DNA of 64,000 bases from Candidatus Multivoradales bacterium (lineage in GTDB: Bacteria; Acidobacteriota; Thermoanaerobaculia; Multivoradales; JAHEKO01), in contig CBDCXM010000009.1 of the NCBI GenBank assembly GCA_965223855.1, positions 512,001-576,000 on the forward strand, written 5' to 3'. Positions 1 to 64,000 of the stretch are shown here, piece by piece. The notes beneath the pieces were generated by a model, which was not told the origin of the DNA, did not search any database, and saw nothing but the letters and a program-made list of their open reading frames with translations. Made by a program: the position numbers and the translations under genes. Position 1 is the stretch's first letter; each line of letters begins with the position of its first letter.

Positions 1-1826
1 TGGAACGCCTCGAGCACCGGCAGGTCGGCCGACAGCGTCACCCCCATCAGGGCGATGCGGCCCGCATCGTCGATCGCAACCTCCTTCAACTGATCGAGGC
101 CGCTGCCGCCGAAGTACGTGGCAAAGTCGAGGCCGCCCGCCGGGTCGAGCCGGAAGACGAAGCCGTCCGAGCTGCCGGCGATCGCCGGCTGGATCGTCCC
201 CGGCGTCGTCACCAGGTCGCTCGACACCGTCGTCGCGCCGTAGGTCGCCCAGCCGAGATCGTCGACAGCGACATCGCCGTCCTCGACCGTGCCGTTCTCG
301 TCGAAACTGCCGCCGAAGTAGGTCGAGTAGATGAGCGAGGCGGCGTCGGGGACGCTCGGGTCGATCGCGGTGGCGAAGGCGTCGGCGCCGCCGCCTCGGG
401 TCGGCTGGACGGCATTGGCCACGGGAAAGTCGAACGACTGAGTGCGACCGGTCAGGTAGGCCCTCCCGCCGCCGTCGACGGCGAGACCGACCGCCGCATC
501 GCTGCCGGCGCCGCCGAGGAAGGTGCCGTAGACGAGCGACGTCGCGGCGATCGGGTTGAGCTTGACGAAGAACGCGTCGGCGCCGCCGCCCGCGGTCGGC
601 TGAAAGCCGTCGAGAAGCGGGAAGCCGAGCGCCGTGGCGGTGCCGGCGACGTAGAGGTCGCCGATCGAGTCGACATCGATCGCTCCCGGGGTCGAACCGT
701 TGAAGCCGGTCAGGAAGGTCGCGTAGAGCAGATTCGCGCCGGCGGCGTCGAAGGTCGCGACATAGCTGTGGGTGAAGGTCCCGACCGAGCTCTGCACCGC
801 GTTGGCGGTGGTGAAGAGGTCCGAAAGCGGCCCCGCCTGTGCGAGTACCGAAGCGCGCCCGAACGGATCGACAGCCACGCCGACGCCGAGCACGTCGCTG
901 CTGGCGCCGAGATAGGTCGAGTAGACGAGCGCGTCACCGCCGGGCGTGAGCTTCGACAGGAACAGGTTGATGCGGACGGCGTCGCCCACCTTGGTCCCCT
1001 GGTAAACGCCCGGCGTCGTCGGGAAGTCGAACGAGCGCGTCCAGCCGACGACGTAGATGTTGCCGTCGGCGTCGACGGCGACGTCGTTGGCGATCTCCTC
1101 GACGGTGCCTCCGAGGAAGGTCGAGAACTCGAGCGGCGGATCGATGACGAGCGGCAGGGTCGGGTCCCATTCACCGAGCTCGAAGCCGACGGTGCCGTCG
1201 GCGATCACGAATGCCGCGTCGACCCTGCGGCGCTTCCCGGATCCGTCGAGCTGGAACGCCACCGGCGGCGCTTGCGACAGCCGCCCCGCGACGGTCTCCG
1301 CCACGAGCCGGCCGGCCGCATCGACCTCGAGCGAGTCGACTCCGCGAACCCTGAGCCGGATCCGCGCCGGGTCGGCACCGGGAGCGAGCTCGAAGTCGTA
1401 GTGCACGGCGCCGTCGGCGCTGCGATAAACGAGGTCGATCCCGGGGTAGACCTCGGGGTAGCGCACCCGCCCGAGGTGGCCGGCGCCGCGAACCCAGCTT
1501 CGGGGGTCGGCGCCGTGGAGGTAGTGGCTGCTGCCGGCGAGACGCCCCTCCCCCTGCGGCTCGACCGGATCGATCCCCTCGGGCTCGAGGACGACCACCG
1601 GAACGACATCGCCCTTCCCCGCCGGCTCGAGCGCGAGATGCAGCCGCCCCGCCGACAGGAAGCCCATGTAGCCGGCGGCGCGGACGACGTAATCCACCCG
1701 CTCGTCGAACTGCCCCAGGTTCTCCTCGAACACCGGCGTCTTCAACAGAGCGGTCGGCGCCGCAGTCGCCACGGCCGCGGACACCACAACCATGGCCAGA
1801 AAGAGTCTCAGTCGGCTCGCTCGCAT
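1..1826 (-). CDS. Secreted SBBP beta-propeller repeat protein (3' end outside window)
   Basis: Not in the ORF track because it runs off the edge. Manual translation from ATG 1826: MRASRLRLFLAMVVSAAVATAAPTALLKTPVFEENLGQFD (signal peptide plus FEENxGQ motif), followed by repeated STFLGG/STYLG...DADGNIYVVGWTRSFDFP units typical of SBBP repeats; GGGAGG RBS upstream. Confidence 0.85.
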   Translation of the reverse strand, partial: MRASRLRLFLAMVVVSAAVATAAPTALLKTPVFEENLGQFDERVDYVVRAAGYMGFLSAGRLHLALEPAGKGDVVPVVVLEPEGIDPVEPQGEGRLAGSSHYLHGADPRSWVRGAGHLGRVRYPEVYPGIDLVYRSADGAVHYDFELAPGADPARIRLRVRGVDSLEVDAAGRLVAETVAGRLSQAPPVAFQLDGSGKRRRVDAAFVIADGTVGFELGEWDPTLPLVIDPPLEFSTFLGGTVEEIANDVAVDADGNIYVVGWTRSFDFPTTPGVYQGTKVGDAVRINLFLSKLTPGGDALVYSTYLGASSDVLGVGVAVDPFGRASVLAQAGPLSDLFTTANAVQSSVGTFTHSYVATFDAAGANLLYATFLTGFNGSTPGAIDVDSIGDLYVAGTATALGFPLLDGFQPTAGGGADAFFVKLNPIAATSLVYGTFLGGAGSDAAVGLAVDGGGRAYLTGRTQSFDFPVANAVQPTRGGGADAFATAIDPSVPDAASLIYSTYFGGSFDENGTVEDGDVAVDDLGWATYGATTVSSDLVTTPGTIQPAIAGSSDGFVFRLDPAGGLDFATYFGGSGLDQLKEVAIDDAGRIALMGVTLSADLPVLEAF

Positions 1827-1995
1827 CGCATCGTCCTCCCGTTCGATCTCCGACGGGTCTTCCTCGAGCCGGCCGGGCGGCCGCTGCGAGGCCCGTCTGA
1901 TCTACAGGAGGAGATACACGCGCGATTTGCTCACGAGGCCCCCCCGCCTCCGGCGGCCGCGAGCCGCCGGAGGCGTTGGTTCCCGGGTCTACCGG

Positions 1996-2916
1996 TCAGG
2001 CTGAGGGGGTGGCGCGCGCCTGCAGGCCGACTTCGGCATCGAACTGCGCCAGGAAGGCCACCGTGAACGCGCGGTAGGCCGCCAGCACCGGCAGCATGAA
2101 CACCGTGCCGACGAACGGAATCGCCAGAAGCAGAAAGCCGACGCAGCAGGTCATCACCCCGGTGAAGAAGACCAGGCAGGCGACCACCATCGTCAGCAGA
2201 AGCACCATCAGCGCGCACGCCAGGAACCACCAGGGGTTGGCGCCGAAGAGCGCGAAGAAGCGTCGCCACCCGGCGAGCACGCCGAGCCGATGGCGATGCA
2301 TCAGCGGCACGACGAAGGCGTCGAGAAAGAAGACGGTCAGAAGGAGCACCAGGACAAGGAGGGAGCCCAGCGCCGCCGTCGAGATCCCGGCGACGACGCG
2401 CAACAGTCCGGAGTCGTGAAGCCAACCGCCGTCGCCGAAGGCCAGCCAGGCGATCCCGCCGACGAGCGCCAGACCGACCGGCAGGCAGACCAGCATGGCG
2501 ATCAGCCGGAAGACGAAGAGGGAGTTGCCCTCCCGTGCGTATTCGCGCCACGGAGCGAGGATCTCGCCGCGGTCGTGCACGACGTTGTCGACGAACACGA
2601 ACTTGCCGCGCGAGGACAGCCACAGCACCAGCACGATCAGCGCCAGGCCGAAGAGCAGCCCGCCGGCGATCATGCCGAGCACCCACTCGCGGCCGTCCAC
2701 CCAGCGCCAGAAGTCGCTCCAGTGGTGGTGACTCCATCCGGAGTCGTCGAGGCCGAAGTTGAGACCTCCACCGCCTCCCCCGCCGAGCCCTGCAAGCCAG
2801 GCCGAGAACGCCACCACGATCCACTTGCCGAGATCGAACGGGCGGAACAGCATCTCCACCATCCGGTCCCAACCCCGGGTCAGAGGCCCGGTCACAGAGA
2901 TTGCGCGTGCTTCCAT
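1996..2916 (-). CDS. Multi-pass membrane protein, unknown function
   Basis: 306-aa ORF with several hydrophobic segments; AGGAG RBS upstream. Confidence 0.75.
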   Translation of the reverse strand: MEARAISVTGPLTRGWDRMVEMLFRPFDLGKWIVVAFSAWLAGLGGGGGGGLNFGLDDSGWSHHHWSDFWRWVDGREWVLGMIAGGLLFGLALIVLVLWLSSRGKFVFVDNVVHDRGEILAPWREYAREGNSLFVFRLIAMLVCLPVGLALVGGIAWLAFGDGGWLHDSGLLRVVAGISTAALGSLLVLVLLLTVFFLDAFVVPLMHRHRLGVLAGWRRFFALFGANPWWFLACALMVLLLTMVVACLVFFTGVMTCCVGFLLLAIPFVGTVFMLPVLAAYRAFTVAFLAQFDAEVGLQARATPSA

Positions 2917-3053
2917 CGGTCTCCTCCTGTCGAGGCCTACGGCGGAACCGGCGGAAAGATTCGCCCCAGGGTCCCCAGCTACAGGACGGACGGCTCCCCT
3001 GCGCAGTGCGATACTGCCCGCCGCCGCGCCGTGCTGCCGGCTCCCACGGATCG

Positions 3054-3734
3054 ATGAACTACTTTGCCCACGGCCTCGGCTCGATCGGCCGCCCCTGGCG
3101 ACTCGCCGGCACCGCCACCCCCGACTGGCTGGGCGCCGCCGACCGCTCGATGCGGCTCCGGCGCAAGAAGGTCCGGCCGTTCGCCACCGGTGACGACAGC
3201 CCGCGCGCCCAACTCGCCGAGGGGATCCTCCAGCACCTCGCCGACGACTCCCGCTTCCACGGCAGCGCCCTTTTTCACACTCTCACCCGCGAGATCGCCG
3301 CGAGCCTCCGCAAGGCCGCCAGCTACCCCGCCGGGCCGCAGCCGGGTGTCGGGCGGCGCTTCCGACCCGGCTTCACCGCCCACATTCTCGTCGAGCTGCT
3401 GCTCGACAGCGCTCTGATCGAAGACGATCCGGCCCGCCTCGACCGCTACTACGCCGACCTGGCGTCGATCGACCCCGCAGAGGTCGCGGACAGCGTGGAG
3501 GCGATCACCGGTCGCAGACCCCACGGCGTCGAGGCTTACGTCGAGCGCTTCCTCTCGCTCGAGTTCCTGCGCAACTACGGCGATGACGACGCGCTGATAC
3601 GGAGCCTCGACCACGTGCTGGGCCGGGTCGGCCTCGCGCCCCTGCCCGCAGCGACTCTGGGGACGATCGTCGAAGTCAGGGCTTTCGTCCGCCGGCGACG
3701 CGACGAGCTGCTGGCGAGCTCGGTACCGGGGTGA
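3054..3734 (+). CDS. ACP phosphodiesterase (AcpH)-like protein
   Basis: MNYFAH start, GxxxPD, H-x-x-x-D-x-x-F-H and HILVELLLD motifs; start reassigned to ATG 3054. Confidence 0.65.
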   Translation: MNYFAHGLGSIGRPWRLAGTATPDWLGAADRSMRLRRKKVRPFATGDDSPRAQLAEGILQHLADDSRFHGSALFHTLTREIAASLRKAASYPAGPQPGVGRRFRPGFTAHILVELLLDSALIEDDPARLDRYYADLASIDPAEVADSVEAITGRRPHGVEAYVERFLSLEFLRNYGDDDALIRSLDHVLGRVGLAPLPAATLGTIVEVRAFVRRRRDELLASSVPG

Positions 3735-3737
3735 GCG

Positions 3738-4031
3738 CTACTCGAGCGTCACCCGCAACCCGCCGATCCACCCGGCCACGAGGTTGTAGAACCAGGCCGA
3801 GAAGGCGCCACCGAGGAAGCCGATCACGCCGTAGAAGATCGGCAGGATCAGCGCCGAACAGCCGCCGAAGAGGAAGGACGGGAAGGCGGTGTCGGCCTCG
3901 AGCTGCGAGGCGAGGCCCCCTCCCACCATCATCAGGAGACTGAACATCAGGCCGAGGATCAGTCCCATTCCTGCGTACATGAGGCCGACGACTTTGGCGG
4001 CGGACAGCGGTTCGACTCGCTTGAGCTCCAT
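3738..4031 (-). CDS. Small membrane protein (DUF3566-like)
   Basis: MELKRVEPLSAAKV...YNLVAGWIGGLRV pattern, two TM helices. Confidence 0.7.
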   Translation of the reverse strand: MELKRVEPLSAAKVVGLMYAGMGLILGLMFSLLMMVGGGLASQLEADTAFPSFLFGGCSALILPIFYGVIGFLGGAFSAWFYNLVAGWIGGLRVTLE

Positions 4032-4187
4032 GGCACGTCCTTTCCCGGACCGACCGCCTGAGACGGCCGCTCCGCAGAGCGCTGCATCAAGTTCGGGTTG
4101 CCTCCCGATTGTCGCACGGTCGGGAGTTCTCGCTCCGGGCGGCAGCCGGCGCGTGAGCGAGGAGTGGCCGAACGGCTCAGGCCGACT

Positions 4188-6824
4188 TCAGGGGGCGAGC
4201 CACTTGCTGAACTTGACCAGCAGCACGTCTTCGGCCGGCGCCCGGAAGAGCTCCGAGAGGCCGTTGTCGAATCTGCGGTCCTGGAGCAGCAGGCTGTCGG
4301 AGCGCGTCTGGTTCCACACCACGAAGACCGCCGACCCGGGGGAGAACTCCCAGCGCAGCACGAGATTCGAGTTGAAGTCGCGGAAGTCGAAGTCGGGCTG
4401 ATCGAACGAGTAGTCGGTCGCGCCGTCAAGGTCCTCGTCGATCGAGTAGACGTCGTCTTCGAAACCGATCTCGCCGCCGCCGAAGGTCGCGAACCGGTCG
4501 GTGAAGGCGGCGGCGCGCGGATCGGTGATGCGCTTGAAGCGATCGTAGCGGCCGGTCGAGAGGAACGGCTGACCGTAGAACTGGATCGTCAGATTCGGCG
4601 TGATCGAGTAGTCGATCCGCGCCGTCAGAGCGTGGGTCTCCTGATCGAGCCGGCCGAAGAGGTAGCGATCGACCCCGTCGAAATCGAAGGTGCCGACGTA
4701 CTGCAGCTCCGGCCGGCGGGTGGTCACCGAGCCGCTCAGCGAGAGCCGGGTGGCATCGGTCGGCCGGTAGGTCACGCTCGCCCAGACCTCTTCGCTGTCG
4801 CCGCTGCCGTCGTCACCGTCCGAGCGCCAGCCGCCGAAGCCGCCGCTGACCTTGCGGCGGCTGTCGGTGTTGACCCAGAAGTTCGACTCCCAGCGGCCCG
4901 GCCACTTCGAGGTAGGGCCGCCCCGCAGAGCGGTGTTCGAGTTCTCGTCGTTCTGACGGGTCACCCCGAAACCGGCGGAGTACTTGTTCTTGAATTGGGC
5001 GTTGGAGTTGAAGTTGTAGGCCGAGCTCAGGAAGTTGCCGGCGTAGTCCCAATTGACCCACTGATTGCCGTTGACGCCGATGCGCTCGAAGACGCCGAAC
5101 GGCTCGTTCTTGCGCCAGCCGACCCAGGTGAACTGGTTGATCTCGTCGGCGTTGCGCATGAAGCCGAGATCGTTGATCTCGAATCCCGGCGAGCGCCACG
5201 CTACGCCGGTCTGAAAGCGCAGGTCGAAGTTGTTCGTGCGTTGGAAGCGGACCGAACCGCCGTGACCCGAGAGCGAGGTGCGGGTGGGGTCGAGCGTCGC
5301 GGAGTCGTTGTCGGGCCGCTGGTAGTAGCGCGCCGACGATTCCTGGGCGGCGAGGATCGACTCCGCGCTCCCCTGGATCTCGCTCGAGAAGAGCGACGCC
5401 TCCAGCCGGTAGTCGCGGTCTTTGAAGTAGGCGCTGAAGTCGAGCCCCCCTGTGTAGGCCGCGTCGCGGAGGCCCGAAAGATGCGGGTCGAGATCGCGAT
5501 TGACCGCCGTCACCATGCCACCGAGCAGCACGTCGCCGCCGCGGAAGTCCTGCTGCAGGCGACCGACGAAGTAGTTGGTCGGCGGCTCCACCACCACCTT
5601 GCTGCGTTCGCCGTCGAGCGAGATCCGGGCCTCCTCCTTCGGCGTGAAGCTCTCGAGGATGCCGATCGAGAGCCCGGAAGCGGTCTTGCCCGAGAGCTTG
5701 AAGGCACCGAGGATGGTCGTGTTCTGCGGCACGTCGACGAACGCACCGTCGGGGGCGTCGGGAGTGTGGGCCGGGCGCCTGCCGATGCGCCTCGAGTAGA
5801 AGATCTGGTCGCGGGTGAACGAGCCGCCGGTGATCGCCGGGGCCAGCCGCAGGTCGAAGATGTTCTGGCCCTCGATGAAGAACGGCCGCCGCTCCGAGAA
5901 GAAGGTCTCGAAGGCGGTCAGGTTGACTTGCGACGGGTCGGCCTCGACCTGCCCGAAGTCGGGGTTGACCGTGAAGTCGAGGGTCAGGTTGTTGGTCAGC
6001 CCGATCTTGCCGTCGATGCCGCCGTCGATCTCGCCGTCCTCGCCGTCACGGAAAGGATTGCCGGGCTCGGCTTCGAACCGCTCGGTCGAGCTCACCGCGT
6101 AGGGGAGCAGCTCGATCCGCCGCTTGGGCTGGAGGTTGCGCAGCCCGCGCAGCTCGCCGAACTGGCTGACCCACCCCTGCGAGTCGTTGGGGATGTGCTG
6201 CCAGGTCGAGCGCTCCTCGAGCCGGAAGAGCCGCCGCTGCACCTGCAGCCCCCACACCTGCTCCGCGGCGTCGCTGAAGCGCAGCTGGCTCAGCGGGATC
6301 CGGACCTCGGCCGTCCAGCCGTCGCCGTTGACTTCGGAGGCGCCGCTCCACACCGGGTCCCAGTTGCTGTCCCAGTTGTTGCCGTCGTTCGAGATGAACT
6401 CGTCGCCGCGCGTGCCGGAGAGGCTGAAGGTGAACGAGAACGCCGTGCGGCGATCCTGGAGGCTGTCGATGTTGACCTCGATCCAGTCGCCCGGAAACGA
6501 GTCGCGGCGCGCCAACTGCTTCGTCACCAGGTTCGGGTCATCGTGGCTGTAGAAGGCGAAGTAGAGCGCCTCGTCGTCGTAGAGCACCTTGAAGCGCGAC
6601 TCGACGCTCGGCGCCTCGCCGTTGGCCGGCTGGTGCTGGATGAAGTCTCCCGACCACTCGACCGAGTCCCACACCGCCTCGTCCAGCCGGCCGTCGACGA
6701 CCGGCGCCTCGGAGACAATCCGGGCGGTCTCGTAGGAGCGCTTCTCCGGTTGGGACTCGGCTCCCGTGGGCAGGAAGGCGAGGGCGACGACGACAGGGAC
6801 GACTCTGTGCATGGCTCTCATCAC
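4188..6824 (-). CDS. CBM9-like plus DUF5916 outer-membrane protein
   Basis: Signal peptide, PVVDGRLDEAVW, TVNPDFGQVEAD, ERRPFFIEG, FYSRRIG motifs. Exact start uncertain (6824/6821/6812). Confidence 0.8.
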   Translation of the reverse strand: MMRAMHRVVPVVVALAFLPTGAESQPEKRSYETARIVSEAPVVDGRLDEAVWDSVEWSGDFIQHQPANGEAPSVESRFKVLYDDEALYFAFYSHDDPNLVTKQLARRDSFPGDWIEVNIDSLQDRRTAFSFTFSLSGTRGDEFISNDGNNWDSNWDPVWSGASEVNGDGWTAEVRIPLSQLRFSDAAEQVWGLQVQRRLFRLEERSTWQHIPNDSQGWVSQFGELRGLRNLQPKRRIELLPYAVSSTERFEAEPGNPFRDGEDGEIDGGIDGKIGLTNNLTLDFTVNPDFGQVEADPSQVNLTAFETFFSERRPFFIEGQNIFDLRLAPAITGGSFTRDQIFYSRRIGRRPAHTPDAPDGAFVDVPQNTTILGAFKLSGKTASGLSIGILESFTPKEEARISLDGERSKVVVEPPTNYFVGRLQQDFRGGDVLLGGMVTAVNRDLDPHLSGLRDAAYTGGLDFSAYFKDRDYRLEASLFSSEIQGSAESILAAQESSARYYQRPDNDSATLDPTRTSLSGHGGSVRFQRTNNFDLRFQTGVAWRSPGFEINDLGFMRNADEINQFTWVGWRKNEPFGVFERIGVNGNQWVNWDYAGNFLSSAYNFNSNAQFKNKYSAGFGVTRQNDENSNTALRGGPTSKWPGRWESNFWVNTDSRRKVSGGFGGWRSDGDDGSGDSEEVWASVTYRPTDATRLSLSGSVTTRRPELQYVGTFDFDGVDRYLFGRLDQETHALTARIDYSITPNLTIQFYGQPFLSTGRYDRFKRITDPRAAAFTDRFATFGGGEIGFEDDVYSIDEDLDGATDYSFDQPDFDFRDFNSNLVLRWEFSPGSAVFVVWNQTRSDSLLLQDRRFDNGLSELFRAPAEDVLLVKFSKWLAP

Positions 6825-6925
6825 TCCTCAAGACAGCACGCGAGCCGACTTGTCTCACCTCCGCGGAGCCGGAGGTTCCTTTTCGGGGGGCGACGAGGTG
6901 CTCGCGCTGGTGCGACACCGTCTTG

Positions 6926-6954
6926 TCAGACCGTCCGGGAGGGCGAACGGTTCC
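6926..6954 (-). promoter_or_regulatory. Putative ECF-sigma (sigmaE/AlgU-like) promoter for the DUF5916 gene
   Basis: Minus strand GGAACC-N17-GTCTGA about 100 bp upstream of the start codon. Confidence 0.45.
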
Positions 6955-7007
6955 CGCAGTTCTCGCGGGAGCCGGCCGGGGCAGCGACCCACCGGCGGGA
7001 GGCGATC

Positions 7008-7535
7008 TCAGCCGTCGTCGGAGGGCAGGCTCTCCGGCACGCCGTCGGCGACGGCGCTCGAGTCGCACTCGCACGGCAGCCGCCGCCAGTGAAACGACCG
7101 GCTCTGCCGCGACGCACCCTCGCCGCCGCTGATCTCCGACGTCAGCGTGTCACCCTCCAGGCGATACGAGATCCGCTGCGGGAAGTCGTGCTCCGGATTC
7201 TCGAAGGCGACGAAGCCGTCGCCGGCTTCGACCTGCGTGAACTCGGTCGTCCCCTTTCCCAGGGGCGACGCGACGTAGACCACGGCATCGTCGCGCTGCT
7301 CGATCCGCAGGTACTCGAAGAAAGGCCGCTCTCCCGGCGCCGCCGGGGCCCGGTTGAGGCCCAGCATCAGACCGCCGGAAGGTGCCATCCACGACTCGAC
7401 GACCGTGTCCTCCTCGCCCCACGAGCCGCACAACCACCCGAGGTGAGAGAGCGATCCGGCGCTTGTCGGTATCGGGACGAGGAACACCAGCAGGAGTGCC
7501 AGCGCGGTTGCAGGTCGTGGAGCCGCAGATCTCAT
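7008..7535 (-). CDS. DUF6265-like secreted protein
   Basis: Signal peptide; LxWLxGxW, ESW, FENPEHDFPQRISY motifs. Confidence 0.8.
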   Translation of the reverse strand: MRSAAPRPATALALLLVFLVPIPTSAGSLSHLGWLCGSWGEEDTVVESWMAPSGGLMLGLNRAPAAPGERPFFEYLRIEQRDDAVVYVASPLGKGTTEFTQVEAGDGFVAFENPEHDFPQRISYRLEGDTLTSEISGGEGASRQSRSFHWRRLPCECDSSAVADGVPESLPSDDG

Positions 7536-7636
7536 GTCACACCTCCCTCAGGGAACGCCGGCGGCGATGAGCTCCCGCCCGGCGCCCGGAGCTTTGTATC
7601 CTGTCACCGAAACTCCCCGCCGACTCCGCGAGGGTG

Positions 7637-9079
7637 TCAGGGAGTCGCGAACTCGACGGGCGGCAGGACGATCGGCTCCACCGAGGTCGTGCCGGTCGAG
7701 AGGAACTCGGCAATCCGGCGCCCGATCTCCTCGCTGACCATGAAGAGGTCGTGACCGGCGTTCTCGATCACGAGGTGAAGGGCGCCCTCGAAGCCGGCGG
7801 CCAGCTCGCGGTGCGACTCGACGTACGTGCGGCCGTCGAGCGAGCCGCTGAGAAAGAGTGCCGGTACCGCAGAGTGCAGCGGCGCGCGGAAGCTGTCCGG
7901 CAGCACCTCGACTCCCAGCGCCGAGGCGAGATCGGGGCCGGGGAAGTTCATCACGTCCGAGAGCACCGCGCTCTCCCGCTCGCGCTCGATGCGCGCCTGG
8001 CGCTCGGCGGAGGTTCCGGAGGCGGCGTCCATCGCCTCCGGCATCCCGCGCATGCTGGTGAGGTTCTTGAAGTCGACGAGATAGGGAGCGAGCATCGAAG
8101 CGTCGCGCCGGCTGAGCGCAAGGTAGGCGAGCGGCAGGGTGCGCAGGCTCGAAGGATTCTTGACCAGATAGCCGGTCAGGAGCTGAATCTCCGCCTTGCC
8201 GATGCCGATCTCGAGCTCTTCCCCCGTCCTCGGGTTGCGGGTCACGACCTGCAGCGGGTTCGCCTCGAGGTCGGCGAGCACGCTACGCATCAGGCCGATC
8301 AGGTCGGGCACCATGGCACCGAGCTTCGGGTCCTCCTTCACCAGCCGCGCCACCTCCTCGAGATAGGCCTGGGTGCGGCTCGGCAGCTTGACCGTCTCGT
8401 CGGGGCCCTCGGCGCTCGCGAGCACGACCCGACCGAAGCTGTCGGGATGGCGGCGCAGCGCCGAGAACGCCAGATGGGTGCCGTAGGAGATGCCCCACAG
8501 ATCGAGCTTGTCCACACCCAGTGCGCGGCGCAGCGCCTCGAGGTCGTCGGCGCTCTGTGCCGTGTCGTAGCCGTCGAGGTCGACTCCCTCTTCCGCCCAG
8601 AAGGCGGCGCAGTAGCGGGCCATCTCCTCCATCCCGGCGAGCGCCGTCTCGCGCGTCAGCGCCTCGCTCGGATCGAGGGTCGAGCTCTCGCGCTCGCAGC
8701 GGGGGATCGAGTTCGAGAGCCCGGTGCCTCGCTGATCGAAAGCGATGACATCGGCGACCTCCCGCAGCGCCATGAAAAGCGGGAAGCGCGGCCCCTTCGC
8801 CGTGCCGGTTCCCGAACCGCCGGGGCCTCCTGCGAGGTAGACGATCGGGTTGCCGGGGGTCGCCGTGGTGGCGGGGAAGCGGACGAAGCCGATTTCGATC
8901 TCGCGGCTGTCGGGGTTGTCGCGATTCTCGGCAACGCGGAAGGTCCCTCGCTCGGCGGCGACGGTCTGCTCGCCGGGGCCGACGAATTCGTAGGGCTCGA
9001 CGGCGAGCTCCGGCGCCGAGGCGAGAGCCGGGGCGGCGATCAGGGTGGCGAAGACAGCGAGACGGGAAGCGGCTTTCAT
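7637..9079 (-). CDS. Secreted alpha/beta hydrolase (TAP-like peptidase)
   Basis: YLAGGPG, FDQRGTG, GISYG nucleophile elbow, AGH; GGAGG RBS before ATG 9079. Confidence 0.85.
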   Translation of the reverse strand: MKAASRLAVFATLIAAPALASAPELAVEPYEFVGPGEQTVAAERGTFRVAENRDNPDSREIEIGFVRFPATTATPGNPIVYLAGGPGGSGTGTAKGPRFPLFMALREVADVIAFDQRGTGLSNSIPRCERESSTLDPSEALTRETALAGMEEMARYCAAFWAEEGVDLDGYDTAQSADDLEALRRALGVDKLDLWGISYGTHLAFSALRRHPDSFGRVVLASAEGPDETVKLPSRTQAYLEEVARLVKEDPKLGAMVPDLIGLMRSVLADLEANPLQVVTRNPRTGEELEIGIGKAEIQLLTGYLVKNPSSLRTLPLAYLALSRRDASMLAPYLVDFKNLTSMRGMPEAMDAASGTSAERQARIERERESAVLSDVMNFPGPDLASALGVEVLPDSFRAPLHSAVPALFLSGSLDGRTYVESHRELAAGFEGALHLVIENAGHDLFMVSEEIGRRIAEFLSTGTTSVEPIVLPPVEFATP

Positions 9080-9161
9080 CGTTCTTTCCTCCAAGGAAGT
9101 GTTCGGGAAACGAGAGGCATCCTGCTCGCTTCCTACGCCCCGCCGGGAGGAAGGTGTCCAC

Positions 9162-9192
9162 CCGTTCGGTGGACGGTACGAACCGCTCGGTG
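9162..9192. promoter_or_regulatory. Putative LytTR binding direct repeats
   Basis: CCGTTCGGTG (9162-9171) and CCGCTCGGTG (9183-9192), 21-bp period, between the hydrolase and the divergent LytS/LytTR pair; resembles AlgR-type boxes. Confidence 0.55.
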
Positions 9193-9237
9193 AAGGGCAC
9201 GAACGACCGCCGACCGGCGAGCTAGACTGATGCCGTC

Positions 9238-10968
9238 GTGCGCTCGAGAGTCCTGTTGTTCCTGCTGCTGCCGGCGTTCCTCACACCGGCCCTGCTCGCA
9301 GAAGTGGAAGCCGGGAGCACCGGGAGGGCGCCGATGTTGTGGGCCGACGAGGTCGCCTGGAAGGTCGGAGACGATCCCGCCTGGGCCTCTCCCGGCTTCG
9401 ACGATCGCGGCTGGCGGCGCAGCCCCTACGAGGACCTCGCCGGCCAGGAGTCGCTCTTCTGGATGCGAACCCGGTTCTCGCTCGGCCCGAGCCACGCCGC
9501 CGGCGTCGAGCCGCTGGCGATCTGGTTCTCCGGCATGGCGACCTGCGACTTCTACTGGGACGGCGTCGCCGTCGAGTTCGAGGGCACTCCAGGCGCCGAC
9601 GCCGAGGCAGAGGTCCCGGGCCCCATCGACGGCCGCGCCTACCTGGCGACGACGCTGGCAACCGAAGGAGAGCACCTGCTCGCCGCGCGTTGCTCGACCG
9701 CACACCGCCAGATCGAGCCGACCACCGGCTTCTACCTGCTGGGTGTCGGGCCCTACGTCCGGCTTCTCGAAGCGGTGCGAGGCTACTCGTGGAAGGCGAT
9801 GGCGAGCCTGACCGCCAAGCTCGTGGCCTTCGTCTACTTCCTCGTTCTGTTCTTCCTCGGCCGCCGCCGTGCGGCACTCTGGCTCAGCCTGCTCAGCCTC
9901 GCGGCTGCCGCCCTGCTGATCGCCGAGGCGTGGCGGTCGCTGATCGGCTACAGCTACGACTGGCACATTCCCCGGCTGGTCGTCATCCACCTGCTGGCCT
10001 GGCTGTGCAACGCCGCCCTGCTTCTCTACTTTCTGGAGCAGTTCCCCGCCCGCCGCCGCTGGTGGGTGGCCGGCGCGGCCCTCGCTGCGAGCCTCGCCGT
10101 CCCCTTCGCCGTCCGACCGTTCGACGGCCGCGTGGCGACCACCTTCCTCCTCGGCCTCGTGGTTTGCTTCCTGTGGGGGATCGGGGCGATCCGCCGGCGG
10201 GCACCGGCCGCCCGCCTGGCGACCGGCGGCGTCGCACTCGCCCTCGCCGTCCTCGCCATCGATCCGATGCGCTTCCTCGATCTGCGGATCTTCTACGTCC
10301 TCGACGCCCTGCTCGTGTTGCTGCTGATCGCCCGGGCGCGGGAGAGCCGGCGCGAACGGGACGCCCTGGAGGCGGAGCGCCTGCGATCGACGCGCCTCGA
10401 ACTCGAACTCGTCAAGAAGAGCATCCAGCCGCACTTCCTGATGAACACCCTGACGGCGCTCTCCGAGTGGTTCGAGCGTGAACCTGCCGTCGCCGGAGAG
10501 GCGATCGAGGCGCTCGCGCGCGAGATGCGGCTGCTCGGCGATCTCGCCGAACGACGCACCGTGCCGCTCGCGCGGGAACTCGAACTGTGCCGCGCTCATC
10601 TCGCGGTGATGAGCCTGCGGCGCGGCACCCGCTACGAGCTTCGGGTCTCCGGCGTCGACGACGACGCTCCCTGCCCGCCCGGGATCGTCCACACCATGGT
10701 CGAGAACGCCGTCACCCACGGTGCGGCGACTCAGGGCGGGCGAATCGAGGTGGAACTCGAAAGCCGGGTCGAGGACGGGAAGCTCCACTACCGGCTGAGC
10801 TCCCCTCTGGGCTCCGTGACCGAGCCGTCGCGCGGCGAAGGCACCGGCCTGCGCTACATCCGGACGCGGCTCGAGGAGGCGTTCGGCAACGCCTTCGACT
10901 TCTCCGCACAGCGGCAGGGAGAGCAGTGGGTCAACGAGTGGACCGTGCCGGCGGAAGAACCGGGATGA
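9238..10968 (+). CDS. LytS/YehU-family sensor histidine kinase with extracellular N-terminal domain and multiple TM helices
   Basis: IQPHFLMNTL H-box, VENAVTHG, GTGLRYI. Confidence 0.85.
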   Translation: MRSRVLLFLLLPAFLTPALLAEVEAGSTGRAPMLWADEVAWKVGDDPAWASPGFDDRGWRRSPYEDLAGQESLFWMRTRFSLGPSHAAGVEPLAIWFSGMATCDFYWDGVAVEFEGTPGADAEAEVPGPIDGRAYLATTLATEGEHLLAARCSTAHRQIEPTTGFYLLGVGPYVRLLEAVRGYSWKAMASLTAKLVAFVYFLVLFFLGRRRAALWLSLLSLAAAALLIAEAWRSLIGYSYDWHIPRLVVIHLLAWLCNAALLLYFLEQFPARRRWWVAGAALAASLAVPFAVRPFDGRVATTFLLGLVVCFLWGIGAIRRRAPAARLATGGVALALAVLAIDPMRFLDLRIFYVLDALLVLLLIARARESRRERDALEAERLRSTRLELELVKKSIQPHFLMNTLTALSEWFEREPAVAGEAIEALAREMRLLGDLAERRTVPLARELELCRAHLAVMSLRRGTRYELRVSGVDDDAPCPPGIVHTMVENAVTHGAATQGGRIEVELESRVEDGKLHYRLSSPLGSVTEPSRGEGTGLRYIRTRLEEAFGNAFDFSAQRQGEQWVNEWTVPAEEPG

Positions 10969-11675
10969 AAGCCGGGATGAGAGTCGCGATCGTCGAAGAC
11001 GAGGCGATCGTCGCTCAGAGGCTCGAGCGGATGGTCGCCGAGGTGCTCGACTCGCACCTCGAGCGGCTCGACCTCCTCCCCTCGCTCGAGGAGGCGCGCC
11101 GCCATCTCGAGACGCACCCGATCGACCTGCTGTTCCTCGACCTCAACCTCAACGGCAGCGACGGCTTCTCGTTGCTGCACGAAGCGATGGCGGGCGCGTT
11201 CGCCACCATCGTCGTCTCGGCTCACGAAGAGGAGGCGATGCAGGCGTTCGAGCTCGGTGTCACCGACTTCGTCCCCAAGCCGTTCTCGGCTGCGCGGGTC
11301 GCTCAGGCAATCCGCCGGGTGGAAGAGCGAAGCTCCGATCGCGGCCGCGAAACCCGACGACTCGCCATTCGCAAGGTCGGCGGCATCACCCTGGTCGAGG
11401 TGTCTCGGATTCGCTACATCCGCGGTGCCGACGACTACTCGGCCCTCCACCTCGAAGGCGACGCGACCGAACTGCACGAGAAGAGCCTCTCCGCACTCGA
11501 GCTCTGCCTGCCGCAACGCTTCGCCCGCTGCCACCGCTCCCACCTCGTCGATCTCGACCGGGTGCGGGAGTTCAGGAGCCTCGGTGCGGGCCGCTACCAG
11601 CTGGTGCTCGACGACGGCACCGAGCTGCCGGTCGCCCGCAGGCGGGTAGCGGAGCTCCGGCGGAAGCTGGTGTGA
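10965..11675 (+). CDS. LytTR-family response regulator
   Basis: IVEDE, LLFLD, FVPKP receiver domain plus RCHRSHLV LytTR domain; ATGA overlap with the kinase. Confidence 0.9.
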   Translation: MKAGMRVAIVEDEAIVAQRLERMVAEVLDSHLERLDLLPSLEEARRHLETHPIDLLFLDLNLNGSDGFSLLHEAMAGAFATIVVSAHEEEAMQAFELGVTDFVPKPFSAARVAQAIRRVEERSSDRGRETRRLAIRKVGGITLVEVSRIRYIRGADDYSALHLEGDATELHEKSLSALELCLPQRFARCHRSHLVDLDRVREFRSLGAGRYQLVLDDGTELPVARRRVAELRRKLV

Positions 11676-11905
11676 GCGAGGGCAACGAGATTCCAGTCTC
11701 GAAACGCGGCCTTGGCTAGCCCCCTTCCCTTGCGGACCCGCCCAGGGTTCCAGCCCAGAAGTCGGCCCAGCGCATCAGGTAGGACTCGTAGTCGAGAGCC
11801 TTGTCGCAGCTCTACTTCGGCACTGTGGGGTGACGAGACCCGGAGCCCCCGGCCGCCCCTCGGGCTCAGGGACGTGCACCCCTTGCTATGCTTCTCCCCG
11901 AACCG

Positions 11906-13129
11906 ATGAGACCGATCCGCTACGCCGCATGTCTGCTGGGGTTCGTGATCGCGCCTGCGGCCGCCGACCAGGTCCCGGTTGGCGAGCCCTTCCTGATCGC
12001 CCAGTTCGAACAGGGACAGCTGCGACTGCTGGACGCCGCCTCGGAGGGAGACGGAACGTTCGTCGTGGTCTGGTCCACGACGGCAACCGCCGACAACGAC
12101 AGCGTCGTCCAGGGACGTCGCCTTACCGACCGCGGTGCCGCGCTCACCGACGTGTTTGCCATCAGTGAAGACACGACCGGCAGTCGTTGGACGCTGGAAG
12201 TGGCGACCGACGCCGCGGGCAACTTCGTCGTCGCCTGGGCCAGCAGCCAGACCGGCGAGCACGCGGTCTTCGCGCGCCGGTTCGAGGCCGATGCAACTCC
12301 TCTCGGCGGCGAGTTCCAGGTCAACACGGCAACGATCGCCAACCTGGCTGGACCGACCGTGAGCAGCAACGCTGCCGGAGACGTCGTCGTCGCCTGGGGA
12401 GGCTTCTCGGACGGCGTCCTCGCGACGGTGTTCGATTCCGCAGGCTCCACCACCGTTCCTGAGTTTCTGGTCAACGACCCGACCACGCCTCCCGGAGCCT
12501 CCTTTCTCGACGTCTCCGCTGGAATCGCCTCCGATCGCTCCTTCACAGTGGGTTGGGGCAGCCAGTTCCTCGGCGAGTCCGGCACGGACTCACAGCTGTT
12601 TCAACGCCGCTTCTCCGACACCGGCGTCCCCCTCGGCCCTGCGGTTCAGATCTCGGATGCGGGAGACGACGGCAACTTCGCATCCGCTCTGGACTCCGAC
12701 ATCGACCGCCACGACGAGTTTCTCGTCGTCTGGCACGAGCAACTCAACCTCGCCTTCGGCGCGGTCATGGGCCGCAAGACCGACACCTCCGGCACGCTCG
12801 GCCCGGCGAAGGTTCTTCATCCCGTCAGCGAAGGCCACTCTTTCTCGATGGCCGATACCGGCGAGTTCGTCGTCGTCTCGCAGAGCTACTACGCCAACCC
12901 GCCCTACAGCGGCGCCGTCTTCGACCGCGAAGGCGACCCGATCCGTACCTTCACCCTTCCGGCGGAACGCCTCGGAACCATCGTCGTCACCCGCACTCGC
13001 CCCTCGACGTACGTCCGATTGACCACCGACGACGAAGACAATCTGATCGGACAACTGTTCGTCGATCGCTTCTTCGCGGACGGATTCGAGAGCGGGGATA
13101 CGGGACAGTGGCCGGTGGTGGTGCCGTAG
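11906..13129 (+). CDS. Secreted repeat protein with C-terminal FADGFESGD motif
   Basis: Signal peptide MRPIRYAACLLGFVIAPAAA, repeated GxFVVxW and EFQVN units; extended -10 TGCTATGCT at 11884-11892. Confidence 0.75.
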   Translation: MRPIRYAACLLGFVIAPAAADQVPVGEPFLIAQFEQGQLRLLDAASEGDGTFVVVWSTTATADNDSVVQGRRLTDRGAALTDVFAISEDTTGSRWTLEVATDAAGNFVVAWASSQTGEHAVFARRFEADATPLGGEFQVNTATIANLAGPTVSSNAAGDVVVAWGGFSDGVLATVFDSAGSTTVPEFLVNDPTTPPGASFLDVSAGIASDRSFTVGWGSQFLGESGTDSQLFQRRFSDTGVPLGPAVQISDAGDDGNFASALDSDIDRHDEFLVVWHEQLNLAFGAVMGRKTDTSGTLGPAKVLHPVSEGHSFSMADTGEFVVVSQSYYANPPYSGAVFDREGDPIRTFTLPAERLGTIVVTRTRPSTYVRLTTDDEDNLIGQLFVDRFFADGFESGDTGQWPVVVP

Positions 13130-13143
13130 GGGACCGGTGGACC

Positions 13144-13614
13144 CCCCGAGGAAGAGGTTCCCCGAGGAAGAGGTTCCGGGTGATTGGTCAGGAGCCGGCA
13201 CTCGACGATCCGAACCCGGCTTGGATCGCCTCTTGTCGCCGTGCGCCACTCTTCGATCGCGCGGTTCACTCGCCTCTCGACCGGTGAAGCGCTGACGCGA
13301 AGGGCCTTGAAGACCCCCGAGAAGAGGTTCCGGGTGATTGGTCAGGAGCCGGCACTCGACGATCCGAACCCGGCTTGGATCGCCTCTTGTCGCCGCGCGC
13401 CACTCTGCGATCGGGCGGTTCACTCGCCTCTCGACCGGTGAAGCGCTGACGCGAAGGGCCCCCGAGAAGAGGTTCCGGGTGATTGGTCAGGAGCCGGCTC
13501 TCGACAATCCGAACCCGGCTTGGATCGCTTCTTGTCGCCGCGCACCACTCTTCGATCGCGCGGTTCACTCGCCTCTCGACCGGTGAAGCGCTGACGCGAA
13601 GGGCCTTCAAGACC
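13144..13614. repeat. Tandem array: 16-bp unit plus three ~145-155 bp units
   Basis: Units start at 13144, 13160, 13315 and 13460, each with CCCCGAG(G)AAGAGGTT; the long units differ by only a few substitutions. Confidence 0.95.
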
Positions 13615-13702
13615 GTCTCGCTCGTTCTCGGGAGTCCGGGCGCATAGAGGCATCTACGACCCCGGTGGGCGTTGAGAACAGCACACGCTGAGGGCTCTTC
13701 GT

Positions 13703-14617
13703 CTACCCGGCGCGCGCTTTCACCGGCAGGTAGCACGGTGGGCGGAAGCAGCCTTCGGGAAAGCAGACCTCTCGGCCTCTGCGAAGCTTCTCCGAAGCCG
13801 CCCGATACTCGACCAAGAACCATCGGTACGCTTCTTCCATCGCCCGACGGACCTTGCCGTCACAGGCATGGAATCTCGGCGCGGGCGTGCGCTCGAAGTG
13901 CTCAGGCCGGTCGTGAGGATCCTGCGCCAGGATCGCCTTGCGACCCAGCACCGGTCTGCCGGTCTTCTCGTGCGCCTTCTCGATGGCCCTGACCATCTCG
14001 CGGACTCGTTTGCGGTACTCGGCTTTGTCGAGGTGCTCCCAGCAAGGGATCGGAGTCAGCTCTAGACGATGCTTGGAGGCGAAGCGTGCCGGAGGATTCG
14101 CCTCTCCGCGGCGGGACGCTCGATACTGCTCCGAACGGTCGATCCACTCGCCTTCCATCGTCTCTCCCGAGAGAAGCGCATGCGTACTCGTCGCTCCAGG
14201 CCAGTGGCGCGGTGAAGCAACGAGTCGCTCCTTGACGCCCTGCTCGAGGAGATAGCGGAGTCGCCGAACGTGATCCTCAGGCGTTTCGCTGACGACGACA
14301 TCCGTGTAGCGACGGCCCCAGAAACGCTCCCTCCAGTCGTGCAGCCTTCCGATCTCGCGCGCGACATTGGAATTGACGTAGGCCATGAAGCTGGCCATCT
14401 GCTGAACGTCGGTAGGCCTCAGGAGCAGGTGAGCGTGGTTCGACAGGTAGACGAAGCCGCAGACCCGCATCCCGGTTCTCTCCTGAGCGCGCGCGAGAAT
14501 CCCGACGACGCGGTCGCGCACCTTGGCTGAGGGTCGCAACAGATAGCGGCCCTGTTGGGTCCGGACCGTGATCTCGACCAGCGACTCTTCCGGCAGGTAG
14601 CGAAGCTTCCTAGACAT
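13703..14617 (-). CDS. rayT: REP-associated tyrosine transposase-like protein (Y1 HUH) with C-terminal extension
   Basis: SNHAHLL (HUH), FWGRRY, RYLLEQGVKERLV (catalytic Tyr), WPGATS. Confidence 0.85.
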   Translation of the reverse strand: MSRKLRYLPEESLVEITVRTQQGRYLLRPSAKVRDRVVGILARAQERTGMRVCGFVYLSNHAHLLLRPTDVQQMASFMAYVNSNVAREIGRLHDWRERFWGRRYTDVVVSETPEDHVRRLRYLLEQGVKERLVASPRHWPGATSTHALLSGETMEGEWIDRSEQYRASRRGEANPPARFASKHRLELTPIPCWEHLDKAEYRKRVREMVRAIEKAHEKTGRPVLGRKAILAQDPHDRPEHFERTPAPRFHACDGKVRRAMEEAYRWFLVEYRAASEKLRRGREVCFPEGCFRPPCYLPVKARAG

Positions 14618-14660
14618 TCCATGGAGAAGGACGCGACCGAGGCGGAGAATCTTGCACTAT

Positions 14661-14712
14661 TCACCCGGCACCTCCTCTCGGGGCACCTCCTCTCGGGCAC
14701 CTCCTCTCGGGG
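14661..14712. repeat. Three tandem CACCTCCTCTCGGG(G) units forming the right terminus
   Basis: Copies at 14669-14683, 14684-14697 and 14698-14712. Confidence 0.95.
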
Positions 14713-15999
14713 CTGCTCGTCCGTGTCACACGGACCGTTGTTCTGGGAGGGCCGGCTGCCGATCATGCCTCAGGGCAGAGCCTGGCCCAGACACTGGTAG
14801 CACCGCCACCAGTAACTCCTGATGAGCCCTTGGCCCTAGCCGAGATCGGTGCAGTCCCTGAAGGCAGGATGGGCGACTCTGCACTCGCCTCTTTGCCGCT
14901 TGGAGTGAAGGAGCCTGACCTCGTCGTCGAGATCTTGGGCTCTCACATCATGGTCAAGGCGCGCAATCAGCAGGCTACGAGTGTCGAATGGTCACCCAAC
15001 GACGAGCTCAGAGAGTACCTTGAGGACAAGTACAAGCAGCTCGCCACACTGGCCAGAGGATCCGAGCGACTCGGACCACTGGAGGCCTCGGTCACAAACA
15101 CAGCAAGAGGCGTCGGCGTCTTCCTGTACCGCCACTTCGCTCCGCCGACATTCAAACAGGCACTCGAGCGGCTGCTCGTCGAGGCACCAGAAGGCGAGCG
15201 GCTGTCGCTTCAGATCTACTCAGACAACCCCCTCCTGCCGTGGGAACTCCTTGTTCCCGAGTTCGAAGCTTCTCCAAGGCGCTACTCGCATCTGTCTCTG
15301 GAGACCGGCATAAGCCGCTGGCACGCGAGGCAGGACGGCCAAGTCATGAGGAGCCCACCTCATAGACTTCAACTCGACGAGATCGTCGTCGTCGCTCCCG
15401 AATACTCCAGCCAGTTGCCTGCTGTGAGGTCGGAAGTCGAGATTCTCCGCGAGTTCGCAACCAACAGCACCCTTCAAGTAGCGACCGAGGTCGCGACCGC
15501 AGCGGCAGCCCTGACTCGGCTGCCCAAAGGCCTCCTCCACTTTGCTGGCCACGGCAGGGTGGTTCGAGGAGATCTCTCGACACCGGCCTATCAGCTGCTC
15601 CTCGATGACGACCAGCAGCTCTCGGTTGACCAATGGCGTGGCTCAACTAGTTCCTCGCTGTCAAGTCCGGCCCTAGTCTTCTTCAACGCCTGCGATGTGG
15701 GGCGTTCAGGGACCTCAGCCAGCGTTGTCGATGGGTGGGCACCAGCGCTCCTAGACGCCGGGGCCAGCGGCTATCTCGGCGCGCTCTGGCCAGTTACCGA
15801 CTCTGCGGCCGGCGCCTTCGCGAGACGCTTCTATGAGACCTTGGCCGAGCAGCTTGAAGGTGGCTCCGCGGCCAATGTGCTAGATGCTGTGGCGGCTGCC
15901 AGAGAGCTCTTCCTTGAAACTGGAGACCCAAGCTACGCCGCCTACGTTTTCTACGGCGACAGCGAACTATCTCTCTCCATCGACGACGGATCAGGCTGA
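14713..15999 (+). pseudogene. CHAT (caspase-HetF) domain protein, probably 5'-truncated
   Basis: LPWELL, LHFAGHG, VFFNAC, GALWPV motifs (His/Cys dyad intact). The frame stays open upstream of TTG 14830 into the RAYT terminus with no evident start or RBS. Visibly lower GC than the flanks. Confidence 0.7.
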
Positions 16000-16153
16000 C
16001 TCCACCCGACCGCCGAAACCCCAGCTTCTGGCACCAGCAGTGGTTCGCTCAGGGGGCGATGTCGCGAAGCTCTGATGCATGGTTGCGTCTGATCATCGCA
16101 CGTAGGAATGGGCGCATGCTGTGCGAGCGCGTCCGTGCACGCTGCCGGCACAT

Positions 16154-16250
16154 GGCTCTGGGACGTGCGCCCCTTGCCATGCTTCCCACCGAACGATGAC
16201 ACCGATCCGTTGCGCCACCTGTCTCCTGGGGTTCAGGATCAGCCCTGCCG
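16154..16250 (+). pseudogene. Degenerate copy of the promoter and signal peptide of the 11906 gene
   Basis: About 84% identical to 11863-11950 by manual alignment; encodes MTPIRCATCLLGF versus MRPIRYAACLLGF. Confidence 0.75.
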
Positions 16251-16252
16251 AT

Positions 16253-16429
16253 ACCCGCCGAGCCGAAGGCGAAAAGGAGCGGTGCGCTCTCTAGCGACCT
16301 CGCCGGACGTGGCACCAACTCACCCCCCAAGATTCGCGTAGCCGCTCAGCGACTCCGTCGCTGAAGCGCTACTCAGAATCCCTTCGGGCGCAACACCCGC
16401 CGAGCCGAAGGCGAGAAGGAGTGGTGCGC
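16253..16429. repeat. tRNA-trailer palindromic element with a 35-bp direct duplication
   Basis: 16253-16287 matches 16395-16429 (33/35); hairpin at 16331-16380; 16376-16395 is an inverted copy of the tRNA 3' end. Confidence 0.8.
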
Positions 16430-16473
16430 CCGAAGGGATTCGAACCCCTGACCTACGGCTCCGGAGGCCGTCG
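16420..16473 (-). repeat. att site (displaced 3' part of tRNA-Arg)
   Basis: Identical to 21663-21716. Confidence 0.95.
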
Positions 16474-16532
16474 TCGGAACACTAGCTTTCACTAGCATTT
16501 TGCTGCTCTCTCGGGAGTTACAGCAAACCGCC

Positions 16533-16552
16533 GGTCAACGTCTCGGTCAACG
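16533..16552. promoter_or_regulatory. Putative integrase arm-type site
   Basis: GGTCAACG-N4-GGTCAACG, 19/20 identical to 21525-21544 at the other end. Confidence 0.7.
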
Positions 16553-16748
16553 TTATCTCGACGCTACCGCCCGTCCACCGATGTTGAGGAATGCTGAGGT
16601 TCATGTCGCGACCGGTCCTGCTAGCAGGGCCAGAACAGGGTCGCGCTACCTGCTCTTGCAGAAATAGCTGGACCAGGAGGCCGAAGCGAGCGGCAGAGAG
16701 CCGTCGAGAATCTGACAGTGAGTGAGCAACGCGGGAGACCCGGCTTTG

Positions 16749-17222
16749 TCACCACGTCAGCTTGCGCTGGCAACCGGCGCATGACTGAGCCCCCTTGCCG
16801 ACGCGGGTGCCACAAGCCGCGCACTCGTGCCAATAGCCGGAGCGAGTCCCCGCAATCAGCAGTGCGATTCCGACCGGCCACAGAACTAGCGGAAGGATGA
16901 TTGTCGCAATGCCCAGCAGTCCACCCAACAGCGCGAGGATGCCGAAAGCCTGCATCGCGCAGCCGCCAGCCGATAGACCAGAGCCTGAGCGTCCGGCTGC
17001 CGCCTGGCTGTTGTAGGCGTCCATGGCCCTCGACGCGACAGCCTTCTGAGCCTCGTCCAAGCTCTCCCACAGCTCCTTGCGGGCGGCTTCGGACGCAGCG
17101 TTGTATCGGCCTACGAAAGACGCCCATTCGTCCGAGAGAGTCAGAGCGCCGCAGTGACGGCACTTCACGGCCTCCGGTTGAATCTCCTCAGCGCAGGACG
17201 GACACTGGCGCAGCTCGGCCAT
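16749..17222 (-). CDS. Zinc-ribbon membrane protein (cargo)
   Basis: N-terminal CPSC..CRHC, two TM helices, C-terminal CAAC..CAGC; GGAGG RBS. Confidence 0.75.
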   Translation of the reverse strand: MAELRQCPSCAEEIQPEAVKCRHCGALTLSDEWASFVGRYNAASEAARKELWESLDEAQKAVASRAMDAYNSQAAAGRSGSGLSAGGCAMQAFGILALLGGLLGIATIILPLVLWPVGIALLIAGTRSGYWHECAACGTRVGKGAQSCAGCQRKLTW

Positions 17223-17390
17223 CAAACCCTCCTTGCAAATGTGACTACCCGAGACTACCTGAGCCGGAGGGGTGCGGCACTCGAGTCTCTGCCGCGTGTG
17301 TCACGGCCGACCGCGCGGGCAGCGCGGTATGTCCATGAGCAGGTCCAAGCATGGGGGAGGGGCCTGAGAACAGGCACGAAACAGGGTCCA

Positions 17391-17530
17391 GCCAGGGGCC
17401 AAGGGGTCAAGCGCCCTTGTTTGAACCCCTTGCCGTTCTCGGCCAGCCGACCTATCAATCATTAGCTGGCTTCTCGCCAAGGGGGTCAAGCTGTGCTGCG
17501 TTGGTCCCCTTGGCACCGTTGAACCCCTTG
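17391..17530. repeat. Iteron-like cluster, putative replication origin of the element
   Basis: CAAGGGG(G)TCAA / TTGAACCCCTTG variants in both orientations around an AT-richer core, just downstream of the helicase. Confidence 0.6.
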
Positions 17531-17571
17531 AATCCTCGGCCGGTAGCCTCAATACCTCCTCATCGCGTCAC

Positions 17572-18651
17572 CTATTCGGTCGGCGGCTGCCAGTACCAGC
17601 CGCCCGCCTCCTTCTTCGCCTCGATCCCGAGTAGCCGCTTCGCTCGCTTCAGCGTGCTGTGCGAGATTCCCTCGCCCTCGGCCGCCGCGAGTAGCTCGCT
17701 AGACGGCCGGGGTCCGCTCGCCAGCTCGCCGCGCAGGAACTCAGCAGCTTCCTCGCGTGCCGTCAGCGTCTCCGCCTCTGACGGCTCGCCAAGAATCTCG
17801 GACGCCTTGGGCGCGTCGTCGGTCCACTCGACCCGCGCCGCCCCGCGTTCAGCATCGGTCAGCCGGAATCCCAACGGCTCGCCCAGCTTCGCCCCGTTCG
17901 CCTTGGCGTGGCACAGCGCCCGCCGCTCGGGATCGTTCGGGTCGCTACCGACCAGCAGAACGCTCCGCGCTCCCGCCACGAAATCGACAGACCCTTGAGC
18001 GCGATAGATCGCCCGCCCTGACGCGCCCTTGTTCAAGTGATGGACGGCCAGTGTCGCGAGCCCGTGTGCTTCGGACAGCGCCGCCAGCGGCGCCAGGATG
18101 CCGCGCACCTGATTCGCGCGATGGGTGTCGGTCTGGGCGCCACAGTACGCTACCAGCGGATCGACCACGACCAGAGACGGCGAGCGGCGGATCACCTCAT
18201 CCTCGAGCTTCTGCCGCACGCCTTCTTCCGAGAGGTTCATCGGCACCGCCGCCGCGAACACTCGACTGGCATCCGCACCGGCCGCGTCGAGTCGGGGCCG
18301 CACCACCTCCGCTAACGCATCCTCGACGGTCAGGACGAGAACCGTGCGCGGCGAGCGTCGCTCCGTGTCTCCCGGTAGCGCTCGGCCCGCCGAAAGACAC
18401 GCGGCGATGTTGAGTGCAAGCGTGCTCTTGCCCTGCCCCGGATCGCCCACCATGAGATTGACGGCGCCGCTCACAAGGTAGGGGCGCCAGAGGAACGAAA
18501 CCGGGCGCGGCTTCACACCGGCCATGCACACCGAAAGCGGCTTCGCGTCGTCGAAGGCGGCGGCCAGCTCGCAGGAGCAGTAGCGCTCCGTCTTGCCGCA
18601 GTCGGCGCAGCCGTCCGGCGTACCACCGTCAGGAACCGGCGCGAGCACCAC
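17572..18651 (-). CDS. AAA_25/RepA-like helicase
   Basis: Walker A GDPGQGKS, Walker B VVVDP, VHHLNK; GGAG RBS 7 nt before GTG; N-terminal CADC..CSC. Confidence 0.85.
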   Translation of the reverse strand: MVLAPVPDGGTPDGCADCGKTERYCSCELAAAFDDAKPLSVCMAGVKPRPVSFLWRPYLVSGAVNLMVGDPGQGKSTLALNIAACLSAGRALPGDTERRSPRTVLVLTVEDALAEVVRPRLDAAGADASRVFAAAVPMNLSEEGVRQKLEDEVIRRSPSLVVVDPLVAYCGAQTDTHRANQVRGILAPLAALSEAHGLATLAVHHLNKGASGRAIYRAQGSVDFVAGARSVLLVGSDPNDPERRALCHAKANGAKLGEPLGFRLTDAERGAARVEWTDDAPKASEILGEPSEAETLTAREEAAEFLRGELASGPRPSSELLAAAEGEGISHSTLKRAKRLLGIEAKKEAGGWYWQPPTE

Positions 18652-18796
18652 GGTCAGGCTCCAATCGGTCGCGCTCGACGTGCTCAGTGCGCAGGACGTG
18701 ATTCCAGCACCACCAGTGCCCGTGCGGATCGCGGACGATGCCGGGGCGAAGGCAGCGCGAGCCGTCGGCGGTCCATGCCGCGCAGCGGTCGCGCAT
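18629..18796 (-). CDS. 55-aa CCCH-type zinc-finger protein (not in the ORF track)
   Basis: MRDRCAAWTADGSRCLRPGIVRDPHGHWWCWNHVLR...; ATG overlaps the AlpA stop (TGATG). Confidence 0.65.
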   Translation of the reverse strand: MRDRCAAWTADGSRCLRPGIVRDPHGHWWCWNHVLRTEHVERDRLEPDRGARAGS

Positions 18797-19038
18797 CACT
18801 CGCCCCGCTGCGCGGTGCTCTTGCGCGTTGAGGCTTCCAGGTAGCGGTCAAGCTCGCGCACGTCATAGCGGACGAGCCGCCCCCCAAGACGCAGGAACTT
18901 CGGCCCGTCGCCGCGCATCCGGCGCCGCGCGAGCCAGTCCGTAGTGACGCCCAGGTAGTCGGCTGCCGCTTGGGCCGTGAGGCGCTTGCCCGACGGACGG
19001 GACAGCAAGGTTGGGTTTGTGTTCTTCATGCCCTGCAT
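18796..19038 (-). CDS. AlpA/excisionase-like HTH protein
   Basis: LTAQAAADYLGV...GDGPKFLRLGGRLVRYD..LDRYL. Confidence 0.85.
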   Translation of the reverse strand: MQGMKNTNPTLLSRPSGKRLTAQAAADYLGVTTDWLARRRMRGDGPKFLRLGGRLVRYDVRELDRYLEASTRKSTAQRGE

Positions 19039-19086
19039 GTTCGAACAGGGCTCGCGTCGCTGTCGCGGTCAAAACTCCCGCAGCAG

Positions 19087-20181
19087 TTATGTCCGGTTGC
19101 GCTGTTCGATGCCGAGCTGCTCGCAGAACCGATTCACAGCGTTCCTTGCTGCGTCGTCGTAGACCAACGCCACGGCACTTTGAGCGATGGCGCCGTACGT
19201 CAGCCCGAGCAACAGGCGCTCGGCCGTCCATTGTGCGTCGCGCTCAATGTTGGGGCGGGCGCCCGCTCGTTCGGAGCGCACCTGTCTAGGCTTCTGAAGT
19301 GCGCCAACCTTCTGCGCAAAGCTGGCTACGCTCTGAGCATGCTCCTTGGCCCGCTCTCCGAAGTCTTTGGCCGTCTCAGCTAGCGGATCGAACGGCTCCA
19401 ACGCCTCACTCATCTCGAATGCAGCTAGACGCGCCATCGGCTCAAGGTCGGAATCGTCCCGAGCAAGCCTGCCCGCAAGGACTGCAAGGGCGCGATCAAC
19501 GTCAATGTCGCGCAGCTTCTCCAAACCGCTTTCGTTGAGCGCTTCGACCAACTTCCCGCGAACCTGGCGCTTCAGTTCGCTCCTCGCCCTAGTCAGTAGC
19601 CGAGTGTCGGCAGAGCTCGCGAATAGCTCTCGCAGTGCTGGCAGATCACGAGGGAAGCTGAACTCACGCCCAGAGCCTTCGCTGTTCCGCCCGCCAACAA
19701 GGTACTCAATCGCGCCCCCTAGAGGCTCATTGAGCACACTGAGCTCGACGACTCCGGTGGAGTAGAGCCACCTGTCTGCGCATCGGTGCCAACGTAGCCA
19801 CCATTCGAACCTCTCGACCGTCGTTCGGGTGAGCGCCTCAACCTCGCGCATGACCGTCGCGATGGCTTCCTGCGCTGCCTTCTCCGCCTCTGCTCTTTCG
19901 CCCGACGACATAGCGTTATGTTCGGCCACCAGGTCGTCAAACCTCACTTCCCTCGGTTGGCGCGTGTCAATCGTGAGCACCGGTTCACGCGGCCTCGCTC
20001 TGGGCTTGGGTTCGGGCTTGGGTTTGGGTCGTGGCGTGTCGGCTCTGCTGATCTCATTCTCGAGCTCGTCTATCGCGTCAGGCTTCACTCTCGCGATCGC
20101 CGCAAGAAAGAAGGCCCAATAGTCGGCCCGTACGCGCTCCGGAGAGGTCAGAGCGCCCGTCCCTCCAAGCGGCTTCTTCAT
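19087..20181 (-). CDS. Hypothetical protein with C-terminal HTH-like region
   Basis: Directly follows the integrase; C-terminal GLTYGAIAQ...ARNAVNRFCEQLG. Confidence 0.65.
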   Translation of the reverse strand: MKKPLGGTGALTSPERVRADYWAFFLAAIARVKPDAIDELENEISRADTPRPKPKPEPKPRARPREPVLTIDTRQPREVRFDDLVAEHNAMSSGERAEAEKAAQEAIATVMREVEALTRTTVERFEWWLRWHRCADRWLYSTGVVELSVLNEPLGGAIEYLVGGRNSEGSGREFSFPRDLPALRELFASSADTRLLTRARSELKRQVRGKLVEALNESGLEKLRDIDVDRALAVLAGRLARDDSDLEPMARLAAFEMSEALEPFDPLAETAKDFGERAKEHAQSVASFAQKVGALQKPRQVRSERAGARPNIERDAQWTAERLLLGLTYGAIAQSAVALVYDDAARNAVNRFCEQLGIEQRNRT

Positions 20182-20185
20182 CTCC

Positions 20186-21508
20186 CTACTCCGCGCCGCC
20201 GGTCCGCCCCGCAACCGGGAACTCCACTACTTCGCCTGCTTCTCCCAGGTCCAACAGGGACGCCAGCTCTCCGGCAATGGCGTCGGCTGCTTGGCGGAGC
20301 GCCGCCGGATCAGCCGTGATGTACCGCTCCGTGATCGACCGCTTCTGATACCCATGCCCCAGCAACGGCGCAACGTGCCCAAGAAAGCGCCCATGCTGGA
20401 CGTGAGCGCCTATCGACGCGAACGAGTGCCGCAGGCTATGCAGGTCCGCTCCCTCGATTCCAGCGGCCGCGTAGAGCTTTGCGCGGGGACGGTCGATCCC
20501 AACGAAGGGCTGCCCCTCGATCTTGCCGGGGCAGACCGGATCGCTCGGGTTCGCGGTCGCCGGTTTCGCTTCGCGGAGCACTTCCGCCGCAGCACTCCCA
20601 AGCACTCGCGTTTGAGCGCCCGTCTTGGTCTGCCTGAGCGACAAGGTGCCGGCGTCGAGGTCTACGTCGCCCCATCGCAGCCCTTCGCGCTTGCCCCGCC
20701 GCGCCTTCGACTCGTGCCCGAGTAGCTCGGATCGCCGCAGCCCCGTCAGCGCAATCAGGCGCAGCGCCAGCAGCGCCACCGGAGACACGGTGCCCGAAGT
20801 CTCTGCCTCGCGCATCGCGTTTCCAAGCGCCCGCAGCTCCTCAGCCATGAGCGCCCGCCGCTCGCCCGTTTCCTCAAATCGCTCCACGTGGCGGGCAGGA
20901 TTGAATCCGGCCGGCGTGGTGCCCTGCCGCGAACCGAAGCCGAGCACGGCAGACAGCGCCGTCAGCGTTCGATTCGCTTCGACAGGCGTAGCTTTCAGGC
21001 TGCGATGCATCCGTCGCACGTGATCGACGGTCAGATCGCGCACCCGCAGTTTCCCGAGCTTGGGCAGGACGTGGCGCCGCAGTCGATTCTCGGCTGTCGC
21101 CAGACCCGAGCGGCGGCCGCGCTTGGCCCCACTTTCCGCGCGTGCCCGCAGATCGGCCAGATAGCTTTCGACGAGACCGGCGACCGTCTCGGACTCACGA
21201 CGCACCCGCTCGCGCTCTGCCTTGGGGTCGCGCCCCGCAGCCACGTCGCCTCGAAGGCTGCCGGCAATCTCTCTTGCCTGGTCGAGGGTGATGGCGCCGT
21301 AGTCATCAATGGTCAACCGCCGCCGTTGACCACCGGACGGCGGCCGGTACACGAAAACGAACGTGACGCGCCCCCGGCGCACCTGCGCGTACAGACCGGG
21401 CGCACCAGCGTCCGCGACCATCTTCGAAAAGCCTGAGTCGGCCTTCGCCTCGCGTCGCAGCTTGTCCAGGTTGGCTTTTGTTAGCCGCTTGTCTGCCTTC
21501 GGAATCAT
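20186..21508 (-). CDS. int: Tyrosine integrase with N-terminal arm-binding domain
   Basis: TGLRRSEL, HSLRHSFAS, LLGH, TERY catalytic motifs. Confidence 0.95.
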   Translation of the reverse strand: MIPKADKRLTKANLDKLRREAKADSGFSKMVADAGAPGLYAQVRRGRVTFVFVYRPPSGGQRRRLTIDDYGAITLDQAREIAGSLRGDVAAGRDPKAERERVRRESETVAGLVESYLADLRARAESGAKRGRRSGLATAENRLRRHVLPKLGKLRVRDLTVDHVRRMHRSLKATPVEANRTLTALSAVLGFGSRQGTTPAGFNPARHVERFEETGERRALMAEELRALGNAMREAETSGTVSPVALLALRLIALTGLRRSELLGHESKARRGKREGLRWGDVDLDAGTLSLRQTKTGAQTRVLGSAAAEVLREAKPATANPSDPVCPGKIEGQPFVGIDRPRAKLYAAAGIEGADLHSLRHSFASIGAHVQHGRFLGHVAPLLGHGYQKRSITERYITADPAALRQAADAIAGELASLLDLGEAGEVVEFPVAGRTGGAE

Positions 21509-21524
21509 GGGCGCCTCCGGTGCT

Positions 21525-21544
21525 GGTCAACGTCTTGGTCAACG
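21525..21544. promoter_or_regulatory. Putative integrase arm-type site
   Basis: GGTCAACGTCTTGGTCAACG. Confidence 0.7.
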
Positions 21545-21611
21545 CTCTAGGCCCATTGTACGCAATCTCGCCCCATCGACCACCATGCCGGAATGGCCGG
21601 TCCCCGGACGC

Positions 21612-21645
21612 AAAAAACCCCGCTAGCTACTAGCTTCTAGCGGGG
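21612..21645 (-). terminator. Intrinsic terminator for the tRNA operon, supplied by the element
   Basis: CCCCGCTAG/CTAGCGGGG stem followed by T6 on the minus strand. Confidence 0.8.
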
Positions 21646-21664
21646 AGTTCGTTGTGCTGACTAG

Positions 21665-21741
21665 TGGTGCGCCCGAAGGGATTCGAACCCCTGACCTACG
21701 GCTCCGGAGGCCGTCGCTCTATCCAGCTGAGCTACGGGCGC
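21665..21741 (-). tRNA. tRNA-Arg(CCG)
   Basis: 77-nt cloverleaf, anticodon arm ACGGC-CTCCGGA-GCCGT, encoded CCA. Confidence 0.97.
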
Positions 21742-21760
21742 ACAAGTTGAATCTGTCAAA

Positions 21761-21837
21761 TGGGGTGAGCGACGGGACTCGAACCCGCAACCACCTGGAC
21801 CACAACCAGGGGCTCTACCAATTGAGCTACGCTCACC
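21761..21837 (-). tRNA. tRNA-His(GTG)
   Basis: Anticodon GTG, 8-bp acceptor stem with G-1, CCA. Confidence 0.97.
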
Positions 21838-21909
21838 ACAGAGAACGCGGAATATAGCCTGAACGACCCTGCACGGGGAACCGGCCGTCCGTTCAAGCTG
21901 GCAAAGATC

Positions 21910-21986
21910 TGGCCTGCCTGGAGGGACTCGAACCCCCGACCCGCGGCTTAGAAGGCCGCCGCTCTATCCAGCTGAGCTACAGGCAG
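21910..21986 (-). tRNA. tRNA-Arg(TCT)
   Basis: GCGGC-CTTCTAA-GCCGC arm, CCA. Confidence 0.97.
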
Positions 21987-22039
21987 TCGCGTCCGCCGGG
22001 TGTCGCTGGACGGGCTCGAACCACCTCGGGAGTTCAAGT

Positions 22040-22116
22040 TGGTCGGGGCGCCCAGATTTGAACTGGGGACCCCCTGCGCCCAAGGCAGGTGCGCTACCTG
22101 ACTGCGCTACGCCCCG
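22040..22116 (-). tRNA. tRNA-Pro(TGG)
   Basis: CCTGC-CTTGGGC-GCAGG arm, CCA. Confidence 0.97.
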
Positions 22117-22127
22117 ACGGGCGCCTG

Positions 22128-22156
22128 AGTGTAAGTGCTGCCTCGGGGGGTGTCAA
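22128..22156 (-). promoter_or_regulatory. sigma70 promoter of the tRNA operon
   Basis: TTGACA-N17-TACACT followed by a GC-rich discriminator; the -35 overlaps the kinase stop codon. Confidence 0.85.
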
Positions 22157-24081
22157 TTTGCCGCGGCGTCGCCGAGATAACGGGTCAGGAAGTCGGTCTC
22201 CGCCTCGGCCGCACCGTCGCTGCTGCGCTCCAGCACGCCCTTGTCGGGCTGCCAGACGAAGCCCTCGGCCGACTGGAGGCCTGCCAGCAGATCGGCCACC
22301 CTGGAGGCGGGGCGCGGGCGCATCTCGGGATCGCTGTCGAGCAGGCCGTCGATCAGGCGCTCGAGCTGCTGAGGGAGGTCGGGGCGCCGGAGACCGATCG
22401 GCTTCGCCTTGCCCTCGCGGGTACGCATCATCACGTCGCCGACGCCACCACCGGCGAACGGATTGCGGCCGGCGAGCGACTCGTAGAGCACCACGCCGAG
22501 CGAGAAAAGATCGGCCTCCTGGGAGCTCCCGCGCCCCTCGAGTACTTCGGGGGCGATGTAGCCGGGCGTGCCGACGATCGACGCGTCGGCGGTGCCCCGT
22601 TCGCGCAGGATCTGCGAGGTACCGAAGTCGGCGACCTTGATCGCACCGTCCTTGCCGAGCAGCACGTTCGACGGCTTGAGATCGCCGTGGACGAGCTGCT
22701 CGCCGTGCGCCACGTCGAGAGCGCGCGCGATGGCGAGACCGACAGAGACGGTGGCCTCGACGGTCAACGGTCGCAGCGCCCGCAGGTAGTCGGCGAACGA
22801 CACGCCGTCGATGCGCTCCATCGCGATGTAGGCGGCGTCTCCGCGGCGCTCGAAGTCGTGGATGGTGACGATGTTGGGATGGTTGAGCTGGGCGGCGTGC
22901 ACCGCCTCGATCTGCAGGCGCGCGACCATCTTGTTCGCATCGTCGATGTTCGCCGGGAGCTGAATGGTCTTGAGCGCGACGTCGCGCTTGAGGATCGGGT
23001 CGTAGCCGCGGAAAACGGTGCCGGCACCTCCCTTTCCGAGCTGCCCCATCACCTGGTAGCGGCCGAGGAACACCTCGCCGATCCGCTCGCGGTCGTGCTC
23101 GATCGCCAGCAGACGGGCGAAGGTCGACTCGAGCTGCTCGATCTCGGAGCCTCCCTGGGCGAGTGGATCGACGCCGGCGAACTGCGCCTGGGCGCGCGCC
23201 AGCCGGCGCATCGGCTGGATCAGCAGCCGGTAGCCGAGCCACGACAGGAGCGCGGCGACGAGGAGCGCCCCGGCAGTCGCCAGTGTCGTCGTCTGCATCA
23301 TCCTTCGGCGCGCCTGATCCGCCGCCTCGCGTGGCTGGCGCGACAGCACGACCCAACCGGTGCCGGCGACAGGGGAATGGGCGGCGATCAGATCGACACC
23401 CGCGGCATCGACGTAGCGCCCGGCGCCGCCGGTGAGCCGCGTCGAGCGTGCCTGCGACAGCAGCTCCTCGGGCAGGTCCACGCTCGCAGCCGGGTTGCCG
23501 GCGACGAGACGACCGGCACTGTCGAGCAGGGCGGTCTGCGCCTCGCCGACGAGACCGGTGTCGGCGAGGGCCGCTTCGAAGCCGCTCGCGTCGTAGACCA
23601 GCCTGAGTTCGCGGTCGTCGGCAGACGTGCGTCGCAGCCGCAGCCAGCGCTGTTCGCCGACAGCGACGATCTGCTCGTCCGCCTCGCCGTCCGCTGCGAG
23701 CACGGCCGCGATCTCGTCGGCGTACTCACGGCGCTGCGCCCGTAGCAGCTCGGCGCCATCGTCGGCCGAGAGCACCGCGGCGACGAGCTCGGGAGTCCCC
23801 TGCAGCCAGGCGACCAGCACCTCCTGCGCCTCGGCGGAGGCGGGGTTGTCGAGATCGGGATCGACGAGCACCTGGCGCGCCGCCTCGTCGAGCGCTTCGA
23901 CCCGGGCGGCGAGCGTGCCGGCAGCGGTCGAGGCGGCGAGGATCTGCATCCGCTGCACCTGGTCGAGCAGCGCGTCGCGATGGCTGCGCAGCTGCAGCGC
24001 TCCGATGACCACCGGCGACAGCGCCGCGGCGCCGAGCGCCAGCGCCATCCAGAAGAGCAGCGAAGGGCCGCGACGGGCCAA
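22153..24081 (-). CDS. Membrane Ser/Thr kinase with extracytoplasmic Cache-like sensor and HAMP-like linker
   Basis: Two TM helices; [32 protein letters not shown]. Confidence 0.88.
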
Positions 24082-25902
24082 CTACGACCCCGAGCCGAGG
24101 CCGCGCCACAGCTCGAGGACGGCGCGCGAGAGATTGCCCACCCGGTCCTCGCTCTCGATCACGAGCGTGCGAACCCGGTCGGGCTCGCGAAAGTCGTGCT
24201 CGACCTCGAAGCGCAGCTCGCCGACGCCCGAGCGATCGTCGTCGGACGTCGCCCGCACCTGACGCTCCGGCGTCAGACGGACGTACTCCTCGGCCTCGAA
24301 GTAGAGGCGCTGCTTGCGGCGGCTGGTGCGCAAAGCGAACCAGGAGTCGGCGTCCGGGAATCGGTACACCGATCTGCCGTCGACGATCTCCCACCTGCCA
24401 CGCTCGTCCGACCAGACGAGGCGCGGCAGATCCCAACCTTCGCGGCGATGCGTCGGGCCGCCGGCGATCGTCGTCGCCGCGCCGCTGAAGTCGGTGAGCC
24501 GGCCGCCCTCGAAGTCGAGGTGGATCACCGGCGGTGTGACGTCGTAGTGGAAATCGAACCGCTTCGTCGTTCGATTGCCGGCGCGGTCTTCGGCGACGAT
24601 CTCGATCGAGTGGGGACCCTCGTCCCACGGCGGGCCCGCCGCATCGAGCTCACGGCGCTCGCCGTCGACCACGGCGTAGGAGACCGCGAGCCCCGTGCCG
24701 ACGTCGTCGACCTCGACCGAGAGCTCGGCGTCGGCGCCGAGGTAGAGGACGCCGTCGTCCTCGAACTGCCGTCCGCTCAGCTCCGCGGCGATCGTCGGGG
24801 CGTCGTCGTCGACGACTCCCGAAACCGAGAACTCGCGCGACGCGCTCGAATAGCCGTCGAGCCCCGAGGGTGCGACGGCGGTCAGGCGCCAGAAGTAGCT
24901 CCCCTCCTCGAGCGGCGGCGGCTTGAAGGAGGTCTCTTCGAGGGCCGGGTAGCGGGCTTCGAGCAGAGTGCAGTCGGCATCGCGGCAGACCTCGACGACG
25001 TAGTTCGAGGCACCCTCGAGCGGCTGCCAGTCGAAGCGCGGATTGGGAATCGCCCATTCGCTTCCGGCCTCCGGGGAGAGGGGCTGCGGCGCCGGCAGCA
25101 GTTTTTCGGGCGGCGCTGGCGGCTCACCCTTCTTGACGACGGTGCCCATCCCCTCGGCGACCGGCACCGACTCGCCACCCGCTTCGACGACGCTCTCGCC
25201 TTCGAACACCATCAGCTCGGCACCGCCCGCCTCGGGACGGCGGGCGCGCGCCTGGGCGCGGCCGTCGGCACCGACCTGCGGTCGCAGCAGGCTGTCGCCG
25301 ATCAGCAGGTCGTAGTTGGCGTCGGCGCCGGCGTCGAGATCGGCCTGGCCGACGACGACCTCGATCTCGTCGCGCCGCACCGACTGCTCGACCTCGCCTC
25401 GGCGGCCGAGGAAGACCAGCGTGTCCTCGGTGATCACCAACCTCGAGTCGTCGGCGAAGACCAGCTCGGCCGAACTCGCCTCGAAGGTGCGCACCCCGTC
25501 GCGGGTGTTGAGGAAGTTGGCCTCCAGAGCCGGCGACCAGTCATAAGGACGGAGCTGCTCCTCGACACGCCGGCTGACCTTTGACATCTGCGCGGTGTCG
25601 GGGGAGACACCGCTGTCGACTCGAACTCGGAGCCTCTGCCCCGGGCGGATGAGATCCGGGTCATGGATGCCGGGGTTGAGCCGCGCGAGAAGCCTCCAAC
25701 GCTCCGGGTCTCCGAGATAGCGCTCGGCGATGACGTACAGGGATTCGTCCGGCCGGACGATGTGCCAGCCGTCGCGAAGGTCGTCCGCCGGGGCATCCGC
25801 CGCCGGCTGCGTAGCGGCCGGCCCCGCCGCCACGATGGCGCACACCAACGCCAGAACCGCGCCTGCGCACCGCCCCTTCCCAGGACTTGCTGCAGATCTC
25901 AT
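24082..25902 (-). CDS. Secreted LysM + FecR + FN3/Ig-like domain protein
   Basis: HIVRPDESLYVIAERYLGD..W..N..IHDPDLIRPGQ (LysM); D.VRT..SSAELVFADDS (FecR); YFWRLTAV; DRAGN repeats. Confidence 0.8.
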   Translation of the reverse strand: MRSAASPGKGRCAGAVLALVCAIVAAGPAATQPAADAPADDLRDGWHIVRPDESLYVIAERYLGDPERWRLLARLNPGIHDPDLIRPGQRLRVRVDSGVSPDTAQMSKVSRRVEEQLRPYDWSPALEANFLNTRDGVRTFEASSAELVFADDSRLVITEDTLVFLGRRGEVEQSVRRDEIEVVVGQADLDAGADANYDLLIGDSLLRPQVGADGRAQARARRPEAGGAELMVFEGESVVEAGGESVPVAEGMGTVVKKGEPPAPPEKLLPAPQPLSPEAGSEWAIPNPRFDWQPLEGASNYVVEVCRDADCTLLEARYPALEETSFKPPPLEEGSYFWRLTAVAPSGLDGYSSASREFSVSGVVDDDAPTIAAELSGRQFEDDGVLYLGADAELSVEVDDVGTGLAVSYAVVDGERRELDAAGPPWDEGPHSIEIVAEDRAGNRTTKRFDFHYDVTPPVIHLDFEGGRLTDFSGAATTIAGGPTHRREGWDLPRLVWSDERGRWEIVDGRSVYRFPDADSWFALRTSRRKQRLYFEAEEYVRLTPERQVRATSDDDRSGVGELRFEVEHDFREPDRVRTLVIESEDRVGNLSRAVLELWRGLGSGS

Positions 25903-26041
25903 GTCGTGTCCCTCCTCTGTCTGCCATGGGAGACTTCCTTCCCGGTCCTTCCTTGCTCCCGTGACCTCACTATTGTGACCGCTCCCGTCCCTCCAAGTCA
26001 CACCGCCGGCCCGCCTCGCGCGGAAAGCCGGCGGCAAGCCG

Positions 26042-27418
26042 ATGTCTGAGAGCTCCGTGGGAGCGACCTCGTTGGAAGGGATGAGGGTAGAGGGCGACGT
26101 CTGCGTCGTCGGAGCGGGCGTCACCGCCGACGCGATCACGGCAGAGCTCGCCGGCGGCGGCCTAGCGGTCGTCGTCCTGGCACCGCCGGCCTCCGGCAGC
26201 GACGCGGGCGACGAGAATCTGCGAGAGCTCTACCGGCCGCACGCGCCGTACCTGGCGGGCCTGCGGCGCGCCCGTGAACCCACGCTCCCGCTGTGCGTCG
26301 CCCTGCCACCCACCGAGCGGCGGCCACGCCCGTGGGTCGAAGACAGCGGCTGGCCCGAGGAGCTCGAGCTCGAGCCCTGGCTGCGGGCCGCACGCGATGC
26401 GTGGGGCACCGTGACAGCCACGGCTTCGGTCGATACAGGTCTCTTCGGGAAGCCGCCGGCCTTCGAGTCGTCGCCAGTCGACACGGCCACCGTCGCCAAT
26501 CCATGGTCGGCGAAGGACGGCGGCACCGACTCTCCCCGCGTCCTCGCCGACGCCAGCGTCGAAGGGTGGGCGCTCGACGAACCCGGCACGACGGTTCGCG
26601 AGCTGCTCGTCCGGCGCGCCGACGGCTCCCGGCTCGCGGTCTCCGCGCGCCGCTTCGTGCTGGCCGCCGGCGCGATCGACAACGCCCGTCTGCTGCTGCT
26701 GGCGGACCGCGAGCGCCCGGGCAGTCTCGGCAACTCGCACGACCTCGTCGGCCGCTTCTTTCAAGACGCCATCACCTGCCCGATCGGCACCCTGATGGGG
26801 CGTGCACCCGACCCGATCGGCGACGCGCTCCCCGGCGGTTGGTGGCTGCCGGCGTCATGGCTGCAGGAGCGGCATGAGCTCCTCTCCTCGCGCCTGGCCC
26901 TGGAGACGTTCGACGGACCGCCCCCCGGCCTGAGCGCCGAGATCGGCGCCTACCTGGGCGACGAACGCGCCTGGCAGCACCTGGCGACGCTGACGGTCGA
27001 GACGCCGCCTCGCCGGGAGCATCGGGTACGGCTGGCCGACACCGTCGATGAAGCCGGTGTGCCGCTACCTCGCCTCGACTGGCACGATCACGAGTACCCG
27101 ACCTGGACGCTGCGCGCCACCGGCCATCGACTGGCGGAGACGGTCGGCGGGGCGGGAGCGGCGCGGCTGCGGATGCCCCGTATCCGGGGACTGCCTCGTC
27201 ACGCCATGCCGATGAGCCAGCCGGGAGGCACCACACGGATGAACGCCGACCCACGGCGCGGCGTCGTCGATCTCGACGGTCTCGTCCACACGACGACCAA
27301 CCTGTACGTCGCCGGTGCCAGCGTCTTTCCGACCCTCGGTTGCCTGCCGCCGCAACTCACCTCGACCGCACTGACGCTGCGTCTCGCCGACCACCTCCGG
27401 CGCGCGATCGGTGCCTGA
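26042..27418 (+). CDS. GMC oxidoreductase-like protein (degenerate motifs)
   Basis: DVCVVGAG, FVLAAGAIDNARLLL, GTTRM, GVVD, NLYVAGASVFPT. Confidence 0.8.
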   Translation: MSESSVGATSLEGMRVEGDVCVVGAGVTADAITAELAGGGLAVVVLAPPASGSDAGDENLRELYRPHAPYLAGLRRAREPTLPLCVALPPTERRPRPWVEDSGWPEELELEPWLRAARDAWGTVTATASVDTGLFGKPPAFESSPVDTATVANPWSAKDGGTDSPRVLADASVEGWALDEPGTTVRELLVRRADGSRLAVSARRFVLAAGAIDNARLLLLADRERPGSLGNSHDLVGRFFQDAITCPIGTLMGRAPDPIGDALPGGWWLPASWLQERHELLSSRLALETFDGPPPGLSAEIGAYLGDERAWQHLATLTVETPPRREHRVRLADTVDEAGVPLPRLDWHDHEYPTWTLRATGHRLAETVGGAGAARLRMPRIRGLPRHAMPMSQPGGTTRMNADPRRGVVDLDGLVHTTTNLYVAGASVFPTLGCLPPQLTSTALTLRLADHLRRAIGA

Positions 27419-27431
27419 CATACTCCCGCGC

Positions 27432-27812
27432 ATGTCGCTCGACCGCCGTCAGCTGCTCCTCGGGGGCGCCACCGGGCTCGGCCTGCTGGTCGTCGGCGGC
27501 TGCCGGCGGGAGCCGACCGAGCTGCTCATCGACGAGCTCGTCGATCTGGCGATCACTCGCGACAGCCTGCGCGCCATCGGCCGTGCCTATCTCGACGACC
27601 ACCAGCCCGGCACGCTCGAGAGCCTCGCCGCGCGGATGGCCGCCGACCTCAAGTGGCAGGGCCGCGGCGATACGAAGGTCCTGTCCGAGCGCCTGATCCG
27701 CCGCATCCGCGACGACTTCCGCGAATCGAAGACCGTTCGCGTGCGTGGCTGGGTACTGGCGGAGACCGAGGCTCGCTGGGCCGCGGTCGTCACGCTCGCC
27801 TCCCCCGGCTGA
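27432..27812 (+). CDS. Small Tat-signal (lipo)protein
   Basis: DRRQLL twin-arginine motif, VVGGC; C-terminal DDF..VRGWVLAETEA. Confidence 0.7.
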   Translation: MSLDRRQLLLGGATGLGLLVVGGCRREPTELLIDELVDLAITRDSLRAIGRAYLDDHQPGTLESLAARMAADLKWQGRGDTKVLSERLIRRIRDDFRESKTVRVRGWVLAETEARWAAVVTLASPG

Positions 27813-27854
27813 GCGGCCGCGTCGATGGCGCCCGGGAGGTAGAATCCCGCCTTC

Positions 27855-29210
27855 ATGGCTCCACAACGCTACGTGGTGATAGGGGCGGGGGAGGTCGGCT
27901 TCCACCTCGCTCGGTCGCTCTCCGGCGAAGGGCACGAAGTCACCGTCATCGAGATCGACGCCGCCAAGCGCGAGCGCATCGAGGAGGAGCTCGACGTCGA
28001 GGTGGTGGCGGGCAACGGCGCCCAGCCGCAGGTGCTCGCCGAGGCGGGCGTCGAGGCGTGCGACCTGCTGATGGCGGTGTCGTCGTCCGACGAGGCGAAC
28101 CTCGCGGCGGCTCACATCGCCAAGCATCTCGGCGCCAGCCGCACCGTGGTGCGGGTCGGCGAGGCGGACGAGGTGATCAGTGACCGGCGGCTGCTGGAAC
28201 AGGTGTTCGGGGTCGATCTGCTCCTGTCGACTCAGCTCCTGACGACGACGCGGATCCTCAACCTGATCCGCGGCCACAACACGATGGCGGTCGAGTACCT
28301 CGCCGGCGGCAAGGTGCAGTTGCGCAAGATCCGTCTCGACAGCGACTCGCCGCTGACGCAGAAGCCGCTGCGCGAGGTTTCACTCCCCAACGACAGTCTC
28401 GTCGTCGCCTACTTCCGCGGCAAAGAGCTGACGATCCCGTCGGGAGACGATCGGGCAGAACCGGGCGACGACGCACTCCTGCTCGGCACGACGGCGGTGA
28501 TCCGCGAAGCGGAACGGATGGTGTCGAGCAGCCAGGAGGTGGTCGGCACGGTGGTGATCGCCGGTGGCGGCCGTACCGGGCGCACAGTCGCCCGGGCGCT
28601 GCAGTCGTTCGACGCCAAGGTCAAGATCATCGAGCGCGATCGCAGCGATGCCGAGGAGCTGGCGGCGATGTTCCCCGCCTACCAGGTGCTCCATGGCGAC
28701 GCGACCGACTTCTCGCTGCTTCAGGCGGAGCGGATCGACCTCGCCAACATCTTCGTCGCCCTGACCGGCAACGACGAATCGAACCTGATGGCGTCGCTGC
28801 TGGCCCGCGATCTCGGCGTGCCGCGCGAGCTCGCGCTGGTGCACCGCGCCGAGACGTCGCACCTGTGGCGGCGGCTCGGACTGCATCACGTGTTCAGCCC
28901 GCGGGCGCTCGCCTATGCGCGGATTCGTGAGTACATCGACAGCGACTACAGCGCCAATATCGTGTCGCTCGAGCGCGGTGCCGCGCAGGTGATGGAGCGC
29001 CGCCTCGCCCCGGCGAGCCCGGTGGCCGGTGTCACTCTCGCCGAGCTCAAGCCGCCGAAGGGGCTGATCGTGGGCGCGGTCGTACGGGGCGAGAAGGTGT
29101 TCGTGCCCGACGGCAGTCACCGCCTCGAGGCGGGCGACCTGGTGATCCTCTTCGTTCAGGAAGAGGAGCTCGACACGGTCAAGCTGCTTTTCCCCGGTCC
29201 CGCGGCGTGA
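27855..29210 (+). CDS. trkA: Trk K+ uptake NAD-binding subunit
   Basis: Two RCK_N/RCK_C repeats; IGAGEVG and IAGGGRTG. Confidence 0.93.
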   Translation: MAPQRYVVIGAGEVGFHLARSLSGEGHEVTVIEIDAAKRERIEEELDVEVVAGNGAQPQVLAEAGVEACDLLMAVSSSDEANLAAAHIAKHLGASRTVVRVGEADEVISDRRLLEQVFGVDLLLSTQLLTTTRILNLIRGHNTMAVEYLAGGKVQLRKIRLDSDSPLTQKPLREVSLPNDSLVVAYFRGKELTIPSGDDRAEPGDDALLLGTTAVIREAERMVSSSQEVVGTVVIAGGGRTGRTVARALQSFDAKVKIIERDRSDAEELAAMFPAYQVLHGDATDFSLLQAERIDLANIFVALTGNDESNLMASLLARDLGVPRELALVHRAETSHLWRRLGLHHVFSPRALAYARIREYIDSDYSANIVSLERGAAQVMERRLAPASPVAGVTLAELKPPKGLIVGAVVRGEKVFVPDGSHRLEAGDLVILFVQEEELDTVKLLFPGPAA

Positions 29211-30655
29211 ACTTCCGCGCCGCCCTGCGGTTCCTGGGCCGCCTGATGCTGCTGCTGGCGGCGACGGAGCTCGTGCCCGCGGTGTGCGCCGCCTTCTACC
29301 GCGACTGGTCGGACGTGACCGCGTTCGTCATCGGCGCGCTGCTGACCGCCGTCTGCGGGGCGGTGCTCGCTTTCGTCGGCCGCTCGGCAGGCCAGGTCTT
29401 CCGCCGCGAGGGGATCCTCATCGTCGTCGGCGGCTGGGTGCTGGCGTCGATCTTCGGCGCCCTGCCGTACCTGCTGACCGGCACCTTCACCAACCCGATG
29501 GACGCGATGTTCGAGGCGGTGTCGGGCTTCACGACCACCGGCGCCTCGGTGATGACCGACATCGAGGCGCAGTCGCGGGCGATTCTCTTCTGGCGCTCGA
29601 TGACCCAGTGGCTGGGCGGGATGGGAATCATCGTTCTCTTCGTCGCCCTGCTGCCGGAGCTCGGGCCGGGGGCGCGCTTCCTCTACAAGCTCGAATCTCC
29701 CGGTCCGGCCGCCAAGTCGATCCAGCCCCGCATCCAGGACAGCGCGGCGATTCTGTGGAAGCTCTACCTGTCGCTCACGGTCGTGCAGACCGGGCTGCTG
29801 CTGGTGGCGGGGATGAACCTCTACGACGCCATCACCCACACCTTCTCGACGCTCTCGACCGGCGGATTCTCGCCGCGCAACGCCTCGGTGGCGGCGTTCG
29901 ACTCGGTCTGGGTGCACCTCATCATCATCGTCTTCATGGTGATCGCCGGCGCCAACTTCTCGCTCTTCTACGGCCTCAGGCTGCGGCGCAACTGGAAACT
30001 GTGGAAGGACACCGAGTTCCGGCTTTACGTGCAGATCGTCGCCGGCGCGACGCTCTTCGTCGCCATCAACCTGCTGGCCAACGGCACCTATGAGCGGCCG
30101 TTCCGGGCGCTCCTCGACTCGGCGTTCCAGGTCGCCTCGATCCTCACCACCACCGGGTTCGCGACCGCCGACTTCGACACCTGGCCGACGCTCAGCCGGC
30201 TCTTCCTCGTGACGCTGATGTTCGTCGGCGGCTGCGCCGGCTCGACTTCGGGCTCGATGAAGGTGATGCGGATGGTGATCGGGTTGCGCTACGCCGTGCG
30301 CGAAGCGAAGCTGATTTTCAGCCCCAATCAGGTGCTGCGGGTGTTCGTCGGCGGCAAGCCGGTGCCGGAGAACGTGGTGCGCAGCGTCGCCGGCTTCTTC
30401 ATCCTCTATCTGTCGACCTGGGCGCTGGGGGCGCTCCTGATCAGCGTCGGCGGCCCCGACATCGTCTCGACCGCCACGGCGTCGGCGGCGATGCTCGGCA
30501 ACATCGGACCGGGTCTCGGCGCCGTCGGGCCAACCCAGAACTTCAGCATCTTCGGCGACCCGCACAAGGCGCTCATGGTGCTGCTGATGCTGCTCGGCCG
30601 CCTCGAGGTCTACGCCATCGCCGCGCTTTTCACCCGCGCCTTCTGGAAGGCGTGA
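29207..30655 (+). CDS. trkH: Trk K+ uptake membrane subunit
   Basis: SGFTTTG, STGGFS, TTTGF, GNIGPG, GRLE. Confidence 0.95.
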   Translation: MNFRAALRFLGRLMLLLAATELVPAVCAAFYRDWSDVTAFVIGALLTAVCGAVLAFVGRSAGQVFRREGILIVVGGWVLASIFGALPYLLTGTFTNPMDAMFEAVSGFTTTGASVMTDIEAQSRAILFWRSMTQWLGGMGIIVLFVALLPELGPGARFLYKLESPGPAAKSIQPRIQDSAAILWKLYLSLTVVQTGLLLVAGMNLYDAITHTFSTLSTGGFSPRNASVAAFDSVWVHLIIIVFMVIAGANFSLFYGLRLRRNWKLWKDTEFRLYVQIVAGATLFVAINLLANGTYERPFRALLDSAFQVASILTTTGFATADFDTWPTLSRLFLVTLMFVGGCAGSTSGSMKVMRMVIGLRYAVREAKLIFSPNQVLRVFVGGKPVPENVVRSVAGFFILYLSTWALGALLISVGGPDIVSTATASAAMLGNIGPGLGAVGPTQNFSIFGDPHKALMVLLMLLGRLEVYAIAALFTRAFWKA

Positions 30656-31611
30656 GCGAGGACCGGCAGACCGTCGCAGCCGGGCCGAGCCACCTTCTCT
30701 TTCCCGGGCCGCGGCCGCCGCTGACGCATCTGGGCGCCACGCTGCTGCGCCATGTCGTGCTGACGGGGCTGCGCTACACCGCCTACCATCTCGGGATGCC
30801 GATGCCGGTCAAGGCGCCGGTACGCATCCGCCACCTGAACCTGTCGTTCGACCCCGGCGCCCTCGAGCGGCTGCTCTCGGAGGCCAGGGGCGGGCGAGCG
30901 GTCGCCGGGGCGATCAGCGCGCCCGACGAGCCCGACGACGGCTCGGTGCGACCGAGCGGCGCCGCCTTCTTCCATCGCTGCCGGTTGCGCTGGTGGCGGC
31001 GGCGCCTGCCCGTCGTCGAGGCGCCGACCGTTGAGGCGACTACGGTCGAGCTCGAGAGTGCCTTCCGGCAGCAACTCGCCCGCTGCCTCCCGGCGCTCAA
31101 CGACGCCCTGCTCTCGGAGGTACTCGGGTCGCTGGCCCGGCGGCGGCGGCGGGCGCGGGGACCGCTGCCGCCGACGCGAGGCCCCGAAGCGACGGCGTTC
31201 GTCGGCGGGCGACAGACGAGGCTCGATCGCCTGGGGCCACCCGACCCCTACAGAGAATCGTGGGTGGACGGTGCGCCCACGACCGCAGCCGAGAGAAACG
31301 ACGACCCCGGCAGCGGCCACCGCGACGGGCGCGGCCGGTTCGCGGAGGCCTACCGTGCGGTGCTCGACCGGCTGCGACCGACGCTCCTGGCGCTCGGCCG
31401 CTCCTCCCATGCCGACGGCGTCGCCGGCCACCGCGACGACGTCTTCTTCCTCCCTTCCGACCTGATGGGCGACCTGACCCTGCCCTCAAAGCCCGGCTGG
31501 CTCGACGGCGCGGTGTTGCGCAATCGGGCCGAGTACTTCGGGCTCGTAGAGGCCGCGGACGAGACCACCCTCCGCGCCTGGGAGCTGGCGCCCCTTCATC
31601 CGCATGCCTGA
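30652..31611 (+). CDS. Hypothetical protein
   Basis: Coupled to trkH (GTGA) and to the downstream methyltransferase; DDVFFL motif. Confidence 0.55.
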   Translation: MSEDRQTVAAGPSHLLFPGPRPPLTHLGATLLRHVVLTGLRYTAYHLGMPMPVKAPVRIRHLNLSFDPGALERLLSEARGGRAVAGAISAPDEPDDGSVRPSGAAFFHRCRLRWWRRRLPVVEAPTVEATTVELESAFRQQLARCLPALNDALLSEVLGSLARRRRRARGPLPPTRGPEATAFVGGRQTRLDRLGPPDPYRESWVDGAPTTAAERNDDPGSGHRDGRGRFAEAYRAVLDRLRPTLLALGRSSHADGVAGHRDDVFFLPSDLMGDLTLPSKPGWLDGAVLRNRAEYFGLVEAADETTLRAWELAPLHPHA

Positions 31612-32305
31612 GGCTGCACCCCTCGAGGAGGCCCGCCTTCCCGAGCGGATGGACGATCCACGGCTGCCGCGCGCCGACACCGATCGCGCCCTCGCCGATC
31701 TCGACCGGGTCCATCGCTGGGTCGGGCACCGCGCCCTCTTGAGCGGTTTCGCCCGCGTCATGCGGGCCGGCCTCGGGGAGGGCCGCGTGCTCTTCGTCGG
31801 CAGCGGGAGCGGGGCGGTGGCGCGCGCGGTCGGGCGCTGGCTCGAAGGTCGCGGCCACACGCCGCGGGTGATCGAGCTCGATCGCAAGCTCCTGCACCTG
31901 ACCTACCGGCGAGCGGAGCGTCGCTCGAGGCTGGTCGTCGCCGATGCCCGCCGGCTGCCGTTCCGAGACGGCGCGATCGCCTTCGCGTCTTCGACGCTGC
32001 TCCAGCACCATTTCGACCGGCGCGAGGGGGCGCGGGTCCTGGGCGAGATGCGGCGGGTCGCGAGCCGTGCGGTGGTGGTGAGCGATCTCAGGGCGTCCCG
32101 ACTCGGCGCGTGGCTCGGAACGCTCGTGCTGCGACTTCTCAGGCTCGGCCCGGTGGCGAGCTATGACGGTCGCCTGAGTCTGCGCCAGGCCTGGAGCGAA
32201 GCCGAGGTGCGCACCGCGGCCGGAGACGAGGCGGTGACTTCGCTCGAGCGGCGCTTCCCGTTCCGCTGGACGGCGGTGCTCGCACCGCTCTCCGGGCGCG
32301 ACTGA
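31604..32305 (+). CDS. SAM-dependent methyltransferase
   Basis: ERMDDP N-terminus, VGSGSG, VADARRLPF, LQHHF, DLR. Confidence 0.8.
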   Translation: MPEAAPLEEARLPERMDDPRLPRADTDRALADLDRVHRWVGHRALLSGFARVMRAGLGEGRVLFVGSGSGAVARAVGRWLEGRGHTPRVIELDRKLLHLTYRRAERRSRLVVADARRLPFRDGAIAFASSTLLQHHFDRREGARVLGEMRRVASRAVVVSDLRASRLGAWLGTLVLRLLRLGPVASYDGRLSLRQAWSEAEVRTAAGDEAVTSLERRFPFRWTAVLAPLSGRD

Positions 32306-32369
32306 GCTCCCCGACTGAGCTCCCCTCACTCGCCCCACACAACGGCTGGACACAGATAGTCTTCCGGGC

Positions 32370-33125
32370 ATGAACGACGGCACGTTCGAACTGCCCTCTC
32401 CTCCCTGGATCGTCGGCCATCGGGGAGCCGCCGGTGAGGCCCCCGAGAACACGGTGCCGAGCCTGCTCCTCGCCGTCGATCAGGGTGCGGATATGGTCGA
32501 GTTCGACCTCCAGTTGACTGCCGACGGGGCGCTCGTGCTGCACCACGACTGGACTCTCGAACGCATGGCCGGAGTCGATCGTGCGATCGAGGGCGCCGAT
32601 CTCGACGAGCTGAGCGACCTCGACGTCGGCGGCCCGTTTCGGCGCGAGTCCGCTCCCGTCACCCTCGCGACCCTGGCGCAAGCACTCGAAGCGCTGCCGG
32701 CATCGCTGCCGCTCAACCTCGAGCTCAAGCGCCGTGACGCCCCGGTCGCGGACTTCGCCGACCGCCTCGCGGCGACCCTGCCGGAGCATCGGGCGGTGCT
32801 GGTTTCGAGCTTCGACTGGGCCCTGCTGACGGCGGTTCGCGAGCGCCTCCCGGGGCTGCCGCTGGCGCCGCTCGGCGGGCGGCGCGTCGATCCTGCTGCG
32901 CTGCTCGATGTGGCCGACGAGCTCGACGCCTGGAGCGTCCACTGCCGGCACACCGTCGCCACCGACACGCTGGTCGGTCGCGCGATGGCCGCCGGAAGGC
33001 CCGTTCTGACCTACACTGTCAACGATGGGGCGACGGCACGCGACCTGTTCGACCGCGGTGTCGCCGGGGTGTTCACCGACTTCCCCGGGCGACTGCGGGC
33101 ACAGCTCGCTGCGGAGAAGGGCTAG
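32370..33125 (+). CDS. glpQ: Glycerophosphodiester phosphodiesterase
   Basis: GHRGA, PENT, EFD, HHD, LNLELK, VFTDFP. Confidence 0.88.
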   Translation: MNDGTFELPSPPWIVGHRGAAGEAPENTVPSLLLAVDQGADMVEFDLQLTADGALVLHHDWTLERMAGVDRAIEGADLDELSDLDVGGPFRRESAPVTLATLAQALEALPASLPLNLELKRRDAPVADFADRLAATLPEHRAVLVSSFDWALLTAVRERLPGLPLAPLGGRRVDPAALLDVADELDAWSVHCRHTVATDTLVGRAMAAGRPVLTYTVNDGATARDLFDRGVAGVFTDFPGRLRAQLAAEKG

Positions 33126-34544
33126 ATGAGCGAGCTCCTCTCCTACGCCGTCGTCGATCAGGGGTCCACCGCGACCAAGGCGGCGCTGTGCGATCTGTCA
33201 GGCCGGATCTATCGCCACGCCGAAGAGCCCACCCCTACGAAGCGCGTCGACGGCCGTATCGAGATCGATGCCGAGGCGGTGGCCGATTCGGTCGAACGGT
33301 TGCTCACGCCACTGGTCCACGACGATCCGGTCGGCGCCATCGGTCTGACCTGCCAGCGCTCGACCTGTCTCGTCTGGGATCGCGACAGCGGGCACGCGAT
33401 GACGCCGGCGCTGTCGTGGCAGGACACCAGTCAGGTCGAGGCGATCGAGCGCCTCGCTCCGCATGCGGCGGACGTCGCACGGTTGACCGGTCTGCGCCTG
33501 TCGCCTCACTACGCCGCCTCCAAGCTCGCGGCGCTCCTCGGCGAAATCCCCGACGGCGCACGGAGGGCGGCGGCGGGAGAACTGGTGGCCGGTACCCTCG
33601 ACGCCTTTCTGTTGCAGCGCCTTACCGGCGAGCCGGCGACCGAGCCGGGGCACGCCGGCCGCACCCTGCTCTACAACCTCGACCGCGGCTCCTGGGATCC
33701 CCACCTTTGCGACCTCTTCGGAGTCCCTTCGCAGGCGCTGCCGCTGCTGCGACCGAGCGCCGGCGAGTGGGGGAGCTTCCAGGGAGTGCCGGTCTGCGCG
33801 GTGGCCGGCGACCAGCAGGCGGCCCTGGTCGGCCACGGCGGCTGGCGGGAAGGGGTGGTCGCGGTCCACTTCGGCACCGGAGCCTTCGTCCTCGCCTCGA
33901 CCGGAGTGCGGGTGCGCCGCCACGAGCGCCTGCTGTCGGCGGCCGTCGCCTCGACCGTCGGCGGTCGGCGCTTTCAGATCGAGGGGTCGATCAACAGCGC
34001 CGGGAGCGCCGTCGACTGGGCGCGCCGCTTCGGGAACCAGAGGCTCGACGACTGGGCAGCCCGCGAGCTGGTGCCGGAGAAGCTGCCGTGGGTGATCCCC
34101 TCCTTCGCCGGTCTCGGCGCCCCGTGGTGGCGGCCGCGCCAGCGCGCCTCGATCCACGGCCTCGATCTCACCACCGGCGGTGCCGAGATCCTCGGCGGCG
34201 TGCTCGCCGGCCTGGCGATGCGGGTGGTCGACAACCTGGAGGCGATCGTCGACGCCGGTCAGCTCCCGGAGACGGTCAGAGTCAGCGGCAAGCTGACGCG
34301 ACTGCACGGTCTGGTCGAGCTGATCGCCAACCTCGCCGGGGTGCCGGTCGAGGTCGCCGCCAACGAGGAGCTCGGGCTCACCGGCATCTGCCGGCTCGCC
34401 GCCGCCGGTCTCGGAGGGGGCGAGGAAGGCCTCGGTCGCGCGCCGGCGGCGGGCTGGGTCTGCGAGCCCACCTGGGGCGACGAGCGTCGCAAGGCGCTGC
34501 GGAACCGGTGGCACGAGCTGGTGGGCCGCTCAACCGGCGAGTAG
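33126..34544 (+). CDS. glpK: FGGY carbohydrate kinase, glycerol kinase-like
   Basis: DQGST, QRST, WQD, GDQQAAL, GTGAF, GLGAPWW. Confidence 0.75.
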   Translation: MSELLSYAVVDQGSTATKAALCDLSGRIYRHAEEPTPTKRVDGRIEIDAEAVADSVERLLTPLVHDDPVGAIGLTCQRSTCLVWDRDSGHAMTPALSWQDTSQVEAIERLAPHAADVARLTGLRLSPHYAASKLAALLGEIPDGARRAAAGELVAGTLDAFLLQRLTGEPATEPGHAGRTLLYNLDRGSWDPHLCDLFGVPSQALPLLRPSAGEWGSFQGVPVCAVAGDQQAALVGHGGWREGVVAVHFGTGAFVLASTGVRVRRHERLLSAAVASTVGGRRFQIEGSINSAGSAVDWARRFGNQRLDDWAARELVPEKLPWVIPSFAGLGAPWWRPRQRASIHGLDLTTGGAEILGGVLAGLAMRVVDNLEAIVDAGQLPETVRVSGKLTRLHGLVELIANLAGVPVEVAANEELGLTGICRLAAAGLGGGEEGLGRAPAAGWVCEPTWGDERRKALRNRWHELVGRSTGE

Positions 34545-34575
34545 GTCCCGGCTTGTTCTCACCGGTTCCGGCCGG

Positions 34576-35091
34576 CTACCAGGCGAGCCAGTCGTTGCGG
34601 CGCCACGAGTTCCGCTTGCCGGGGACCGCCGTCAGACCGTGGCTCTCGAGCGCCTCGCCGAGGACGTGCAGAAATTCGTTGCGATCGTCGATCACCCCGA
34701 GGTTGAGATAGAACTCGCGCTCGTTCCCCTTGCGGTCGTGATGCACCAGCCGCAACGCCTGGGTGCCGGGGCGCGGCCCCATCGCCAGCACGTCGGAGAG
34801 CGCCAGCTTCTTCGCACGGAAGAGGTGGAGCGGCTGGTAGGAGAGGGTGTCGCCGTCGACGGTCACCGCGGCGCTGCCGGCGGTCCACCACACCTTGGCG
34901 AGCGTCGCCCAGAAAAGCGAGGTGTAGAGGAGCAGCACGCCGAACGCGCGCGCCGCCGGCACACTCCCCGGTTGACGCAACAGCCAGGAGATCGCCGCCA
35001 GCAGCGCCAGCACGCCGATGCCCCACAACAGCGCTTTGCGGCAGGTACTGCGAACCCAGGGGCGGAACGGGAAGGCGTGGCTCGTGCTCAT
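34576..35091 (-). CDS. Hypothetical membrane protein
   Basis: Two TM helices plus a soluble C-terminal domain. Confidence 0.6.
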   Translation of the reverse strand: MSTSHAFPFRPWVRSTCRKALLWGIGVLALLAAISWLLRQPGSVPAARAFGVLLLYTSLFWATLAKVWWTAGSAAVTVDGDTLSYQPLHLFRAKKLALSDVLAMGPRPGTQALRLVHHDRKGNEREFYLNLGVIDDRNEFLHVLGEALESHGLTAVPGKRNSWRRNDWLAW

Positions 35092-35150
35092 CGACTCTCG
35101 TGGTCGCGGTCGACCCTGAACCGGTCTTCTCGACACCGCGTACTGAAAGG

Positions 35151-35939
35151 ATGATGACACGCGCCACGACTCTCGTCTTCACCGTTCTGGCCGCGATCGC
35201 GGCCCAAGCCCTCGTCTCGACGGAGCCCGTCGAGGCCGACGAGCGGCGCGTGGTGCTGGTCGAACTCTTCACCTCCCAGGGGTGTTCGAGCTGCCCGCCG
35301 GCCGACGAACTGCTGACCGAGCTCGGCACCGACGGGATCGCCGGCGTCGAGGTGATTCCGCTCTCGTTCCACGTCGACTACTGGAACTACATCGGCTGGA
35401 CCGATCCGTTCTCGGCCGCCGAGTGGTCGTGGCGCCAGCGCCGCTACGCCGCCCGCTTCGAGAGCGACCGTGTCTACACGCCGCAACTGGTGGTCGACGG
35501 GGTCGGCGAGTGCGTCGGTTCGCGCAAGAGCGACGTACGGCGCGAGATCGTGGCCGCCGCCGAGCGTGCCCGGGAAGCCCTCGTCGAAGTCGGTGTGAAC
35601 ACCGCGGGAGAGCTGGCCTGGAGCGCCTCACTCGCCGCCGATGCGGCGGGCAGCGGCGAAGTGCTGCTGGCGATCGTCGAGACCGGGCTCTCGACCGAGG
35701 TCGGGCGTGGGGAGAACGCCCGCCGCACGCTGCGCAACGATCACGTCGTCCGCCGCCTCGAAACGCTGGCGACGCTCGCTCCCGGCGAGGATGCGAACGC
35801 CGCGCACGCTCTCGATCTGCCGGCCGAGTGGCGACGCGACCGGCTGCGGGCGGTGGTCTTCGTTCAGGGAGTCGAGACGCTCGAGGTTCACGGCGCGGCG
35901 AGCGCGGCGCTGACTTCTGGACTTACTCCCGAGGGGTGA
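35151..35939 (+). CDS. DUF1223 thioredoxin-like secreted protein
   Basis: VELFTSQGCSSCPPAD, HVDYWNYIGW, YTPQ. Confidence 0.9.
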   Translation: MMTRATTLVFTVLAAIAAQALVSTEPVEADERRVVLVELFTSQGCSSCPPADELLTELGTDGIAGVEVIPLSFHVDYWNYIGWTDPFSAAEWSWRQRRYAARFESDRVYTPQLVVDGVGECVGSRKSDVRREIVAAAERAREALVEVGVNTAGELAWSASLAADAAGSGEVLLAIVETGLSTEVGRGENARRTLRNDHVVRRLETLATLAPGEDANAAHALDLPAEWRRDRLRAVVFVQGVETLEVHGAASAALTSGLTPEG

Positions 35940-37398
35940 CGAAGCGCTCGACGATCCAGTCGCCGACGAGCTTCAGCACCTCCGGCGACATCGTCTCCTC
36001 GATCCTGCCGTACTCGTCCACGGTGCCGCGCTCGGCCCGCTGGAAGAGGTGGTTGAGGCCCGGCAGCTTGCGCACGGTGACGTCGGCATTGCCGGCGGCC
36101 GCGAGCTGCTCCTCGATCACCGGCAGATTCTGATCGGCGTCGACCTGCAGGTCGAGCTCGCCGTTGAGCGCCAGCACCGGCACCTCTACCTCCCGCAGCA
36201 CCGGCCGCGGGTCGTGCTCCAGGAAGTACTGGAACCACGGCGTCAGCAGCCGGTCGAGCTGGGGCTCGATGGCGGCACGCGGATCGTCGCCGAGCGCCTC
36301 ACGCGCCGCCTCGCCGCCGAGCTCGAACTGTTCGAGGGCAAGCGCCATCAGGCGTTCGCGCACCGCGCCCTCCTCGGCTCCCGATAGAGCCGTATCGACG
36401 ATCTCCTCGAGCAGCTCGACCTGGCGATCGAGCGTCGCCGGATCCGCTCCCGCGGCCGCCGCCTGCAGCCGGGTCTGGAGCGGCAGGATCTCGCGCCCCG
36501 AGACTCCGGGGCCCGCCAGCATGACGACGAAGGCGACCGTGTCCGACCGGCTCGCTGCCAGCGGCCCGACCAACCCCCCCTCGCTGTGACCGAGGATGCC
36601 GATCCGGTTGGGCGCGACCTCGGGACGGGCGCGCAGCCACTCGATCGCCGACAGCACGTCGGCGGCGAAGTCCGAGGTGGTCGAGAGCTCGACGCTGCCG
36701 CTCGATCCGCCGACGCCTCGGTCGTCGCTCCGCAGCACGGCGATGCCCCGCCGTGCGAGAGCATCGGCGAGCACCCGGAACGGCCGGTGGTCGAAGAGCT
36801 CCTCGTCGCGGTTCTGCGCGCCGCTGCCGCTGACGAGGACCACCGCGGCGAATGGTCCTTCCCCCGGCGGAATCGTCAGCGTCCCGGCCAGCGTGACGTC
36901 GCCGTTCGCGTAGACGGCTTCTTCCTCGCGGTAGGGGAACGGCGGTTTCGGATCCTGTGGCCGGCCGGTCGTCTCGAGCGTCTCGCGCCCGAGCCGGAAG
37001 CTCAGTCGCGCCGCCCCCTGCGTGAAGGTCCCGGTCAGCTCGCCGTCGACGAGGCGACCGTCGAAGGTCGGGGCGCCCGGCACGCCGTCGATGGCGAAAC
37101 GAGCGCGGTCGCCGTCTACCGTGATCTCGCGCAGCGGCAGACCGAACGCCGATTGGGCCGGAATGTCGATCGTTCCGCTCCAACCAGACGGTGCGGCGGG
37201 CTGGAAGTCGAGCTTGACGACGAGCGGCGCCCCCGGCAGGTCGATCTCACCCTCCCAGTGCCCGGTCAGGTCGACCTCCGGCGCCGGCGCCGGCTCTTCG
37301 GCGACAACCGGTGCCACGACGACCAGTGCCACGACGGTCGTCAGACCCGAAAGCCAGGCTTTCCGCCGCCGAAGATCTGGTCGGTCAGCGCGTTCCAT
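35923..37398 (-). CDS. Secreted alpha/beta hydrolase
   Basis: SGSGAQNRDE, GHSEGG, DLQV, LNHLFQ. Confidence 0.88.
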   Translation of the reverse strand: MERADRPDLRRRKAWLSGLTTVVALVVVAPVVAEEPAPAPEVDLTGHWEGEIDLPGAPLVVKLDFQPAAPSGWSGTIDIPAQSAFGLPLREITVDGDRARFAIDGVPGAPTFDGRLVDGELTGTFTQGAARLSFRLGRETLETTGRPQDPKPPFPYREEEAVYANGDVTLAGTLTIPPGEGPFAAVVLVSGSGAQNRDEELFDHRPFRVLADALARRGIAVLRSDDRGVGGSSGSVELSTTSDFAADVLSAIEWLRARPEVAPNRIGILGHSEGGLVGPLAASRSDTVAFVVMLAGPGVSGREILPLQTRLQAAAAGADPATLDRQVELLEEIVDTALSGAEEGAVRERLMALALEQFELGGEAAREALGDDPRAAIEPQLDRLLTPWFQYFLEHDPRPVLREVEVPVLALNGELDLQVDADQNLPVIEEQLAAAGNADVTVRKLPGLNHLFQRAERGTVDEYGRIEETMSPEVLKLVGDWIVERFVTPRE

Positions 37399-37417
37399 CC
37401 TCGTCTCCCAGGCCGCC

Positions 37418-38182
37418 CTACGGCACCTGCCGCCCTTCCATTCCGCCCGCCACCGTCAGGAGCTCTCCACTCAGGTGCCCCGAGTCCTCCTCGGAGGCGA
37501 GGAAGCACACCGCCGCCGCGATGTCCTCGGGTGTCGCCACCTTCTTGAGCGACATGGTGGAGAGTGCCCTGGCGACCCGCGCCTCGTCCTCGAGCGCATC
37601 GGCCGACATCGGTGTCGCCACCCATCCGGGCGCCACCGCGTTGACCCGCACCTCGTTGCCGATCCGCGCCGCCTCGTTCTTCGCCGACAGCAGCAGGCCG
37701 GTCTGGATCGCCCCCTTGGCGGCGGCGTAGTCGGCATGCCCGGCCTCGCCGAAGCGGCCGGCGGTCGAGCCGATCAGCACCAGCGAGCCCGTCCCCGTGG
37801 TCGCCGCGTGAGCGAGGAAGGCACGGGCCGTGAGGAAGGTGGCGGTGAGGTTCGAGTCGAGCGTCGAACGCCAGCGCTCGGGCGGCAGCTCCCACAAAGG
37901 CAGGTCCGCTTCCGGCCACACCCCTGCGTTGGCGACGCACACCTGGACGGAACCGAGCGTCGCCACCGCCCGATCGAAGAGGTCCGTGACCGCCCCCTCA
38001 TCTCGAAGATCCGCGGCGAGAGCGACGCCGCCGACCTCGTCCGCCAGCCTTTCAGCCGCCCCCCTCGAAGAGCGATAGTGCACCGCTACGCGATAGCCGC
38101 GATTCGCCAGCGCCCGCACCACCGCCGTGCCGATCCCGCCCGCGCCTCCCGTCACCAGAGCCGTCTTCGTTCGAGCCTCCAT
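37418..38182 (-). CDS. SDR family oxidoreductase
   Basis: TGGAGGIG, NAG, YAAAK. Confidence 0.9.
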   Translation of the reverse strand: MEARTKTALVTGGAGGIGTAVVRALANRGYRVAVHYRSSRGAAERLADEVGGVALAADLRDEGAVTDLFDRAVATLGSVQVCVANAGVWPEADLPLWELPPERWRSTLDSNLTATFLTARAFLAHAATTGTGSLVLIGSTAGRFGEAGHADYAAAKGAIQTGLLLSAKNEAARIGNEVRVNAVAPGWVATPMSADALEDEARVARALSTMSLKKVATPEDIAAAVCFLASEEDSGHLSGELLTVAGGMEGRQVP

Positions 38183-38271
38183 GTCGCCGTACTGTAGGCG
38201 GGCGGGCCGCCGCACACAACGCCCGCGCCGGCTCGCCGGCCCCGTGGAAGGACGCAGGCTAGACTGCTGCC

Positions 38272-38649
38272 GTGAGCGGAATCGATCGTCTGGCCGACTG
38301 CGGGCGGCGGCCCAACTGCATCTCCTCCACCGCCTCGAACGAGCGCCGCCGCCTCGGGCCGTGGCCGCTGGCACTCGCCGCCGGGGACGCCTGGCCGCGC
38401 ATCGAGAGGGCGGTGACGGCGCTGCCGCGCACCCGCATCGTCACGAGCGAGGACGGGTATCTCCATGCCGAGTCGCGCACGCGCTGGTGCCGCTTCGTCG
38501 ACGATCTCGAGGTGGTGCTCGACGCCGAGCAGGGAGTGGTCGGAGTGCGCTCGGCATCGCGCATCGGCTACTCGGATCGTGGCGTCAACCGCCGTCGGGT
38601 GCGGGCACTCCTGGCGGAGCTCGTCGAGCGGGGCGTCGTGGCGGGATGA
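38272..38649 (+). CDS. DUF1499 protein
   Basis: C..RPNCISS, FVDDLE, RSASRIGYSD.GVN. Confidence 0.85.
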   Translation: MSGIDRLADCGRRPNCISSTASNERRRLGPWPLALAAGDAWPRIERAVTALPRTRIVTSEDGYLHAESRTRWCRFVDDLEVVLDAEQGVVGVRSASRIGYSDRGVNRRRVRALLAELVERGVVAG

Positions 38650-38972
38650 GCCGCTCCGCCGCGAGAGCCGACAGCTACCAACGCATCTACGACGTCGTCG
38701 AGCGCATCCCTCGCGGCCGGGTGGCGACGTACGGTCAGGTGGCGGTGCTCGCCGGGCTGCCGGGTCACGCCCGCCAGGTCGGCTACGCCCTCCACCGCAC
38801 CCCCGACGAGCGCGACCTGCCGTGGCAGCGGGTGATCAACGCCCGCGGCGAGGTCAGCAGCCGCGCCGAGCCGATGTTCGAGGGGATCCAGCGCGACCTG
38901 CTGGAAGCGGAGGGAATCGTCTTCGACCTGCGAGGCCGCGTCGACCTCGACCGCTATCGCTGGGAGCCCTGA
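38646..38972 (+). CDS. Alkyltransferase-like protein (MGMT family)
   Basis: IPRGRVATYGQVA, ARQVG, PWQRV (Trp in place of the catalytic Cys). Confidence 0.88.
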   Translation: MSRSAARADSYQRIYDVVERIPRGRVATYGQVAVLAGLPGHARQVGYALHRTPDERDLPWQRVINARGEVSSRAEPMFEGIQRDLLEAEGIVFDLRGRVDLDRYRWEP

Positions 38973-38976
38973 GCCG

Positions 38977-39696
<720 letters not shown>

Positions 39697-39705
39697 ACTC
39701 GCGTC

Positions 39706-40398
39706 ATGGAACTGCGTGCCGGGACGAGCGGCTTCAGCTACAAGGCGTGGAAGGGGGCCTTCTACCCCGAGGATCTCTCCGACAGGAAGATGCTCGAGTA
39801 CTACGGCTCACAGCTGCCGGCGGTCGAGATCAACAACACCTTCTACCGGCTGCCGAAGGCTTCCGTCCTCGAAGGGTGGGCGGAGAAGGTGCCCGAGGAC
39901 TTCCGCTTCTCGATCAAGGCGTCGCGGCGGATCACCCACTTCAAGCGTCTCAAGCGGCCGGTGGAAGAGACCGCCTATCTCGTCGAGACGGTCGCCGTCC
40001 TCGGCACGCGGCTCGGCGCGCTGCTGCTGCAACTGCCGCCCAACTTCAAGCGCGACGACGAGCGGCTGCGTGATTTCCTCACCCTGCTGCCCGCGGGGAC
40101 CCGAGCCGCCTTCGAGTTCCGCCACCCGAGCTGGTTCGACGACGCTACCTACGCCGCGCTCTCCGACCACAACTGCGCGTTGTGCCTCGCCGACACCGGC
40201 GGTGAGGGCGACGCGCCGCGGGTGGCGACCGCCGACTGGGGGTATTTGCGGCTGCGGCGCGAGGAGTACACCCCCGAAGAGCTCGCCGACTGGAACGGTT
40301 GGACCGCCGAGCAGTCGTGGTCGGACGCCCTGGTCTTCTTCAAGCACGAGGACGCCGGCGCCGGACCGCGGCTTGCCCGGACCTTCCTCGCACTGTGA
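39706..40398 (+). CDS. DUF72 protein
   Basis: GTSGFSY..W.G.FYP, VEINNTFY, EFRHPSW. Confidence 0.9.
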   Translation: MELRAGTSGFSYKAWKGAFYPEDLSDRKMLEYYGSQLPAVEINNTFYRLPKASVLEGWAEKVPEDFRFSIKASRRITHFKRLKRPVEETAYLVETVAVLGTRLGALLLQLPPNFKRDDERLRDFLTLLPAGTRAAFEFRHPSWFDDATYAALSDHNCALCLADTGGEGDAPRVATADWGYLRLRREEYTPEELADWNGWTAEQSWSDALVFFKHEDAGAGPRLARTFLAL

Positions 40399-40847
40399 GC
40401 GCCGAGCTGCGCCCCGCGCGGCCCGAGGAAGCGGCGGCGCTGACCGCTCTGGCGCTGGCTGCCAAAGCGCACTGGGGATATCCCGACGAATGGCTGGAAC
40501 TGTGGCGCCCGGGGCTTTCGTTCACCGCGGAGTCGATCGCGCGCGACTGGGTGCTCGTTGCCGTGGAAGAGGGCACTCCCTGCGCCGTCGCCGCCCTCGA
40601 AGGCAGACCGCCGCAGATGGAGCTCGGCCACCTGTGGGTCCACCCGGAGCACATGGGCGCCGGCCTCGGCCGACGGCTCTTCGAGGCGGCGACAGGAGAA
40701 GCCCGGGCCCGAGGCGCGAGCCGCCTCGAGATCGTCTCCGACCCTCACGCCGAGGGGTTCTACACCGCACTCGGCGCGCGACGGTTCGGTCACCTCGCGA
40801 GCGAACCTGGCGAGCGGACGCTGCCCCTCCTGCTCTACGATCTGTAG
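40395..40847 (+). CDS. GNAT acetyltransferase
   Basis: LWVHPEHMGAGLGR, AEGFY. Confidence 0.85.
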   Translation: MSAELRPARPEEAAALTALALAAKAHWGYPDEWLELWRPGLSFTAESIARDWVLVAVEEGTPCAVAALEGRPPQMELGHLWVHPEHMGAGLGRRLFEAATGEARARGASRLEIVSDPHAEGFYTALGARRFGHLASEPGERTLPLLLYDL

Positions 40848-40901
40848 CCGAGCCGGCGCCGGTGGAACATCCCGCCGCTGCCACCGGTTGAGACGCACGC
40901 C

Positions 40902-41609
40902 ATGCCTGATCGCCTCCGACCCATCGTCGTCGCCGTCGCTCTCGCGACCCTCGCCGCCCTTCTATCGCCGGCGGGCGCGAGCGAGCCGCTCTATTTCGAG
41001 CTCTGGCAACCGGAAGAGTCGGCCTCGGAGGAGACCGACCCGGGGGCCGATGACGGAGCGGAGATCGAACGCTCCCAGATCCTCCTCGCGATGGACCAGA
41101 TCGACGCCGAGTCGCCGATCGCCGAATGGTGCCGGCAGCAGAGGCTCCACCTGCCGGAGGAGACGCTGCCGCTCGCCCTGCTGCGCGAGGCGCCCTACAG
41201 CCGTTTCGAGACCGGCATCGTGCCGCTCGAGCTCGAGCTGCTGATCGACGACGTGGAGCTGCGCTACGCCCTCGGCACGAACCGCCCGCTCGGTGCCGAC
41301 GGTCTGAGCTTCCCGTACTTCGAGCTGTGCGCCCTCGGCTTCGGCCGCCGCGACGGCGGCGACTGGTCGCTCGACGTCGTCCACCTGTCGAATGCACGCG
41401 GACAGCAGATCGTCGTCGGCGTTTACAAGGGAGTGCTGCCGAAGCACGAGCGTGACTTCCTCGCAGCCTCGCTCGGCTACGACCACGAGCAGCCCGACCC
41501 GGCCGGCATCCTGCTGCTCGGCCAGGGAGAAGAGTTGCCGGCGATGCTGCTCGTGCGCTCCGAGAGCGGCGAGGCGTTCGACGCACTCCGCAGACGCATC
41601 GTCCGCTGA
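40902..41609 (+). CDS. Hypothetical secreted protein
   Basis: Signal peptide; operon context. Confidence 0.6.
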   Translation: MPDRLRPIVVAVALATLAALLSPAGASEPLYFELWQPEESASEETDPGADDGAEIERSQILLAMDQIDAESPIAEWCRQQRLHLPEETLPLALLREAPYSRFETGIVPLELELLIDDVELRYALGTNRPLGADGLSFPYFELCALGFGRRDGGDWSLDVVHLSNARGQQIVVGVYKGVLPKHERDFLAASLGYDHEQPDPAGILLLGQGEELPAMLLVRSESGEAFDALRRRIVR

Positions 41610-41628
41610 CACGCTAAGGTCCGCTGCC

Positions 41629-42039
41629 ATGTCCCCGGCCGGCTACTCAGGCACTCCGCTCGCCCGCAAGCTCGGTTTGAAGCCCGGCATGAGGGCCTGC
41701 GTCCTCAACGCCCCAGACCACTACGCCGAGCTCATCGCGCCCGAGCCGAAGGACATCCAGTGGCTCGGGCCGCGAGCCGGAGTGCTCGACTTCGTCCACC
41801 TCTTCGTGCTGCGCGAGACCGAGCTCGCCCGCCGGCTGTCTCGTCAGATGGAGCGCATCGTCAGCGACGGCATGATCTGGATTTCGTGGCCGAAGAAGGC
41901 GTCGAAGGTCAAGACCGACGTCACCGAAGACACGGTGCGCAAGCATGCCCTCAAGCTCGGGCTCGTCGACATCAAGGTGTGCGCGGTCGACGAGGTGTGG
42001 TCGGGGTTGAAGCTGGTGATCCGGAAAGAGAACCGGTAG
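41629..42039 (+). CDS. DUF3052-like protein
   Basis: GYSGTPLARKLG, WISWPKK, LVDIKVCAVDEVWSGLK. Confidence 0.85.
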   Translation: MSPAGYSGTPLARKLGLKPGMRACVLNAPDHYAELIAPEPKDIQWLGPRAGVLDFVHLFVLRETELARRLSRQMERIVSDGMIWISWPKKASKVKTDVTEDTVRKHALKLGLVDIKVCAVDEVWSGLKLVIRKENR

Positions 42040-42278
42040 GACGAGGGGCGGGCTCAGAGCTCGCCCGCGACTTGCCTCGCGTGCCGGACGAGGACGACCG
42101 CGGCGGCTAGAATCAGAGCGATCGGCCACCTGTGCATAGGCGGGAATTTCGAGAGCCGCGTCGCGTACTCGTCGGGGGCACCGCTGTCGGTCCAGGGTCC
42201 GCTACCTCCCGCAGCTTCTCGCGTCGCACAGCCGGCGATGTCCCGCACGGAATCCGATCCGCCGAGCCCCGCCCCGAC

Positions 42279-42846
42279 ATGAGCTCCCGGTCACCGAAGA
42301 AACCCGACGACGACGTGACCGGCCTGCTCCGGGCCTGGAGCCGGGGCGAGGACGGAGTGGAAGCCACCCTGCTCGAACTCATCTACGCCGAGCTCCGAAA
42401 GCTCGCGATCGCTCATCTGAGGGCCGAAAGGAGCGATCACACGCTCGAGCCTGCCGCCCTGGTGCACGAGGCGTACCTGCGGTTGATCGATCAGCACCGT
42501 ACCGAGTGGCAGAGCCGTGAGCACTTCTACGGCATCGCCTCCAGGATGATGCGCCGAGTGCTGACCGACTACGCCCGACGGCGCGCGCGCGTCAAGCGGG
42601 GCGGCGACTGGGTGCGGGTCAGCTTGGAAGCCGTCCGAGCGGGAACCGAGCCGCTGTCGATCGAAGCGCGTGCGCTCGACGATGCGATCACCGAGCTCGC
42701 GTCGGTGGACGAACGCAAGGCACGGATCGTCGAGCTGAGATTCTTCGGCGGCCTGACCATTGGTGAAACGGCGAGTTTGCTCGCGTGCAGCCCGGCCACC
42801 GTGCGACGGGACTGGGCGTTCACCAAGGCGTGGCTGGTGGACCGCC

Positions 42847-42857
<11 letters not shown>
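42279..42857 (+). CDS. ECF sigma factor (TIGR02999-like, kinase-associated)
   Basis: DVTGLL, YAELR, HTL..ALVHEAYLRL, ELRFFGGL, RDW...KAWL. Confidence 0.9.
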
Positions 42858-45327
<2,470 letters not shown>

Positions 45328-45486
45328 CCCCGGTTCCTCCAGAGTCTCAGGATCCCTTGATCGAACGTCGCCCAGAGTACCCGAGGAGACTCGATGACTC
45401 AGTCCGTGCAGTTTCGACGCGTGGACAGTGAGACCCGCTGGCGTCGAGACCCGCCGCCAGACCGTGCCCACAGGGGAGGAAATCAG

Positions 45487-48400
45487 ATGACCCGAACGCT
45501 GCTCTCGACCCGTCTCGCGCTACTCGTGTCCATCGCCGGCGCCTCGATGCTGGCGGCCTACCAAGGCCCGATCCAGATCGTCAGCCACCAGCCGGGGAGT
45601 CCAGTCGGCGGCAACGGCCCCAGCCGCAGCTCCGACGTCAGCTGGGACGGCCGCTACGTGGTCTTCGATTCCACCGCCGACAATCTGGTGGCAAACGACG
45701 ACAACGGGCGCCGGGACGTTTTCCTGTGGGATCGCAAGACCGGCGACCTCACCGCGATCAGCGTGGTAAATCCGGCGGACCCCGAGTCAAGCACCGCTAA
45801 CGACGACAGTAACAACCCGAGCATCAGCGCCGACGGCAAGTTCGTCGTGTTCACGTCGCACGCCAGCGACCTGCCGGGCGCCAATGACGAGTGCAACACG
45901 TTTCTCTGGGACCGGGAGGCTGAGACGATCGAGATCGTCAGCGTCAAGGACAGCGGACACGGCTCGGGCCCCGGCAATGGCGCCTGCGGTTACGGCACAC
46001 CCGGGGTCAGTGACGACGGCGTGCGAGTGATCTTTGCTTCCACCTCCTGCGATCTCGTCCCGGATGACAGCCAGACTTGCTGGCCGTACGATTGGTCGCA
46101 GATCTTCGTTCGGAACCGTCGGTTCAGGACGACACGACGGCTGACGGACCCCGTCGATCCGACTGAGGAGAGGCCGAACGACCACAGCTCCGACCCCGTC
46201 ATCAGTGCCGACGGACGAAGCTTCGCCTTCCGTACCGCAGCGACGAACATCCCCGGCACTCCGAGCTGTTGCATCACGACGGTCGTCGAGCGCGATGGCG
46301 CCATCTTCGGAATCGACGACGGCGCCAGCCAACCCATCACGGGGAAGGATCTCGGGATCTCCGGTGACGGCAGCACGGTCGTCTTCAGCTCGACGACCGC
46401 TCACGTGCCGGAGGACACGGACGGGAAGTGGGACGCCTACGCCTGGACGCCGCAGGGCCTCAAGCTACTGAGCGGCGACGTTCCGGGTAACCCGCATCTC
46501 AAGTGGCCGGCGATCGACGACCGGGGGCGCAACGTAGTCTTCGAGTCCGCAAATCAGGTCTGGCACTACAACATGGAGTCCGGTGAAACAACACCGGTGA
46601 TCGTCCGCACGGACGGCAGCCCGCCAGGCTTCGGCGCCTACGACGGGCACATCAGCGGCGACGGAAGGAACGTCGTGTTCACCAGCCGCGATCACCTCCT
46701 GGTCGAGGGCGACGACAACGGGAACCAGTACGACGTCTTCTTTCGTGGAGATCTTCTCGATCTCGTGGATCCCTTCCACGAGCTGCTGGACAAGGATAGC
46801 GGCAAGATCGACAGCGAGGCTCACCACTGGGCGCGGCCGGATCTCACCGAGGTGAGCTCGGTGGTGGCCGACGGTGTCACTCCGATCATCATCCGCTACT
46901 TCGCCCACGACGTTCCCGGCACAGTGACGTTCTCGATCGACAGCCCGTTCGCCGACAGCGGCACCTTGAGCACCCGTGTGGGCTTCGCGAGCGGCGCTCC
47001 CGAGCGCCTTCAGACACTCGAGAGCGTCGCCACCGAGCCGACGCAGGCCGGCGAAGTGGCCTTCGCGCTCTACGAACCCCCATTGAACTTCGTGCGCCAG
47101 GGGGGCGCACCCACCTGCCCGGGCGGCACCGCGGAAGACACCTGCCGCGAAAGCCGGCTCGTGACCATCGCTGTCGACTTCACCCCGACCTCGGGATCTC
47201 GTTCGAGCGCGATCGCGCAGATCCCGCTCCTCCGGCCTCCCACGATGCTTGTCCACGGCCTCTGGCCCAAGAAGCAAACCTGGGAGCTAGACCTCATGTC
47301 GGACACCCGCTTTCACATCTACACTCACGACTACAAATCCACCAGCGGTCTCGCCTTCGCCGACAACCTCCTCCAACCGTACCTCGGTACCCGTCAGCTC
47401 CTCAGCGAGGTCCGAGCCCGACGCACCGCTGTGACCCAGATCGACTACGTGGGGCACAGCATGGGCGGAATCCTCGGCCGGATCTTCGTTGGCCGCCCTC
47501 CCGGCTACGACCCCTTCCCCGACTACGCGCCCGGCGAAACTTACGGTCAAGGCTACTTTCACAAGCTGATTACGGTCGGCAGTCCACACCGCGGTTCCCC
47601 TCATGCCAACTGCTACGAGCGCCTTCCCTCAGCCATCCGGGCGCTCATAGCTTCTGTCCAGGGGTATCGGTTCGGCGGAGTCGACGCGCTAGAGGATCTC
47701 GCGGTCGGTAGCGCAGTCAACCTCGCCCTCCCGGACGCCAACGTTTTCAGCCACGCAGTCGCCGGACTCGGTGGACGAGCTCTGTTCGACGACGCTCCTC
47801 TTGTGAACTGGCATCCCGCTTTCGCCATGCAACTGGACATCCTCGAGACCATGGGTGTTCCTACGCACGACGCCCTCTTTCCGGCGAGTTCGGAGCATGA
47901 TCTGGTGGTCGCTCAAGCGAGTCAGGAGGGGCGGCTTGCCCCCGACCACACGACTGGCCTTCTGGAAGAACTTCACATCGGCCCGAATTCCGAAACCAAC
48001 AGCGACGACGCCAACTGGGTCCTGGACTCCCTGTTGAACGAGCCGATCGACCCGCTCTTCGGGAGTTTCGCCTCGGCCTTCCCATTCCGCGATCCCGCAG
48101 ACATCGACCCCAGTGAACAGCTCTCGCCCACCCTCTGTGACGCCACCTGGGCGCAAGGCATTGGTGAGCTCGCCATCTCGGGTCCAGTGGTCGCCGCGCC
48201 CGGAGACACCGTCACGATCACGGTCGACGCAGACTTCAACACCCCGGTGCCGCCGCCGATCGATCGCGTTGTCGCCTACACCCGATTCTCCCAATCGGCC
48301 GCCCAGTCGGTCGCCGGGCCCTTCTTCGGGGCGCAGACCTTCGACATCCAGATGGACGTCCCGGCGGACGAGCACGGGACCGTTCAGGTCGAAGTCATCG

Positions 48401-49041
48401 CGTTCGCGAGCGGAGCCTCGGAGTACTACCTCGGACCCGGAATCACTTTCGAGGTGATTCCGACCGCGGAGCTCGAGTCCCTGCGTGTGGAGCCAGACCC
48501 GATGTTCCTCGACTACCTCACACCGTCGCAGAACCTGGTCGTGCACGGCACCTATGACGACGGCGTCGAACGCAGGATCCAGGGGCCTGAAGCCGGGACC
48601 ACATACACCAGCGACGACCCTCTCGTGGCCACGGTCGACGCCTACGGCAAGGTCGAAGCGATCAATCTCGGGTCCACCGCGATCCTCGTCGAGAACTCCG
48701 GGGTGGAGGACCACGCCACGATCCACGTCGGTACCAGCCGACTCAGACATCTCGATCCGTTGCCCTCTTCGAGGGATCTCTGGCTTCGTGTCGCTAGTGC
48801 CGAACCCGGCGCGACGATCGCCTTCTACTGGGATACCGACGCCGGCTCGGATGAAGTGCCGGGTTGTCCGGGTCTGACTTTCGGTCTCGACCAGGCCAAC
48901 CTCGAGGGGACGGCAACAGCCTCCTCGGACGGAACCGCCACGATCAAGCTCAACGGCGCCATCCAGGGTACGACCTATCTCCTTCAAGCGGTGGACGAGT
49001 CGCTTTGTGCCGTGAGCAACCTAGTTGAGGCCGACTGGTAG
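45487..49041 (+). CDS. Large secreted protein: TolB-like propeller + lipase-type alpha/beta hydrolase + Ig-like domains
   Basis: ISADG..VVF repeats, VHGL, VGHSMGG, GSPHRGS, TYTSDDPLVATVD. Confidence 0.8.
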   Translation: MTRTLLSTRLALLVSIAGASMLAAYQGPIQIVSHQPGSPVGGNGPSRSSDVSWDGRYVVFDSTADNLVANDDNGRRDVFLWDRKTGDLTAISVVNPADPESSTANDDSNNPSISADGKFVVFTSHASDLPGANDECNTFLWDREAETIEIVSVKDSGHGSGPGNGACGYGTPGVSDDGVRVIFASTSCDLVPDDSQTCWPYDWSQIFVRNRRFRTTRRLTDPVDPTEERPNDHSSDPVISADGRSFAFRTAATNIPGTPSCCITTVVERDGAIFGIDDGASQPITGKDLGISGDGSTVVFSSTTAHVPEDTDGKWDAYAWTPQGLKLLSGDVPGNPHLKWPAIDDRGRNVVFESANQVWHYNMESGETTPVIVRTDGSPPGFGAYDGHISGDGRNVVFTSRDHLLVEGDDNGNQYDVFFRGDLLDLVDPFHELLDKDSGKIDSEAHHWARPDLTEVSSVVADGVTPIIIRYFAHDVPGTVTFSIDSPFADSGTLSTRVGFASGAPERLQTLESVATEPTQAGEVAFALYEPPLNFVRQGGAPTCPGGTAEDTCRESRLVTIAVDFTPTSGSRSSAIAQIPLLRPPTMLVHGLWPKKQTWELDLMSDTRFHIYTHDYKSTSGLAFADNLLQPYLGTRQLLSEVRARRTAVTQIDYVGHSMGGILGRIFVGRPPGYDPFPDYAPGETYGQGYFHKLITVGSPHRGSPHANCYERLPSAIRALIASVQGYRFGGVDALEDLAVGSAVNLALPDANVFSHAVAGLGGRALFDDAPLVNWHPAFAMQLDILETMGVPTHDALFPASSEHDLVVAQASQEGRLAPDHTTGLLEELHIGPNSETNSDDANWVLDSLLNEPIDPLFGSFASAFPFRDPADIDPSEQLSPTLCDATWAQGIGELAISGPVVAAPGDTVTITVDADFNTPVPPPIDRVVAYTRFSQSAAQSVAGPFFGAQTFDIQMDVPADEHGTVQVEVIAFASGASEYYLGPGITFEVIPTAELESLRVEPDPMFLDYLTPSQNLVVHGTYDDGVERRIQGPEAGTTYTSDDPLVATVDAYGKVEAINLGSTAILVENSGVEDHATIHVGTSRLRHLDPLPSSRDLWLRVASAEPGATIAFYWDTDAGSDEVPGCPGLTFGLDQANLEGTATASSDGTATIKLNGAIQGTTYLLQAVDESLCAVSNLVEADW

Positions 49042-49150
49042 GCCACGAGGCAAGGACGCTGCCGGAGCCCGATCAACACGCCAGCAGCGGCGGATCCCTG
49101 CTGTCCGTCACCTAATCTCTACTGGAGCTATTGGGTGACCGGAGGCCTCG

Positions 49151-50389
49151 TCAGGAGGCCTCCGCCACCCTCCTGTCCGCCAACAACCCCATCACCTCGT
49201 CCACCTGCTGCCACCCCTGTCGCATGAGAAAGCTCGTGTTCCGCCCATAGGACTTCGCGCCGAGGATGAAGAACCCCGGCTCCGGGTTGACGAGGGTGTC
49301 GGCGCCGTGGCTCTCCTGGGCGAGACAGTCGCTGCTCCCCGCCCCCAGCAGCGCGGCGGCGAGTTTCATCGGGCCGCTGGTGGCGTAGCACTCGTGGATC
49401 TGGAGCTGTCGGTAGAGGGTGTGGTCGCCGACGGAGCCGGTGAGGCCGAGGACGCGATCGACCTCGAGCGTCTCGGTCGAGCCGTCGGTCGAGCGCAGGG
49501 TGACGGCGACGCCGTCTTCCCGCGGCTCGAAGCGGTCGATGACGACGCCGAGGCGGGTCTCGAAGCCGGGGGCGCCCACTTCGACGAGACCGCGGGCGGC
49601 GGCGGTGAGGCGCGAGCGTTCCGGCAGCGGGTCTTCGGGATCGACGTGCCAGCTCGGCTGCTCGCTTCGCAGCGCCCAGACGACCTGCGTGCCGTCGTCT
49701 TCCGCCGCGAGCTTCGCCAGACCTTCGGCGGCGGTCTGTGCCGAGTGGCCGGCGCCGACCAGCAGCACCCGGCGGCCACGCCAAGCGGCCGCATCGGCTT
49801 CGAGGTCGGGGATGCGTTGGGAGATGGAGCCCGACGCACTCGCTTCTCCGGGCGCCGGGATGCCGCCATCGCCGAGTCGATTCGGCTCCGAGTAGCTGCC
49901 GCTGCAGTCGAATACCAGGTCGGCGTGGTCGATGCGTTGCTCGCCGGCACCGTTCTCGACGAGCAGCCGGAAGCGGCGGGTCTCGCGCTCCCCGTCGCCG
50001 ATCGCCTCGTGCTTGAGCAACCCCTCGCGGCCTACGCTGACGACCCGGCTGCCGAGTTGCAGCCCTTCGGCCAGGGGTGAGGCTGCCGCGAGCGGCTCGA
50101 ACACCGTGCGGCGCAGCTCCGCGCCGGTCGGGCAGCTCTCGTCGTCCGGCGCCGAGCGGCCGAGCTTTTCGAGCGCGGCGCGCATGCGCGGCGAGACGTC
50201 GAGCGACCACGGCGAGAAGAGCCGCACGTGGCCCCAGTCGTCCATGTTGCCGGCGATCTTCGGCGCCGCTTCGTAGAGGGTGAAGCTCCACGCCTGCTCG
50301 GCCGCGGCCAGGGCGGCGTCGATGCCGGTCGGGCCGGCGCCGAGGATGGCGAGATGGGGGCTGCCGGTCAGGTCAGTCGTGTCGGTCAT
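49151..50389 (-). CDS. FAD/NAD(P)-dependent flavoprotein monooxygenase-like protein
   Basis: GAGPTG, WGHVRLFSPW, GAGHSA, GAKSYGR. Confidence 0.85.
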   Translation of the reverse strand: MTDTTDLTGSPHLAILGAGPTGIDAALAAAEQAWSFTLYEAAPKIAGNMDDWGHVRLFSPWSLDVSPRMRAALEKLGRSAPDDESCPTGAELRRTVFEPLAAASPLAEGLQLGSRVVSVGREGLLKHEAIGDGERETRRFRLLVENGAGEQRIDHADLVFDCSGSYSEPNRLGDGGIPAPGEASASGSISQRIPDLEADAAAWRGRRVLLVGAGHSAQTAAEGLAKLAAEDDGTQVVWALRSEQPSWHVDPEDPLPERSRLTAAARGLVEVGAPGFETRLGVVIDRFEPREDGVAVTLRSTDGSTETLEVDRVLGLTGSVGDHTLYRQLQIHECYATSGPMKLAAALLGAGSSDCLAQESHGADTLVNPEPGFFILGAKSYGRNTSFLMRQGWQQVDEVMGLLADRRVAEAS

Positions 50390-51408
50390 CAGAACCTCGA
50401 TGCGGCCCGCTCTCGGGCCGGCAGGATTTCCAGGCAGGTGGTCCACCAGCCGGTGAGCACAGTCTCGACGAACTCCTCGGGAAGTTCCTCGGCGCGCATC
50501 TCGGCGGCGAGCGCCTCGTGATCGTAGGCGAGCGGCACCAGTTCGACGCCGAGCTCGCTCCCGTCCGCCTCTAGCAGCGCGTACCAGACGTTGGTCCGGC
50601 CGTCGTTCGCCGGCCGGCCGATGACGCCGACGTTGACGAGGTCGCGCCCCGACGGCAAGCGACGGTGCCAGTGGAGCCCGCTGTGCGTGCACAGCACGCC
50701 GTCGCAGCGCTCGCGATCGAGCATCACTTCGAGGAACGGCACCGGGGCGGTCGACTCGAACAGGAACTCGTTGACCCGTCGCGGCGAGCCGTGGACGAGC
50801 AGCAGCTCGCGCTCGCCGACCCGGATCCGGCGCCGTCGCGGAAGCTCTCCCATCCAAGCCTTGAAGTCGTCCGAACAGCGCTCGGCGGTGTAGCGGTAGG
50901 AGAGCTCGGCGAAATGGTTGTCGCGCGGGTCGGTGTAGCCGCAGTTGCAGTCCTCGTGGCCGGTCGAGAGCGACTCCTCGTAGTTGCCCTGCAGCACCCG
51001 GACGTCGTGCTCGACCAGCAGCGGCCACACCTTCTCCGGGTTGGGCCCGAACCCGCCGAGGTCGCCGAGGCAGTAGAGCCGCTCGGCGCCCCGCTTGCGC
51101 GCGTCGTCGATCAGCGCCTGCAACGCGTAGTGGTTGTTGTAGACGCCGCCGAAGACGGCGACCCGCTCGAACGGACCTTCGATCGGTGTCGCATCGGTCG
51201 GCAGCTCGAGATAGCGCTCGGCCTCGGCAGCACGCTGCTCGTCCGCAAGGGTGCGGCCGGCGGTAGCGGTAGCGCGATGGAACTCGCCCAGCGGCACCAG
51301 CCGCTCCCCCCAGGTCGCCATGCCGCGATGCGCGGTGAGCTTGGCGCGCCGCTCTTCGTCGCGCAGCTCTTTGGGCTGACGCGGTTCGCTGGGCTTGCGG
51401 GAGGGCAT
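50389..51408 (-). CDS. Metallophosphoesterase-family protein (variant motifs)
   Basis: LGD..GFGP.P, GNYE, CNCGY, HGSP, THSG, NVG. Confidence 0.8.
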   Translation of the reverse strand: MPSRKPSEPRQPKELRDEERRAKLTAHRGMATWGERLVPLGEFHRATATAGRTLADEQRAAEAERYLELPTDATPIEGPFERVAVFGGVYNNHYALQALIDDARKRGAERLYCLGDLGGFGPNPEKVWPLLVEHDVRVLQGNYEESLSTGHEDCNCGYTDPRDNHFAELSYRYTAERCSDDFKAWMGELPRRRRIRVGERELLLVHGSPRRVNEFLFESTAPVPFLEVMLDRERCDGVLCTHSGLHWHRRLPSGRDLVNVGVIGRPANDGRTNVWYALLEADGSELGVELVPLAYDHEALAAEMRAEELPEEFVETVLTGWWTTCLEILPARERAASRF

Positions 51409-51581
51409 GGGGGGCGGCCTCGGGGCTCTAGAGGTCTACGGAGACGGACGCGGCCGGGATTGGCCGCGCAGCGTGCCGCGGATTCTACGCCCTGGCCGCG
51501 CCCGGGCCGGGCCGAGGGGCTAAGATGCCGCGAAGCTTCACTCCCAAGAACGGTTTCCGAGACTCCTCTGGAGGTGTGCGC

Positions 51582-52829
51582 GTGGAACGGCTGATCAGTC
51601 TGCTCGGTCTCTTCACCATGGTCGGTCTGGCGTGGGCGATGAGTTCCCACAAGAGGCGGGTCTCCTGGCGCCTGGTCGGCGCGGGGATGGCGCTCCAGTT
51701 CGTCTTCGCCCTGCTGATCCTGAAGACCGTCCCCGGGCAGGCCGTGTTCGCCGCCATGGGCGACTTCTTCCAGCAGATCCTCGGCTTCGTCGATCGCGGG
51801 TCGGCCTTCATGTTCGACATCTATCCGCGGCCCGGCGACGAGCCGCTGCCGCCGACCTACACGCTGTGGCGCTCGTTCGCCTTCGGAGTGCTGCCGACGG
51901 TCGTCTTCTTTTCGTCGCTGATGGCGATCCTCTACCACGTCGGCTTCATGCAGAAGGTGGTGCAGCTCTTCGCCTGGATCATGCAGCGCACGCTCGGCAC
52001 CTCGGGCGCCGAGAGCCTGTCGGCCGCGGCCAACATCTTCGTCGGCCAGACCGAGGCACCGCTGGTGATCCGCCCCTACGTCGCCAAGATGACGATGTCC
52101 GAGCTCAACGCGGTCATGGTCGGCGGCTTCGCCACCATCGCCGGCGGCGTGCTGGCGGCGTTCGTCGCCATGGGTCTCGACGCCGGGCACCTCATCACCG
52201 CGTCGGTGATCTCGGCACCCGCCGCGCTGCTGATCGCCAAGGTGATGCAGCCCGAGGTCGAGGAGCCGAAGACGCTCGGCTCCGTGAAGCTCGAGGTGGA
52301 GAAGCACAACGTCAACGTCGTCGAGGCGGCGGCGACCGGTGCCAGCGACGGCATCAAGCTCGCCTTCAACATCGCCGCGATGCTGATCGCATTCGTCGCC
52401 CTGGTGGCGATGGCCAACGCGCTGCTGGGCTGGTTCGGAGGGTTCTTCGGCTTCGAGGGTGAGACCGCATGGAGCCTCGAGAAGGCGTTCGGGCTCGTCT
52501 TCGCGCCGCTCGCCTACCTGATGGGGATTCCGTGGAGCGAGTGCCGCCTCGCCGGCGAGATCATCGGCACCAAGACGGCGGTCAACGAGTTCGTCGCCTT
52601 CGCCAGTCTCAGCACCCGGCTCGAGATGTTCAGCGAACGCACCGTCACGATCCTCACCTACGCCCTGGCCGGCTTCGCCAACTTCAGCTCGATCGGCATC
52701 CAGCTGGGCGGCATCGGCGCCATGGCCCCGGAGCGCCGCAGCGACCTCGCTCGCCTCGGCGTCAGGGCGATGATCGGAGGCACTCTCGCCGCCTTCATGA
52801 CGGCCTGTGTGGCGGGCCTCCTGATCTAA
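51582..52829 (+). CDS. nupC: CNT-family nucleoside transporter
   Basis: ANIFVGQTEAP, GFATIAG, NEFVA, GFANFSSIGI. Confidence 0.92.
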   Translation: MERLISLLGLFTMVGLAWAMSSHKRRVSWRLVGAGMALQFVFALLILKTVPGQAVFAAMGDFFQQILGFVDRGSAFMFDIYPRPGDEPLPPTYTLWRSFAFGVLPTVVFFSSLMAILYHVGFMQKVVQLFAWIMQRTLGTSGAESLSAAANIFVGQTEAPLVIRPYVAKMTMSELNAVMVGGFATIAGGVLAAFVAMGLDAGHLITASVISAPAALLIAKVMQPEVEEPKTLGSVKLEVEKHNVNVVEAAATGASDGIKLAFNIAAMLIAFVALVAMANALLGWFGGFFGFEGETAWSLEKAFGLVFAPLAYLMGIPWSECRLAGEIIGTKTAVNEFVAFASLSTRLEMFSERTVTILTYALAGFANFSSIGIQLGGIGAMAPERRSDLARLGVRAMIGGTLAAFMTACVAGLLI

Positions 52830-52925
52830 CCCGTTCCCGTCCTCTATAATCGGCAGTCCCTGGAGAACGAAACGCCCGTGTTGGTCGGGGTTTAGCGGCC
52901 AATCGGACAAAGGACTCGAGTCGCC

Positions 52926-53840
52926 TTGGATCGACGCAGCTTCCTGAGGATCGTCCCCCGCGTCGCCGGCGCCGCGACCGTCGGCGCGTTGCTGAAGGGG
53001 GGTTCTCCAGGTTCCAGACCCATGGAGGTCGATGAGGCGCTCGCCGCCGACCACACGGTCGAGCCGACGCGCGACGAGGGGAGCTTCGTCGCGCCGCCGA
53101 TTCACGGCGACTCGCCGCCGTCGGTCGCCCGCGCGGTCGTCAAGGCGCGCGACTTCGACCGCGCCTACGACGACGACGTCTGGATCGAGGATCCTCAGTG
53201 GGACATCCTCGTCTCCACCGCCGCCAGGCTCGAGCGGGCGCAGATCGTCGTCGGTCACGGCAACTTCAACCGCGTCGGCTTCGACGAGGTCGTGTCGTTC
53301 GCCAACAGCTATCCCGACATCGGCATCTTCGATCGCGAAGAGCTCGAGCTGATGGACGAGCTCTTTCACGCAGACGTCTCGAGCTACGGCTTCCTCGGCG
53401 ACAAGGTGATCGAGAACCTGACCGACCAGCTCGCGGAGAACGAACTCGAGCGGATCGCCGGCACCGGCCACTATCTGCTGCGCGGGCCGTCGCTCGAGAA
53501 GTACGAGCAGATCCGGCGCGACATCGGCGACTCCGTGCTCCTGACCTCGGGAGTCCGCGGCCTCGCCAAGCAGTACCACCTGTTCCTGCGCAAGGCGGTC
53601 GAGACCCAGGGCAACCTGTCGCAGGCGGCTCGCTCGCTGGCGCCGCCCGGATACTCGTTCCACGCGATCGGCGACTTCGACATCGGCAAGCGCGGCCTCG
53701 GCCCGGCCAACTTCACCGACTCCTTCGCCGACACCGACGAGTTCAGGAAGCTCATCGACCTCGGCTACATCGACATCCGCTACCCGGAGTCGAACGAGTA
53801 CGGCGTGCGCCACGAGCCGTGGCACATCAAGATCGGCTGA
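52926..53840 (+). CDS. M15 D-Ala-D-Ala carboxypeptidase-like protein with Tat signal
   Basis: DRRSFL; SGVR, APPGYSFH...D, EPWH; TATAAT at 52845-52850. Confidence 0.8.
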   Translation: MDRRSFLRIVPRVAGAATVGALLKGGSPGSRPMEVDEALAADHTVEPTRDEGSFVAPPIHGDSPPSVARAVVKARDFDRAYDDDVWIEDPQWDILVSTAARLERAQIVVGHGNFNRVGFDEVVSFANSYPDIGIFDREELELMDELFHADVSSYGFLGDKVIENLTDQLAENELERIAGTGHYLLRGPSLEKYEQIRRDIGDSVLLTSGVRGLAKQYHLFLRKAVETQGNLSQAARSLAPPGYSFHAIGDFDIGKRGLGPANFTDSFADTDEFRKLIDLGYIDIRYPESNEYGVRHEPWHIKIG

Positions 53841-53992
53841 CCCGCTCCGGAGGCTGAGGCTCGCCCCTTCGCCGCGACAGGGACGGCGGCGAGCGAGGTC
53901 GCAAGGGGGGGAAGGCACCGAGAGCCGGGAGCAGGCGCGCAGCGACGAGCTATCGCGCGGCCCCGGCTGCGCGCGGCGTAGACTCGCCTGCC

Positions 53993-55327
53993 GTGTCTGC
54001 CCGCTCCGAGACCCCACCCGCCGCCGCGGTGGGCTACCTCGAACTCGTCCGTCGCAACCGCGACTTCCGGCGGCTGTGGCTGGGCGACGTCGCGTCGCAC
54101 CTCGGCGACTGGTTCAACACGATCGCCGTCTACACGCTGATCGACCGCCTCACCGGCTCGCCGCTGGCGCTGGGGCTGGTCTTCCTCACCAAGTCGCTGC
54201 CGTTCGCGCTCGCCGCCCCGATCGCCGGCCTCGTCGCCGATCGCTTCGACCGGCGACGGCTGATGATCGGTTGCGACCTCGTCAGGGCGCTCGTGGTGCT
54301 CGGCCTGCTGCTGGTGAGAGAGCCCGACGACGTGGTCTGGATCTACGTCCTCGGAGCGCTGCAGATGCTCGCGAGCGCGGTCTTCATTCCGGCTCGCTCG
54401 GCGTCGATCCCCAACGTCACCTCCGAGCGTGAGCTGCTGACCGCGAACGCGCTGTCGGCCGGCACCTGGTCGGCCCTTCTCGCCCTCGGAGCGGCGGTCG
54501 GCGGGTTCGCCACCGAGTGGCTCGGGGTGCGGGCCGTGTTCGTGATCGACAGCCTCACGTACCTCGTCTCCGCCTGGCTCGTCTGGCGGACCGTCATCCC
54601 CCAGCAGACCGACGCGGAGCCCTCCAGGGAGGCAGGGCTCGCGCCGCTGATCGGCACGGCGAGGCGCCAGGTGGTCGACGGTTGGCGCCAGCTACGGCAC
54701 GACCCGCGGATCGGCCGCGCTGCACTCGTCAAGTCCGCGTGGGCGCTCGGCGGCGGCGGCCTCGTCTACATGCTGGCGCTGCTGGGAGGTCAACTGACCC
54801 CTGCCGCACCGGCGCTCGGGATCGGATGGCTCTACGCGGCGCGCGGCCTCGGCACGGGCGTCGGCCCCGTGCTGCTGCGGAGATTCCTCCCGGCTCGCGA
54901 GCGCTGGCCGGGAGCCATCGGCTGGGGAATCGTCGTGAGCGGCCTCGGCTACTGGGCGGTCTCAGGCCTCTCCGCCCTACCGGCGCTCTTGCTGCTGGTG
55001 GTCCTCGCCCACTCGACCAGCGGCGCCAACTGGGTCGCCTCGACGGTCCTTCTCCAGGAGCGGACCGCCGATCGCTATCGCGGCCGGGTCTTCGCCACCG
55101 AGTGGCTGCTGCTGACGCTGGTCGACTCGCTGGCGATCCTGGTCGCCAGCCTGGTACTGGAGCGCGGGCTCCTGACGCTTCGTCAGGGCCTCTTCACCTT
55201 CGGCACCGTCCAGGTGCTGACGGGATTGCTATGGCTCGTCACGGCGGCGCGTGCAGAGAGGAAGGGCGGCGACGAAGGCCCTGACAACCCGGGAAGCTCG
55301 GAAGGTCAAAGCCACATCTCCATGTAG
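53993..55327 (+). CDS. MFS transporter
   Basis: GLVADRFDRRRLM motif A, about 12 TM helices. Confidence 0.88.
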   Translation: MSARSETPPAAAVGYLELVRRNRDFRRLWLGDVASHLGDWFNTIAVYTLIDRLTGSPLALGLVFLTKSLPFALAAPIAGLVADRFDRRRLMIGCDLVRALVVLGLLLVREPDDVVWIYVLGALQMLASAVFIPARSASIPNVTSERELLTANALSAGTWSALLALGAAVGGFATEWLGVRAVFVIDSLTYLVSAWLVWRTVIPQQTDAEPSREAGLAPLIGTARRQVVDGWRQLRHDPRIGRAALVKSAWALGGGGLVYMLALLGGQLTPAAPALGIGWLYAARGLGTGVGPVLLRRFLPARERWPGAIGWGIVVSGLGYWAVSGLSALPALLLLVVLAHSTSGANWVASTVLLQERTADRYRGRVFATEWLLLTLVDSLAILVASLVLERGLLTLRQGLFTFGTVQVLTGLLWLVTAARAERKGGDEGPDNPGSSEGQSHISM

Positions 55328-55356
55328 GACCGTTCTCGGTGTACGCTTCGCCGGCC

Positions 55357-55977
55357 ATGCTGCACGTCGTCGATCACCCGTTGATTCGCCACAAAGTCGG
55401 TTACCTGCGCGATCAGTCGACCTCGCCGTCGCTGTTTCGAGCCATCGTCACGGAGCTGTCGGCCATGATGATCGTGGAAGCACTCCGCGACGCGCCGACC
55501 GAGGCCTCGAGTGTCTTGACCTGGTCCGGACCGGCTCAGGTCCAGCGAGTTTCCGGCGAGAAGCTGGTGTTGTGCCCGATCCTCCGCGCCGGCCTCGGCA
55601 TGCTGGCTGGAGCGCAGTTGATTCTGCCGACCGCCGGCGTCGCCACCCTCGGGCTCGAGCGCGACGAGGAGACCCTCGAGCCGCGCGTCTACTACGAGAA
55701 GATGCCCGCCACCCTGCAGGGAGCCACGGTGCTGCTACTCGACCCGATGCTGGCGACCGGTGGCAGCGCGGTCGCAGCAGCCGCGAGGCTGCGCGCCGAA
55801 GGAGCCGCGCGGATTCGCGGTCTCTTCCTGATCTCGGCGCCTGAAGGGGTCGCGAGGCTCGAGAGGGCAGAGCCGGAGATGGACATCTACACCGCGGCCC
55901 TCGACCACCGTCTCAATCGCCGCGGCTACATCCTGCCGGGGCTCGGCGACGCGGGCGACCGGCTCTTCGGCACCTGA
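55357..55977 (+). CDS. upp: Uracil phosphoribosyltransferase
   Basis: PILRAGLGM, DPMLATGGS, GYILPGLGDAGDRLFGT. Confidence 0.96.
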   Translation: MLHVVDHPLIRHKVGYLRDQSTSPSLFRAIVTELSAMMIVEALRDAPTEASSVLTWSGPAQVQRVSGEKLVLCPILRAGLGMLAGAQLILPTAGVATLGLERDEETLEPRVYYEKMPATLQGATVLLLDPMLATGGSAVAAAARLRAEGAARIRGLFLISAPEGVARLERAEPEMDIYTAALDHRLNRRGYILPGLGDAGDRLFGT

Positions 55978-55992
55978 GCGGTAGCGCCACCG

Positions 55993-56766
55993 TCACCCCG
56001 AATCGAGGACGAAGACACGACGGGCGTTGGCGGTCGTCACGACGGCGAGCTCCTCGAACGACACCTCTTTGACCTCTGCGAGCTTGCGAGCGGTCGTCGC
56101 CACGAACGCCGGTTCGTTGGCGACCTTGCCGTGGCCGCGGGGCGTGAGCCACGGCGAGTCGGTCTCGACGAGGCACTGCTCGAGCGGGGTCACCCGCGCC
56201 GCGGCGCGCACGTTCCCGGCACGCGGATAGGTGAGGATGCCGGAGAACGAGACCGGCCACCCCCACTCGACGAACGGCACCACCTCCTCCTCGTCGCCGG
56301 CGAAGCAGTGGACGACGCCGCGCAGGCCGTCGGCGGCGGCGCGCTCGAGCCTGGCGGCGGCCCGGGGATACTCGTCGCGGATGTGCAGGATCAGCGGCAG
56401 GTCGCACTCGAAGGCCAGGTCGACGTGGCGGTCCAGGAACTCCTCCTGAAGGGAGAGGGGCGCCCGGTCCCAGTAGGAGTCGAGACCGCTCTCGCCGATC
56501 GCCACCACCTTCTCGTGGCGGGCGAGCTCCGCGACCCTCGCCAGATCTCCGTCCTGCGCCTCGGCGACGTGGTTGGGGTGGATGCCGACGGCGGCCCACA
56601 GACCCTCTTGCGACGCGACGAAGTCGAGCACTCGCGGGGCGCTCGGAGCGTCGATCGCGACGACCACGGCCTCCTCGACACCGGCCGCGCGGGCACGCTG
56701 CCACGCCCCGGCGGGATCGTCGGCCAGCGCGTCGTAGGTCAGGTGGCAGTGAGTGTCGAAGAGCAC
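55993..56766 (-). CDS. tatD: TatD-family DNase
   Basis: DTHCH, GIHP, GESGLD, HCF, ETDSP. Confidence 0.9.
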   Translation of the reverse strand: MLFDTHCHLTYDALADDPAGAWQRARAAGVEEAVVVAIDAPSAPRVLDFVASQEGLWAAVGIHPNHVAEAQDGDLARVAELARHEKVVAIGESGLDSYWDRAPLSLQEEFLDRHVDLAFECDLPLILHIRDEYPRAAARLERAAADGLRGVVHCFAGDEEEVVPFVEWGWPVSFSGILTYPRAGNVRAAARVTPLEQCLVETDSPWLTPRGHGKVANEPAFVATTARKLAEVKEVSFEELAVVTTANARRVFVLDSG

Positions 56767-56801
56767 GGGCCGGGAAGATAGCAGGTGTAGACTCGCCCGC
56801 C

Positions 56802-57311
<510 letters not shown>

Positions 57312-57451
57312 TCGCACCGTCATCGGCCATCCGTTGTCATGCCGACGACCCCGCGAGGGATCAGCGTGCAACCGTCGACCCAGCGGCCGTCGTATCATTC
57401 GAGACAGGCCCTCACGGGCGTCCTCTTCGTTACCTGACCAGGAGTTCCATC

Positions 57452-57919
57452 ATGCGTCGTCTCCCCCATCTCCCCCTCTTCGCCGTCGTCATCTGCACCG
57501 GCCTGGTGGCCGGCTTCGCCCTCGCCGCGTCGGAGGAGTCGAGCGAGTTCGGCGATGCGCAGGCCGACGCTGAGCGCTACATGCGCTACTACAGCGAGAT
57601 CGAGCTCACCCCCGAGCAGGAGAAGGTCAAGCGCGAGGCGCTGGAGGCGCTGCCCGCCGCGTGCTGCAGCGACAACAGCGCCTACACCTGCTGCTGTCCC
57701 TGCAACCTCTCACGGACCGTCTGGGGTCTGTCGGCCCACCTGATCGCCAATGAAGGCGCCGACGCAGCGACCGTGCGCACCGCGGTCGAGCAGTGGTACC
57801 AGCGGGTCAACCCGGACGGCTTCCCCGGCAACACCTGCTACACCGGCGGCTGCGGCAAGCCGTTCTCCCATGGCGGCTGCGGCGGCATGAACCCGACGCG
57901 GCTGAGCTGGGCGCAGTAG
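57452..57919 (+). CDS. Cysteine-rich secreted protein
   Basis: AGGAG RBS, signal peptide, CC..CCCPC..C..C..C. Confidence 0.75.
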   Translation: MRRLPHLPLFAVVICTGLVAGFALAASEESSEFGDAQADAERYMRYYSEIELTPEQEKVKREALEALPAACCSDNSAYTCCCPCNLSRTVWGLSAHLIANEGADAATVRTAVEQWYQRVNPDGFPGNTCYTGGCGKPFSHGGCGGMNPTRLSWAQ

Positions 57920-57983
57920 GCGTCCAGCAGCCCGTGGCGGGTAGCCGGGCCGATCGAGGCGCCGGCATGGCACCATAGCGCCC

Positions 57984-59672
57984 ATGGAGGGCCTCGACAG
58001 TCGACCGCGCTGGCAACCGTGGCAGGTCGTCGCCGTCGTCGCCGCCCTGCTCTTCCTCCCCTGGCTCCACCAGCGGAGCCTCTGGTACCCGGACGAGCCG
58101 GACGTGGCGGAGCCCACGATCTCGATGCTCGAGAGCGGCGACTGGGTCGTGCCGCGGCACAACGACGAGGCGTGGCTCGACTACCCCCCCGTGACCTACT
58201 GGCTGGGGGCGATCAGCAGCTCGGTCGCGGGCGCGTGGAGCCCGTTCGCGCTGCGCCTTCCGGTCGCGCTGCTGGCGACGCTGCTCGCCGCGCTCACGGC
58301 GTGGGCCACCACACGCCTCGCCGGCCGGGCGGCGGGGTTGTGGGCCGGCCTCACGATGGTGACCGCCCCGCATTTCGCCTATCAGGCGACCAACTTCCAT
58401 CCCGACATGGCGTTCGCCGTCTTCATCGCGCTGGGCATCGCCGCCTACGCTCGCGGCGCCGGTGACGGCTCCGGCCGACCCCGCTACCTGTGGATGGTCG
58501 CGGGCTTCGCCTGCTTCGGCGGCGCGATGCTCTCGAAAGGGCCGCTGGGGCTGCTGCTGCCGGGGCTGATCCTCTTCGTCTGGCACGCCGTCCAGAGACA
58601 GTGGGGAGCGATGCTGCGCCTCGCGCCACTGGCTCTGGTGTCGATCGCGGTCTCCCTCGCCTGGTACGGGCCCCTCATAGGAGCCCTCGGCTGGCAGGAG
58701 GTCTCGACCGAGCTCTACCTCCAGAACTTCGCCCGCTACGAGGACACCAGCCGCGGGCACGGTGGCAAGGGGTGGTGGTACTACCTGGAGCGCCTGTGGG
58801 TCGACTGGGCCCCCTGGTCGCTCCTGCTCCCCGGCGCCGTCGCCGCGGCATTCGCGGCACGCCGCCGGGATCCCTGGGTGCGGCTCGCACTCTTGTGGAT
58901 CTTCCTGAGCGTCGCCTTCTTCACGCTCGCAGCGACCAAACGACAGGTCTATCTGCTTCCCGTCTACCCGGCGATCGCCTTCCTGATCGGTCGCTGGGTC
59001 GGAGCGGCGCTGGAGGACGGCCGGCGATCGCTCCCGCGCGCCATGCAGATCCTCGGCGGACTCTGTGCGGTCGTGGGGCTGGTCCTCCTCGGTGCGGCGA
59101 TCTTCACCGGGCCGCTCGAGGAGCGGCTCGCCCGCAGCGAGCTGCCGCTCGACGAGTTCCGGCTGCCACTCCTGGTCCTTGGCGCGAGCCTCGGCGGCGG
59201 CGGGATCGTTGCCTTCCTGGCGGCGCGCCGCGGACGGCCGCAACGCGGTCTCGGGGCGGCCGCGGTGGGACTGTGGCTGTGCTACGCCGTCGCCTTCGGC
59301 GGCATCCTCCCGCGGCTCGACGGTGGCAAGTCCTACGGCGAGGCGGTGCGGGCACTGCGGGCCTCGGCGGGCGAGGAGCCCTTCGGCTTCTACCCGCCCG
59401 ACATCCAGAACAAGAGAGCCGGCTTCCGGGTGGAGGACCCTGCCTTCATGCCCCTCGAGGTTCTCTCCTCGCCGGAGGAAGTGGAGGCCTACCTGTCGTC
59501 CGGTTCGAGACTCGTCATCCTCCACCCGTCGCGCGAAGCCGAGATCGGAGGGAGCGAGCGGGGGGAAAGACCCCGGCAGGAGATCGAGCTCGGAAGCAGG
59601 AAGTTCGTCGTCCTCGGCCCGGAAGTCGACCCCGAGGTCGAAGGGCCGGAGGCTTCCGAACCCACTCCCTGA
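57984..59672 (+). CDS. ArnT/PMT-like membrane glycosyltransferase
   Basis: PDE, GDWVVP, PP..YW, KGPLG, K...YLLP.YP. Confidence 0.88.
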   Translation: MEGLDSRPRWQPWQVVAVVAALLFLPWLHQRSLWYPDEPDVAEPTISMLESGDWVVPRHNDEAWLDYPPVTYWLGAISSSVAGAWSPFALRLPVALLATLLAALTAWATTRLAGRAAGLWAGLTMVTAPHFAYQATNFHPDMAFAVFIALGIAAYARGAGDGSGRPRYLWMVAGFACFGGAMLSKGPLGLLLPGLILFVWHAVQRQWGAMLRLAPLALVSIAVSLAWYGPLIGALGWQEVSTELYLQNFARYEDTSRGHGGKGWWYYLERLWVDWAPWSLLLPGAVAAAFAARRRDPWVRLALLWIFLSVAFFTLAATKRQVYLLPVYPAIAFLIGRWVGAALEDGRRSLPRAMQILGGLCAVVGLVLLGAAIFTGPLEERLARSELPLDEFRLPLLVLGASLGGGGIVAFLAARRGRPQRGLGAAAVGLWLCYAVAFGGILPRLDGGKSYGEAVRALRASAGEEPFGFYPPDIQNKRAGFRVEDPAFMPLEVLSSPEEVEAYLSSGSRLVILHPSREAEIGGSERGERPRQEIELGSRKFVVLGPEVDPEVEGPEASEPTP

Positions 59673-59681
59673 CGTTCGGGG

Positions 59682-60800
59682 CTAGGGCACCGCAGGTTCG
59701 CCGCCGCCCGTCGCGCGTGCGATCCGCACCACCACCGACTCCAGATCGACCCGGCCGTCACGGTTGGTCTGCACGGCCACCGTCAGTTCCCTGTCGAGAT
59801 AGTGGGCGACGTGGGAGCGATATCCGGACCACAGCCCCGCGTGGCCGAAGGAACGGGTCGGCGCGTGAACGAAGACGCCGAAGCCGTAGTGCCACTCCGC
59901 TCCCGGCTTGCGATATCCCGACTCGAGCATGAGGGTGAGGCTCTCGGTCGAAACCAGCTCGCCGCGGGCGAGCGATCGGTAGAAGCGCGCGAGCATTTCC
60001 GGCGTGACGATCAGCCCTCCCCCCGTCCACTCCGACCGCGGGTCGAGCTTCATCCGCCCGTCCTTGCGGTAGACGCTCGCGCCGCCCGTGTAGCCGATCG
60101 CCACGTCGGTCAGCACCGCGTCATCCTGCGCCCTGACGCGATCGAGTCCGAGCGGCACGAGCACCCGTTCCTCCAGCAGCTCGAAGTAGCCGCGCCCGGT
60201 CGCCGCCTCGATCACCCGCCCGAGGACCAGATAGCCGATGTCCGTGTAGCGGTACCCCTCGCCGGGGGCGAAGGAGGGCCGCTTGCCGAGCGTGAAGGCG
60301 ATCAGCTCCTCCGGCTCGTAGTAGGCGCTGCCGTGCCGAAGCACCCGCACGATCATCGACAGCAGAAAACTCGGCCGACCCGGATAGTCGCCGAGCCCGG
60401 CGGAATGTGACAGCAGATGCCGCACGCGAATCTCCTCCGCGTTCGGCAACCGCGCGAACCAGTCGCGACCTCCCAGCCACTTCGAGATCGGATCATCGAG
60501 CGACAGCACCCCCTCTTCGACCAGCAGCATCGTCAGGGCCGCGACGAACGTCTTGCCGGTACTGCCGCCCGGCATGCCGATGTCGTTGTCGAGTGGTATC
60601 CCCGCCTTCCTGTCCGCCACGCCGACGGCGGCCCTCACCACCGATCCATCCGCGAGCACCACCGCGGCCCGCAAGCCCGGCATCTCCCGGTCGCGCATCT
60701 CCTTGTCCAGCAGCGCCGCCAGCGAGAACTCGTCCAGCACCGACGCCGACACGAGGGCAGGGAGCAGAATCAGGGCCGCAAGCGCGCCGCAAAGCTTCAT
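59682..60800 (-). CDS. Serine hydrolase (beta-lactamase family)
   Basis: STGK (SxxK), LLSHSAG, YTD, HAG. Confidence 0.88.
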   Translation of the reverse strand: MKLCGALAALILLPALVSASVLDEFSLAALLDKEMRDREMPGLRAAVVLADGSVVRAAVGVADRKAGIPLDNDIGMPGGSTGKTFVAALTMLLVEEGVLSLDDPISKWLGGRDWFARLPNAEEIRVRHLLSHSAGLGDYPGRPSFLLSMIVRVLRHGSAYYEPEELIAFTLGKRPSFAPGEGYRYTDIGYLVLGRVIEAATGRGYFELLEERVLVPLGLDRVRAQDDAVLTDVAIGYTGGASVYRKDGRMKLDPRSEWTGGGLIVTPEMLARFYRSLARGELVSTESLTLMLESGYRKPGAEWHYGFGVFVHAPTRSFGHAGLWSGYRSHVAHYLDRELTVAVQTNRDGRVDLESVVVRIARATGGGEPAVP

Positions 60801-60899
60801 CCCCTACCACCCTACCCCGCCGTCGGCGGGGCCTCGCCGCGAACTCCGTCGCTCGGCTCCCGACTCTCGCCGGAGAAGCTGCAGCCTCGCGTGCCATCA

Positions 60900-60972
60900 A
60901 GGACGACGAAGGGGTTTCTCCACCCGGGGCATGGTCGGGTGAGGCCGGGGGGAGAAAGGGCTTCGTCGTCCT
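60900..60972. other. Long intergenic hairpin downstream of cdd
   Basis: AGGACGACGAAG/CTTCGTCGTCCT 12-bp stem plus inner TTTCTCC/GGAGAAA. Confidence 0.6.
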
Positions 60973-61001
60973 GAATCGACAGGACGAGAACAGCGGCCGT
61001 T

Positions 61002-61394
61002 TCAGCGAGGCTCGAGCCGGAACTGCTCCGGCAACAGCTCCGCCAGCCGACGACGCCGCGTCACCGTCCCTTCGGCGTCGACGATCACCACCTCCAGGTC
61101 GCCGAACTCCGAGAGCACCTGCCGGCAGGCGCCGCACGGCCCCGCCTTGCCGTCGGTCGCGATCACCACCCGGCGAAACTCGCGATGACCTGCCGTGACC
61201 GCCGCACCGACCGCCACCCGCTCGGCGCAGTTCGTCAGGCCGTAGGAGGCGTTCTCTACGTTGCAGCCCGCGAACACGTCGCCGTTCGCCGTCTCGAGAG
61301 CCGCGCCGACGTAGTAGCGCGAGTAGGGGGCGTGCGCGTTGGCACGCGCCGCCAACGCAGCCTCGATCAGGGGTTGGAGGTCGTCGTCCGCCAT
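61002..61394 (-). CDS. cdd: Cytidine deaminase
   Basis: [23 protein letters not shown]. Confidence 0.95.
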
Positions 61395-61466
61395 CGCTGC
61401 GATCCTAGCCTGAACCCCTCCCGACTTCCCGCTCCAGGGCCTCAGCCTGCTGGCGAGAGGTCCCTA

Positions 61467-62741
61467 CTAGCCTCTCAGCTCGATCAGGAGCGGGGGCGGC
61501 TCCACCGGCTCGTCACCGATCGCGACCGTCGCTTCGAGCGCTCCGGCAGCCAGCCGGCCGGGATCGCCGTACAGAGTGAAGAGCGGGTCGCCCGCCTCGA
61601 TGCGGTCGCCGATCCGGACCTGTGCTTCCACCCCGACCGACGGATCGACCCGGTCGCCCTGACGCTTGCGGCCGCCGCCCAGCTCGATCACCGCGAATCC
61701 GACCCCTTCGCCGTCGAAGCCGGTGACCCAGCCGGAGCGGGTCGCGACGACGTCATGCGCCTCGGCGAGCGATCGCGGCGCTTCCAGATCGCCCCCCTGA
61801 GCCGCCACCATCCGCGCCAGCCGCTCGCGGGCGGAGCCATCGTCGATCGTCGCCGTGAGCCGGGCTCTCGCCGCTCCCTCGTCTTCTTCGATCCCGGTCG
61901 CCACCAGAAGATCGGCGCACAGCGCCAGCGTCACCTCCAGCAGATCGTCCGGAGCGCATCCCTCGAGCAGTGCCACCGCCTCGTCCACCTCGTTCGCGTT
62001 GCCGACCGCTCGGCCGAGCGGCTGGCTCATGTCGGTGAGCCGCGCGCTGGTCTTCACCCCGTAGACACGTCCCGCAGCGACCAGCGACGCGGCCAGCTCG
62101 CGGGCCCCTTCCAGGGTTTTCATGAACGCCGCCGAGCCAACCTTGACGTCGAACACCAGGGCGTCCAGGGTCTCGGCGACCTTCTTCGACAGGATGCTGC
62201 CGGTGATGAGCGGCACGCTCGCCACCGTGGCGGTGACGTCGCGCAGCGCGTAGAGGCGCCGATCGGCCGGCGCGATCTCGGCGGTCGCGCCGGTGATGAC
62301 GCAGCCGGCGGTCGCCAGCACGCGATCGATCTCGTCGAGCGACAGGTCGGTCCGGAAACCGGGAATCGCTTCGAGCTTGTCGAGGGTGCCACCGGTCGAG
62401 CCGAGGCCGCGACCCGAGATCATCGGCACCTCGAGACCGCACACCGCCAGCAGCGGCGCCAGCGCGATCGAAACCTTGTCGCCGATGCCGCCGGTCGAGT
62501 GTTTGTCGACCCGCGGTCGGTCGCTACGCCGCGGCAGCTCGGTGCCGCTCGCCACCATCGCGCCGGTCAGCGCCGCCGTCTCCTCGGCGCTCATGCCGTT
62601 GAGATAGACCGCCATGGCCCAGGCGGCCATCTGCTCGTCGCCGACGGCACCCGAGGTGTAGCCCTCGATCCACGTCTCGATCTCGGCGGCCCCATGGGTG
62701 CCTCCGTCACGCTTGACGGCGATGAACCGCTCCGGATTCAT
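61467..62741 (-). CDS. pdp: Pyrimidine-nucleoside/thymidine phosphorylase
   Basis: DKHSTGGIGDK, SGRGLG.TGGTLDKLE, SILSKK. Confidence 0.93.
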   Translation of the reverse strand: MNPERFIAVKRDGGTHGAAEIETWIEGYTSGAVGDEQMAAWAMAVYLNGMSAEETAALTGAMVASGTELPRRSDRPRVDKHSTGGIGDKVSIALAPLLAVCGLEVPMISGRGLGSTGGTLDKLEAIPGFRTDLSLDEIDRVLATAGCVITGATAEIAPADRRLYALRDVTATVASVPLITGSILSKKVAETLDALVFDVKVGSAAFMKTLEGARELAASLVAAGRVYGVKTSARLTDMSQPLGRAVGNANEVDEAVALLEGCAPDDLLEVTLALCADLLVATGIEEDEGAARARLTATIDDGSARERLARMVAAQGGDLEAPRSLAEAHDVVATRSGWVTGFDGEGVGFAVIELGGGRKRQGDRVDPSVGVEAQVRIGDRIEAGDPLFTLYGDPGRLAAGALEATVAIGDEPVEPPPLLIELRG

Positions 62742-63568
62742 CCGCCGACCGTCTCCGGCAGGATCGCCTCGACGATCGCGGTCAGATGCCGGCTCGCTCC
62801 ATCCGCCGCCTCCAGCACTTCCTCGTGGCCGGTCTCGTCGAGGCAGTCGGGCCGGCACAGGTTGGTGATCACGGAGAGCCCCAGCACCCGCATCCCGGCG
62901 TGGCGGGCGACGATGACCTCGGGAACCGTCGACATGCCGACCGCATCGGCACCGAGACGGCGCAGCATCCGGTACTCGGCACGGGTCTCGAAGCTCGGCC
63001 CGGTGAAGCCGGCGTAGACACCGGGATGAGCCACCGCGTCGAGGCGTCGCGCGATCGACAGCGCCCGGTCACGGAGGCCCGCGTCGTAGGGCGCGCTCAT
63101 GTCCGGGAAACGCGGCCCCAGCTCGTCGTCGTTGATGCCGAAGAGCGGGTTGTCGAACATCATGTTGATGTGATCTTCGATCACCATCACATCGCCCGAG
63201 CCGAACCGCGGGTTGAGACCACCGCTGGCGTTCGAAACCACCAGAAGCTCGCAGCCGAGCGCTTTCATCACCCGCACCGGGTAGGTCACCTGGGCGAGTG
63301 TCCACCCCTCGTACTTGTGAAAGCGCCCCTGCATCACCACGACCGGTACGCCGGCGAGGGTTCCGAGGAGCAGCCGTCCGGCATGACCTTCGGCGGTCGA
63401 GCGGGGGAAATGGGGCAGCTCGGAGTAGTCGAAGGCGGCCTCCTCCTCCACCCTGTCCGCGAGCGGTCCGAGGCCGCTGCCGAGGATGATCCCGGCCCGC
63501 GGCATCCCCTGCCAGCTCCCGCGGATCGCGGCCGTCGTCTCGGCGACCTGCTCCCGCACTCCCTTCAC
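62738..63568 (-). CDS. punA: Purine nucleoside phosphorylase
   Basis: ILGSGLG, GRFH.YEG, GPSFET.AE, GMSTVPE. Confidence 0.93.
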   Translation of the reverse strand: MKGVREQVAETTAAIRGSWQGMPRAGIILGSGLGPLADRVEEEAAFDYSELPHFPRSTAEGHAGRLLLGTLAGVPVVVMQGRFHKYEGWTLAQVTYPVRVMKALGCELLVVSNASGGLNPRFGSGDVMVIEDHINMMFDNPLFGINDDELGPRFPDMSAPYDAGLRDRALSIARRLDAVAHPGVYAGFTGPSFETRAEYRMLRRLGADAVGMSTVPEVIVARHAGMRVLGLSVITNLCRPDCLDETGHEEVLEAADGASRHLTAIVEAILPETVGG

Positions 63569-63570
63569 CG

Positions 63571-64000
63571 TCAGCTCCGCGCTTCGTGCTCGAGGACCGC
63601 CCTGACCAGGGTCCTGAGCTTCGGCGCCGCGGCCTCGGCGGCTGCGACGATCTCGGAAGCCTCCGCCTCTTCGAGCGCGTCGGGCAGGCACATGTCGGTC
63701 ACCACCGACATGCCGAACACCCGCATCCCCGCGTGCACCGCGGTGATCGTCTCGGGAATCGTCGACATGCCGACGACGTCGGCGCCGATCGCCCGCAGGA
63801 AGCGGTACTCGGCGCGGGTTTCCAGGCAGGGACCGGTGACCGCCACGGTGACGCCACGGTGGGCAGCGAAGTCTCCCCTGCGCGCGGCCGCCAGGGCGAC
63901 GTCGATCAGCGCCGGATCGTAGGGGGCACTCATGTCCGGGAAGCGCGGTCCCAACTCGTCGTCGTTGATACCGATCAACGGGTTGTCGCCGAGCAGGTTG
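63571..64000 (-). CDS. punA: Second purine nucleoside phosphorylase (5' end outside window)
   Basis: GPRFPDMS, GPCLETRAE, GMSTIPE, VTD. Confidence 0.9.
   Translation of the reverse strand, partial: NLLGDNPLIGINDDELGPRFPDMSAPYDPALIDVALAAARRGDFAAHRGVTVAVTGPCLETRAEYRFLRAIGADVVGMSTIPETITAVHAGMRVFGMSVVTDMCLPDALEEAEASEIVAAAEAAAPKLRTLVRAVLEHEARS

Follow-up and report, generated by a model that had tools for sequence, protein, structure and literature searches.

Polar tandem arrays of end fragments in a TIRtron/REPtron-like HUH/Y1 element family of Thermoanaerobaculia

Introduction

What process could stack, on both sides of a single transposase-like gene, partial copies of that gene's own inverted ends, all of them stopping at the same terminus and reaching inward to different depths? 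The question is raised by a locus in the 64,000-nucleotide stretch of DNA analysed here (hereinafter the window), which comes from a Candidatus Multivoradales bacterium of the acidobacterial class Thermoanaerobaculia. In addressing it, we weigh the action of the encoded HUH/Y1 enzyme against slippage of the replication machinery, repeated transposition of the element into its own ends and faulty assembly.

Several published systems provide the backdrop. According to the texts of PMC3333891 and PMC8266576, the TnpA-REP enzyme of E. coli cuts on both sides of a REP, where its cleavage site is no more than a dinucleotide, and forms multi-REP products in vitro. The text of PMC3333891 also sets out a model for BIMEs, whose tandem unit number varies, wherein a low-specificity Y1 enzyme adds tandem units by cleaving, priming, cleaving again and joining. 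In the TIRtrons, as presented in the text of Di Nocera et al. 2013 (PMC3733652), a RAYT-like gene (TIRYT) is accompanied by TIRs instead of REPs; these TIRs form a moderately abundant repeat family, also occur singly, paired or grouped, and a genome may hold several differently decorated copies. The text of Quentin et al. 2018 (PMC6006769) assigns most of the published TIRYTs to subclass 2.1, which has C-terminal domains of the HTH type and the motif GGGGWSAS in the TIR. It further describes a class 3 of TnpA-Y1 proteins, found in Acidobacteria and other phyla and intermediate between insertion sequences and REPtrons, with several copies per genome, many associated repeats, a median length of 178 aa, the motifs NHVH, W[TA] and YV[VI][AENY]EQ, and flanking structures whose foot is CnGA.

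Results and Discussion

Architecture of the element and its flanking arrays

The element in the window (13460-14683; Table 1) is 1.2 kb long and belongs to a multi-copy family of RAYT-like HUH/Y1 elements, with homology to its paralogs beginning at ~13457 on the 3′ side and stopping at ~14681-14685 on the 5′ side. Each end consists of a conserved core (ATTCACCYGGNACC in the window's subfamily; roughly ATTC-N5-6-GG-NACC(T)C family-wide) and a variable tail of ~10 nt, which usually closes with a G run; on the 5′ side, the core is adjoined by CTTGCAC in most family members. The initial annotation had proposed a HUH/Y1 (RAYT-like) gene with inverted ends, and this is borne out both by the Y1_Tnp match detailed below and by the 25-bp ends at 13460-13484 and 14659-14683. 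The unit lengths that it gave (16, 155 and 145 bp on the left; 15 and 14 bp on the right) agree exactly with the sequence, and it was also right that every extra unit stops at the same terminus with a variable inner start point.

Tandem Repeats Finder delineates two arrays on the left, at 13144-13177 (period 16, 2.1 copies, 100% match) and 13160-13614 (period 145, 3.0 copies, 90%), and one on the right, at 14667-14713 (period 14/15, 3.2 copies). A repeat search recovers a 156-nt unit three times, starting at 13160, 13314 and 13459 (spacing 154 and 145), with the second and third copies showing 92% and 94% identity to the first. Likewise, the degenerate 23-mer given in the initial annotation matches without mismatches at 13315-13337 (+), 13460-13482 (+) and 14661-14683 (-), and with three mismatches at 13161-13183 (+); it has no match in 100 dinucleotide shuffles.

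Table 1. The element and its end arrays in window coordinates.
Feature	Position	Strand	Details
Outermost partial copy of the 3′ terminus, 16 bp	13144..13159	-	Reads AACCTCTTCCTCGGGG on the gene strand; from the repeat search
Partial copy of the 3′ end, 155 bp	13160..13314	-	Comprises core, tail and 130 subterminal bp; stops at the terminus
Partial copy of the 3′ end, 145 bp	13315..13459	-	Stops at the terminus
Inner 3′ inverted end	13460..13484	-	Tail 13460-13470, core 13471-13484; outward on the gene strand AATCACCCGGAACC + TCTTCTCGGGG
3′ non-coding part of the element	13485..13702	-	Fast-evolving; no Rfam match, no conserved fold
HUH/Y1 gene, 304 aa	13703..14617	-	H61 and H63 in SNHAHLLL, Y122 in RLRYLLEQG; RAYT-like fold
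5′ leader	14618..14658	-	CTTGCAC motif (14651-14657, outward)
Inner 5′ inverted end	14659..14683	+	Core ATTCACCCGGCACC 14659-14672, tail TCCTCTCGGGG 14673-14683
Two partial copies of the 5′ terminus, 14 and 15 bp	14684..14712	+	14684-14697 and 14698-14712; each starts CACC, right after the core's GG

Recurrence in paralogs and relatives

Of the 29 matches to the protein in the genome, 19 are nearly full-length, with amino acid identities of 54-94%. The paralog flanks that we inspected belong to three subfamilies, each with its own core, and present the same layout of core, tail and tandem suffixes throughout. Counting exact tandem arrays gives 25 in the flanks of the 19 paralogs, as against a mean of 1.6 and a maximum of 5 in 60 draws of random stretches of equal total length. 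At least one exact tandem array is present in 40 of 54 elements, and four of the 20 tandem arrays in the genome with a period of at least 60 lie within 100 bp of the 3′ side of a Y1 gene. Relatives from other Thermoanaerobaculia and Acidobacteriota MAGs display the same architecture with different end sequences: a crude scan (12/14 match) gives a clear inverted core at 12 of the 35 loci with usable flanks, three further loci were recognised by eye, and tandem tail units occur at all 15. The junction rule that the initial annotation expected to meet elsewhere is, accordingly, common to the 19 paralogs and to relatives in other MAGs, and this recurrence makes the stacks look like footprints of DNA cutting and rejoining by the enzyme. 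As the counted loci are related to one another, the above counts are not counts of independent events. Within the phylum we sampled 301 genomes; at E ≤ 1e-20 the family is present in seven, each of which is from the window's own order. Most of the related records that bear a name are Thermoanaerobaculia MAGs.

The ends are also dispersed beyond the genes. The three cores have 75 matches in the genome at up to one mismatch, versus none for reversed controls, and these group into 48 clusters. Half of the clusters (24) are separated by more than 1.5 kb from the closest Y1 gene, and the copy number is in the tens and not the hundreds. In each of the 11 clusters with multiple hits, eight gene-less ones included, all cores are co-oriented; hence, no REPIN-like doublets are seen. 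The notion that the gene-less clusters are decayed elements was rejected, with gene-derived sequence turning up in only one of the 24 (C9:1583444, on contig C9) and the remainder sharing at most ~78 nt, mostly at most 50 nt, with the elements. No empty site fixes the mobile boundaries across 31 relatives and four same-genus genomes: a DNA search of the former (including the unpublished G005, on which none of our claims depends) recovers the gene alone at ≤73% identity with no conserved flanks, and protein searches with both neighboring genes in the latter give hits on different contigs only.

The encoded enzyme

The protein passes the Pfam Y1_Tnp model (PF01797; 30.9 bits against a gathering cut-off of 23, E 3.3e-7, residues 31-119), and across 120 aligned family sequences H61, H63 and Y122 are invariant and Q126 is nearly so. 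Y122, in the Y-x3-Q motif YLLEQG, sits in helix 113-129 of an AlphaFold2 model with a pLDDT of 91.2. The closest fold in the PDB is 4ER8, in which the E. coli RAYT is bound to a REP hairpin (Foldseek E 1.7e-7, TM 0.74; VIA-align Z 14.8, rmsd 2.8, 157 aligned), followed in the VIA-align comparison by the IS608 TnpA (Z 9.2); a sequence search of the PDB gives weak ISDra2 matches only (E 0.065). Among NCBIfam models the RAYT equivalog NF047646 scores best (E 1.3e-12), yet at 47.8 bits it stays below its threshold of 80, and the IS200 model NF033573 reaches 17.9 bits against 55. The paralogs, with dN/dS values of 0.05-0.25, are under purifying selection; the gene of the copy at C9:3056719 is broken by three in-frame stops.

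About 140 extra residues of the 304-aa protein are kept across the family. The initial annotation had assigned some 150 residues to a C-terminal extension; a part of the extra mass does form such a tail, but since the 4ER8 alignment spans model residues 1-244 with 157 aligned, another part is inserted within the fold. Residues 141-304 contain no Pfam domain. Searched against the ESM Atlas, the same segment returns unnamed clusters only (best score 0.91), which we record as a lead only.

The Y1 enzymes studied so far, to our knowledge, recognise hairpins. At the ends of this family a first impression of pairing between tail and core did not hold up, as the core with a 14-nt tail folds no better than with shuffled tails (mean z 0.08, n = 45). 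Further, the test for covariation between the C/T position and the tail is not significant, alifold gives no consensus structure for seven aligned paralog ends, and no Rfam match at E ≤ 1 is found over 12900-15000. That no conserved end hairpin was found counts against reading the arrays as products of Y1 strand transfer, the reading that we nonetheless favor below.

Relationship to known Y1 systems

Several features bring the family close to the REPtrons: a Y1 HUH protein with the E. coli RAYT 4ER8 as its closest solved structure and RAYT as its best NCBIfam model; a gene lying between inverted copies of a short repeat that is also clustered elsewhere in the genome; and intragenomic copies that are diverged and under purifying selection. 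As in the BIMEs described in the text of PMC3333891, the number of tandem units differs between versions of one locus, and the two-sided, low-specificity cleavage and tandem-unit model presented there fit the junctions of the family. On the other hand, the Tyr motif is Y-x3-Q and not the Y-x3-NP that the text of PMC6006769 gives for class 2. Moreover, the family has neither a GTAG foot nor a conserved palindrome, its core starting with ATTC; besides fragments, 19 near-full-length copies occur in the genome in place of mostly one, which departs from a housekeeping-like low copy number; and the arrays are direct, polar suffixes of the ends with variable length, not REP/iREP pairs.

With the IS200/IS605 elements (the TnpAs of IS608 and ISDra2), the family shares the Y1 HUH fold, the Pfam Y1_Tnp match, the lack of a target-site duplication visible by eye at the window copy and, apparently, short cleavage motifs chosen relative to the bound end; the Tyr motif of IS608 is also Y-x3-Q. 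It differs from them in that its ends are inverted copies in which no subterminal hairpins were found, its protein is twice as long, its nearest paralog pairs stand at a dS of 0.11-0.15 with no near-identical copies, and its gene-less clusters on contig C9 have no orientation bias relative to replication (7 vs 10 clusters). With class 3 it has in common its occurrence in Acidobacteria, several copies per genome with associated repeats and a Tyr motif of the Y...Q type; compared by description and eye only, it departs from that class in its motifs NH[AC]H, WG and Y[LI]L[EA]QG, in a core beginning with ATTC and in its length of 304 aa.

What characterises a TIRtron is a RAYT-like gene between terminal inverted repeats other than REPs, and this is the arrangement in the window. 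Unlike the published TIRYTs, however, the ends of the window element read, by eye, CGGGTGAT/CGGGTGAA at the place comparable to GGGGWSAS; residues 141-304, in which no Pfam domain is found, likewise offer no HTH-type C-terminal domain; and the family is confined to the window's own order among the 301 genomes sampled. The TIRtron passages of PMC3733652 do not describe polar accretion of variable-length end suffixes, and we came upon no description of such arrays at Y1 elements in the literature covered, mainly the running text of papers outside subscription journals. Nevertheless, with TIRtrons/TIRYTs (text of PMC3733652) and a tandem-unit model for BIMEs (text of PMC3333891) already published, the designation of this locus as a distinct system in the initial annotation was an overstatement.

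Junctions and a proposed mechanism of array growth

The array junctions combine a fixed distal position, the terminus, with a preferred proximal one. Short units usually restart 1-3 nt ahead of the core's NACC, their periods being mostly 12-17 nt, and 45 of 84 short arrays start at most 8 nt from the conserved ACYY motif. Of 89 arrays, 68 have a repeated segment that begins with G and 38 have one that begins with GG (35% and 12%, respectively, in controls), and the homologous point immediately after GAGAYGG is an independent duplication start in two paralogs.

We propose that these are TIRtron/REPtron-like Y1 elements whose enzyme probably adds the end units by cleavage and strand transfer. 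Briefly, the encoded enzyme would bind the core and cleave precisely at the end of the tail. Its upstream cleavage would be less precise, most commonly falling at the boundary of core and tail just before NACC, and at other times after a GG up to ~250 nt further in. The 3′-OH from one site might then prime synthesis or attack the 5′-phosphotyrosine of the other, whereby the segment between both cleavage sites would be added again, as Ton-Hoang et al. proposed for the amplification of BIMEs. Through repeated rounds, suffixes of the end could accumulate in polar arrays on either side of the element and, now and then, at sites that lack a gene. That the junctions are made by the enzyme and not by host replication is our inference, as is the polarity of cleavage.

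A more far-reaching version of this proposal, which we hold to be possible but doubtful, would make the family an undescribed, hairpin-free kind of Y1-HUH system. Here, a 300-aa enzyme with extra conserved domains would read the linear 14-nt core and cut at two fixed places on either side of a tail module of 12-17 nt; such modules, as well as longer fragments of the ends, would be excised and re-inserted at the termini as tiny transposons, with the hypervariable tails being swapped or rewritten meanwhile.

The same junctions could also be viewed as products of replication slippage without strand transfer, wherein synthesis halts at the terminal G run, at a nick or at a bound protein, and the nascent 3′ end then anneals to a GG further upstream, from which the end is copied anew; the HUH enzyme would do no more than nick the DNA or act as a roadblock. 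Indeed, 36 of the 45 core-type junctions have microhomology of 1-6 nt, mostly G and commonly 1-3 nt long, and periods of 12-17 nt predominate; further, the core's GG is the nearest GG upstream of the G-run terminus, so slippage would choose the same restart point. Yet the other nine core-type junctions are devoid of microhomology and seven of these still restart 1-3 nt before AC, which points to a position-specific site. Termini that do not close with a G run (e.g., L048 ...GGATCA and L063 ...CGGA) have the same unit boundaries, and G runs alone hardly explain the long units of 143-211 nt that end exactly at the element terminus in four of the 19 paralogs of this genome with 68% G+C. We hold slippage to be an unlikely source of the arrays.

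Array turnover and the remaining alternatives

The turnover of the arrays is fast. Duplicated units are 97-100% identical in three paralogs, whereas the nearest paralog pairs stand at a dS of 0.11-0.15. Contig C4, a version of C9:85480-94932 with 96-98% identity, has an identical 5′ end and a 3′ array that differs by whole end units; the heterogeneity predicted in the initial annotation is, therefore, met with in two versions of one paralog locus that differ exactly in the end array. The genes themselves present no near-identical copies at separate loci, the top identity over the full protein being 94%, and a match of 98% over residues 1-179 is that of contig C4, the variant of an existing locus. 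Hence, there is no evidence of recent whole-element transposition.

These observations bear on the possibility that an element transposes into the end of a resident copy, following which homologous recombination between the 1.2-kb direct repeats collapses them and leaves the displaced end fragment of the resident outside the new end. Several insertion sequences target their own ends. In this genome, paralogs are clustered locally (four copies or fragments at C9:1063314-1078515; others at 3179184, 3183558 and 3184630), and the array at C9:92884 interleaves two end variants with different tails, both of which would suit such self-targeting. However, near-identical full copies are found nowhere, yet several arrays are internally 97-100% identical. 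Each small unit, of which there are up to ten per end (L046, L049), would call for a full insertion and a precise deletion, and no intermediate, namely two full copies split by an end fragment, was seen in the flanks inspected. This route is accordingly quite improbable.

Finally, regarding the assembly, a short-read contig from a public run covers 14580-14764 with no differences, bridging the right 14/15-nt array, and a second covers 12900-13196, also with no differences, bridging the left 16-nt array; both short arrays are therefore not peculiar to the window's assembly. The independent contigs come from four sequencing runs, with no RNA run listed, and break inside repeats; that none of them bridges the large left array (13160-13614) is expected of a repeat and so is no test of that array. 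Should noisy long reads underlie the assembly, homopolymer errors may affect the lengths of the G runs. An artefact, or a repeat collapsed or expanded in this assembly alone, as the unbridged left array might suggest, is scarcely credible given the two bridged arrays and the same architecture in many independent assemblies made by other projects, complete chromosomes among them.

Conclusions

The way in which Y1 enzymes generate and multiply their REP/BIME-type repeats has yet to be settled. With cleavage and strand transfer by the encoded enzyme as the probable source of the arrays, the family described here offers dozens of natural junctions indicating both presumed cleavage positions, beside an intact gene under selection and with turnover over short times; this leads to a specific biochemical prediction that is directly testable, namely one cut after the last base of the tail and another just before NACC. 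It also extends TIR-flanked Y1 elements to a little-studied and mostly uncultured class of Acidobacteriota. If the linear core were read in place of a hairpin, the enzyme might provide a new sequence specificity for HUH-based covalent DNA tags. Were the more tentative hairpin-free version true as a whole, the arrays would be a natural and readable record of single cleavage and joining events, and the family would represent a missing link between insertion sequences and the REP/BIME systems.

The element and its ends

Around the Y1 gene of the window, one 25-nt end is common to both flanks, reading outward (see the table). The initial annotation had described a Y1 gene lying between inverted ends with stacked end copies, and the sequence is as it described: its degenerate 23-mer occurs with 0 mismatches at 13315, 13460 and 14661 and matches in 0/100 shuffles, and the ORF between the ends exceeds the Pfam threshold. 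Outside the right inner end there are units of 14 and 15 nt, and outside the left one units of 145, 155 and 16 nt; all stop at the terminus, i.e., the outer edge of a variable tail that follows the conserved core of the end, and their inner start points differ from unit to unit. The homology of the closest paralogs to the window extends from ~13457 to 14681-14685; hence, the element proper is 13460-14683 and the extra units are external to it. In short-read contigs from public runs, the right-hand 14/15-nt and left-hand 16-nt arrays are reproduced without differences, and no such contig bridges the large left array. No target-site duplication is visible by eye at the window copy, searches of relatives, one of them an unpublished genome on which no claim here depends, found no empty site, and neither a conserved hairpin in or around the ends nor an Rfam match was found.

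Features of the Y1 element (end sequences read outward from the gene)
Feature	Position	Strand	Sequence or remark
Y1 ORF, 304 aa	13703-14617	minus	above Pfam Y1_Tnp cut-off
5' end, 25 nt	14659-14683		ATTCACCCGGCACC + TCCTCTCGGGG
3' end, 25 nt	reverse complement of 13460-13484		AATCACCCGGAACC + TCTTCTCGGGG

As for the neighborhood, a 413-aa ORF without a Pfam match (11888-13129, plus strand) has its 3' edge 15 bp short of the array; it is one of a large set of paralogs that contain an internally repeated ~120-aa module, with 39 matches in one same-genus genome. The downstream neighbor (14830-15999, plus strand) encodes a CHAT-domain protein (Pfam CHAT E 1.3e-21; a Peptidase_C25 match is weak).

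The protein

No substitution of H61 and H63 (in SNH[AC]HLLL) or of Y122 (in RLRYLLEQG) occurs among 120 sequences. The closest sequence model is NCBIfam RAYT, with a score below its cut-off, and the IS200 score is far below cut-off. Among solved structures, the confident AlphaFold2 model (pLDDT 91.2) is closest to 4ER8, a complex of E. coli RAYT with a REP hairpin (Foldseek E 1.7e-7, TM 0.74); VIA-align gives Z 14.8 with 4ER8 and 9.2 with IS608 TnpA. Since the 157 residues aligned with 4ER8 are spread across model residues 1-244, the extra ~140 residues are in part insertions and in part a C-terminal helix plus tail, so that the previously proposed ~150-aa C-terminal extension stands in its helix and tail and not as a wholly terminal segment. 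Across the family, these residues are conserved (TPAPRFHA, FPxGCF); they have no Pfam match.

End arrays among paralogs and relatives

The 4.52 Mb genome (9 contigs, including C2, C4 and C9 below) has 29 protein matches, 19 of them near full length with 54-94% identity; 4/19 have a single in-frame TAG within the aligned range. By their cores (flanks in gene orientation), they form three subfamilies: ATTCACCYGGNACC; ATTCGTGTGGCAC; and GTATTCCTGTGAGG (ATTCCTGTGACACC at 5' ends). The layout is common to the three subfamilies: a 5' core ~40-100 nt upstream of the start codon, usually preceded by CTTGCA; a 3' core ~230-300 nt past the stop codon; and a tail of ~10 nt on each core, with tail units or suffixes of greater length repeated outward. 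Scanned for exact repeats, the flanks of the 19 paralogs contain 25 tandem arrays; random stretches of equal total length have 1.6 on average and never more than 5. In three paralogs besides the window copy, large duplications of 143, 211 and 188 nt have their outer edge exactly at the terminus. The whole genome has 20 tandem arrays with a period of at least 60, of which four lie within 100 bp of a Y1 gene.

Several further features of these loci were observed. CTTGCA(C), read outward (14651-14657 in the window), adjoins only the 5' core, in each of the three subfamilies as well as in other MAGs, and may act as a promoter element or as an additional protein-binding site. In several paralogs (e.g., C9:92884, C9:1993130, C9:1069707), a putative stem-loop, discerned by eye ~25-60 nt past the stop codon, differs in sequence from one paralog to the next; the 211-nt duplication of C9:1993130 restarts within the 5' arm of this structure. 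Y1 paralogs or fragments also cluster locally, three or four per 5-15 kb (C9:1063314-1078515; C9:3179184-3184779; C9:3053057-3057417), including a degenerate copy with three in-frame stops (C9:3056719-3057417), which may reflect local hopping or a tandem duplication of the gene. Other long-period arrays lie far from any Y1 gene: C9:2810042-2811252 (114 nt x 10.6), C2:28753-29757 (213 nt x 4.7), C9:308641-309237 (172 nt x 3.5) and C9:1980905-1981871 (179 nt x 5.4), the last with a gene-less end array ~2 kb away.

Beyond this genome, the family comprises 804 proteins at E <= 1e-3, nearly all ~301 aa and aligning end to end, some named RayT by JGI. At E <= 1e-20, it is present in 7/301 sampled genomes of the phylum, all seven from the window's own order. 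We fetched 59 related loci from named genomes, nearly all Thermoanaerobaculia/Acidobacteriota MAGs with several loci each, besides two from a Gemmatimonadota MAG and two from a Ca. Multivoradales chromosome. In a crude scan, 12 of the 35 loci with usable flanks had an inverted core that was clear and lay at the expected distances, and three more are plain by eye; all 15 bear tandem tail units, of quite different sequences. Units reach about ten, with varying lengths, in two loci (L046 and L049), and another (L068) has a ~190-nt duplication. Overall, 40/54 elements have at least one exact tandem array. The end pattern sought at homologous transposases is thus present both in these 15 loci and in the paralogs: end arrays are a trait of the family rather than an accident of one locus.

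Solo end arrays

The three cores have 75 matches with at most one mismatch in the genome (reversed controls: 0), forming 48 clusters, half of which (24) are >1.5 kb from any Y1 gene. More than one core is present in 11 clusters, eight of them gene-less, and core orientation is uniform in every one. This co-orientation led us to reject REPIN-kind inverted doublets or MITE-like pairs as descriptions of the gene-less clusters. Together with the retention of gene-derived sequence in only one gene-less cluster, it identifies them as solo end arrays. They show no replication-strand bias (7 versus 10).

Junctions and tempo

The terminus forms the distal edge of every unit. The proximal edge is not random and is read as a preferred second site: in 45/84 short arrays, the start lies within 8 nt of a conserved ACYY motif, mostly 1-3 nt before it and with periods of 12-17 nt, counts that are not independent trials because the loci are related to one another. 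Moreover, the 155-nt unit of the window and the 143-nt unit at C9:3053057 share a homologous restart point, just after GAGAYGG, in independent events. The repeated segment starts with G in 68/89 arrays and with GG in 38/89, compared to 35% and 12% of random genomic tandem repeats. Slippage at G runs, a less probable alternative, accounts for a good part of these observations. Most of the 45 ACYY-proximal junctions have a microhomology of 1-3 nt. Nine of these 45 have none, of which seven still start 1-3 nt before AC, and unit boundaries are unchanged in members with non-G-run termini.

With dS of 0.11-0.15 in the closest paralog pairs and >0.7 in the remainder, and dN/dS of 0.05-0.25, the paralogs are old and under selection. 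The arrays are young: unit-to-unit identity is 97-100% in three paralogs, and the large units of the window are 92-94% alike, the two outer ones resembling each other more than either resembles the inner copy. Further, the whole of C4 (10,036 bp) is collinear with C9:85480-94932 at 96-98% identity, and the alignment is interrupted precisely at the 3' array (56 nt vs 100 nt), the difference there consisting of whole end units; the 5' ends are identical. C4 represents a strain variant that stayed in the assembly or, alternatively, a recent segmental duplication of 9.4 kb; under either origin, the 3' array has been remodeled after the two versions diverged. The protein match of the C4 Y1 gene is in two pieces, residues 1-179 and residues 176-304, pointing to a frameshift.

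Relationship to published systems and a plausible mechanism

The portions of the published accounts drawn on here describe TIRtrons/TIRYTs as RAYT-like genes with flanking inverted repeats in place of REPs, their repeat families occurring as single, dimeric or grouped copies (Di Nocera et al., PMC3733652). Most TIRYTs are assigned to subclass 2.1, whose hallmarks are a GGGGWSAS motif and C-terminal domains of the HTH type, and class 2 TnpA-REP is defined by Y-x3-NP (Quentin et al., PMC6006769, in the part consulted); in contrast, the window element lacks both of these subclass features, and its Tyr motif is Y-x3-Q. The element is a TIRtron/REPtron-like Y1 element, a variant within a known group. 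The literature searched, including text passages of the key papers, contains no description of this Y1 family, of non-palindromic core-plus-tail ends at such elements, or of polar arrays of variable-length suffixes at the two inverted ends.

According to the part of Ton-Hoang et al. (PMC3333891) used here, a bare CT dinucleotide is all that E. coli TnpA-REP needs as its cutting site on both sides of a REP, and its strand joining yields multi-REP products. These authors proposed that the first cut provides a primer and that a second cut, on the new strand, frees a 3'-OH which attacks the first phosphotyrosine, adding one unit. At ends of the present family, the first cut would fall at a variable site upstream of the element end and the second at the precise terminus; with joining, the predicted product would be x[a..b][a..b]flank, exactly as observed. 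Given this fit, the cleave-and-join mechanism of the initial annotation is reasonable, yet it would be a variant of the Ton-Hoang model and not a new principle. We regard enzymatic growth of the arrays as moderately probable. The chief worth of the finding is the sharply testable prediction of two cleavage sites.
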